Assembly (NCBI GenBank): GCA_037442865.1
Contig: JBBIPM010000003.1
Span: 1 to 34,168, forward strand
DNA: 34,168 nucleotides
Direction: 5' to 3'
From: Candidatus Woesearchaeota archaeon
GTDB taxonomy: Archaea; Nanobdellota; Nanobdellia; Woesearchaeales; UBA525
Part shown: positions 1 through 34,168 of the stretch, piece after piece
Position numbering within the stretch: position 1 is the stretch's first letter
Layout: each line of letters opens with the position of its first letter
Notes under the pieces: model-generated
The model's database searches: none
What the model was told of the DNA's origin: nothing
What the model saw: only the letters and a program-made list of their open reading frames with translations
Program-made: the position numbers and the translations under genes

Positions 1-157
1 CGCGGTACGGGTCCCGGAGCGAGGCCAGTCCTGTCTCTCGCCGGAGGAGGTACTCGTACTCCTGTCGCGTGATCCGTCCGGCGGCGAGCGCCACCGTCGC
101 CTTCTCCTGCAGCCCCTGTTCCTGGGTGGCCTTCCGGGTGAGGCGGTCGAGCGTCAT
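1..157 (-). CDS. hypothetical protein, N-terminal part only (runs off the window edge); downstream partner of the AbrB-type gene
   Basis: Manual minus-strand translation from ATG 157-155 gives MTLDRLTRKATQEQGLQEKATVALAAGRITRQEYEYLLRRETGLASLRDPYR, open to position 1. Its ATG overlaps the TGA of the upstream gene (ATGA junction). No PIN/VapC or MazF signature seen. Confidence 0.35.
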   Translation of the reverse strand, partial: MTLDRLTRKATQEQGLQEKATVALAAGRITRQEYEYLLRRETGLASLRDPYR

Positions 158-345
158 CGTCCCCCACCTCGTTTCTGGCGCGCGCCGAACTCCTCCGCGA
201 GGGGTTTCAGCGCCACTTTCTTGAGGAGGATGAGTTCGCCGACCTGTTCTACTTGGAGGGTGTCGCCTGGCTTGATTTTGAGCCGTTCCCGTATTTCCTG
301 CGGGATGACTACTTGTCCTTTCGTCGACGCCTTGGTCAGCTCCAT
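154..345 (-). CDS. AbrB/SpoVT/MazE-fold antitoxin-like DNA-binding protein
   Basis: 63-aa ORF. TKGQVVIPQEIRERLKIKPGDTLQVEQVGELILLKK is the classic swapped-hairpin AbrB/SpoVT motif. ATGA-coupled to a downstream ORF. Confidence 0.7.
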   Translation of the reverse strand: MELTKASTKGQVVIPQEIRERLKIKPGDTLQVEQVGELILLKKVALKPLAEEFGARQKRGGGR

Positions 346-350
346 GTAAG

Positions 351-405
351 ATTTACCTACATTTATACATTGTACTATAATTTTATTATCTTACTATTAT
401 AAAAA
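351..405. promoter_or_regulatory. AT-rich promoter block with several TATA-like octamers, upstream of the AbrB-like gene
   Basis: This is the only strongly AT-rich stretch in the first kb (atttacctacatttatacattgtactataattttattatcttactattataaaaa). It lies directly upstream of the minus-strand ATG at 345. Which octamer is used cannot be decided. Confidence 0.4.
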
Positions 406-450
406 TGTGCTGGTCGTGTCGGCCCTTCGCCACAGGGCGCCACCCGTCCC

Positions 451-600
451 CTTCTTCTCTTCTTCCTCTTCTTCTCCGCCCTTTTCTTCTCCGCCATCTT
501 CTTCTTCGCCCTCTTCTTCTTCACCCTCTTCTTCTTCGCCCTCTTCTTCTTCACCCTCTTCTTCTCTCTCACCCTCTTCTTCTTCGCCCTCTTCTTCACT
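451..600. repeat. pyrimidine-only tandem repeat, 15-nt unit CTCTTCTTCTTCRCC
   Basis: Near-perfect units at 496-510, 511-525, 526-540, 541-555, 574-588, with degenerate copies on both sides. There are almost no purines on the + strand. Confidence 0.9.
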
Positions 601-648
601 CTTCACGAGGCGTATGGCGCAGCGATTTACGCGCTCTCCTCTCTGCTC

Positions 649-951
649 TTGGCTTGGGCACAATATTATTTTGTCACCCGACTGGAGCGGTTCCGGTGCA
701 CACTAACTGCAGAAGGGCTGGTTTTTTCCACCCCATTGAAGTCCGAACGCTTTATCCTGTGGAGGGACATTCGTTCGTATGACGTGACCGACACCCTCGT
801 CTCCTTCACCGTGGAAGGATATCTACGGAAGCTCCCCTTCCCGTTCGGTGAGCAGAAAGAACGCGTCATCAGGTTCTTGACGCGGCACCTGGGCCCGCCC
901 GCATCTCGGCGCTCCAGGATACGTCCGAGTTCCGGGATGCAACGCCCTTGA
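649..951 (+). CDS. hypothetical protein, possibly bacterial-PH-like
   Basis: 100-aa ORF with a TTG start. The segment FILWRDIRSYDVTDTLVSFTVEGYLRKLPFP resembles membrane-associated PH-like (bPH) domains. Codon usage is more AT-rich at third positions than in the neighbouring genes. Confidence 0.35.
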   Translation: MAWAQYYFVTRLERFRCTLTAEGLVFSTPLKSERFILWRDIRSYDVTDTLVSFTVEGYLRKLPFPFGEQKERVIRFLTRHLGPPASRRSRIRPSSGMQRP

Positions 952-1060
952 TGGTGGATCACCGCTCGCCCCCGTCACCACGCGGCGCCCGTGATGGTGA
1001 GCGTCGCCGCTCCAAGAACATTCAAAAGCGCCAAGAGATAAACCACGCGAATATAGGTAG

Positions 1061-1107
1061 GGGTGACAGTTCTTACTGACTAGGACAGGGTGACATTTCC
1101 TACCGAC
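1061..1107 (+). promoter_or_regulatory. pair of 20-nt direct repeats upstream of the rpl3 promoter (candidate regulator site)
   Basis: gggtgacagttcttactgac (1061-1080) and gggtgacatttcctaccgac (1088-1107) match at 17 of 20 positions. They end about 30 nt upstream of the BRE/TATA. Confidence 0.45.
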
Positions 1108-1135
1108 GAGGACATTCCGCGCAAAGCCCAGCTCA

Positions 1136-1151
1136 CGGAAATGTTTATAAA
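1136..1151 (+). promoter_or_regulatory. BRE + TATA box of the ribosomal-protein operon
   Basis: cggaaat (fits BRE cRnaAnt) is followed by g, then tttataaa (1144-1151). The same octamer TTTATAAA recurs at the secY and rpl34e promoters. The implied TSS near 1175 gives a leader of about 130 nt. Confidence 0.65.
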
Positions 1152-1220
1152 CAGTTCGTGATTCTCCGCGCTACCCGAAAGGGCGAAGCACTGCCGCCGG
1201 CTCCCACGGGGGTCGTCGGC

Positions 1221-1300
1221 GCACAAGGCCTGAGAAGGATGCGCTTCCCAGTACCGACACCGGTTCTCCGAGCGCTGCCGCACAAGGCCTGTATGAGGAT
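1221..1300 (+). promoter_or_regulatory. duplicated 20/21-nt motif in the rpl3 5' leader; the second copy carries the SD
   Basis: gcacaaggcctgagaaggat (1221-1240) and gcacaaggcctgtatgaggat (1280-1300). The second copy ends 5 nt before the ATG at 1306 and contains GAGGA. Confidence 0.5.
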
Positions 1301-1305
1301 TCACG

Positions 1306-2289
1306 ATGGGTAAGCGGGAATCACCACGTCACGGCTCAATGGCAGTCTGGCCGCGGAAACGGGCCAAGCGTCCCTACGCACGCGTCCGCTCCTGGAACAC
1401 GAAGGAGAGAGGCCTCTTGGCGTTCCCCACCTACAAGGCTGGGATGACGCACGTCCTGGTGATCGACGCGCGGAAGACGAGCCAGACCAAAGGCGAAACC
1501 ATCTCCCTGCCCGCTACCATCCTTGAGTGTCCGCCGATCAAGATTTACAGCGTCCGCTGCTACACGGAAGACGCGTATGGGAAGCGGGTCGCGACGGAGA
1601 TCGTCGTCGGCAAGGACAAGCACCTCTTCCGCCGCCTCCTCACCAAGAAGACCGAGGAGGAGAAGCTCGACGCGCTCGACCTCAACAAGTATACCGACCT
1701 CACCATCACGCTCCTCACCCAGCCGTCGAAGACCGGCATCGGGAAGAAGAGGCCTGAGGTGCTCGAAGCGCATCTCGGCGGCACCAAGGAGGAGAAACTG
1801 GCGTGGATCAAGGAACGGCTCGGCAAGGAGATCCCGGTCACCGACGTCTTCACGGAAGGGGACTACGCGGACAGCCACGGCGTCACCACCGGGAAAGGCT
1901 TCCAGGGCCCGGTGAAGCGGTTCGGCATCGGCCTCAAGCCTCACAAGAGCGAGAAGGGGCGGCGAGCGCCCGGCAGCCTCGGCGGTTGGAGCGCGCAGCA
2001 GCACTTCATGTACCGCGTCGCCCACGCGGGCCAGATGGGCTACCACCAGCGGACCCAATACAACAACCAGATCCTCAAGATCGGTGCCGACCCCGCCGAC
2101 GTCAACCCGAAAGGGGGATTCCTCCGCTTCGGCGAGGTGAAGAACCAGTATGTGATCGTCAAAGGCAGCATCCAAGGGCCGAAGAAGCGGATGATCACGC
2201 TCACGAAGGCGATCAGGCTCTACCCGCGGGCGAAGCACCCGCTCCCCACCATCGAGGCGATTAGCCGCGAGAGCAAGCAAGGACGATGA
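1306..2289 (+). CDS. rpl3: 50S ribosomal protein uL3
   Basis: 327 aa. SPRHGSMAVWPRKRAKR at the N-terminus and GKGFQGPVKRFG are uL3 hallmarks. It is the first gene of the canonical archaeal order. Confidence 0.96.
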   Translation: MGKRESPRHGSMAVWPRKRAKRPYARVRSWNTKERGLLAFPTYKAGMTHVLVIDARKTSQTKGETISLPATILECPPIKIYSVRCYTEDAYGKRVATEIVVGKDKHLFRRLLTKKTEEEKLDALDLNKYTDLTITLLTQPSKTGIGKKRPEVLEAHLGGTKEEKLAWIKERLGKEIPVTDVFTEGDYADSHGVTTGKGFQGPVKRFGIGLKPHKSEKGRRAPGSLGGWSAQQHFMYRVAHAGQMGYHQRTQYNNQILKIGADPADVNPKGGFLRFGEVKNQYVIVKGSIQGPKKRMITLTKAIRLYPRAKHPLPTIEAISRESKQGR

Positions 2290-2296
2290 ACCCACC

Positions 2297-3295
2297 ATGA
2301 AGCTCCCCATCCTCGACGAGAAGAAGGCGAAGACCGGCGAGCTCGCGCTCCCCGCGCAGTTCCGCGAACCGGTCCGGGACGACCTGATCCGGCGCGCGGT
2401 TCATGCCCTCCAGGCGGCCGCGCGGCAGCCCTACGGCGCCGACCCCGACGCGGGGAAGCGGTCCAGCGCGAAGCTGAGCAGACGGAGGCGCAACTATCGG
2501 GGCAGCTACGGCCAAGGGATCAGCCGGGTGCCGCGGAAGGTCCTCAACCGTCGGGGCACCCGCATGTACTACGTCGGCGCCTTCGCCCCCGGCACCGTCG
2601 GCGGTCGGAGAGCACACCCACCCAAGGCCGGGAAGGAGTGGGCGCAGAAGGTGAACAAGAAGGAGAACCGGAAAGCGATTAGGAGCGCCCTCGCCGCGGT
2701 GATGGACGCCTCCCTCGTCACGAAGCGGGGCCATAAGCTCCCCGATCACTACCCGTTCCTCATCGATGATTCCTTCGAGCGGCTGACGCGGACGAAGCAC
2801 GTCGAGCAGGCGCTCGTCGCCCTCGGCTTCGCGGACGAACTCGCCCGTGCGTTGCCGACCACGCTCCGCGCCGGCAAGGCGAAGATGCGAGGCCGGAAGA
2901 CGCGCCGCGCCACCTCCTTGCTCCTCGTCACCGGCGATGCGGACGCGTCGCTCCTCCGCGCCGCACAGAATGTCGCGGGCGTCGACGCAGTCCCTGTCGG
3001 GTCGCTCAACGCCGAGCTCCTCGCTCCCGGGACGCATCCCGGGCGGGCGACGCTCTTCACGCGGAATGCCGTCGCGATGATGGCGGAACGGCGCCTCTTC
3101 CTCGAACAGGGCGCGAGCGACGAGGCCGTTCCCGGCGTCGCGCCGAAGCAAACGTCAAGGACCCCGGCGAAGAGCGCCGCATCACCCTCCGCGGCGTCCA
3201 AGCACGGGGCCGCGTCCAAGAACGGCGCGAAGAACGAAACCGCGACGCCGCGCCGCGCCACCATCCGCGCCCAGAAAGGCGGTGACCCCTCGTGA
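2297..3295 (+). CDS. rpl4: 50S ribosomal protein uL4 with an A/S/K/P-rich C-terminal tail
   Basis: 332 aa, starting 8 nt after rpl3. The position and the basic core (RRRRNYRGSYGQGISRVPRK) fit uL4. The last ~65 aa are low-complexity. Confidence 0.93.
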   Translation: MKLPILDEKKAKTGELALPAQFREPVRDDLIRRAVHALQAAARQPYGADPDAGKRSSAKLSRRRRNYRGSYGQGISRVPRKVLNRRGTRMYYVGAFAPGTVGGRRAHPPKAGKEWAQKVNKKENRKAIRSALAAVMDASLVTKRGHKLPDHYPFLIDDSFERLTRTKHVEQALVALGFADELARALPTTLRAGKAKMRGRKTRRATSLLLVTGDADASLLRAAQNVAGVDAVPVGSLNAELLAPGTHPGRATLFTRNAVAMMAERRLFLEQGASDEAVPGVAPKQTSRTPAKSAASPSAASKHGAASKNGAKNETATPRRATIRAQKGGDPS

Positions 3296-3540
3296 TCATC
3301 AAGCACCCGGTCAGCACGGAGAAGACGATCCGGCTCATCGAGCGGGAGAACAAGCTGATCTTCGTCGTCGACCTGAAGGCGAAGAAGCCGGAGATCAAGA
3401 CCGAGCTCGAGCGGCTCTTCAACGCCAAGGTGGCGAAGGTGAACACGCTCATCACGGCGGATGCGCAGAAGCGCGCCATTGTCACGTTCAGCGCCGAGAC
3501 GCCCGCGATCGACATCGCGATGAAGCTCGGACTCATGTAA
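3292..3540 (+). CDS. rpl23: 50S ribosomal protein uL23
   Basis: 82 aa. The GTG start sits in a GTGA overlap with the rpl4 stop. IKHPVSTEKTIRLIERENKLIFVV is typical uL23. Confidence 0.93.
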   Translation: MIIKHPVSTEKTIRLIERENKLIFVVDLKAKKPEIKTELERLFNAKVAKVNTLITADAQKRAIVTFSAETPAIDIAMKLGLM

Positions 3541-3562
3541 CGTATCCACCCGATGTGATTCC

Positions 3563-4264
3563 ATGGGCAAGAACCTGATACAGCAGAAACGGGGCAAAGG
3601 GAGCCCGTCCTATCGGAGGCACAGCTTCCGCTCACCGGGCCAGGCGCGTCTCCAAGGACGGGGCGGCGCGGTCATCCTCGGCTTCACTCACTCCAGACTC
3701 CACACCGCGCCCCTGGCCGTGGTCCGCTACCAGGACGGGGCCGATGGTCTCATCATCGCCTCAGAAGGGCTCATGGCTGGGCAGCGGATCACCATCGGGG
3801 ACGGTGCCGAGCTCGCGCTCGGGAACGCGCTCCCCCTGGAGAGCCTTCCAGAAGGGAGCATCATCTTCAACATCGAAGCGCAGCCCGGGGACGGCGGCAA
3901 GTTCGTCCGCGCCTCCGGCGGCGTCGCACGTATCGTCGGCAAGACCCCCACGTCCGTGATGGTCCAGCTGCCGAGCAAGAAACGGAAACCGTTCAATCCC
4001 GCCTGTACGGCCTGCATCGGCGTCGTCGCTGGCGGCGGCCGGCCGGAGAAGCCGTTCCTGAAGGCGGGCACCAAGTTCCACCGGGTTGCGGCCCGGAACA
4101 CGTACTGGCCCTCCGTCTCCGGCGCGGCGATGAACGCCGTGGACCACCCACTCGGCGGCAAGCGGAGTAGCAGGAAGGGCCGGCCGACGATCGCGCCGAA
4201 GAACGCTCCACCGGGACGGAAGGTCGGCATGATCAGGCCGCGCCACACCGGCAGGAACAAGTAG
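3563..4264 (+). CDS. rpl2: 50S ribosomal protein uL2
   Basis: 233 aa. C-terminal AMNAVDHPLGG...NAPPGRKVG signature and gene order. Confidence 0.95.
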   Translation: MGKNLIQQKRGKGSPSYRRHSFRSPGQARLQGRGGAVILGFTHSRLHTAPLAVVRYQDGADGLIIASEGLMAGQRITIGDGAELALGNALPLESLPEGSIIFNIEAQPGDGGKFVRASGGVARIVGKTPTSVMVQLPSKKRKPFNPACTACIGVVAGGGRPEKPFLKAGTKFHRVAARNTYWPSVSGAAMNAVDHPLGGKRSSRKGRPTIAPKNAPPGRKVGMIRPRHTGRNK

Positions 4265-4302
4265 AGGGCAAGAACGCAGAGAAAATCACGGAGAGAGTCA
4301 CG

Positions 4303-4671
4303 ATGGCACGCAAGGAATTCACGTTCCGGGGACGGACCGAGGAGGAGCTGAAGACGCTCACTCTCGACGAGGTCGCCCTCCTCCTGCCGAGCGGCGAGCG
4401 GCGCAAGATTAGGCGCGGCTTCACCCACGAGGAGCAGAGCCTCCTGAAGAAGCTGGCGAAACGCGACCGGGTCAAGACCCATGCGCGGGAGATGATCGTG
4501 TTGCCGAGCATGTTCGGCAAGACGGTCCTCGTCCACAACGGCAAGGAGTTCGTCCCGGTCCTGATCTTGCCGGAAATGGTCGGGCACCGGCTCGGCCAGT
4601 TCGTCCTGACTCGGAAGATGACGAAGCATAGCAGCGCGGGCGTCACCGCGAAGAAGGAGACGAAGAAATAA
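4303..4671 (+). CDS. rps19: 30S ribosomal protein uS19
   Basis: 122 aa. GKTVLVHNGKEFVPVLILPEMVGHRLGQF signature. Confidence 0.95.
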   Translation: MARKEFTFRGRTEEELKTLTLDEVALLLPSGERRKIRRGFTHEEQSLLKKLAKRDRVKTHAREMIVLPSMFGKTVLVHNGKEFVPVLILPEMVGHRLGQFVLTRKMTKHSSAGVTAKKETKK

Positions 4672-4699
4672 AGAGCGGGCAGCACGGATGTGAACGATC

Positions 4700-5416
4700 A
4701 TGACCTTCACCTATGACGGAGCGACGATGGCCAAGGCGTCACTGCGCGACGCGACGATCAGCTTCAAGAAGAGCTTGATGGTGGCCCAGGCGCTCCGCGG
4801 CATGATGAGCGACAAGGCCTCCGCGTACCTCGAGCGCGTCATCGCGCAGCGGCAGCCGGTGCCCTTCACCAAGTTCATGAATGGCGCGGGCCATCGGCGC
4901 GGCCCCCTCGCGGCAGGTAAATATCCGCTCAAGGCTGCCGAGGCGTTCCTCGCCCTCACCAAGGCGGGCGTCGCCAATGCCGAGAACAAGGGACTCGGCA
5001 CTCCCCTCAGGATCGTCCACCTCGTCGTCAACGAATCCTCGCGCCCCATGCACGCGGGGAGGCAGCGCGGCCGCGTCATGAAGCGGACGCGTGTCGACCT
5101 GGTCCTCGCGGAGACTGAGGAGAGCAAGAAGCGCGAGAAGAAGGCGAAGAAGGAAAAGGCGCCGAAGAAGGAAAAGACGACGAAGGATGACGGGAAGAGC
5201 GAGAGGATGGCGGCCAAGGACGCGCCGAAGCCGACCGAGAGCGTGGTCGTCGCACCGGCCGTGAAGCCGGGTGGTGCGGAGAAGGATGATCGCGTCGTGG
5301 CGAGCGTCGAAACGCCAAAACCCTCCATCAAGGCTACCCTTGCGAAGCCGGCGAAGAGAGGAACATCAACCTCAACACCGAAACCAGCGAAGGAAGTGAC
5401 CCAGGATGGCAATTGA
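4700..5416 (+). CDS. rpl22: 50S ribosomal protein uL22 with a K/E/A/P-rich tail of about 85 aa
   Basis: 238 aa. The first ~150 aa are uL22-like (ISFKKSLMVAQALRG...HAGRQRGRVMKRTRVDLVL), followed by KKREKKAKKEKAPKKEK... The gene overlaps rps3 by 11 nt. Confidence 0.93.
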   Translation: MTFTYDGATMAKASLRDATISFKKSLMVAQALRGMMSDKASAYLERVIAQRQPVPFTKFMNGAGHRRGPLAAGKYPLKAAEAFLALTKAGVANAENKGLGTPLRIVHLVVNESSRPMHAGRQRGRVMKRTRVDLVLAETEESKKREKKAKKEKAPKKEKTTKDDGKSERMAAKDAPKPTESVVVAPAVKPGGAEKDDRVVASVETPKPSIKATLAKPAKRGTSTSTPKPAKEVTQDGN

Positions 5417-6275
5417 GCGCAAGTTCGTCTCCCAGAACCTGAAGGAGTTCCGCATCAAGCAGTTCGTCAGCGGCCAGCTCTCACGGGTCGGGCTGAGCGA
5501 CATCAAGCTCCAGCGCACCCCCCTTGGCGACAAGATCTTGATCAAGGCGTCCCGTCCCGGCCTCGTCGTCGGACGGGCAGGGAGCAACATCCAGAAGCTG
5601 ACCGAGACACTCAAGCACGAGTTCAACCTGGACAACCCACAGATCGAGATTGAGGAGGTCAGCGCGATCGGGCTCGACGCGAACATCATCGCGGAGATGA
5701 TCGTCAACAGCCTCGAACGGTTCGGGAGCCAGCGGTTCAAGGGCGTCGGGCACCGCGCGCTCACCGACGTGATGGGTGCGGGCGCGCTCGGCGTCGAAAT
5801 CCTGATCAGCGGCAAGATCCCGAGCCAACGGGCGAAGACCTGGCGGTTCTACCAGGGCTACCTGAAGAAGTGCGGCGACGTCGCCATCAGCGGCGTGGAT
5901 GTCGCCTACAAGACTGCCGTGCTCAAGACAGGGGCTGTGGGGATCAAGGTCTCCATCATGCCGCCGACGACGAAGCTGCCGGACCAGATACTGCTCCTCG
6001 AGCCGGACCCGGCCACGGTCGAAGAGGCGGACGGAGCGGCGGCTGAGGAGGATCCTGTCCTGGAGCGTGTCCCGGAGCCTGGCGCGAAGCCGAAACGGTC
6101 CACGAAGAAGGCGACGAAGCAGGCGCAGAAGGATGACGCAAAGAGCGGCGCGAAGCCGAAACGGTCCACGAAGAAGAAGGATGAGCGGCAGCCGAAAACC
6201 GGAGCGGCGCAGGCGGCGACCGACGCGACGGCTGAGCCGGCGACCGACGCGACGGCTGAGCCGGCGACGGAGTGA
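5406..6275 (+). CDS. rps3: 30S ribosomal protein uS3 with a repeat-containing tail
   Basis: 289 aa. KH motif ILIKASRPGLVVGRAGSNIQKL. The tail carries GAKPKRSTKK x2 and ATDATAEP x2. Confidence 0.95.
   Translation: MAIERKFVSQNLKEFRIKQFVSGQLSRVGLSDIKLQRTPLGDKILIKASRPGLVVGRAGSNIQKLTETLKHEFNLDNPQIEIEEVSAIGLDANIIAEMIVNSLERFGSQRFKGVGHRALTDVMGAGALGVEILISGKIPSQRAKTWRFYQGYLKKCGDVAISGVDVAYKTAVLKTGAVGIKVSIMPPTTKLPDQILLLEPDPATVEEADGAAAEEDPVLERVPEPGAKPKRSTKKATKQAQKDDAKSGAKPKRSTKKKDERQPKTGAAQAATDATAEPATDATAEPATE
6081..6263 (+). repeat. perfect nucleotide repeats inside the rps3 tail
   Basis: The 30-mer ggcgcgaagccgaaacggtccacgaagaag occurs at 6081-6110 and 6147-6176. The 24-mer gcgaccgacgcgacggctgagccg occurs in tandem at 6216-6239 and 6240-6263. 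Confidence 0.95.
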
Positions 6276-6485
6276 GTGATTATGACACGGAAAGCGTTTG
6301 CGGAGCTGAAGAAGAAGGGCGCGCCCGAGCTTGAGAAGGAGCTCGCGGCCTCGTCCTTGGAGATGATCAAGCTCCGCGCGCAGCTCAGCACCGGGGCTGC
6401 CTCGAAGGAGGCGGGAAAGCTCAGGAGCCTGAAGAAGAGGAGAGCGCGGATCAAGACGCTGCAAGGAGGGAGTGCCCGGCGATGA
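6276..6485 (+). CDS. rpl29: 50S ribosomal protein uL29
   Basis: 69 aa. The start is GTG 6276 (abutting the rps3 stop) or ATG 6282. Helical K/E-rich protein in the expected position. Confidence 0.88.
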   Translation: MIMTRKAFAELKKKGAPELEKELAASSLEMIKLRAQLSTGAASKEAGKLRSLKKRRARIKTLQGGSARR

Positions 6486-6796
6486 GCGCGATATGCACGA
6501 CGTGCGGACTGCCCGAGGATCTCTGCGTCTGCGATCAGATCGCGCGCGAGAGCCAGCGCATCACCGTCATGGTCGAGCGGAAGAAGTTCGGGAAGAAGTA
6601 TACGGTCATCACCGGCATCAACGAGCATGAGGTCGACATCAAGGAGTTGGCGAAGAAGCTGAAGAACCGCTTGGCGTGCGGCGGCACCGGCAAGGACGGC
6701 GTCGTCGAGTTGCAAGGGGACCACCTCCGGACGATCAAGGAGGACCTCGTCGCGTTGGGGTTCAGCGCCGACACGATTGACATCAGGATGAGATGA
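6482..6796 (+). CDS. sui1: translation initiation factor aSUI1 (eIF1 homolog)
   Basis: 104 aa. N-terminal Cys cluster CTTCGLPEDLCVC, then SUI1 core KKYTVITGI...ELAKKLKNRLACGGTGKDGVVELQGDH. ATGA overlaps with both neighbours. Confidence 0.9.
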   Translation: MSAICTTCGLPEDLCVCDQIARESQRITVMVERKKFGKKYTVITGINEHEVDIKELAKKLKNRLACGGTGKDGVVELQGDHLRTIKEDLVALGFSADTIDIRMR

Positions 6797-7131
6797 TCAC
6801 CATGGAGCAGAAGAGCAAGGAGCGGAAGGTGGAGCCGACAGCCACGACGAGGCCGGAGAGCCGTCCGCCGTCGCAAGCGCCGACCTCTGTGCCGACGCAC
6901 GGTCGCGTCTTCACCGGCACGGTCGTCAGCGACCGGATGGCGAAGACCGTCACCGTCGCCTGGGAGCGGCGTCACTACGTGCCGAAGTACCAGCGGTACG
7001 AGCGCCGGTACAGCAAGATCAAGGCGCACAATCCCGACGAGATAGACGCAAAGGCCGGCGACACGGTCATCGTCATGGAGACTCGGCCGATCAGCAAGAC
7101 GAAGCACTTCCTGATCATCAAGAAACTGTGA
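6793..7131 (+). CDS. rps17: 30S ribosomal protein uS17
   Basis: 112 aa. GTVVSDRMAKTVTVAWER...GDTVIVMETRPISKTKHF. Alternative start ATG 6802 within the cassette ATGATCACCATG. Confidence 0.94.
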   Translation: MITMEQKSKERKVEPTATTRPESRPPSQAPTSVPTHGRVFTGTVVSDRMAKTVTVAWERRHYVPKYQRYERRYSKIKAHNPDEIDAKAGDTVIVMETRPISKTKHFLIIKKL

Positions 7132-7152
7132 GCAGTCTACGAGAGGAGCACC

Positions 7153-7554
7153 ATGAAAGCAATCAAGGCGAGCATGACGCGGGCGATCCCGACCGGGAGC
7201 TACGTCGCGACCTGCGACAACAGCGGCGCGAAGCTGCTCAAGGTCTTCACCGTCGTCGGCCTCAAGACGCGGAAAGGGCGCGCCCCTGCCGCCGGGATCG
7301 GCGACCTCGTCATGGCCTCGGTGAAGAAAGGGCGTCCAGACATGCGGAAGCAGGTCGTCTTCGCCATCATCGTCCGGCAGAGGAAGGAGTTCCGGCGCCC
7401 CGACGGCACCCGCGTCAAGTTCGAGGACAACGCGGCCGTGGTGCTGAAGGACAACAAGGGGAACCCGAAAGGGACGATCTTCAAGGGCCCTGTCGCGAAA
7501 GAGGCGTGCGGCCGCTGGCCCGCCGTCGCGAAGGTGGCGAGCATCATCATGTAG
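7153..7554 (+). CDS. rpl14: 50S ribosomal protein uL14
   Basis: 133 aa. The sequence (CDNSGAKLLKVFTV...GPVAKE) fits uL14. GAGGAG lies upstream of the ATG. Confidence 0.96.
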   Translation: MKAIKASMTRAIPTGSYVATCDNSGAKLLKVFTVVGLKTRKGRAPAAGIGDLVMASVKKGRPDMRKQVVFAIIVRQRKEFRRPDGTRVKFEDNAAVVLKDNKGNPKGTIFKGPVAKEACGRWPAVAKVASIIM

Positions 7555-7593
7555 GATCATCATGTAGTATCATCACGTAGGATCATCATGTAG
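7542..7593 (+). repeat. 13-nt tandem repeat x4 (GATCATCATGTAG) spanning the rpl14 stop and the rpl14-rpl24 spacer
   Basis: Units at 7542-7554 (catcatcatgtag, the last codons plus TAG of rpl14), 7555-7567, 7568-7580 (one T>C change) and 7581-7593. The rpl24 ATG follows 9 nt later. Confidence 0.95.
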
Positions 7594-7602
7594 GCTGATA
7601 CC

Positions 7603-8058
7603 ATGAAACAAGCGCATTCGACGAGTTGGCGGAGCAGCGTCCAGCCGCGCAAGCAGCGGAAGTACGTCCACAACGCGCCGCTCCACCTCAAGGGAAAGCT
7701 GCTCCATATCCACCTCTCCAAGGAGCTCCGCGCCAAGCACGCCACCCGCGCCGTCCGCGTCCGCGTCGGCGACAAGGTGAAGGTGCTCCGCGGCACCCAT
7801 AAGGGGAAGGAGGGGAAGGTGGAGCGGGTCGACGTCGTCAACGCCCGCATCCATGTCGCAAAGATCGAGACGCCGAAGCGACAGGGCGGCGCCGCCAAGT
7901 ACCCGCTCCGGCCGAGCAACTGCCTCCTCGTCGAGCTCGCCCCTGACAAGCGCCGCTTCAAGCGGCGGACGGGGGCTGCCGAGGCGAGACTGACCGCGAA
8001 GCCGAAGAGAGCAAATAGCGCTCTGAAGGATGTGCGCAGCGCTCCGACCACAGCATGA
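7603..8058 (+). CDS. rpl24: 50S ribosomal protein uL24
   Basis: 151 aa. KOW motif VRVGDKVKVLRGTHKGKEGKVERV. Confidence 0.94.
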   Translation: MKQAHSTSWRSSVQPRKQRKYVHNAPLHLKGKLLHIHLSKELRAKHATRAVRVRVGDKVKVLRGTHKGKEGKVERVDVVNARIHVAKIETPKRQGGAAKYPLRPSNCLLVELAPDKRRFKRRTGAAEARLTAKPKRANSALKDVRSAPTTA

Positions 8059-8068
8059 GGATTCCACG

Positions 8069-8755
8069 ATGAGCAAGAACCACCTGAAGAGGATCAACGC
8101 GCCCAAGACCTGGCCAATCGAGCGGAAGTCCACAGTCTTCATCATCCGTCCACGTCCCAGCGGCCACGCGATGGCGAAGAGCCTGCCGCTCAGCATCATC
8201 CTCCGCGACGTCCTCGGGCTCGCGCGGTTCACCCGTGGCGTCCGGTTCATCCTCAACACGCAAGAGGTCCTTATCAACGGGAAGCGGCAGCTCCGCCCCG
8301 AGGCGTCCGCCGGTCTCTTCGACCTCCTCTCCTTCCCGGCGCTGAAGGCGCACTACCGGGTCACGATCAACGGCCTCAACCGCCTCGCGCTCCTCCCGGT
8401 CTCGGGGAAGGAGGCGACGCTCATTCCCTGCAGGGTGACGAGCAAGACGGCGCTGAAAGGCGGCCGCATCCAGCTCGGCTTCCACAACGGCCGAACCCTC
8501 CTCGTCACGAAGGATTCCTACCAGGTGGGCGGCACCGTGCTGCTCACCCTCGAGAACAGAGAGGACGCGTACTTCCCCTTCGCGGAAGGCGCACCTGTTT
8601 TCATCGCCGGCGGCAAGCATGTCGGCACGATCGGGACGCTGTCCCGGATCAACGGGCAGGACGTGACGGTCACGACCGCGGACGGCCCGCTCGAGACGAA
8701 GCGAGGCCACCTCTTCGTGCTGGGCGGGGAGAAGCCCGTCGTGAAGGTCGCATAA
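8069..8755 (+). CDS. rps4e: 30S ribosomal protein eS4
   Basis: I moved the start to ATG 8069 (MSKNHLKRINAPKTWPIERK, typical eS4 N-terminus), which is preceded by GAGGA. The 13 extra codons of the tracked ORF overlap rpl24. Confidence 0.94.
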   Translation: MSKNHLKRINAPKTWPIERKSTVFIIRPRPSGHAMAKSLPLSIILRDVLGLARFTRGVRFILNTQEVLINGKRQLRPEASAGLFDLLSFPALKAHYRVTINGLNRLALLPVSGKEATLIPCRVTSKTALKGGRIQLGFHNGRTLLVTKDSYQVGGTVLLTLENREDAYFPFAEGAPVFIAGGKHVGTIGTLSRINGQDVTVTTADGPLETKRGHLFVLGGEKPVVKVA

Positions 8756-8765
8756 GGATAGGACC

Positions 8766-9299
8766 ATGGAACAGAAGCTGATACTCATGAACCCGATGCG
8801 CCGAATCCGGATCGAGAAGCTCACCCTCAACATCGGGGCGGGCAAGGACCAGGCGATCCTCGCCAAAGGCGAGAAGCTCTTCGAGCAGCTCACCGGCATC
8901 AAGCCCGTGAAGACGAAGACGCAGAAGCGGATTCCGACCTGGGGCTTACGTCCCGGCCTGCCGATCGGCCTGAAGCTGACGCTTCGCGGCCCACAGGCGG
9001 AGCGGCTGATACCACGCCTCCTCAGCGCGAAATCCTTCACGCTCAAGGACGGGAACATCGACGAGGCGGGCAACGTCAGCTTCGGGCTCCCCGAATACAT
9101 CGACATCGAAGGGGCGAAGTATGACCCTGAGATCGGGATCATCGGGCTCCAGACGTGCATCACGCTGGAGCGGGCCGGCTACCGCGTCAAGCGGCGACGA
9201 GTCCGGCCGGCGAAGCCGGGAGAGCATCATCGCATCCACCGCGACGAAGCCAAGGCGTTCATGGCTGAGCGCTTCAAGGTCCGGTTTGAGGAGGAGTAA
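8766..9299 (+). CDS. rpl5: 50S ribosomal protein uL5
   Basis: 177 aa. NPMRRIRIEKLTLNIGAG and gene order. Confidence 0.95.
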   Translation: MEQKLILMNPMRRIRIEKLTLNIGAGKDQAILAKGEKLFEQLTGIKPVKTKTQKRIPTWGLRPGLPIGLKLTLRGPQAERLIPRLLSAKSFTLKDGNIDEAGNVSFGLPEYIDIEGAKYDPEIGIIGLQTCITLERAGYRVKRRRVRPAKPGEHHRIHRDEAKAFMAERFKVRFEEE

Positions 9300-9301
9300 G
9301 C

Positions 9302-9532
9302 ATGACCACGACGCATCACACCAAGGTGCTCACGCAGATCAAGGGGAAGCCGGGCAAGCATGCCAAGTACTTGAAGAACAGCGTCCCGAAGGAGCGGAAG
9401 TACGGTGCTTTGCTCCGGCGGTGCAAGCTCTGCGGCAACCCGCGGGGCCACATCGGCAAGTATGGGCTCGACCTGTGTCGGAAATGCTTCCGGGACCACG
9501 CCACCGAGCTTGGCTTCAAGCAATACAGTTAG
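9302..9532 (+). CDS. rps14: 30S ribosomal protein uS14 (zinc-ribbon type)
   Basis: 76 aa. CKLCGNPRGHIGKYGLDLCRKCFR carries a CxxC...CxxC pair. Confidence 0.92.
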   Translation: MTTTHHTKVLTQIKGKPGKHAKYLKNSVPKERKYGALLRRCKLCGNPRGHIGKYGLDLCRKCFRDHATELGFKQYS

Positions 9533-9566
9533 CAATACCGACGCTTACTGCTCAGCAATAAAAGGA

Positions 9567-9588
9567 TACGGCAGACCTACGGCAGACC
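9567..9588 (+). repeat. 11-nt perfect tandem duplication in the rps14-rps8 spacer
   Basis: tacggcagacc at 9567-9577 and again at 9578-9588. Confidence 0.9.
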
Positions 9589-9612
9589 GATAATGATGAT
9601 GGAGAGACGAAG

Positions 9613-10005
9613 ATGACGCTCAATGACCCCCTCGCCAACGTGCTCAGCGCAATCATGAACGCGGAGCGGCGCGGCAAGAAGACGATTGTGACGCGGAACA
9701 ACTCCGCGCTCATCCGCACCGTCCTCGACCTGCTCCGCGACAACGGCTATCTCGCGGGCTATGACGTTGCCGCTGACGCGAAAGGCGGCCTCCTCACCGT
9801 CCGGCTCGCCGGCAAGATCAACGAGATCGGCGTCATCAAGCCGCGCTACCAGGTGAAGAAAGGGCAGTATGAGCGGTTCGAGAAGCGGTTCCTCCCCGCA
9901 AAGGGGTTCGGCCTCCTCTTCGTCAGCACGAGCAAGGGGCTGATGCTTCACGAGGAGGCGAAAGCCGCGGGCATCGGCGGCGCGCTCATCAGCTATTGTT
10001 ATTGA
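9613..10005 (+). CDS. rps8: 30S ribosomal protein uS8
   Basis: 130 aa. MTLNDPLANVLSAIMNAERRGK is a typical uS8 N-terminus. Confidence 0.95.
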   Translation: MTLNDPLANVLSAIMNAERRGKKTIVTRNNSALIRTVLDLLRDNGYLAGYDVAADAKGGLLTVRLAGKINEIGVIKPRYQVKKGQYERFEKRFLPAKGFGLLFVSTSKGLMLHEEAKAAGIGGALISYCY

Positions 10006-10015
10006 GGAAACCACC

Positions 10016-10561
10016 ATGAAGATCGAGAAGCTCGAGGACAGCATTCCGCTCCCCGCCGGCGTGACGGCCGCGTTCACGGAGCAGACGCTCCGCGTCGACG
10101 GCCCCAAAGGGAGCCTGTCCCGCGTCCTCTTCAGCCAGAAAGTGGCCGTGACCGTTGATGGCGGCGCCATCCGTTTCGCGGTCGCGAATGCGACGCTCCG
10201 CGAGAAGAAGGTCTTCTACACCTTCAAGGCGCACGCAAAGAACCTCGTCAGGGGCGTCACCGAGGGGTACACCTACACGCTCAAGGTCTGCAGCGGCCAC
10301 TTCCCCATGTCGGTCAGCGTCAAGGGGCGCCACTTCGAGATTAAGAATTTCATCGGCGAGAAGGTGCCTCGGACCCTCACCATCAAGGAGGGGGCTGAGG
10401 TCAAGGTGGACGGCGACAAGGTCGTCGTCACGGGAATCGACAAGGAGCTCGTCAGCCATGTCGCGGCGGAGATCGAGCAGCTCAGCAGGCGTCCTGGCTT
10501 CGACACCCGGATCTTCCAGGACGGCATCTTCATCATCGATAAGGCGGGCAAGCAGGTATAG
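10016..10561 (+). CDS. rpl6: 50S ribosomal protein uL6
   Basis: 181 aa. Two-domain uL6 pattern (LRVDGPKGSL...; YTYTLKVCSGHFPMSVSVKG) and gene order. Confidence 0.94.
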   Translation: MKIEKLEDSIPLPAGVTAAFTEQTLRVDGPKGSLSRVLFSQKVAVTVDGGAIRFAVANATLREKKVFYTFKAHAKNLVRGVTEGYTYTLKVCSGHFPMSVSVKGRHFEIKNFIGEKVPRTLTIKEGAEVKVDGDKVVVTGIDKELVSHVAAEIEQLSRRPGFDTRIFQDGIFIIDKAGKQV

Positions 10562-10591
10562 GAACTGATACGAATGACGCGGTGAACGATC

Positions 10592-11173
10592 ATGACAGAG
10601 CAGCAACTCGCGGAACGGCGGCAACGGAAGGCGAAGAAGCCCCGGTTCCTCCGCCAGGATGCGCGGAAGAAGGCCGAGGTCTCGCAGACCTGGCGCAAGC
10701 CTCGTGGCCTCCACAGCAAGATGCGGCTGAACAAGCGTGGCTACCCGCGATGCGTCAGCCCCGGCTGGGGCAGCCCGCGCGCCGTCGAAGGGCTCACCCG
10801 TGAAGGGCTAGTCCCCGTCCGTGTCGCGACGCTCGCCGAGTTGGCGGCGATTGACCCGAAGCGCGACGCCGCTGTCCTCATGGGGACGCTCGGCGCGAAG
10901 AAGCGCGAGCAGCTCCTGAAGGAGGCGAAGGCGCGGAAGATTCTCGTCGTCAACGTGAAAGACGTCGACGCGGCGCTCGTGCGGATCGGCGCAGCGCGGA
11001 CGCGGCTCGCGGAACGGCGCGCCGCGCGTGCCTCGCGGCGGGAGAACAAGAAGGCTGCGGCGAAGAAGACAATCGAGGAACGCGTCACGAAGGAGGAGCT
11101 GCAGCCCTCTGAGGCTGAGAAGGCGGAGGCGCTCGCCGAGGAGAAGCGGCGCGTCCTGACGAAGAAGGCATGA
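10592..11173 (+). CDS. rpl32e: 50S ribosomal protein eL32 with a basic/acidic helical tail
   Basis: 193 aa. FLRQDARKKAEVSQTWRKPRGLHSKMRLNKRGYP is the eL32 core. Confidence 0.93.
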   Translation: MTEQQLAERRQRKAKKPRFLRQDARKKAEVSQTWRKPRGLHSKMRLNKRGYPRCVSPGWGSPRAVEGLTREGLVPVRVATLAELAAIDPKRDAAVLMGTLGAKKREQLLKEAKARKILVVNVKDVDAALVRIGAARTRLAERRAARASRRENKKAAAKKTIEERVTKEELQPSEAEKAEALAEEKRRVLTKKA

Positions 11174-11646
11174 TCACCATGAAGCTCACGACACAACGGA
11201 GAGTGGCAGCCTCGCTGCTGAAGTGCGGCGAAGGGCGCGTCAGGTTCGACCCCTCGCGGCTCAACGAGATCAAGGAGGGGATTACGAAGAGTGACCTGCG
11301 CCTCCTGGTCAGTGACGGGCTCGTCGCCGCGAAGCCGGTGAAGGGTGTCAGTCGCGTCCGGGCACGGAAGAAGCACACGCAGAAGCGGAAAGGGCTCCGT
11401 CGCGGCGACGGCAGCAGGAAAGGGACGCGGAACGCCGCGGTCTCGGCCAAGTCGCGCTGGATGGCCAAGGTCCGGAGCCAGCGCGCTTTCTTGGCGGAGC
11501 TGAAGAGGAAGAAGATGGTCGACAACGCGGCGTACCGCGAGCTCTATCTGAAGAGCAAGGGCGGATTCTTCCGGAGCAAGCGCCACATCAAGCTCTTCAT
11601 CGACGACAAGCGCCTTTGGCGGCTGCCGAAGGCGGAGAAGAAGTGA
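11170..11646 (+). CDS. rpl19e: 50S ribosomal protein eL19
   Basis: KLTTQRRVAASLLKCGEGRVRFDP is a typical eL19 N-terminus. The likely true start is ATG 11179, within the cassette ATGATCACCATG. Confidence 0.94.
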   Translation: MITMKLTTQRRVAASLLKCGEGRVRFDPSRLNEIKEGITKSDLRLLVSDGLVAAKPVKGVSRVRARKKHTQKRKGLRRGDGSRKGTRNAAVSAKSRWMAKVRSQRAFLAELKRKKMVDNAAYRELYLKSKGGFFRSKRHIKLFIDDKRLWRLPKAEKK

Positions 11647-11651
11647 ATCCC

Positions 11652-12356
11652 ATGACCCACGCGAAGCATGTCCTCCCATACCGCCGCAAGCGCGAAGGCA
11701 GGACGAACTACAAGAAGCGGCTGGCGCTTCTCAAGTCAGGGCGCCCGCGGCTCGTCATCAGGAAGAGCAACCGCTACGTGCAACTCCAGCTCGTCCGCTA
11801 CCACGCCGATGGCGACCGCATCCTCGTCACCGTGACGTCCAAGGCGCTCGCGAAGCTCGGCTGGACTGGCTCTGCGAAATCGATCCCCGCCGCGTACCTT
11901 ACCGGCATCCTCTGCGCGAAGGAGGCGAAGGCGCACGGCGTCGCCGACGCCATCGTCGACCTCGGTTTCCAGAAGCACCGCGCGGGCACCCGGCTCTGCG
12001 CCGCGATCAAGGGGGCTATCGACGGCGGCCTCGCCATCCCCGCATCGGAGGAGATCTTCCCGTCCGGCGACCGGATCAACGGCGTCCACACGAAGGCGCC
12101 GGAGCGCGTCGCGGCTGTCGCGGCGAAGCTCGGCGTCACGCTCCCGAAGCCGGACGCGAAGAAGGAGGCGAAGAAGGGCGATGAGCAGAAGCCGAAGAAG
12201 GGCGACGAGCAGAAGCTGAAGAAGGGCGATGAGCAGAAGCCGAAGAAGGGCGACGAGCAGAAGCCGAAGGGAGCGCCCGGCGAGAAGGGCGGAGCGAAGA
12301 GCGCCGCGCCGAAGGTCCTGGCCGATGGCGCCGTGAGCGCTCCTGACGAGGAATGA
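11652..12356 (+). CDS. rpl18: 50S ribosomal protein uL18 with a (KKGDEQKP)x4 tail
   Basis: I moved the start to ATG 11652 (MTHAKHVLPYRRKREGRTNYKKRL). The 12 upstream codons of the tracked ORF overlap rpl19e. Confidence 0.94.
   Translation: MTHAKHVLPYRRKREGRTNYKKRLALLKSGRPRLVIRKSNRYVQLQLVRYHADGDRILVTVTSKALAKLGWTGSAKSIPAAYLTGILCAKEAKAHGVADAIVDLGFQKHRAGTRLCAAIKGAIDGGLAIPASEEIFPSGDRINGVHTKAPERVAAVAAKLGVTLPKPDAKKEAKKGDEQKPKKGDEQKLKKGDEQKPKKGDEQKPKGAPGEKGGAKSAAPKVLADGAVSAPDEE
12171..12266 (+). repeat. 24-nt tandem repeat x4 inside the rpl18 tail
   Basis: aagaagggcgaYgagcagaagcYg units start at 12171, 12195, 12219 and 12243. They encode KKGDEQK(P/L). Confidence 0.95.
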
Positions 12357-13108
12357 TCACCATGGGACGACCGCAATTCAAACGAGAGCGCGAGACGCCG
12401 AACCTCGACGCGTGGCAGCCACGTACCGAGCTGGGGCGGCTCGTGAAGAACAAGGAGATCCTCTCCATCGACGAGATTCTCGATTCCGGACTGACCATCC
12501 TCGAGGCGGAGATTATCGATGTGCTGCTGCCGAACCTCGACGAGGAGCTCCTCCTCATCGGCCAGGCGAAAGGGAAGTTCGGCGGCGGCCAGCGCAGAAT
12601 TTTTAGGCAGACGCAGAAGAAGACGATGGAGGGAAACAAGCCGAAGTTCACCGCCATGGCCGTCGTGGGCGACAAGGACGGCCACGTCGGCATCGGCCTC
12701 GGCAGCGCGAAGGAGACGATGCCCGCGCGTGAGAAGGCGATCCGGAAGGCGAAGCTGAACCTCTTCAAGGTCCGGCGCGGCACCGGCTCCTGGGAGGATG
12801 CCAGCGACGACCCGCACAGCATCCCCTACGCAGTCGAAGGGAAGACGGGCAGCGTCCTCGTCCGCCTCCTGCCCGCGCCGAAGGGGAAGGGGCTCGTCGT
12901 CGAGAAGGAGGCGGCGAAGGTTCTCCAGCTGGCAGGCATCCGGAACGTCTGGAGCAAGACGTTCGGCCAGACGAAGAACAAGGTCAATTTCATCAAGGCG
13001 CTTGAGCGCGCGCTGCGGCAGCTGAGCGCGACGAAGGTGCAGCCGCTCCACCGGACGCGGCTCAGCATTATCGACGGTTCCAAGAAGCGTGCGGAGGGAG
13101 CCGAATGA
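12353..13108 (+). CDS. rps5: 30S ribosomal protein uS5
   Basis: 251 aa. RIFRQTQKKTMEGNKPKFTAMAVVGDKDGHVGIGLGSAKE is the uS5 core. Alternative start ATG 12362. Confidence 0.95.
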   Translation: MITMGRPQFKRERETPNLDAWQPRTELGRLVKNKEILSIDEILDSGLTILEAEIIDVLLPNLDEELLLIGQAKGKFGGGQRRIFRQTQKKTMEGNKPKFTAMAVVGDKDGHVGIGLGSAKETMPAREKAIRKAKLNLFKVRRGTGSWEDASDDPHSIPYAVEGKTGSVLVRLLPAPKGKGLVVEKEAAKVLQLAGIRNVWSKTFGQTKNKVNFIKALERALRQLSATKVQPLHRTRLSIIDGSKKRAEGAE

Positions 13109-13473
13109 TCCTCGCCGCCGTCAGGGTCAGGGGTGAACAGGGCATCAGCGTCACGACGCGGGACGCGCTCGACTCCCTGCGGCTCCGGCGCAAGCACGTC
13201 TGCGTCCTCTACGCAGACACGCCGCTGACGCGCGGCGCGCTCCGGAAATGCAAGGACTTCATCACGTACGGCACAATCACAGAGGAGACGAATGCGCTCC
13301 TCATCGAGAAGCGCGGCGTGAAGGATGCGGAGGGGCGGCTGAAGCCCTTCTTCGCCCTCCACCCGCCCCGCGGCGGCTTCGAGCGGAAAGGGATCAAGAA
13401 AGGATTCGCCGAAGGCGGCGCCCTCGGCGACCGCGGCGCGGCGATGGACGCGCTCATCAGGAAGATGCTCTAG
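13105..13473 (+). CDS. rpl30: 50S ribosomal protein uL30
   Basis: 122 aa. AAVRVRGEQGISVTTRDALDSLRLRRKH and gene order. ATGA overlap with rps5. Confidence 0.9.
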   Translation: MILAAVRVRGEQGISVTTRDALDSLRLRRKHVCVLYADTPLTRGALRKCKDFITYGTITEETNALLIEKRGVKDAEGRLKPFFALHPPRGGFERKGIKKGFAEGGALGDRGAAMDALIRKML

Positions 13474-13968
13474 GTGACTGGCATGTTCAAGCGACGGAAG
13501 AAAGTGACACGGGCCCGGGGGAAGCACACCCATGGCTGGGGTGCGATGAAGAAGCACCGCGGCGCGGGTAACCGCGGCGGCCGCGGCAACGCGGGCAGCG
13601 GGAAGCGGGGCGACGCGAAGAAGCCGAGCTACTGGAAGGACACGGAACGGTACGGGAAGCATGGCTTTACCGAGAAGGGCATCCATGCGGTCGTCGTCCC
13701 GGCGATCAACGCAGGCCACCTCGCATCCGTGGCGGCGCGGCTCGTCCGTGAAGGGGACGCGGTCGAGAAGGGCGGCGCCATCATCGTCGATCTCGGCGCG
13801 CTCGGCTACGGCCGGCTACTCGGTGGCGGCATCGTCGCCGCGAAGCTCGACGTCACGGTCGCCTGGGCGTCGGCGCGCGCCATCGAGAAGATCGAGGCGG
13901 CGGGCGGGAAAGTCACCGTGACCGCTCCGGGAGTGTCTGAGGGTGACTCGTCGACGAACGACGAGTGA
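13474..13968 (+). CDS. rpl15: 50S ribosomal protein uL15
   Basis: RKKVTRARGKHTHGWGAMKKHRGAGNRGGRGNAG is the uL15 N-terminal signature. ATG 13483, preceded by AGGTGA, is the likelier start than GTG 13474. Confidence 0.94.
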   Translation: MTGMFKRRKKVTRARGKHTHGWGAMKKHRGAGNRGGRGNAGSGKRGDAKKPSYWKDTERYGKHGFTEKGIHAVVVPAINAGHLASVAARLVREGDAVEKGGAIIVDLGALGYGRLLGGGIVAAKLDVTVAWASARAIEKIEAAGGKVTVTAPGVSEGDSSTNDE

Positions 13969-14092
13969 AACTCATTCCTTCTCTCTGTTTCGTTCGTTCT
14001 CTCTTCCTATCCCCTCTTTTCATCCCTCTCGCTTTTCCACCCTCTTTTCTCTCTTTCCCGACCCATTCAGCATTCGTTATCCTTTTCCTTGC

Positions 14093-14101
14093 TTTTTTTT
14101 T
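14093..14101 (+). terminator. oligo-T (T9) archaeal-type terminator candidate after the r-protein operon
   Basis: A run of nine T sits inside a C/T-only spacer, about 125 nt after the rpl15 stop and upstream of the secY TATA. Confidence 0.5.
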
Positions 14102-14177
14102 CAGGCAGTTTTTGCAGAACGTATGGACTACTCATCCGCGCCGCTGGCCGGAGGTCGCGCCCCGTTCTGTCAAAGCA

Positions 14178-14185
14178 TTTATAAA
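14178..14185 (+). promoter_or_regulatory. TATA box (TTTATAAA) for a leaderless secY transcript
   Basis: The octamer centre is about 27 nt upstream of the secY ATG at 14209. The same octamer is used at 1144 and 16618. Confidence 0.6.
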
Positions 14186-14208
14186 CCCGTCGTGAGCCCT
14201 CTCCGGCG

Positions 14209-15534
14209 ATGGCGTTCCTCGACACGGTGCTCCAGAACTTGCCGGAGGTGCAGGCGCCGACGGAGAAGCGGCTCGCCTTCAAGGAGAAGGTGAAGTGGAC
14301 GCTGGTCGTCCTCCTCCTCTATTTCATCCTGGGGATGATTCCGCTTTTCGGCCTCGGCGCGAATGCGCTGCAGCAGTTCCAGTTCCTCGAGATCGTGCTG
14401 GGCGCGAGTTTCGGCTCCATCATCACGCTCGGCATCGGCCCCATCGTCACCGCCTCTATTGTCTTGCAGCTCCTGAACGGGAGCGGAATCGTCAAGTTCG
14501 ATCTGACGAGCCATGAGGGGAAGGCCCGTTTCCAAGGGATCCAGAAGCTCCTCGCCATCTTTTTCATCATCGTGGAAGGGTTCATCTACGTCCTGACGGG
14601 AGGGCTCTCCCCGGAAGTGGGGATTCCTGTCTGGGTACTCGTTTTCCAGCTCTTCCTTGGCGGCATCCTAATCATGCTGATGGATGAGGTCGTCTCGAAA
14701 TGGGGCTTCGGCTCGGGCATCAGCCTCTTCATCGCGGCCGGGGTCTCGAAGGAGGTCTTCGTCCGTGCCTTCACCTGGTTGCCCAGCCCCACGAATCCTG
14801 ATATCCCTGCCGGTGCGGTCCCCGCCGTCTTCACCGCGCTGAGCGCCGGCGACCCGACGACGGCGGCGATCGAGGTCGCCATTCTCGTCGCCACCGTGGC
14901 GGTCTTCCTCTTTGTCGTCTATACGCAGGCGATGAAGGTGGAGATTCCGCTCAGTTTCGGCCGGATCAGAGGGCACGGAATACGGTGGCCGCTCAATTTC
15001 TTCTACACCAGCGTCATCCCAGTCATCCTGATCGCGGCGTTGCTGGCGAACTTCCAGCTGCTTGGGCACCTCTTCCCCTCCTTCTCCTGGCTCGCCGACC
15101 TGGTGAACAGGCCGAACATCGTGAGCCAGATCATCACCGGGAGCTTTGGTTGGTCCTCTGCGTGGCAGTCGCTCCTCTATGTCCTGATCTTCATGGTCGG
15201 TAGCCTCGTCTTTGGCCTCTTCTGGGTCCAGACGGCCGGGCTCGACCCGGCGTCGCAGGCGCGGAACATCATGAACAGCGGACTTCAGATTCCAGGGTTC
15301 CGGAAGGACCAACGGGTGCTGGAGCGGATGCTGGAGCGGTACATCTGGCCCTTGACCGTGGTCGGCTCCCTCGCCGTCGGGTTCCTGGCGGCTGTCGCCG
15401 ACCTGACCGGGGCGATCGGCTCCGGCACCGGCCTCCTGCTCACCGTCATGATCGTCTACCAGCTCTACCAGAGCATCGCGCAGCAGCACCTCGTCGACAT
15501 GAACCCGATGATGCGGAAGTTCATGGGGCGGTAA
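14209..15534 (+). CDS. secY: preprotein translocase subunit SecY
   Basis: 441 aa, polytopic. The N-terminus LPEVQAPTEKRLAFKEKVKWTLVVLLLYFILGMIPLFG and the position after rpl15 are characteristic. Confidence 0.96.
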   Translation: MAFLDTVLQNLPEVQAPTEKRLAFKEKVKWTLVVLLLYFILGMIPLFGLGANALQQFQFLEIVLGASFGSIITLGIGPIVTASIVLQLLNGSGIVKFDLTSHEGKARFQGIQKLLAIFFIIVEGFIYVLTGGLSPEVGIPVWVLVFQLFLGGILIMLMDEVVSKWGFGSGISLFIAAGVSKEVFVRAFTWLPSPTNPDIPAGAVPAVFTALSAGDPTTAAIEVAILVATVAVFLFVVYTQAMKVEIPLSFGRIRGHGIRWPLNFFYTSVIPVILIAALLANFQLLGHLFPSFSWLADLVNRPNIVSQIITGSFGWSSAWQSLLYVLIFMVGSLVFGLFWVQTAGLDPASQARNIMNSGLQIPGFRKDQRVLERMLERYIWPLTVVGSLAVGFLAAVADLTGAIGSGTGLLLTVMIVYQLYQSIAQQHLVDMNPMMRKFMGR

Positions 15535-15535
15535 G

Positions 15536-16288
15536 ATGGGACTCTCCTCCTTTTTCGATCCCGTCCTGGCTCCTCTCCTCTCCTTGCCGCCGTTCTGGGC
15601 GATCCTCGTCATCTCGTTCCTCTTGGCGCTCGTCACGACGTTCATCTACAAGTATGCCACCGACCAGGCGCGGATGAAGGAGCTGAAAACGAAGGTGAAG
15701 GCGACGAACGAGCGGATGAAGAAGACGAAGGATGATCCGAAGAAGCTGATGAAGATCCAGCAGGAGGCGATGGCGATGAACCTGGAGCTGATGAAGCACA
15801 GCTTCAAGCCGACGCTCTACACGATGCTTCCCATCCTGCTCATCTTCTGGTGGATGGGTGCCACGTTCGCGTATCACAACCTGGCGCCCGGCGAGGAGTT
15901 CACGCTCACCGCCACCTTCGCCCCCGGGGTGGAGCGCGCCTCGCTCGTCGTGATCCCTGAGCTCGAGCTCCTCTCGGAGCAGGAGCAGGCGGTGAACGGT
16001 TCCGTCTCCTGGACGTTACGCGGAGGCCTCGGCGAGTACAAGGCGACGGTCTCGGTGCCGAACGCTGGGGCTGAGGAGAAGCGTTTCCTCATCGCCGAGG
16101 ATCGGCGCTACGCGCCGCCGGTCCAGCAATACAAGGGGGTGGTGAAGAGCATCACGCTTTCGAATGAGGCGGTGAAGCCGCTCGGCTCGCTCTCCCTCTT
16201 CGGCTGGCGTCCGGGCTGGCTCGGCACCTACATCCTGCTGAGCATCGCGTTCAGCATCCTCCTCCGGAAAGCGCTCGGCGTCGTCTGA
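15536..16288 (+). CDS. DUF106 / Mj0480-like Oxa1-superfamily insertase homolog with a large TM2-TM3 insertion
   Basis: 250 aa, starting 1 nt after the secY stop. TM1 (FWAILVISFLLALVTTFIY) is followed by a K/E-rich coiled coil (MKELKTKVKATNERMKKTKDDPKKLMKIQQEAMAMNLELMK), then TM2, a non-hydrophobic segment of about 115 aa, and TM3. Confidence 0.75.
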   Translation: MGLSSFFDPVLAPLLSLPPFWAILVISFLLALVTTFIYKYATDQARMKELKTKVKATNERMKKTKDDPKKLMKIQQEAMAMNLELMKHSFKPTLYTMLPILLIFWWMGATFAYHNLAPGEEFTLTATFAPGVERASLVVIPELELLSEQEQAVNGSVSWTLRGGLGEYKATVSVPNAGAEEKRFLIAEDRRYAPPVQQYKGVVKSITLSNEAVKPLGSLSLFGWRPGWLGTYILLSIAFSILLRKALGVV

Positions 16289-16360
16289 GCGGGTGGTTTT
16301 TCCCGTTTCTTCTCCCCCTGTTCGTCGTTCACCCCCGCGTATCGGCCCGGGCAGGTCTCT

Positions 16361-16480
16361 CTCCTTCTTCTCTTTGCTCGCTCCGCTCCCCTCTTCTCCT
16401 TCTTCTCTTTGCTCGCTCTGCTCCCCTCTTCTCCTTCTTCTCTTTGCTCGCTCCGCTCCCCTCTTCTCCTTCTTCTCCTC
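16361..16480. repeat. 35-nt pyrimidine-rich minisatellite, about 3.4 copies
   Basis: ctccttcttctctttgctcgctc(c/t)gctcccctctt at 16361-16395, 16396-16430 and 16431-16465, plus a partial copy. Confidence 0.92.
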
Positions 16481-16617
16481 GCCATTCTCCTCCGCGTGCT
16501 CCTTCTTCTCGCTCTCTCGCCAGCCATCTCTCCCTCTTCCCTCCTCCTTTCTCTCCAACCAAAATGCACCTCTTTATAGAAAATATATCTTCTCCTGTCG
16601 TTTCGTTTCCAGTCACA

Positions 16618-16625
16618 TTTATAAA
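16618..16625 (+). promoter_or_regulatory. TATA box (TTTATAAA) for rpl34e-rpl14e
   Basis: The octamer lies about 50 nt upstream of ATG 16674. The implied short leader contains GGAGCAGGA. Confidence 0.55.
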
Positions 16626-16673
16626 TGACCGGCCGTTTTCGTCACGCTAACGCTTGGCAGCGGAGCAGGAACG

Positions 16674-16937
16674 ATGGTCGAAGGAAAATTCAAGAGCGGA
16701 CGGTTCGCCCGGACGCACGTCAAGGTCCCCGGAGGACGGACAGTGCCGCGGTTCACGGAACGGACGCCGCGGCAACCGCATTGCAGCGGCTGCGGCGCCC
16801 CGCTCCACGGCATCCCCCGGATGCGGCGCGTCGAGGCGAAGAACGCGCCGAAGACGGCGAAACGGCCGGAACGCCCGTACGGCGGCGTCCTCTGCAGCGC
16901 GTGCATGCGGAAGCGGATCGTCGAGCAGACGAAGTAG
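16674..16937 (+). CDS. rpl34e: 50S ribosomal protein eL34
   Basis: 87 aa. The sequence (FKSGRFARTHVKVPGGR...CSGCGAPLHGIP...GGVLCSACMRKRI) shows a zinc-ribbon eL34 pattern. Confidence 0.92.
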   Translation: MVEGKFKSGRFARTHVKVPGGRTVPRFTERTPRQPHCSGCGAPLHGIPRMRRVEAKNAPKTAKRPERPYGGVLCSACMRKRIVEQTK

Positions 16938-16998
16938 GCAGGATATCCTCCCAGGGAGTGCGGCGACGCGCCCAGATTCTCGGGAGGGAGGCGGCAAG

Positions 16999-17442
16999 AT
17001 GGCGATATTCGGGATAGGCAGGCTCTGTGTGAAAGTGGCGGGACGCGACGCGTCCAAGCGGTGCGTCATCGTCGAGGAGGAGAAGGACGGCACCGTCCTC
17101 ATCGACGGCGAGACGCGGCGACGGCGGTGCAACGTGAAGCACCTCGAGCCCCTCGGCGAGATCCTCGCCGTGAAGAAAGGCGCGTCGCGCAGCGACGTGA
17201 AGGCGGCGTTCGCGACTGTCGGCGTCGAGCTCCGCGACACCAAGGCGAAGAAGGCGGCTCCGCGTCCGAAACGGGGGCGGAAGGAGAAGGCCCGAGCGGA
17301 CGAGAAGCCGGCGAAGAGCGTGGAGACGAAGACGGCCGCGAAGAGCGTCGGGAAGGAAGCAAAACAGTCGTCGAAAGCCGTCGCGGAGAAAGCGGACGCG
17401 AAACCCGCGAAGCCGGAGGAGAGGCCGGCCGAAGACCTTTAA
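16999..17442 (+). CDS. rpl14e: 50S ribosomal protein eL14 with a K/A-rich tail
   Basis: I set the start at ATG 16999 (MAIFGIGRLCVKVAGRDASKRCVIVEE, KOW-like eL14), after GGGAGGGAGG. The upstream part of the tracked ORF overlaps rpl34e in another frame. Confidence 0.88.
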   Translation: MAIFGIGRLCVKVAGRDASKRCVIVEEEKDGTVLIDGETRRRRCNVKHLEPLGEILAVKKGASRSDVKAAFATVGVELRDTKAKKAAPRPKRGRKEKARADEKPAKSVETKTAAKSVGKEAKQSSKAVAEKADAKPAKPEERPAEDL

Positions 17443-17466
17443 AACCCCCTTCTCTTTTCCCTATCC

Positions 17467-18339
17467 ATGACTGCGTATCTCGTCGCGGCCAAGCGGAGCT
17501 TCACCGACCTGTTCAGGAACCCCCTCCTCTTCGTCCCGTTCCTCTTCCAGGCCATCTCCCTAATCCTGCTCACGGTTCTCGCCCTCGTCGTCATTCTCGC
17601 GCGTTTCGACGGGCTTGACTCCCTCTCCTCCCTGGTCTGGGACGCTCGGCTCATCGCCATCGTCACCGCATCAGCGATGATCGGCCTCCTCCTGCTTCTC
17701 CTCAACGCCTGGTTCACAGCCGGGAGCCTCGCCATGGTGGACGAGGTCACCAAGGGACGGAAGACCCGCGCTACGACGTTCTTCTCCTCGGCGAGACGAA
17801 AAGCGGGCCGTCTCTTCGCCTTCCAGCTCCTCTCAGGTGCACTCTATCTTGCGGCCGCCGCCCCGGTGGCGATCGCCATCCTCGTCGCTATCCTCTCCCC
17901 CGGGGCGCGTATCGTTGCCCTTCTCCTCGCCCTCCTCTTCGGCCTCCTCTTCCTCCCCGCGGCGTTCTTCCTCGGAGCCGGGCTCCTTTTCGCCCAGCCG
18001 ATCCTAATCCGGACGGAATGCTCCGCCCCGGCCGCGATCAGGGCATCGTTCCTCCGTCTCAAGTGCCAGACAGGCCACGTCCTCCTCACCTTCCTCATCG
18101 TCTTCAGCATCAACGTCGTCCTCGGCATCGCTCTCCTCCTCTTCACCCTCCCGTTCTCGATCCTCTCCGACCTCGCCCCCGGCAACGCGGGGCTCGCCGC
18201 GCTCTCCGGCGTCGCCTCCCTCGTCAGGGCATTCCTCCACCTCGGGGCGAGCATTGTCGCGCTCCTCTTCACGTTCCGGATGGACGCCGAAGTAGGGACT
18301 GTGGCGGGCCCGAAACCGGCGGCGCTGAGAAGGCGATGA
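17467..18339 (+). CDS. hypothetical polytopic membrane protein
   Basis: 290 aa with about six long hydrophobic segments. It starts 24 nt after rpl14e, and its TGA overlaps the next ATG (ATGA). Confidence 0.7.
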   Translation: MTAYLVAAKRSFTDLFRNPLLFVPFLFQAISLILLTVLALVVILARFDGLDSLSSLVWDARLIAIVTASAMIGLLLLLLNAWFTAGSLAMVDEVTKGRKTRATTFFSSARRKAGRLFAFQLLSGALYLAAAAPVAIAILVAILSPGARIVALLLALLFGLLFLPAAFFLGAGLLFAQPILIRTECSAPAAIRASFLRLKCQTGHVLLTFLIVFSINVVLGIALLLFTLPFSILSDLAPGNAGLAALSGVASLVRAFLHLGASIVALLFTFRMDAEVGTVAGPKPAALRRR

Positions 18340-18759
18340 GGGTCGCGATCTGCGGCAGTACGATCTTCACCGACCGGTTGGTCGAGACGAAGGCCGGCCT
18401 CGAGATAATCGAGATAATGGACTACGCGGCGTTCATCTCGAAGTTCTTCCTATTGTACCTCGGCAAGCCTGAGGGGGAGAAGGAGATGATTGCCCTCTTC
18501 CACACGAACGAGAAGGACGCGATTAGGGATTTTCGGGAGGAGATCGCGGCGAGCGACGCCATCCCGGTCCTCAACCACGACGGAAATGAGTCGCGAACTA
18601 CCTCGGCGGCAACACGCTCATGGAGCCAGGGTTCGCGCACGTCCTCGGCAAGAACTCGGCAAGAAGATATTCCTCATGCATCCCATCCCGAAGATCGAGT
18701 ACTCCGAGAGCGAGATCGCGGCGCGCAGGCCGGTTATCCTGTATGGCGACCTCGCCTAG
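18336..18759 (+). pseudogene. nucleoside 2-deoxyribosyltransferase-like (NDT-fold) gene disrupted by two frameshifts
   Basis: Frame 0 reads MRVAICGS...AIPVLNHDGNE. Frame 2 continues VANYLGGNTLMEPGFAHVLGK. Frame 1 ends KIFLMHPIPKIEYSESEIAARRPVILYGDLA*. The second shift coincides with a perfect 11-nt tandem duplication ctcggcaagaa (18644-18654 / 18655-18665). Confidence 0.6.
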
Positions 18760-18767
18760 TTATCCTG

Positions 18768-20477
18768 TCAGAGATGATGCCGTAGCGCGCTCACGTCGAG
18801 TTCGAACCCCGCGACGGGCATCGCCAGCCCGAAGTTCTCCAGGACTCGGGGGTGGAGCTCGCCGACGTATGCGATGCCTTCATTGCCGAGCGAGACGCGC
18901 GCCACCCGGCCGGGGAGGAAGGAGGCATGCGTCGTCTCGGCATACATCGGCGTCAGGCCGAGCTTGGCGCAGAGGTCGTCGAGCACCTGCCGGATGGCGG
19001 TGTAGTCCGCGTCTTCGCCGCAGAGCGCCACGGCGAGCTGGACCTTCTCCACGACCCTGGTCTCCGTGGCGTCGCTCTTCCTTCCCCTCGTGTTTCCCCC
19101 TTCACTCCCTGCTCGCGTCGTCTTCGCCTGCGCGAAGACACGGCCCACCTCGAAAATCCGTTGCGGGTACTCGTGGCGCCTGTTCCGTTGCAGCGTCTCC
19201 AGCAGCGAAGGGAGCACCCAGGCGCGGAGCGAATCGTACTCGAGCGAGACGGGGTTCTTGAGCGTCATGATGCGGAGCGCGCCGCCCAAGCCCATCCTCG
19301 TCGTCTGGGCTTCTGCGTTGATCAGATTGTAGCCTTTGCATTCGAGCAGGCCGTGACCGACGAGGAGCTCGCGGAGCTTTGCCGCGAGGATCTCCGCCCG
19401 TGACTCCTGGCCGACCGTCGTCACGTCAGGAATCGTCTCCGGCACCTTCTCGTACCCGTAGGCGATCGCGACCTCCTCTGCGAGATCCGCCGGATGGAGG
19501 ATATCCGTCCGGTACGCGGGGATGAGCGCGTCCCCCTTCCCGTGACCAAATCCCATCCGGGCGAGGAGCTGCCGCAGCTCCTTCTCGCTCAGCGCGAGGC
19601 CAAGGAGCCGGTTAATATATCTCCGGTCCGCGTTCATCCTCCCCGGCGCCAGCACCGGGGAGATGAGCTTCTTCCCGGGGTAGGCGAGCTCCATCGACCC
19701 GATCCGGCCGCCCATGTCGGCGAGCGCGGTGACGATCATGGCGAGGCATTCGTCCAGGATCCGTTGGTCGAAGCCGGAGCATTCGATGAACACCTTGGTC
19801 GTCCGCTCCGTGATCTTTCCAGTGAGGTGGCTGTTGATGATTGGCGTCAGGCTCATCACGTTCCCTTTCGCGTCGACGAAGCAGGCATACCGTTCCAATC
19901 CTTCGAGAAGGTGCGCGTACTCGCGTCCTTTCGGGTGCTCTTCGAGGATCTCCGTCGCGGTCATCTCTCGCGCCGCTTCGAGGGGGCGGAACCTGATCTC
20001 GTCCGGCTTCAGCCCCGTGAACCGGATGGGGAAGGCGATCTGCTCGCACGGGTAGATGCCGATGGCTGCGCGCTTCCGGTTCCGGCAGAACGTGACGTGG
20101 AGCTTCTCCTGGATCAGGATGATCTCCTTCAGACACTCCTCCGTGATTCTCAATCCCGTGACGATCGCGCATGCTGTGTACGGCCTGCAAGAGGCGACGC
20201 TCTTCTCGACGACGCACCTCTTGCCGGTCTTCCGCACAGGATAGTTCCTGAGTCCGGTCTTGCCAGGGATGCCGAGGAACGAGGCGAAGGCCCGCGCGAA
20301 CCCTTGCTGGCTGAGCAGGTCCGGCCGGTTCGGAAAGATCTCGACGTTGATCTCGTCCCCGTCGATCCCTTCGAGATCGGTGCCGAGCATCGAGATGCGG
20401 TCCTTCAGCTCGTCATCGGTCAGCTTCCGGCCGATGCTGGCGAGCAGCGCTTTCTTGGAGAGGGTCAGGCTCGGCAT
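18768..20477 (-). CDS. pheT: phenylalanine--tRNA ligase beta subunit (archaeal type)
   Basis: I set the start at ATG 20477 (MPSLTLSKKALLASIGRKLTDDELKDRISMLGTDLEG...FPNRPDLLS, typical archaeal PheT B3/4 region). 569 aa. Confidence 0.93.
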   Translation of the reverse strand: MPSLTLSKKALLASIGRKLTDDELKDRISMLGTDLEGIDGDEINVEIFPNRPDLLSQQGFARAFASFLGIPGKTGLRNYPVRKTGKRCVVEKSVASCRPYTACAIVTGLRITEECLKEIILIQEKLHVTFCRNRKRAAIGIYPCEQIAFPIRFTGLKPDEIRFRPLEAAREMTATEILEEHPKGREYAHLLEGLERYACFVDAKGNVMSLTPIINSHLTGKITERTTKVFIECSGFDQRILDECLAMIVTALADMGGRIGSMELAYPGKKLISPVLAPGRMNADRRYINRLLGLALSEKELRQLLARMGFGHGKGDALIPAYRTDILHPADLAEEVAIAYGYEKVPETIPDVTTVGQESRAEILAAKLRELLVGHGLLECKGYNLINAEAQTTRMGLGGALRIMTLKNPVSLEYDSLRAWVLPSLLETLQRNRRHEYPQRIFEVGRVFAQAKTTRAGSEGGNTRGRKSDATETRVVEKVQLAVALCGEDADYTAIRQVLDDLCAKLGLTPMYAETTHASFLPGRVARVSLGNEGIAYVGELHPRVLENFGLAMPVAGFELDVSALRHHL

Positions 20478-20713
20478 GGTCGGTCCCCTCGTATCTTCGT
20501 CTCGACGTTGGTGCGGCAATAGGTGGTGCGTTGCCCCATGTCCGCGGCGAGCAGTCGGATGTCCCGGGCGGTGGTGAGATTGTAGTCGCGGGGATGCTCG
20601 CGCATCCATGCATGGTCGAACCCGTCCCAGAGGGCTGCGACCCTCCTCAGTCTCAGTCCACCAGATGCCGTGAGCATCAGCTCCGTGCGCCGCTCCTTAT
20701 AGGGTTTGGTCAT
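20465..20713 (-). CDS. hypothetical small protein between maf and pheT
   Basis: 82 aa (MTKPYKERRTELMLTASGGLRLRRVAALWDGFDHAWMREHPRDY...). Host-like GC3-rich codons. It overlaps the pheT start by 13 nt. No family recognised. Confidence 0.4.
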   Translation of the reverse strand: MTKPYKERRTELMLTASGGLRLRRVAALWDGFDHAWMREHPRDYNLTTARDIRLLAADMGQRTTYCRTNVETKIRGDRPCRA

Positions 20714-20827
20714 CAGCACCACTTATTGCCGCGCAGACTGGAGATCTATTGACTCCATCCCTTTTTTTCAAGTTCTCTTCGAGTCGGTCCATGGTCAGTA
20801 CGTCCTTCGCTCTCCTTGAGCAGTATC

Positions 20828-21403
20828 TTATCGTTCCAGCAGCGGATTGTCGCCGAATTCTCTGAGCGTCCTCAGGACTGGGACTATCGGCAGTCCGATG
20901 ATCGTCGTGTAGTTGCCCGCTTCCGTGATGAGGTGGACGCCCATCCGTGACATCTTGAAGGGGCAGCTGGCCTCCATCGGCTCTCCCGTCGCGATGTATC
21001 CCGCGATCTCGTCCTCGCTGAGGTCGTCGCGGAATGCGATCTTCGCGGTTTCCGCCCAAATCCTCTCTTCTTCGCCCCTGATGACTGAGACTCCGCAGAT
21101 CACGGTCGCGTTCTTTCCGGGATATCGGCTGAGGGTGCGTCTCGCTTCGTGCGGATCCTTCGCTTTCCCGATAAGTTGTCCTTCGAATTCGACGAAGACG
21201 TCGGTGGCGATGACGATCGCTTCCGGATGTTTCGCCGTGATGGCGCGCGCTTTCCCGAGCGCCAGTTCGGTGGCTAGCTCTTGCGGATTCCTGTCGAGGG
21301 TCATATCCTCCTCGTAGCCGCTCGGCATCGTCTCGAAGGCGATGCCTGCATGTTCGAGGACTTCGCGCTTGTTCGGACTTTCGCTCGCGAGTATGACTCT
21401 CAT
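20828..21403 (-). CDS. maf: Maf-family nucleoside triphosphate pyrophosphatase
   Basis: MRVILASESPNKREVLEHAGIAFE...ATDVFVEFEGQLIGKAKD...GLPI is a typical Maf pattern. Its ATG overlaps the pheS TGA (ATGA at 21400-21403). Confidence 0.88.
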   Translation of the reverse strand: MRVILASESPNKREVLEHAGIAFETMPSGYEEDMTLDRNPQELATELALGKARAITAKHPEAIVIATDVFVEFEGQLIGKAKDPHEARRTLSRYPGKNATVICGVSVIRGEEERIWAETAKIAFRDDLSEDEIAGYIATGEPMEASCPFKMSRMGVHLITEAGNYTTIIGLPIVPVLRTLREFGDNPLLER

Positions 21404-22941
21404 CGCAGCCACGCCTTGATTGTCTTCGTCTGCTCGAGATCATTGCGGTACAGGTCCCGGATGTCCTCGAGCGCGTAGTATTCCTTGATGATCCGTTCCA
21501 TGCCGAGGCCCCAGGCCAGCACTGGCACTTCCTTGCCGATGAGCGTCTTGGTCACTTCGGGGCGGAAGATCCCCGCTCCTCCGAGTTCCACCCAGCTCTT
21601 CTTGTCAGCATCCCACACATCGACTTCCGCGCTGGGTTCCGTGTATGGGAAGTGGGCTGGCCTGATCCTGACGTCAGGGAACCCCATCTTGCCGAAGAAG
21701 GCGCGGAGGTACCCTTTGAGGTGCCCGAGCGTCATCCCTTCCGCCACCACGATCCCTTCCACCTGGTGGAACTCGAAGAGGTGCTTCCAGTCCAGCGCCT
21801 CGTTCCGGTAGACTTTGTTGACGCTGAAGAACTTGGCGGGCAGCTGCTTCTCACCGCGCCGTATCCTGTCGAGGTACTGCGCGCTCAACACCGTGGTGTG
21901 CGTCCGGAGGAGCAGCCGCTCGCTCTCCTCCTTGGAGAAGGGGGCTCGCCATCCCTTGCTTCTGGTGTCGCCGCCGTGCTCGTGGACCGCCTTCACCTTT
22001 TTGAAGAGGTCCGCGGGCAGCGGGCCGCGCTCCGGCTCGCGGAGATAGAACGTGTCCTGCATCTCCCTGGCGGGATGGTCCTGTGGGACGAAGAGCGCGT
22101 CGAGGTCCCAGAAGGCCGTCTGGACGTGGTCGCCTTCCATCTCCTCGAAGCCCATGTCGAGCCAGATCTGCTTGATCGACTGGATGGCTTCATTGACGAA
22201 GTGGGCTCTGCCCCCTGTTTTCGCGGGGACGTTGATTGTGACGTTGTATGCCCGGAATTCCGTCTCTTTCCAGCTCCCGTCCTCGAGCATCTTCGGGGTG
22301 AGCCGTTCCGCGTAGCTCTTGCCGAGCCCTTTCGCTGTGGTCAACTCGAGGCCGAGCGGGGTGAGCGCGTAGCGCTTCGCCTTCCGTTTCTCCAGGGAGG
22401 CATACCCTTTCCGCTTGAGGAGCTCCTCCGCGTCGGCTTTCCGGTCTTCGGTGAGGGTGATGCTCCAGTTCTTCTCCGCCGCTTCCGTGAGGAGTTTTTC
22501 GGTTCCGCTCACTGGGACGGTGAGGCCCTCCACCCATTTGAAGGCCGGCTTCCCGGCCTTGGTCGTGATGAACGGGATCCTCATCCGTTTCAACGCCCCG
22601 ACGACGGGTCCGACCGCGTCCTTGTCGTAGGAGGGGAGGCTCCTGGCTATCTCGTCGACGGTCAGCTCCTTCTTCTCGAGGAGCGCCTTCAGCGCGTGCC
22701 GTTCCGGCAACCCGTGGAGCTTCGCCTCCTGCCCCTTTGCGAGGATGACGAGACGCTCCTCCTCGTGCGTCGTCAGGGTGAGGCATCCTTTCCCTTCGAG
22801 CCATTGGAGGGCACGCATCGCCTCCACCTCCTGGAGGCCTGCAGCCCTCGCCAGGTCTGCGAGTGTCCCCTCCTCCTTGAGGTGCGGCGTTGCTCTCCGT
22901 TCGAGCGGGCTGAGTCCCGCGGCGACCCGTTCAATGTTCAT
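21400..22941 (-). CDS. pheS: phenylalanine--tRNA ligase alpha subunit (archaeal type)
   Basis: I set the start at ATG 22941 (MNIERVAAGLSPLERR...). The class II core reads FVPQDHPAREMQDTFYL...LLRTHTTVLSAQYL...FSVNKVYRNEALDWKHLFEFHQVEG...GLGMERI. 513 aa. Confidence 0.94.
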   Translation of the reverse strand: MNIERVAAGLSPLERRATPHLKEEGTLADLARAAGLQEVEAMRALQWLEGKGCLTLTTHEEERLVILAKGQEAKLHGLPERHALKALLEKKELTVDEIARSLPSYDKDAVGPVVGALKRMRIPFITTKAGKPAFKWVEGLTVPVSGTEKLLTEAAEKNWSITLTEDRKADAEELLKRKGYASLEKRKAKRYALTPLGLELTTAKGLGKSYAERLTPKMLEDGSWKETEFRAYNVTINVPAKTGGRAHFVNEAIQSIKQIWLDMGFEEMEGDHVQTAFWDLDALFVPQDHPAREMQDTFYLREPERGPLPADLFKKVKAVHEHGGDTRSKGWRAPFSKEESERLLLRTHTTVLSAQYLDRIRRGEKQLPAKFFSVNKVYRNEALDWKHLFEFHQVEGIVVAEGMTLGHLKGYLRAFFGKMGFPDVRIRPAHFPYTEPSAEVDVWDADKKSWVELGGAGIFRPEVTKTLIGKEVPVLAWGLGMERIIKEYYALEDIRDLYRNDLEQTKTIKAWLR

Positions 22942-22962
22942 GCCGCTCACGGATGGAGCCGG

Positions 22963-22970
22963 TTTTATAT
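22963..22970 (-). promoter_or_regulatory. TATA box (ATATAAAA on the minus strand) for a leaderless pheS transcript
   Basis: The centre is about 26 nt upstream of the pheS ATG at 22941. Confidence 0.5.
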
Positions 22971-23197
22971 GTTTAGCGGCTCGCTGCCGCTCCTCGCGGT
23001 TTTTTTCACACAACAAATAATAACCATATGGAAATGATTTTTTCTTCCTGAGGGAACGTCCCTCTCGGGCGGCGATGACGCGCCGTCCTCTTTCCCGAAG
23101 AGGAACAGAACCAGAACACATTTAAAGTGGTGATCGTTAATCAAGACTAAAGAGGGGTGAAACTGCGCGAGCGGTCCCTGTAAGGGGGTAGAAGAAC

Positions 23198-24007
23198 ATG
23201 ATAGTGCGAGATGAGTTTCTGACACGGCTCCGCCGATACTTCGGCCTCAACCTCTATGAGGTAAAGATCTGGGCGGCGCTGCTCAGCAGGGGGGTCTCCA
23301 CTGCCGGCGAGCTGAGTGACATCGCGAACGTCCCGCGAAGCCGGTCGTACGACATCCTCGAGTCCCTGGAGAAGAAAGGGTTCATCATCATGAAGATCGG
23401 CAAGCCGATCAAATATATCGCGGTGCCGCCGGAAGAGGTGGTGGAGCGCGTCAAGAAGAACGTCAAGAAGGAGGCGGACGAGCAGGTCCAGCGCCTCACT
23501 GACCTGAAGAAGACCGACGTGCTCGACGAACTCCGGAATCTCCATACGCAAGGCGTCGAGATCGTGGAGCCCACTGACCTGTCGGGTGCGCTGAAGGGAC
23601 GCCACAACCTCTACAACCACCTCGAGCTCACCATCAAGGGGGCGGAGAGCACCGTCACGATGATGACGACCAGCGCCGGCCTCCTCCGCAAGGTGGAAGG
23701 GCTGATGCCCGTCTTCCAGGAGGTGGCGAAGCGCGGCGTCAAGATCAGGATCGCGGCGCCGCTCTCCAAGGAGACGAAGGAGGCGGAGAAGGAGCTGAAG
23801 GGTATCGCCGAGGTCCGCGACTGCGGCAAATCCAAGGCGCGCTTCATCGTCGTCGACGGCAAGGAGCTCGTCTTCATGATCCTCGATGACGCGGAAGTCC
23901 ACCCGACGTACGACATCGGCATCTGGATCAACACGCCGTTCTTCTCCGCGGCGCTCGAGGAGCTCTTCGAGCTGGCGTGGAAGGAGATGAAGAAGCTCAA
24001 GGCGTAG
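23198..24007 (+). CDS. TrmB-family transcriptional regulator
   Basis: 269 aa. The N-terminal wHTH LYEVKIWAALLSRGVSTAGELSDIANVPRSRSYDILESLEKKGFI is followed by a coiled coil and a TrmB-like C-terminal domain. Confidence 0.85.
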   Translation: MIVRDEFLTRLRRYFGLNLYEVKIWAALLSRGVSTAGELSDIANVPRSRSYDILESLEKKGFIIMKIGKPIKYIAVPPEEVVERVKKNVKKEADEQVQRLTDLKKTDVLDELRNLHTQGVEIVEPTDLSGALKGRHNLYNHLELTIKGAESTVTMMTTSAGLLRKVEGLMPVFQEVAKRGVKIRIAAPLSKETKEAEKELKGIAEVRDCGKSKARFIVVDGKELVFMILDDAEVHPTYDIGIWINTPFFSAALEELFELAWKEMKKLKA

Positions 24008-24042
24008 GGCCAAACTTTTTAATCCACCTTTTTTCTCTCTTC

Positions 24043-24465
24043 ATGAAGTGCTATGTCAGTTCTCGGACACAGCACAGAGCAGCTGTCAGCTCTCTCTACA
24101 GGATGATCGAAGCGAGCGGCCACACGGTCGCCCGCGACTGGACAGCCTTCGATGAAGGAGCGGTCGTCGATGCGCGCCATGCGTCGCTCCTCGCATCGAG
24201 GATCCTGGATGGGATCGGGGAGAGCGACCGCTTCGTCCTCATCACCGACCCGGCGGGATCGGACATCTATGTCGAGCTCGGCATCGCGCTGGCTGCGAAT
24301 GCCGCGACAGGAAAACCGCGGATCTACGCGGTCGGCCCCCATGGCGGGCGTACCCTGATGCACGCCCATCCCGCGATCCGCCACGTCGCGACCGTGGCGG
24401 ACCTTCTCGAGAAGGAATGCCCCGGTCTCCTCTGCACCGAAGCGGAGAGCGTCACCTTTTCCTGA
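24043..24465 (+). CDS. nucleoside 2-deoxyribosyltransferase-like (NDT-fold) protein, intact paralog-type
   Basis: 140 aa from ATG 24043 (MKCYVSS...). SDRFVLITDPAGSDIYVELGIALAANAATGKPRIYAVGP fits the NDT-like acidic/GK motif. A TATA-like tttttaat (24016-24023) sits at leaderless distance. Confidence 0.55.
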   Translation: MKCYVSSRTQHRAAVSSLYRMIEASGHTVARDWTAFDEGAVVDARHASLLASRILDGIGESDRFVLITDPAGSDIYVELGIALAANAATGKPRIYAVGPHGGRTLMHAHPAIRHVATVADLLEKECPGLLCTEAESVTFS

Positions 24466-25375
24466 TCACGTAGAACGCCTCGTCGCCGACCGCGAAGGCG
24501 CGGTACGTCCATCGCTTCCGCCGGAGGAGCTTCTCGAACCACGCGCGCCGTTCCCGCGGGATCCGCTTCTTTCCGCCGATCGAGACGGTGGGGAAGCTGA
24601 CGACGAGCCATTCGGCCTTCACCGCGTCGAGGAGCTTCGCCGAGACGTTCCGCTCCGCCGTTTCCAGCGAGTCGAGGAGCTTGAAGAGGAACGCGACGTC
24701 GACCGTCGCCAGCTCAGCGAGCTTCTCATGCTCCGTGACGAGATCCAGCCCGTGCGTCAATCCCCTGACTCGCTTCTTCCTGAAAAACTCCTTGATCTGG
24801 GCGAGCGCCTCGTTCGGCAGGTCGACCGCGATGTAGAGTGGCGTGCAGCCGAGCTGGTCGTAGCTGTACGGGTTGTAGCCGCACCCCAGGTCCAGGATCG
24901 CGCGCGGCTCCCCGGTGAGGGCGAAGATCCGTCGGTAGATCTCCAGGTAGTGCGGCAGCCGTTCCCTACTGCTCTGGTGGAGCGCCAACGCGTCCCGCGC
25001 CTTCGACGTGTCGGCAGCGAGGGTGGCGAGCACCTGCCGCTTTCTCCTCGGCTTCTCGGCGTCGAAGAGGCCGTACACCTTCCGCAGGGATTCCCGCACG
25101 CTCTTCTTCAGCGCGTCGTGCTCCTTGCTCTTCGCGAACGACCCGTAGCTCGTCGCGGCCTCGACCCTCTTCCGGAGCTTCGCGTCTTTCTTCAGCGCCT
25201 CCTCCACCTTCCTCCGGACGACGGCGTCACCGAGGGTGGAGAGTTCGCGCTTCTGCTTCACCGCCGCGACGACGCCGACGATGACTGTTTCCTGCACGGT
25301 TTCTCGTCCCTCTCGTTCTTCCCTCATGCGCCTTTTCTTCGGAGTCCTCTTCGTAGCGATCGTCATGCTCACCAT
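24452..25375 (-). CDS. FmrO/ArmA-RmtB-family 16S rRNA (guanine-N7) methyltransferase homolog
   Basis: 307 aa. From memory of RmtB, these align well: LALHQSSRERLPHYLEIYRRIF...ILDLGCGYNPYSY with LSLHASTKERL...LYDFIF...VLDIACGLNPLAL; DVAFLFKLLDSLE with DLALIFKLLPLLE; VVSFPTVSIGGKKR with AVSFPTRSLGGRGKG; AWFE with AWFE. The start ATG overlaps the pelota stop (ATGGTGA). Confidence 0.75.
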   Translation of the reverse strand: MVSMTIATKRTPKKRRMREEREGRETVQETVIVGVVAAVKQKRELSTLGDAVVRRKVEEALKKDAKLRKRVEAATSYGSFAKSKEHDALKKSVRESLRKVYGLFDAEKPRRKRQVLATLAADTSKARDALALHQSSRERLPHYLEIYRRIFALTGEPRAILDLGCGYNPYSYDQLGCTPLYIAVDLPNEALAQIKEFFRKKRVRGLTHGLDLVTEHEKLAELATVDVAFLFKLLDSLETAERNVSAKLLDAVKAEWLVVSFPTVSIGGKKRIPRERRAWFEKLLRRKRWTYRAFAVGDEAFYVIRKR

Positions 25376-26403
25376 CTCCGTATCGCAACGACGCCGCCAA
25401 GCGGGTCGATCTTCCCCTGGGCCTCCTCCGAGGAGAGGACCCTGATGGCGGCGCGCGCCTCCTCCGCCGCTGCGAGCGTCCGTTCCAGTTCCGCGAACGT
25501 CCCGCGCTCGCGCCGCTTCCTGATCTCCCGCTCCGTCACGATTAGCGTCGCGACGTTCCCGGCCGTGACGGCGTCGGCCACGGCGTCCGCGCCGTACGCC
25601 AGCCGCTCCCCACCGAGCGCAGCTAGCGCCTCCTCGACCGAGAAGAGCTCGCGCATCGTCCGGTTCTCCCGGAGGAGCTTCTCCACTTCAGGGCGGGCGA
25701 GCAGCTCCCTGATCGCGGTCCGTTCCACGGTGCTGATCGTCGTCAGCACCGTCTTCTTCCGCAACGGTGGCGGCAGCTCCTTCTCCAAATACTCCTTCCA
25801 GAAGGCGGGAGCCCCTGCGACGATGTGCGCGTAGCTCCCCCGCGCGTCGTGCGCTTCGAGCGCCGCGACGAGCTCCGCGTAGAAGTTCTTGGCCTCCTTC
25901 TCGTCCTGCGCCTTCTTCCGCACCTTCCCCTTGAGCCGGGTCAGCTCCTCCACGCCGCGCCGCGTCACGCCGTACAGCTTCGCCTCCTCCCGGTCGAAGA
26001 GGAGGACGAGGAGCGCGGCGTCCGCCCGGGTCGCCTCGTCGAGCTTCTCGACGTGGTAGCCGAGCCATCGCCTCTTCACGATCGCGATCTCCTCCCCTGG
26101 TTCGAGAGAGAAGCTGTGATGGTCGCCGCGCGGCACGTCGTCCGGGCCGTCGGTGATGCTCCCCAGGGCGCGGAGCGTGGCGCCGTCGTAGTCGAGCTTC
26201 TCCACGCGGAGCGTCAGGGTCATCCTCCTCCGCGTCACGGCGCTCTTCCCTTCCTGCGCGTTCCCGATCCTCACCTTCCGTTCCGTAGAACCCCTGATTG
26301 CGTCGCCTGGCTCGATGACGCCGTTCAGCGTCCAAAGGTCGTCCGTCGATTCGATCCGGATCCTGATGACGCCGGTCTTCAGATCCTGGTGGAGTATCCG
26401 CAT
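25369..26403 (-). CDS. pelA: pelota (aDom34) mRNA surveillance / ribosome rescue factor
   Basis: 344 aa. The N-terminus (MRILHQDLKTGVIRIRIESTDDLWTLNGVIEPGD) and the eRF1-like domains (YGADAVADAVTAGNVATLIVT) fit pelota. Confidence 0.92.
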   Translation of the reverse strand: MRILHQDLKTGVIRIRIESTDDLWTLNGVIEPGDAIRGSTERKVRIGNAQEGKSAVTRRRMTLTLRVEKLDYDGATLRALGSITDGPDDVPRGDHHSFSLEPGEEIAIVKRRWLGYHVEKLDEATRADAALLVLLFDREEAKLYGVTRRGVEELTRLKGKVRKKAQDEKEAKNFYAELVAALEAHDARGSYAHIVAGAPAFWKEYLEKELPPPLRKKTVLTTISTVERTAIRELLARPEVEKLLRENRTMRELFSVEEALAALGGERLAYGADAVADAVTAGNVATLIVTEREIRKRRERGTFAELERTLAAAEEARAAIRVLSSEEAQGKIDPLGGVVAIRRW

Positions 26404-26504
26404 CAGTCCCCTCTGCCTTCGTTCTTCCCTTCGTTCCCCCCTTTCTTCTCTCTGGTTTCTCTCTGGTTCCGCGTCCTCGGTGTTCGTTGAGACAAAGAGA
26501 AATC

Positions 26505-26516
26505 TTTATATATAAA
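26505..26516. promoter_or_regulatory. perfectly palindromic TATA element TTTATATATAAA between divergent operons
   Basis: The 12-mer is self-complementary. It sits about 26 nt upstream of the + strand ATG at 26535 (leaderless geometry). It is also the only AT-rich element upstream of the minus-strand pelota start at 26403. Confidence 0.55.
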
Positions 26517-26534
26517 TCTTTGTAGGGTCGTCGT

Positions 26535-27737
26535 ATGGTGTCGAGGCGCGGCCAGGAGTTCCGAGCGAGCACGCCGCTCGTCATCCTCCTCGTCGGCGCG
26601 ATCCTGATTCTCTACATTCTCTTCCTGCCTCCGGCGCAGCGCGAAGCGCTCCTCTCCGGTACTGGCGGAGGCGGCGGAGGCGGCTACCTCCCCCCTGGCC
26701 CGGGCCCCGTCGGCGGCGGCGTCGTGCTCATGGACAAGTATGTCGGCACGCTCCTCGCCAAAGGCCCTGACTCGGTGGAGCACGCAATGCCGAGCACCAC
26801 CGTCTTCACCGCGACGAACACCGAGGAGGTGAAGTTCATCGACAGCATGACGGTGAAGAAGAGCGCCTTCTCCTCCCAGGAGGCGTCGCTCACGTTCCGC
26901 GCCGACCCGCGCGTGGCGACGAACTATCTCCTCACCTTCAACGTGGACCAGGCGAACGGCCCCCTGCAGATCCTCCTTAACAGCAAGCCGATCTTCGATC
27001 GCGTCGTCACGACACGGAGCCCCGAACCGATCAAGCTCCCGGCGGAATATCTCCGAGCGGAGAACACGCTCACCTTCCGGGCCGGCGGCTCGGGCTGGCG
27101 TTTCTGGCGGGCGAACAACTACGGGCTGCGGAACATCCTCGTCAGCGCGGACGTGACGAGCTATCAGGGGTCATTTTCCGAGCAGCACTTCACCATCACC
27201 CCTGACGAGCACCAGATGCTCGAGCGCGGCCTCCTCGAGTTCGTGCCGCAGTGCGACCCGCGCCAAACCGGACGGCTCACCGTCACGGTCAACGGCAAGC
27301 TCCTCTACGCCGGCTTCATCGACTGTGGCGTCCTCACCCGGCAGGACGTGGCGCGCGAACTCCTCACCATCGGCGACAACCGTGTCGGCTTCACCTCGAA
27401 CAAGGGGAGCTACACGATCGACCGGCTCAAGCTCGTCTCGCTCCTGAAACGGCAGGAGTACCCAGTCTTCTACTTCAACCTGCCGCCTGACATGTTCCAG
27501 CAGGCGAACGTCTTCGCCGGTCGCGTCGTTCTCACCCTCCGGTTCACCGACGGCAACTCGCTCAAGCGAGGCAGCGTCGTCATCAACGGCTTCACCGACA
27601 CGTTCCAGACGAAGAACTACCACTACCAGGCGACGCTCGACCCGAACATCCTCATCCCCGGCGCGAACTCGGTCCAGATTGCGCCGCAGGGCGAGGCGCT
27701 CCACGTCGCGGAGCTCCGCGTCGAGCTCCTAGGGTGA
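26535..27737 (+). CDS. N-terminally anchored secreted protein with a poly-Gly/Pro linker and three beta-sandwich-like repeats (envelope operon gene A)
   Basis: 400 aa. MVSRRGQEFRASTPLVILLVGAILILYILF anchor, GTGGGGGGGYLPPGPGPVGGG linker, then three modules of about 100 aa sharing the pattern L.F...G.L.I.LN(G/S)....L..G.N.I.F....Y.I..L.V. Confidence 0.8.
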   Translation: MVSRRGQEFRASTPLVILLVGAILILYILFLPPAQREALLSGTGGGGGGGYLPPGPGPVGGGVVLMDKYVGTLLAKGPDSVEHAMPSTTVFTATNTEEVKFIDSMTVKKSAFSSQEASLTFRADPRVATNYLLTFNVDQANGPLQILLNSKPIFDRVVTTRSPEPIKLPAEYLRAENTLTFRAGGSGWRFWRANNYGLRNILVSADVTSYQGSFSEQHFTITPDEHQMLERGLLEFVPQCDPRQTGRLTVTVNGKLLYAGFIDCGVLTRQDVARELLTIGDNRVGFTSNKGSYTIDRLKLVSLLKRQEYPVFYFNLPPDMFQQANVFAGRVVLTLRFTDGNSLKRGSVVINGFTDTFQTKNYHYQATLDPNILIPGANSVQIAPQGEALHVAELRVELLG

Positions 27738-29782
27738 GGAGAAACGATTCTATGGCGGTTGACGGGCGAATAGCGGCGTTGCAGCGGGAACTCGCGAATG
27801 TGGACGTCCTCCTCGTGGACGCCGAAGGAGAGGAGCGAGAAGTCCTGAGCCGGCGGCGAGCGGAGCTCCGTGGCGTGTTGGCGCAGAATCTCAAGGCCGC
27901 TCGCAATTATGCATCCGCAAACGTTTCCGCTTCCTCTGACTCCCACGGCGGGGGCACGATGAAATTCTCTGATTACACGGACCTTCGCGAGCGGATGCTC
28001 GCCGAAGCGAAGGCCGAGAAGGAGGCGGCCGAGGCGAAGACCGCCGAGACGGAAGCTGAGAAGGAGGCGGCCGAGGCGAAGACCGCCGAAGCGAAGGCCG
28101 AGAAGGAGGCGGCCGAGGCGAAGACCGCCGAGACGGAAGCTGAGAAGGAGGCGGCTGACGCGAAACGGAAGGCGCGGGAGGCGGAGAAACCCGGGCTCCT
28201 CCGTCGCGTCGCGGACGGCTACTCCAAGGCGAACACGGGCTTCATGAATGCGCAGGACTCGGTCGCGCGCCGCTACAACGGTCTGAACAAAAAGGGCTTC
28301 ATGAATGCGCAGGACGCGCTGATGAAGCACCCCTACCACCTCTGGCTCTTCGCCTTCGTCGCCCTGCTCATCCACGCGTATGATGCGAGCACGGGCTTCT
28401 CGCGGGGCGCAGGGAACGCCACCCTGATCTTCACCGCCTACGCGCTCTTCGCCGCCTGGGCGATCTTCGTCTACTATAAGAGCAGCTTCACGCGGGAGAG
28501 TCTCCGTTATCTCGGCGTCAGCCTCTTCGCCTTCGCCCTGCCCCTCATCCTGAAAGCGCCGTTCCTCAGGACGAACTCCTACGTCGTCGTCGCCCTGACG
28601 ATCCTCCCCGTCTGGTTCCTCTTCATCGCGTTCCAGAGCGACAATAAGCCGCTCCTGTTCACCGCACGCCTCCTCGTCATCGGCTTCGCCCTCCTCCTCG
28701 TCATCATCGCCGTCGGCACGGTCACCCTCCCCGATTTCGGGATGCGCGGCGTCAACCTCGGCGGCCCCTTCAAGGAGTTCTGGCAGGACGTCCAGGACGC
28801 CTGGGCGAAGATCAAGGAGCGGTTCCGGAACGCCGGGTTCTTCAACGTCAAGGAGTGGCGGCAGCGGATCAACGTGACGTTCAACCCGTACGCGCAGTTC
28901 TACACCGGCCAGGTGGAGGAGAACAAGCAGGAGCCGCAAGGCGTCTTCCTCACCGACGTCAAGAGCCTCTACCCCGTCAACTACGTCGGCAGCCCCATCA
29001 CGCTGATGACCCGGCTCGAGGCGAAGACGTTCCTCGAAGAGCCGGTGAGGGTGACGCCGAGTTGTCGGCTCGAACGGGCAGGGAAAGGCGGCTGGCTCGG
29101 GAAGGCGGAGCCGCGCGGCCCCATCGAGGTGAACAAGCAGCTCACCCGCGATATCCTCTGTACCTTCCAGGGCGAGAACGTCACGGCAGGCACCTACGCC
29201 GGCTTCGTCGGCGCCTCGTTCAACTTCGAGACCTGGGCCTACATCACTAACACGTTCGTCTCGAAGCAGCTCATCGAACAGCACCTCCGCCAAGGGCGCG
29301 ACATCAACACGGAACTGGCCATCCCGAAACGGACCGAGGCGGTCTACACCAACGGACCCGTCGAGATCGGGATCTCCGCCTCGGAGCAGCCTATCGACGT
29401 GACGCTCGAGCCGCTCGACGGCAAGTTCCTCCATCAACGGTTCGGCTTCACCCTGGCGAGCAGGTGGAGCCAGGGGACGCTGCGGAGCGTCGACTCGGTT
29501 GACATCCTCGTCCCAGAGCCGTTTGCCCTCGAAGGATGCGTGCCGCAGCTTGCGGGGAGGATGGCTGAGCAAGGGTTCACGCGCTACACCTTCGACCGCG
29601 CAAAGGTGCAGGTGGATCCGCGCCTCGACTACCGAACCGTGACGTGCGAGCTCGTCCTCCCTGACCGGGCGGCGGCGGAGCGGGTCCTCGCCTTCGGCGA
29701 GAAGACGCCCGCGACGTTCGTCGTCATCGCGCGGTATGTCTACGAGCTCGAGAAACAGCTCCCGGTGAGGGTGAGCGAATGA
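27734..29782 (+). CDS. 5-TM membrane protein with a cytosolic coiled-coil repeat region and a large ectodomain (envelope operon gene B)
   Basis: 682 aa from GTG 27734 (GTGA overlap with gene A). ATG 27752, preceded by GGTGAGGAG, is the likelier start. Five hydrophobic helices lie between about aa 215 and 345. The C-terminal ~330 aa ends ...FVVIARYVYELEKQLPVRV, like genes C-E. Confidence 0.85.
   Translation: MRRNDSMAVDGRIAALQRELANVDVLLVDAEGEEREVLSRRRAELRGVLAQNLKAARNYASANVSASSDSHGGGTMKFSDYTDLRERMLAEAKAEKEAAEAKTAETEAEKEAAEAKTAEAKAEKEAAEAKTAETEAEKEAADAKRKAREAEKPGLLRRVADGYSKANTGFMNAQDSVARRYNGLNKKGFMNAQDALMKHPYHLWLFAFVALLIHAYDASTGFSRGAGNATLIFTAYALFAAWAIFVYYKSSFTRESLRYLGVSLFAFALPLILKAPFLRTNSYVVVALTILPVWFLFIAFQSDNKPLLFTARLLVIGFALLLVIIAVGTVTLPDFGMRGVNLGGPFKEFWQDVQDAWAKIKERFRNAGFFNVKEWRQRINVTFNPYAQFYTGQVEENKQEPQGVFLTDVKSLYPVNYVGSPITLMTRLEAKTFLEEPVRVTPSCRLERAGKGGWLGKAEPRGPIEVNKQLTRDILCTFQGENVTAGTYAGFVGASFNFETWAYITNTFVSKQLIEQHLRQGRDINTELAIPKRTEAVYTNGPVEIGISASEQPIDVTLEPLDGKFLHQRFGFTLASRWSQGTLRSVDSVDILVPEPFALEGCVPQLAGRMAEQGFTRYTFDRAKVQVDPRLDYRTVTCELVLPDRAAAERVLAFGEKTPATFVVIARYVYELEKQLPVRVSE
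28001..28168 (+). repeat. 42-nt tandem repeat x4 (84-nt super-unit x2) encoding AE(A/T)(K/E)AEKEAAEAKT
   Basis: Units at 28001-28042, 28043-28084, 28085-28126 and 28127-28168. Units 1 and 3, and units 2 and 4, are near-identical at the nucleotide level. Confidence 0.93.
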
Positions 29783-31263
29783 GTGCGCATCATTCTTCTT
29801 CGTCGCCGCGCTCCTCGCTCCGACCGTCGTCGACTCTCACCTCCTCGCGCTGCTCCGCTCCCGTCTCCTCGCGCTCTTCCCGTCTCGCTCGCTTCTCATT
29901 CCGCTCGCCTTCCACCCCTTCCGCTCGTTCTTCTCACCCTCGTCCCGACCCGTCGGTTCGACGCGGCTCATCCATGACGATCGCCTCCTTCTTTACCATC
30001 CTCCCGCACCTCGCGCTCCTTTTTCTACTCCTCCTACTCCTTTCTGCCTGCACACCAGGGCCGAGGAGCACCAACTACCGGACAGGGAACGACGGCATCG
30101 TGCTGAGCTTCGAGCGCGGCACGCCGCCGAAAGAGGCGTATGAGGAGATGCGTGTCCCAATCGCGGTCCGGCTCTGGAACAAGGGGGCCCATCCGGTGAA
30201 CTACACCGACATCGTCTTTGCCCTGAAAGGGGACCCGTTCTACGTCGCCATCACCCCTGATCCGCTCCTCGAGCAGGCGCGGAAAGGGGAGATCCCGAAC
30301 TATCAAGGGGAGCGAGAGGATGAATTCCTCATCCTCCTCGGCAAGAGCCCGGGCTACGAGAACGGGAGATGGCTCGACCTCCTCCCTGTGGCGGAGTTCC
30401 TTCCCATCAAGGGGCTCCGCGAGAGCCCGGAGACGCAGCTCTTCGCCTCGGTCTGCTACCCGTACGAGACGCTCTTCTCCGCCGAGGTCTGCGTTGACGC
30501 GAACGCGTTCAACGGGAACGTGCAGCGCCAGGTCTGCAGCGCCCAATCATTGACGGCGTCGAGCCAAGGGGCGCCGGTGGCGGTGACGCTCGTCGAGAAT
30601 AGGCCGAGTCCGCTCCGCGTCGCCATGGAAGGCGGCCGCGGCTACGTCGACATCGTCCAGCCCGTCTTCCTCATCCATCTCCAGAACGTCGGGGACGGCA
30701 CGGTGCTGATGCCCGGACCGGATTCCCGGCGAGAGCTCGACGAGGCGTGCGCCCTCCGCGTCCCACCGGAGCGGCTCAACAAGGTGGCGGTCTCCGCCTC
30801 GCTCAGCGGCCTCAACCTCACTTGCACCCCGTCAGAGGCGATCCTCCGTGACGACAAAGCGTTCTTCTCCTGCGTCTTGCCCCCGGGGGAGGTCCCCTTG
30901 GAGATGCCAAACTACCTCGCCACGCTCGTCGTCAAGGCGCGGTACCTCTACCAGTCCAGGTTAAGCGTGGACGTGGCGATTACGCGGCGTCCAGAAGGGG
31001 TGGCGAGCACCGACCCCACGTTCCGGGAACGCGACCTCGACCCAGGATACATCGACGGCTTCCCGCGCTGCGAGTTCTGCAGCCGCTCCCCCGGTGATTC
31101 ACGCTGCGACTGGCCGGAGAAGACGCGCGGACTCGTCCGGGATGGCGCCTCGTTCGGCTGCACGTGCGGCCAGGAGGAGTGCCTCCGACTCGCCCCGTCC
31201 GGGAAGTGCGTCTACGGCTCGAGCTGGTGCCCGGGCACGAACCAGTGCTGCACGAAGCAATAG
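29779..31263 (+). CDS. lipobox lipoprotein with a Cys-rich C-terminal module (envelope operon gene C)
   Basis: The ATG at 29779 is in an ATGA overlap with gene B, but the first 65 codons are C/T-tract S/P/R-rich. The alternative ATG 29974 gives MTIASFFTILPHLALLFLLLLLLSAC. The mature part is paralogous to genes D and E. Confidence 0.8.
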   Translation: MSAHHSSSSPRSSLRPSSTLTSSRCSAPVSSRSSRLARFSFRSPSTPSARSSHPRPDPSVRRGSSMTIASFFTILPHLALLFLLLLLLSACTPGPRSTNYRTGNDGIVLSFERGTPPKEAYEEMRVPIAVRLWNKGAHPVNYTDIVFALKGDPFYVAITPDPLLEQARKGEIPNYQGEREDEFLILLGKSPGYENGRWLDLLPVAEFLPIKGLRESPETQLFASVCYPYETLFSAEVCVDANAFNGNVQRQVCSAQSLTASSQGAPVAVTLVENRPSPLRVAMEGGRGYVDIVQPVFLIHLQNVGDGTVLMPGPDSRRELDEACALRVPPERLNKVAVSASLSGLNLTCTPSEAILRDDKAFFSCVLPPGEVPLEMPNYLATLVVKARYLYQSRLSVDVAITRRPEGVASTDPTFRERDLDPGYIDGFPRCEFCSRSPGDSRCDWPEKTRGLVRDGASFGCTCGQEECLRLAPSGKCVYGSSWCPGTNQCCTKQ

Positions 31264-31294
31264 TTTTAAAAACCTCCTTATTGGTGATGGTCTC

Positions 31295-32656
31295 ATGCCC
31301 CGTCGTCAATGCGTCGCGTCGCCGTTCCCGCGGCGCCTTTCCCCCGTGTCCCGCTGTCCGCGTCCGCCCTTCTCTTCCGCGCCTTTCTCCATCCCCTCCG
31401 CTTCCTTTTCCTTGCTCGCCACATCCCTCCTCCTCTTTCTGCTCCTCGTCGCTGCCTGCACCCCGTATGCGGGCCGCGGCCGAGGCGTCGACGCTGAACG
31501 AGCGAAGTACTACCAGGGGCAGCAGGGTGTCGAGATACGCATCGATCAGCTGCCGCCGAAGCTCTACTACTACGGGAACGTGCCGGAGACGAGCCATAAT
31601 GAGTTCCCCTTCGCAGTCGAGGCATGGAATAAGGGAAGCGCCTATTCGCGCGGCGCAGTCTTCATCTCCGGCTACAACCCGCACATAATCGAGATCGAGC
31701 AGATCCCGATCACCGGGCTCTACCCCGGCGCCTGCTCCTTGCGGCTCGGCGATTACAGCCTCAACAAGTTTGGCATCACCCTGCAGTGCGGAGAGAACTT
31801 CCGCTGGTCGGGTAGCGAAGGGAACTGGTTCGAATCCCTCTCGCTCCGCGGCAAGACGTGGTTCACGGAGAGTCCCTTGGAGAACCTCATCCTGAACTTC
31901 AACAGCCGGAACGGCGGAGAGCAGATCGACCTGATCTTCGACAGCTTCCGCTTCTCACGCGACTACCGGCAGCGCGGCCTCGTCCTGATCGCAATCCTCG
32001 CCGGGCTCAGCTTCGAGAAGTATCTGGGGCAGGAGTTCCTCCTCGCAGGGAACACGTACGAGTATCCTGGCGGCGAGCTGGACTACATCGAGTACAACGC
32101 GCGGATTGTCAACTGGCCAGAAGGCGCCGACGAGATCCCGCAGACGTTCAAGGCGACGAGCTGCTACATGTACACCACCTTCGCCGCCCCCGTCGTCTGC
32201 ATCGATCCGCAGCCCTACGCCGAGACGAGGAAGGTCTGCACTCCGCTCCAGGCGAGCTACAGCTCAGGCCAAGGCGCGCCGGTCGCGGTCACGCGCGTCA
32301 CGCAGGAGAACACGCCGCGCACCGCGGTCTTCCACTTCACGATCCGGAACGTCGGCGACGGCACGGTCTTCGACGCCGGGCAGCTCGAGAAGTGCAGCCC
32401 ATACTTCCCGGGCGGAGCGAAGAGCAGCGACCTGAACGTCGTCTGGATCGGCTCCGTCAGGATTGACGACACGGATCTCGTCTGCACGCCCGAACGCTAT
32501 GTCCGGCTCCAGAACGGCCAGGGTTCATTCACCTGCACGTATCCCATCCAGCACGCGCAGCTCAACAGCGCCTACCAGACGCCCATCGTGATAGAGCTCT
32601 GGTACGGATATTCGAAAGACGTAGTGAGAACGATCCCGATCAAGCGGGTCGCATAG
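31295..32656 (+). CDS. lipobox lipoprotein (envelope operon gene D)
   Basis: ATG 31295 is preceded by GGTGAT and lies 31 nt after the gene C stop. A long R/P/S n-region precedes SLLATSLLLFLLLVAAC. Motifs CY.Y, SSGQGAPVAVT, RNVGDGTV and the terminal WYGYSKDVVRTIPIKRV are shared with C and E. The tracked ORF start at 31094 overlaps gene C and is rejected. Confidence 0.82.
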   Translation: MPRRQCVASPFPRRLSPVSRCPRPPFSSAPFSIPSASFSLLATSLLLFLLLVAACTPYAGRGRGVDAERAKYYQGQQGVEIRIDQLPPKLYYYGNVPETSHNEFPFAVEAWNKGSAYSRGAVFISGYNPHIIEIEQIPITGLYPGACSLRLGDYSLNKFGITLQCGENFRWSGSEGNWFESLSLRGKTWFTESPLENLILNFNSRNGGEQIDLIFDSFRFSRDYRQRGLVLIAILAGLSFEKYLGQEFLLAGNTYEYPGGELDYIEYNARIVNWPEGADEIPQTFKATSCYMYTTFAAPVVCIDPQPYAETRKVCTPLQASYSSGQGAPVAVTRVTQENTPRTAVFHFTIRNVGDGTVFDAGQLEKCSPYFPGGAKSSDLNVVWIGSVRIDDTDLVCTPERYVRLQNGQGSFTCTYPIQHAQLNSAYQTPIVIELWYGYSKDVVRTIPIKRVA

Positions 32657-32668
32657 GAGGAGAGAACC

Positions 32669-33646
32669 ATGAAACGAGCGATGTTCATCATGATTGCGGC
32701 GATGCTCCTGCTCGCCGCGTGCGGACAGACGGCGACAGGCCCTGACCTGACCCGGCCGTTCATCGGCGGCAAGGTCGGCGTCGGCGTGGGTCTGATCGAC
32801 GGGATGCCCCCGGCGGCGGTCTACGACAAGCAGCGGATGAACTTCGGGGTCGGCGCATCGCTCCACAACCTCGGCGAGGCGGACATAGGCCCGAATACTC
32901 CTAACCCGTTCGTCCGCGTCTCGCTCGACGGCTTCTCCCCGCGCGCCTTCGGACTCACCGCCTCGGAGATGACGCGCGACCTGGATCGGCCGCTGCTCGG
33001 CAGCAAGAAGAACTTCGATGGCACCATCCTGCCCGGGCAGCTCGCCAACATCGTCTTCGAGCCCCTCAGCTACCAGGATCAGCTGCAGGGGAACTTCGTC
33101 CAGAACATGGTGGTGCGGACCTGCTATGACTATGAGAACTGGGCCACGGCGCCGATCTGCTTCAAGAACGAGATCTATCAGACGGCGCAGGATATCTGCT
33201 CCCTGACGGGCGAGAAGTTCCCGCAGAACAGCGGCGGCCCGCTCCATGTCACCTCGTTGGTCCAGAACCCGCTGGGGCCGTACAAGGTGATGATCAGCTT
33301 CGTGCTCGAGCATGTCGGCACCGGCGACTTCTATGGCCGCACCGCGGAGGAGACGTGCAACCCGAACACGATGAATATGAACAAGTACAAGGTCGAGGTG
33401 GCGGTGACGAGCCGCGATCCGGAGATGGGGATCGAGTGCAGCACGCTCAGTTCCTCCTCCGCTAACCGGAACAGGGGGACGATCACGCTCTTCGCCGGCG
33501 CGCCGCAGACCGTGACGTGCACCCTGACTGCGCCGCCAGGGAGCGGGAACACGATCTTCACCGACCCGATCATGATTAGCGCGAAGTATCGGTACGGCGA
33601 GATGCTGACCCAGCCGATCATCATCCAGGCGGTCGGCGACCGGTAG
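32669..33646 (+). CDS. lipobox lipoprotein (envelope operon gene E)
   Basis: 325 aa. Textbook signal MKRAMFIMIAAMLLLAAC. GGAGGAG lies upstream of the ATG. Motifs TCYDYENWATAPICF, DICS, GGPLHVTS, EHVGTGDF and AKYRYGEMLTQPIIIQAV are shared with C and D. Confidence 0.88.
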   Translation: MKRAMFIMIAAMLLLAACGQTATGPDLTRPFIGGKVGVGVGLIDGMPPAAVYDKQRMNFGVGASLHNLGEADIGPNTPNPFVRVSLDGFSPRAFGLTASEMTRDLDRPLLGSKKNFDGTILPGQLANIVFEPLSYQDQLQGNFVQNMVVRTCYDYENWATAPICFKNEIYQTAQDICSLTGEKFPQNSGGPLHVTSLVQNPLGPYKVMISFVLEHVGTGDFYGRTAEETCNPNTMNMNKYKVEVAVTSRDPEMGIECSTLSSSSANRNRGTITLFAGAPQTVTCTLTAPPGSGNTIFTDPIMISAKYRYGEMLTQPIIIQAVGDR

Positions 33647-33763
33647 GATCCTGAGAAAACCCTTTTCCTTTCTTTCGGCTCTTCGCCGTTTTCGTCATCC
33701 GTTCTCGTCCCGCCCTCGTCCGGCTTGTCGTGATCCCCGCTTCTCGCCCATTTCCGGAGCCTG

Positions 33764-34078
33764 CTACTCCGGCGCGTTGATGATCTCGAAGACGAGGAGC
33801 GCGGTAATGATGATGGTGAGGAAGAGGTTGAAGCCGGGGCCGAGGTAGAGGACGAGCACGTTGTTCAGCACGAATGCGGTGAAGATGACTGCTGAGAAGA
33901 ACGTCTCGCCGCGACGCCAGAGTAGGATCGCGTAGGCGAGGAGCGCGGCGCTGATCAGGAAGAGCGATTCGAGCGGCAGGTAATACGGGATCAGCCCGTA
34001 GAGGATCCAGAGCGAGATGAGGAGCGTGAAGCGGAGGATGGTGCTCGTTCCATACTCGCCGCGGCCCCAGCGCGCCAT
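33764..34078 (-). CDS. hypothetical small membrane protein (about 3 TM)
   Basis: 104 aa, three long hydrophobic stretches, convergent with gene E. A TATA-like element lies at leaderless distance upstream. Confidence 0.55.
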   Translation of the reverse strand: MARWGRGEYGTSTILRFTLLISLWILYGLIPYYLPLESLFLISAALLAYAILLWRRGETFFSAVIFTAFVLNNVLVLYLGPGFNLFLTIIITALLVFEIINAPE

Positions 34079-34100
34079 GCTTCGCTGAGCGTCGTTCGTG

Positions 34101-34110
34101 ATTAATAAAT
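34101..34110 (-). promoter_or_regulatory. TATA-like element (ATTTATTAAT on the minus strand) for the 34078 gene
   Basis: The centre is about 27 nt upstream of the minus-strand ATG at 34078. Confidence 0.45.
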
Positions 34111-34168
34111 CTTCAGGGTACAGTCAACTAGAGTGTGTTGCGGTTCCAGTGGTGGAACCACATGGCGA

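What the first reader, a model, noticed from the sequence alone, without database searches (positions are those of the whole stretch)
26505..33646. Five-gene envelope operon built around a paralogous lipoprotein/ectodomain family with no recognisable characterised homolog
Genes A-E are packed as one unit: a GTGA overlap, an ATGA overlap, then gaps of 31 nt and 12 nt, behind a single leaderless-type TATA. A is an N-anchored protein with a Gly/Pro linker and three tandem beta-sandwich-like modules. B has a cytosolic repeat coiled coil of about 200 aa, five TM helices and an ectodomain of about 330 aa. C, D and E each carry a lipobox (LLSAC, LVAAC, LLAAC). C, D and E share an ordered set of motifs: Y.G..G near the N-terminus; (S/T)CY.Y...(V/I)C...(V/I)C; S.G(A/G)P(V/L).VT; (N/H)VG(D/T)G; two further CT/TC cysteines; and a terminal (K/R/W)Y.Y......(V/I).(V/I) strand. 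The B ectodomain ends with the same strand (ARYVYELEKQLPVRV). That points to one membrane-embedded subunit plus three lipid-anchored paralogs and an accessory triple-repeat protein. It looks like a hetero-oligomeric surface assembly for attachment, envelope scaffolding or cell-cell contact. No ATPase, protease, sortase or transporter gene accompanies it, and I cannot place the family.
Basis: partly seen in the sequence, partly recalled or inferred. Interest (0 to 1): 0.8.

Follow-up and report, generated by a model that had tools for sequence, protein, structure and literature searches.

The report
Conserved Woesearchaeota surface operon linked to murein hydrolases
Five adjacent genes encode a membrane-anchored cell-surface protein set found across Woesearchaeota (tiny DPANN archaea), built from protein families with no known relatives; in some other lineages two of its proteins carry enzymes that cut bacterial cell walls, which hints that the set is used to contact or feed on bacteria.

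Summary
Genes A-E (26535-33646, + strand) are real. They keep the order A-B-C-D-E on one strand in all 38 related loci that contain all five families. A, D and E are about as conserved as the neighbouring housekeeping gene Pelota.

C, D and E are clear paralogs with a near-universal lipobox cysteine. The B ectodomain is a probable but weakly supported fourth paralog. A is unrelated to them and has three internal repeats.

None of the five matches Pfam, NCBIfam, PHROGs or PDB sequences. Foldseek on good AlphaFold models of D and B found only generic tandem beta-sandwiches.

The new clue comes from orthologs. The C-terminal end of C or B is variable. In the window, C ends in a 10-cysteine module. 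In other lineages that module is followed by murein hydrolases of at least seven Pfam families: SLT, 3D, DUF2272, M23, Glucosaminidase, Muramidase and Amidase_2.

My best reading (about 0.45) is a membrane-anchored platform that binds and cuts bacterial peptidoglycan. The window's own proteins carry no hydrolase, and complex formation is untested.

The parts
26505..26516 (+). TATA-like box TTTATATATAAA, ending 18 nt before the ATG of A. It is a candidate promoter for a short-leader or leaderless transcript.
   Evidence: Read from the sequence. The same CTTTATATATAAA element lies at the same distance upstream of A in the closest relative, L086. Not tested experimentally.
26535..27737 (+). Gene A (400 aa). 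It has an N-terminal hydrophobic anchor (residues 13-31) preceded by RRGQ, then a Gly/Pro-rich linker, then three tandem ~100-aa all-beta repeats with two conserved Cys.
   Evidence: GC3 is 0.90. Internal repeats: hhalign 2e-11 and 4e-6. Twelve sub-threshold Pfam matches among the 39 orthologs fall on galactose-binding-like / CBM jelly-roll families. The conserved N-terminal consensus is [KR][GA]Q followed by LYILFLPP..R..LL.
27752..29782 (+). Gene B. The ORF opens at GTG 27734 (682 aa), but the likely start is ATG 27752. It has a variable cytoplasmic Lys/Glu/Ala-rich N-terminal region, five TM helices (about residues 200-331) and a 338-aa ectodomain of two beta-sandwich domains with four conserved Cys.
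   Evidence: Ortholog alignment. Shine-Dalgarno-like GAGGAG lies 9 nt before ATG 27752. AlphaFold model: pLDDT 82. Hydropathy and Lys/Arg flanks. 1212 representative clusters in 1.84 billion proteins match the B profile.
28000..28164 (+). 84-nt x 2 (42-nt x 3.5) tandem repeat encoding the AEAKAEKEAAEAKTAETE repeats in the cytoplasmic N-terminal region of B.
   Evidence: Tandem Repeats Finder: 97% matches for the 84-nt period. This region is not conserved among orthologs.
29779..31263 (+). Gene C, a lipoprotein. The ORF runs from ATG 29779; an alternative start is ATG 29974. The lipobox LLSAC has its Cys at codon 91 (30049-30051). Two beta-sandwich domains follow.
   Evidence: Paralogy. Lipobox Cys in 65 of 70 orthologous ORFs. 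Start ambiguity.
31069..31260 (+). Cys-rich C-terminal module of C (10 Cys in about 64 aa). In other lineages murein hydrolase domains follow this module.
   Evidence: No Pfam or PDB match. A profile of this module matches 48 C ORFs in related loci and two B tails. In 7 of 8 hydrolase-bearing C orthologs it sits between the beta-sandwich core and the hydrolase.
31264..31272 (+). A/T-rich TATA-like element TTTTAAAAA between C and D; a possible internal promoter.
   Evidence: Read from the sequence. A similar GTTTAAAAAG lies upstream of D in L086. This is inference only.
31295..32656 (+). Gene D (453 aa), a lipoprotein. The lipobox LVAAC has its Cys at codon 55 (31457-31459). It has two beta-sandwich domains, a poorly modelled insertion (about residues 150-245) and eight conserved Cys.
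   Evidence: AlphaFold model: pLDDT 80.6, pTM 0.76. 354 homologs, all unnamed or 'hypothetical'. Invariant columns.
32669..33646 (+). Gene E (325 aa), the shortest lipoprotein paralog. The lipobox LLAAC has its Cys at codon 18 (32720-32722). A GGAGGAG Shine-Dalgarno-like site lies upstream.

Best explanation
The block is a conserved Woesearchaeota (class Nanoarchaeia, DPANN) operon. It encodes an extracytoplasmic, membrane-anchored protein set built from families with no known relatives.

**Proposed base (inferred).** B is held in the membrane by five helices and has a variable cytoplasmic tail. C, D and E are held by a lipid on the lipobox cysteine. All four expose similar two-beta-sandwich bodies, and I propose that together they form a membrane-proximal base.

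**Proposed glycan binder (inferred).** A is anchored by an N-terminal helix. A flexible Gly/Pro linker carries three lectin-like jelly-roll repeats.

**Proposed outward-facing ends.** The C-termini of C and B are the variable ends. In this window, C ends in a disulfide-rich 10-Cys module. In other lineages that module, on C or on B, is followed by peptidoglycan hydrolases of at least seven different families.

**Most likely function.** The set is a surface platform that positions wall-binding and wall-cutting modules against bacterial murein. It could serve attachment to, penetration of, or feeding on bacteria or their cell-wall debris. In this organism no hydrolase is fused, so the platform would either bind only or recruit an enzyme encoded elsewhere.

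**Shown:** gene order, paralogy, lipoboxes, predicted folds, and hydrolase fusions in orthologs.
**Inferred:** complex formation, topology, glycan binding by A, and the bacterial target.
For: **Synteny.** All 38 loci that hold all five families are colinear on one strand. Of these, 27 have Pelota divergent upstream, and no locus shows a different order. The same layout holds in L083, where B is only about 22% identical.

**Conservation.** Median identity over 34 loci is A 39%, D 39% and E 42%, against 39% for Pelota; B is 29% and C 31%.

**Translational coupling.** B and C overlap by 4 nt in 24 of the B-C junctions.

**Extracytoplasmic location.**
- Lipobox cysteines are conserved.
- Conserved Cys counts outside the signal peptides are even.
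- Five TM helices with a Lys/Arg-rich N-terminal flank place B's ectodomain outside.
- Published work reports that lipoproteins, and the lipidation enzyme family AliA, occur in DPANN (PMC12462473).

**Hydrolase fusions above Pfam cut-offs.**
- On C: SLT (L010, L011, L027), DUF2272 (L013, L027), 3D (L012, L074), Peptidase_M23 (L068), Glucosaminidase (L020).
- On B: SLT (L085, P0207, P0236, P0269, P0285), M23 (P0286), Muramidase plus Amidase_2 (P0213).
- By local jackhmmer, 18 of the 31 B representatives with a tail of at least 150 aa carry such a domain.
- Only B and C vary in C-terminal length; D and E are uniform.
- The window's own Cys-rich module precedes the hydrolase in 7 of 8 such C orthologs.
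- The L010 and L011 tails contain QES and G(I/L)(L/M)Q. From my own knowledge, these are the catalytic motifs of family-1 lytic transglycosylases.

**A as a possible glycan binder.** Recurrent weak hits fall on carbohydrate-binding jelly rolls.

**Literature.** Murein-type lytic transglycosylase proteins were already noted as a peculiarity of Woesearchaeota and Pacearchaeota and were proposed to act on bacterial hosts (PMC8204110; PMC10936187).
Against: - The window's B and C have no hydrolase domain.
- Only about 12-15% of lineages sampled carry a fusion: 18 of 144 B representatives, and 9 of about 60 species-level loci.
- Conservation at housekeeping level, and a location among ribosomal, SecY, PheRS and Pelota genes, fit a general envelope role at least as well as a host-specific one.
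- Nothing shows that the five proteins bind one another.
- A's carbohydrate-binding assignment rests on sub-threshold hits.
- The fused enzymes could be opportunistic cargo on any stable surface anchor.
- No Woesearchaeota host is known, so the bacterial target is inferred from enzyme specificity alone.
Confidence: 0.45

Rival explanations
1. The set is a general envelope scaffold. B, C, D and E form a housekeeping membrane-proximal layer that organises the space under the S-layer or anchors the S-layer or a glycocalyx. A binds the cell's own glycans. The hydrolases in some lineages are exo-enzymes that happened to be tethered to a convenient stable anchor.
For: - Conservation matches that of Pelota.
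- The block is essentially single-copy and lies among housekeeping genes.
- Most lineages, including this window, have no fused hydrolase.
- The predicted folds are the tandem Ig-like beta-sandwiches typical of surface-layer and adhesion proteins.
- B's cytoplasmic coiled-coil tail could link the envelope to cytoplasmic partners.
Against: - Seven different murein-specific enzyme families sit at the same two C-termini and never on A, D or E. That argues for a functional link rather than chance tethering.
- The Cys-rich module that precedes them is conserved even where no enzyme follows.
- Other genes in Woesearchaeota have been annotated as S-layer genes and are highly expressed (PMC11606122).
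Confidence: 0.3
2. The set is a nutrient capture or uptake device. The paralogous lipoproteins and A bind extracellular polymers or fragments such as muropeptides, lipids or glycans. They pass them to the five-helix domain of B, which acts as a channel or receptor.
For: - DPANN archaea depend on scavenged building blocks (PMC8204110, PMC10936187).
- One membrane protein sits next to several binding-type lipoproteins.
- The number of lipoprotein paralogs varies from 3 to 5 between lineages.
- Fused hydrolases would generate the fragments to be taken up.
Against: - The TM domain of B is the least conserved part. The His/Asp and Pro/Trp positions conserved in close relatives are lost in the distant homologs P0140 and P0141, whereas the ectodomain motifs persist.
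- No ATPase or known transporter fold is present.
- The lipoproteins are all-beta sandwiches, not solute-binding-protein folds.
Confidence: 0.1
3. The set is a type-IV-pilus-related surface structure. A is a pilin-like subunit with a class III signal peptide, cleaved by a prepilin peptidase and assembled by machinery encoded elsewhere. B-E form its base.
For: Most A orthologs have [KR][GA]Q a few residues before a 20-22-residue hydrophobic stretch. This resembles archaeal prepilin cleavage sites (the resemblance rests on my own knowledge of archaeal class III signals). Archaellin genes are expressed in Woesearchaeota (PMC11606122).
Against: - There is no Pfam Class_IIIsignal hit.
- In the window and its close relatives a charged Arg follows the putative site (RRGQEFRAS).
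- The strictly conserved LYILFLPP..R..LL after the helix is unlike a pilin core.
- No assembly ATPase or platform gene is linked in any locus.
Confidence: 0.07
4. The block is a viral or mobile-element cargo, for example envelope or fusion proteins of an integrated element, rather than a cellular system.
For: Multi-cysteine beta-sandwich ectodomains and lipoproteins do occur in archaeal virus envelopes (my own knowledge).
Against: - The chromosomal position next to Pelota is fixed across dozens of species.
- GC content matches the rest of the window.
- No PHROG hit.
- No BFVD fold match at E <= 0.001.
- No relative in IMG/VR contigs.
Confidence: 0.01

Closest known systems
Murein-like lytic transglycosylase proteins of Woesearchaeota and Pacearchaeota (fam00969, Module 98; Castelle et al. 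2021, PMC8204110)
   Same: Same organisms. Both are extracellular SLT-domain proteins proposed to act on bacterial cell walls. Module 98 also holds 51 mostly unannotated families shared by these two groups. Some B and C orthologs found here carry exactly such an SLT domain.
   Different: The paper describes a domain in large proteins. It does not describe a five-gene operon, the lipoprotein paralogs, the A protein or the Cys-rich adaptor. I could not test whether fam00969 equals the B or C family. The window's own proteins have no SLT domain.
Bacterial-type lipobox lipoproteins in archaea (AliA/AliB pathway, Haloferax volcanii; PMC12462473)
   Same: C, D and E have a signal peptide with [LVI][ASTVI][GAS]C and a conserved Cys. 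The paper predicts that lipoproteins and AliA are common in DPANN.
   Different: This is only an anchoring mode, not a function. Lipidation was not shown for these proteins. The mature domains are unrelated to any characterised archaeal lipoprotein.
Surface enzyme-display scaffolds built from beta-sandwich modules (cellulosome scaffoldins with cohesins), and wall-anchored or virion-associated peptidoglycan hydrolases
   Same: Membrane- or wall-anchored beta-sandwich bodies carry interchangeable glycan-cutting modules at a distal end. Carbohydrate-binding jelly rolls accompany them. Foldseek lists cohesin dyads among the weak hits.
   Different: There is no sequence or convincing structural homology (TM-score <= 0.17). 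No cohesin-dockerin pairs were detected. The anchors are lipid and TM helices in an archaeal membrane. The target is another organism's murein, not a plant polymer.
Tandem Ig-like surface proteins (integrin alpha thigh/calf domains, Vibrio RbmA, transglutaminase C-terminal barrels, complement MG domains)
   Same: These are the best Foldseek matches for both the D and B models: two consecutive beta-sandwich domains.
   Different: The matches are at fold level only: TM-score normalised to the query 0.12-0.17, identity 6-10%, rmsd above 20 A. No shared motifs or function can be transferred.
Archaeal S-layer proteins and their membrane anchors (e.g. Sulfolobus SlaA/SlaB, Haloferax csg)
   Same: Extracellular, multi-beta-sandwich, membrane- or lipid-anchored, and conserved within a lineage (my own knowledge of these systems).
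   Different: No profile or fold match to any solved S-layer protein. Here four paralogs plus a lectin-like protein sit in one operon. Other Woesearchaeota genes are the ones annotated as S-layer genes.

Membership tests
Lipobox (bacterial-type) lipoproteins | N-terminal signal peptide with a hydrophobic core followed by [LVI][ASTVI][GAS]C | tested here: met
   LLSAC (C), LVAAC (D) and LLAAC (E). A Cys after a hydrophobic stretch is found in 65/70, 73/75 and 75/77 orthologous ORFs, typically at position 16-30. The Cys is invariant in alignments A1, A5 and A6.
Lipobox (bacterial-type) lipoproteins | Actual lipidation and signal-peptide cleavage; presence of the AliA/AliB machinery in the genome | not testable with these tools
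   Only 34 kb of the genome is available. The literature reports AliA in DPANN in general (PMC12462473).
Peptidoglycan hydrolases (SLT, 3D, M23, Amidase_2, Muramidase, Glucosaminidase, DUF2272) | Pfam domain match above the gathering score in the window's own proteins | tested here: not met
   No such hit for window A-E even at E <= 1. The domains are present only in orthologs of C and B from other lineages.
Archaeal class III (prepilin-type) signal peptide proteins | [KR][GA] cleavage site directly followed by a ~20-residue hydrophobic helix; match to the Class_IIIsignal model | tested here: inconclusive
   In the regex count 22 of 60 A orthologs show [KR]..[GA]Q; by eye most of the rest do too. 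The window has RRGQEFRAS with a charged residue after the site. No Pfam hit to a class III signal model.
Galactose-binding-like / CBM jelly-roll domains (for the A repeats) | Profile match above threshold to a carbohydrate-binding module family | tested here: inconclusive
   Only sub-threshold hits, but they recur in one fold group: BetaGal_ABD2 (4), CBM_35 (3), CBM-like (2), BcsB (2) and GH2_N (1) matches among 39 members.
Known S-layer proteins | Sequence or fold similarity to a characterised S-layer protein | tested here: not met
   No PDB profile hits for the D, E, B or A families. Foldseek top hits are integrins, RbmA and transglutaminases, not S-layer proteins.
Solute-binding proteins of ABC/TRAP transporters | Two alpha/beta lobes; linked permease and ATPase genes | tested here: not met
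   The D and B-ectodomain models are all-beta. No transporter genes lie in the window or in the orthologous loci.
Viral envelope / fusion proteins | Similarity to viral protein families or structures; presence on viral contigs | tested here: not met
   PHROGs: none. BFVD Foldseek: no match at E <= 0.001. IMG/VR scan: no relative.

The most novel reading that the evidence does not exclude
The operon encodes the conserved core of a Woesearchaeota contact and feeding apparatus that binds and breaches bacterial peptidoglycan. That would make it the first molecularly defined machinery for an archaeon living on bacteria, and it would imply that bacteria are the main hosts or prey across this very large, uncultured archaeal group.
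Probability: 0.25. Interest if true: 0.9.

Novelty: categorically new. Interest (0 to 1): 0.68.

Why it matters
Woesearchaeota are among the most widespread uncultured archaea. Their hosts are unknown, and so is the way they attach to other cells.

This operon is present throughout the group: the B profile matches 1212 clusters at 50% identity. A, D and E evolve as slowly as a translation factor, and the operon is built from families with no annotation anywhere.

The link between its two variable ends and seven families of murein hydrolases gives a concrete, testable lead on two points: that bacteria are the partners, and which proteins make the contact. It also gives cryo-ET, proteomics and binding studies on enrichments a defined set of targets. 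Finally, it adds a large set of conserved predicted lipoproteins to the newly opened field of archaeal lipoprotein biology.

Tried and rejected
**Searches that found nothing.**
- Pfam, NCBIfam and PHROGs on the five window proteins gave nothing meaningful.
- Member-wise Pfam scans of the D, A and B alignments gave no consistent family, apart from weak CBM-type hits for A.
- Profile searches of PDB sequences with the D, B, A and E families and with the C tail returned nothing.
- Foldseek of the D and B models against PDB, and of D against BFVD, returned only generic beta-sandwich matches.
- A scan of viral contigs found no relative.

**Searches hampered by the query.** The first B homolog search was swamped by the low-complexity N-terminus and returned 7 hits. 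The repeat without the N-terminus still gave only 21.

**Homology tests that failed.**
- A vs C/D/E: none.
- The N-terminal ectodomain half of B vs the N-domains of C, D and E: not significant.

**Ideas considered and dropped.**
- I considered B's TM domain as an enzyme or channel because of the conserved His214/Asp217. I down-weighted this because those residues are lost in distant homologs.
- I considered a viral origin and rejected it.

**Literature.** Searches on Woesearchaeota surface proteins, DPANN attachment organelles and conserved hypothetical clusters found no description of this operon.

**Inconclusive.** Codon-position GC could not settle the start of C, because a Ser/Pro/Arg-rich peptide produces the same pattern.

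Full report
**What is in the sequence.**

The window is a high-GC (about 64%) stretch of archaeal core genome. It holds:
- a ribosomal-protein block (L3, L4, L2, L22, S3, S4e, L32e, L18, S5, L15);
- SecY;
- an EMC3/YidC-like insertase;
- both PheRS subunits;
- TrmB;
- an FmrO-type methyltransferase;
- Pelota on the minus strand at 25369-26403.

Five + strand ORFs follow Pelota divergently. All have coding-type GC3 of 0.81-0.90:

| Gene | Coordinates | Length |
|---|---|---|
| A | 26535-27737 | 400 aa |
| B | 27734-29782 | 682 aa as an ORF |
| C | 29779-31263 | 494 aa as an ORF |
| D | 31295-32656 | 453 aa |
| E | 32669-33646 | 325 aa |

No terminator-like site interrupts the block on the + strand.

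A TATA-like box, TTTATATATAAA (26505-26516), ends 18 nt before the ATG of A. It is conserved in the closest relative found, L086.

- **Start of B.** Homolog N-termini align with the window's residues 7 onward (MAVDGRIAALQRE...), and GAGGAG lies 9 nt before ATG 27752. B therefore probably starts 14 nt after A's stop rather than at the overlapping GTG.
- **Start of C.** The first 65 codons of the C ORF are a CT-rich stretch encoding Ser/Pro/Arg. They are absent in L086, where C starts MRTTPLTLVV... a few bases after B's stop.
- **N-terminus of D.** D has a similar 35-aa insertion between a conserved MPRR start (MARR in L086) and the hydrophobic core. I cannot decide between ATG 29779 and ATG 29974 for C.
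- **Second promoter candidate.** An A/T-rich TTTTAAAAA (31264-31272) before D is also present in L086 and may be an internal promoter.
- **What stands.** Tight packing and co-orientation hold. A 4-nt B-C overlap is seen in 24 orthologous loci.

**The proteins.**

*C, D and E* are clear paralogs.
- BLASTP: C-D 1e-14, D-E 3e-9, C-E 3e-4.
- hhalign: E vs D 2.5e-26 over the C-terminal domain, and 1e-7 to 1e-13 between the N-terminal domains.
- The lipobox cysteine after a hydrophobic stretch is found in 65/70 C, 73/75 D and 75/77 E ORFs of related loci.
- A 51-sequence alignment gave a good AlphaFold model of D (pLDDT 80.6, pTM 0.76). It shows two beta-sandwich domains, a poorly ordered insertion and a very long final strand.

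*B* has three parts:
- a Lys/Glu/Ala-rich N-terminal region that varies in length and sequence between orthologs and contains a recent 84-nt tandem duplication;
- five helices, with a Lys/Arg-rich flank before the first, which puts the N-terminus inside;
- a two-beta-sandwich ectodomain with four conserved Cys (model pLDDT 82).

B's relation to C/D/E is weak but consistent. Three independent profile comparisons align the same C-terminal domain colinearly (vs D, E = 7.9e-3; vs E, E = 3.2e-4; vs C, E = 1.4e-3):
- FNFETWAY in B against CY.Y..(W/F)A;
- TNGPV against (G/S)G(A/G)P(V/L);
- a shared Cys;
- TVTC;
- the terminal (R/K)Y.Y strand.

The N-terminal half of B's ectodomain is not detectably related to C/D/E.

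*A* is not related to the others. It has:
- an N-terminal anchor;
- a Gly/Pro linker;
- three internal repeats (hhalign 2e-11 and 4e-6);
- twelve sub-threshold Pfam matches among its 39 orthologs, all to carbohydrate-binding jelly-roll families (BetaGal_ABD2, CBM_35, CBM-like, BcsB, GH2_N).

Its N-terminus has a conserved [KR][GA]Q a few residues before the hydrophobic helix, then LYILFLPP..R..LL. This resembles an archaeal prepilin-type signal, but no model matches it. I leave that open.

**Is there any characterised relative?**

No.
- Pfam, NCBIfam and PHROGs are empty for all five proteins.
- Member-wise Pfam scans of the D, A and B families add nothing consistent.
- Profiles of the D, B, A and E families find nothing in PDB sequences.
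- Foldseek of the D and B models against PDB returns only generic tandem Ig-like sandwiches: integrin alpha thigh/calf, RbmA, transglutaminase C-terminal barrels and complement MG domains. TM-scores normalised to the query are 0.12-0.17 and identity is 6-10%.
- The viral structure library gives no hit at E <= 0.001.
- IMG/VR holds no relative.
- All 354 D homologs that carry any name are 'hypothetical protein' from Woesearchaeota or Nanoarchaeota MAGs.

**Conservation.**

- A scan of one genome per GTDB species with the D profile returned 77 loci. Those whose record title gives an informative taxon are Woesearchaeota, Nanoarchaeota or Nanobdellota; about 20 carry a generic 'uncultured Methanosarcinales' title, which I take to be a placeholder, and a few others are labelled Euryarchaeota or Methanobacteriota.
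- After classifying ORFs with family HMMs, all 38 loci that contain all five families have them in the order A-B-C-D-E on one strand. The remaining loci are truncated subsets of that order. Twenty-seven have Pelota divergent upstream.
- Variation:
  - a subclade has a second E paralog;
  - a few loci duplicate D;
  - distant lineages have only about 320-aa lipoproteins.
- A B homolog only about 22% identical (P0141/P0144) still sits in Pelota(-)|A|B|lipoprotein|lipoprotein, and its A matches the A profile at 1e-125.
- Median identity to the window over 34 loci is A 39%, D 39% and E 42%, against 39% for Pelota; B is 29% and C 31%.
- The B profile matches 1212 clusters at 50% identity among 1.84 billion representatives, 721 of them at E <= 1e-30.

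This is a core, vertically inherited feature of a very large archaeal group.

**The functional clue.**

Lengths of D and E are uniform. C ranges from about 305 to 1142 aa, and B has C-terminal tails of up to 650 aa.

In the window, C ends with a 10-Cys module that has no Pfam or PDB match. A profile of this module matches 48 C ORFs and two B tails.

Pfam finds murein hydrolase domains in the long orthologs, all above gathering scores:

| Protein | Domain | Where found |
|---|---|---|
| C | SLT | L010, L011, L027 |
| C | DUF2272 | L013, L027 |
| C | 3D | L012, L074 |
| C | Peptidase_M23 | L068 |
| C | Glucosaminidase | L020 |
| B | SLT | L085 (inside an intact cluster), P0207, P0236, P0269, P0285 |
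| B | Peptidase_M23 | P0286 |
| B | Muramidase + Amidase_2 | P0213 |

- Seeding local jackhmmer searches with these domains shows that 18 of the 31 B representatives with tails of at least 150 aa carry such a domain. Four others carry beta/gamma-crystallin domains.
- In 7 of 8 hydrolase-bearing C orthologs the order is beta-sandwich core, then Cys-rich module, then hydrolase.
- The L010 and L011 tails contain QES and G(I/L)(L/M)Q. From my own knowledge these are the catalytic motifs of family-1 lytic transglycosylases.
- The closely related loci L010-L013 carry three different enzyme families at the same position, so these modules have been swapped repeatedly.

Murein is a bacterial polymer, so the target is presumably bacterial.

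Earlier genome surveys had noted murein-type lytic transglycosylase proteins as a peculiarity of Woesearchaeota and Pacearchaeota and suggested bacterial hosts (PMC8204110; PMC10936187). I found no description of this operon, of the lipoprotein paralogs, or of their connection with those enzymes.

**How it most likely works.**

*Shown:*
- the proteins are extracytoplasmic and membrane-tethered by prediction;
- four of them share a body plan;
- two of them have variable distal ends that host murein hydrolases in some lineages;
- the fifth looks lectin-like;
- the gene set is inherited as a unit.

*Inferred:*
- B, C, D and E assemble into a base at the membrane;
- the C-termini of B and C point outward;
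- A binds glycan on a flexible tether;
- the assembly engages bacterial peptidoglycan for attachment, wall penetration or scavenging.

I put this reading at about 0.45.

The main rival, at about 0.3, is a general envelope scaffold onto which enzymes were opportunistically tethered. Three points favour it:
- housekeeping-level conservation;
- the housekeeping genomic context;
- the absence of fused enzymes in most lineages, including this window.

Lesser rivals:
- an uptake device (0.1), weakened because B's TM domain is poorly conserved in distant homologs;
- a pilus-related structure (0.07);
- a viral origin, which is effectively excluded.

**Verdict.**

The core families are unknown to every library I could query, and the system has no described counterpart. 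I rate it categorically new at the level of family and system. The caveats are that the folds themselves are ordinary and that the function rests on domain fusions in orthologs, not on the window's own sequences.

Noticed in passing
window 29779-29973 and 31307-31410: CT-rich, in-frame stretches encode Ser/Pro/Arg-rich extensions ahead of the signal-peptide cores of C and D. The closest relative, L086, lacks both. Similar pyrimidine-rich sequence fills the Pelota-A intergenic region (26404-26500). It is unclear whether they are translated.
   Followed up: partly
window 28000-28164: A near-perfect 84-nt tandem duplication (42-nt period x 3.5) lies inside the cytoplasmic N-terminal region of B. 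That region is highly variable in length among orthologs. Just before the first TM helix sits a short conserved motif, GY..(A/V)N..F..AQ, which is sometimes duplicated.
   Followed up: partly
window 31264-31272; L086 upstream of 8001: An A/T-rich TATA-like element directly after the stop codon of C is conserved in the closest relative. It suggests an internal promoter for D-E.
   Followed up: no
window 33764-34078 (- strand): A small three-helix membrane protein (104 aa) lies convergent to E. It is conserved (57% identity) only in L086, is not part of the widely conserved set, and has no Pfam hit.
   Followed up: partly
window 1306-25375: The core-genome context is a ribosomal protein block, SecY (14209-15534) immediately followed by an EMC3/YidC-like insertase (15536-16288), PheRS beta and alpha, TrmB and an FmrO-type methyltransferase. 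The PheRS-TrmB-FmrO-Pelota-A-E arrangement recurs in L001, L003 and L086.
   Followed up: partly
B representatives P0220, P0222, P0259, P0288: Four B-family proteins carry beta/gamma-crystallin domains in their C-terminal tails instead of murein hydrolases (P0220 also matches Peptidase inhibitor I36). Several other tails are very Cys-rich (up to 34 Cys) and have no recognisable domain.
   Followed up: no
L003, L014-L016, L019, L022, L023, L025, L040, L050, L052, L062; L026, L030; L077: The number of lipoprotein paralogs varies. One subclade has a second E-like gene after E, two loci duplicate D, and L077 has three short C-like genes. In distant lineages (L076-L078, L083-L085) all the lipoproteins are about 320 aa, and the Cys-rich or enzyme tail sits on B instead of C.
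   Followed up: partly
L035, L036, L039, L041, L043-L045, L053, L056, L061, L063, L072, L075, L080: In some lineages A is 557-603 aa instead of about 400 aa, so it has an extra region of roughly 160-200 aa. Pfam found nothing in three of these proteins.
   Followed up: partly
window 27623-29572 (- strand) and other long antisense ORFs: Very long ORFs lie antisense to the real genes, for example 649 aa opposite B. They have non-coding GC3 patterns and are artefacts of the high GC content.
   Followed up: yes
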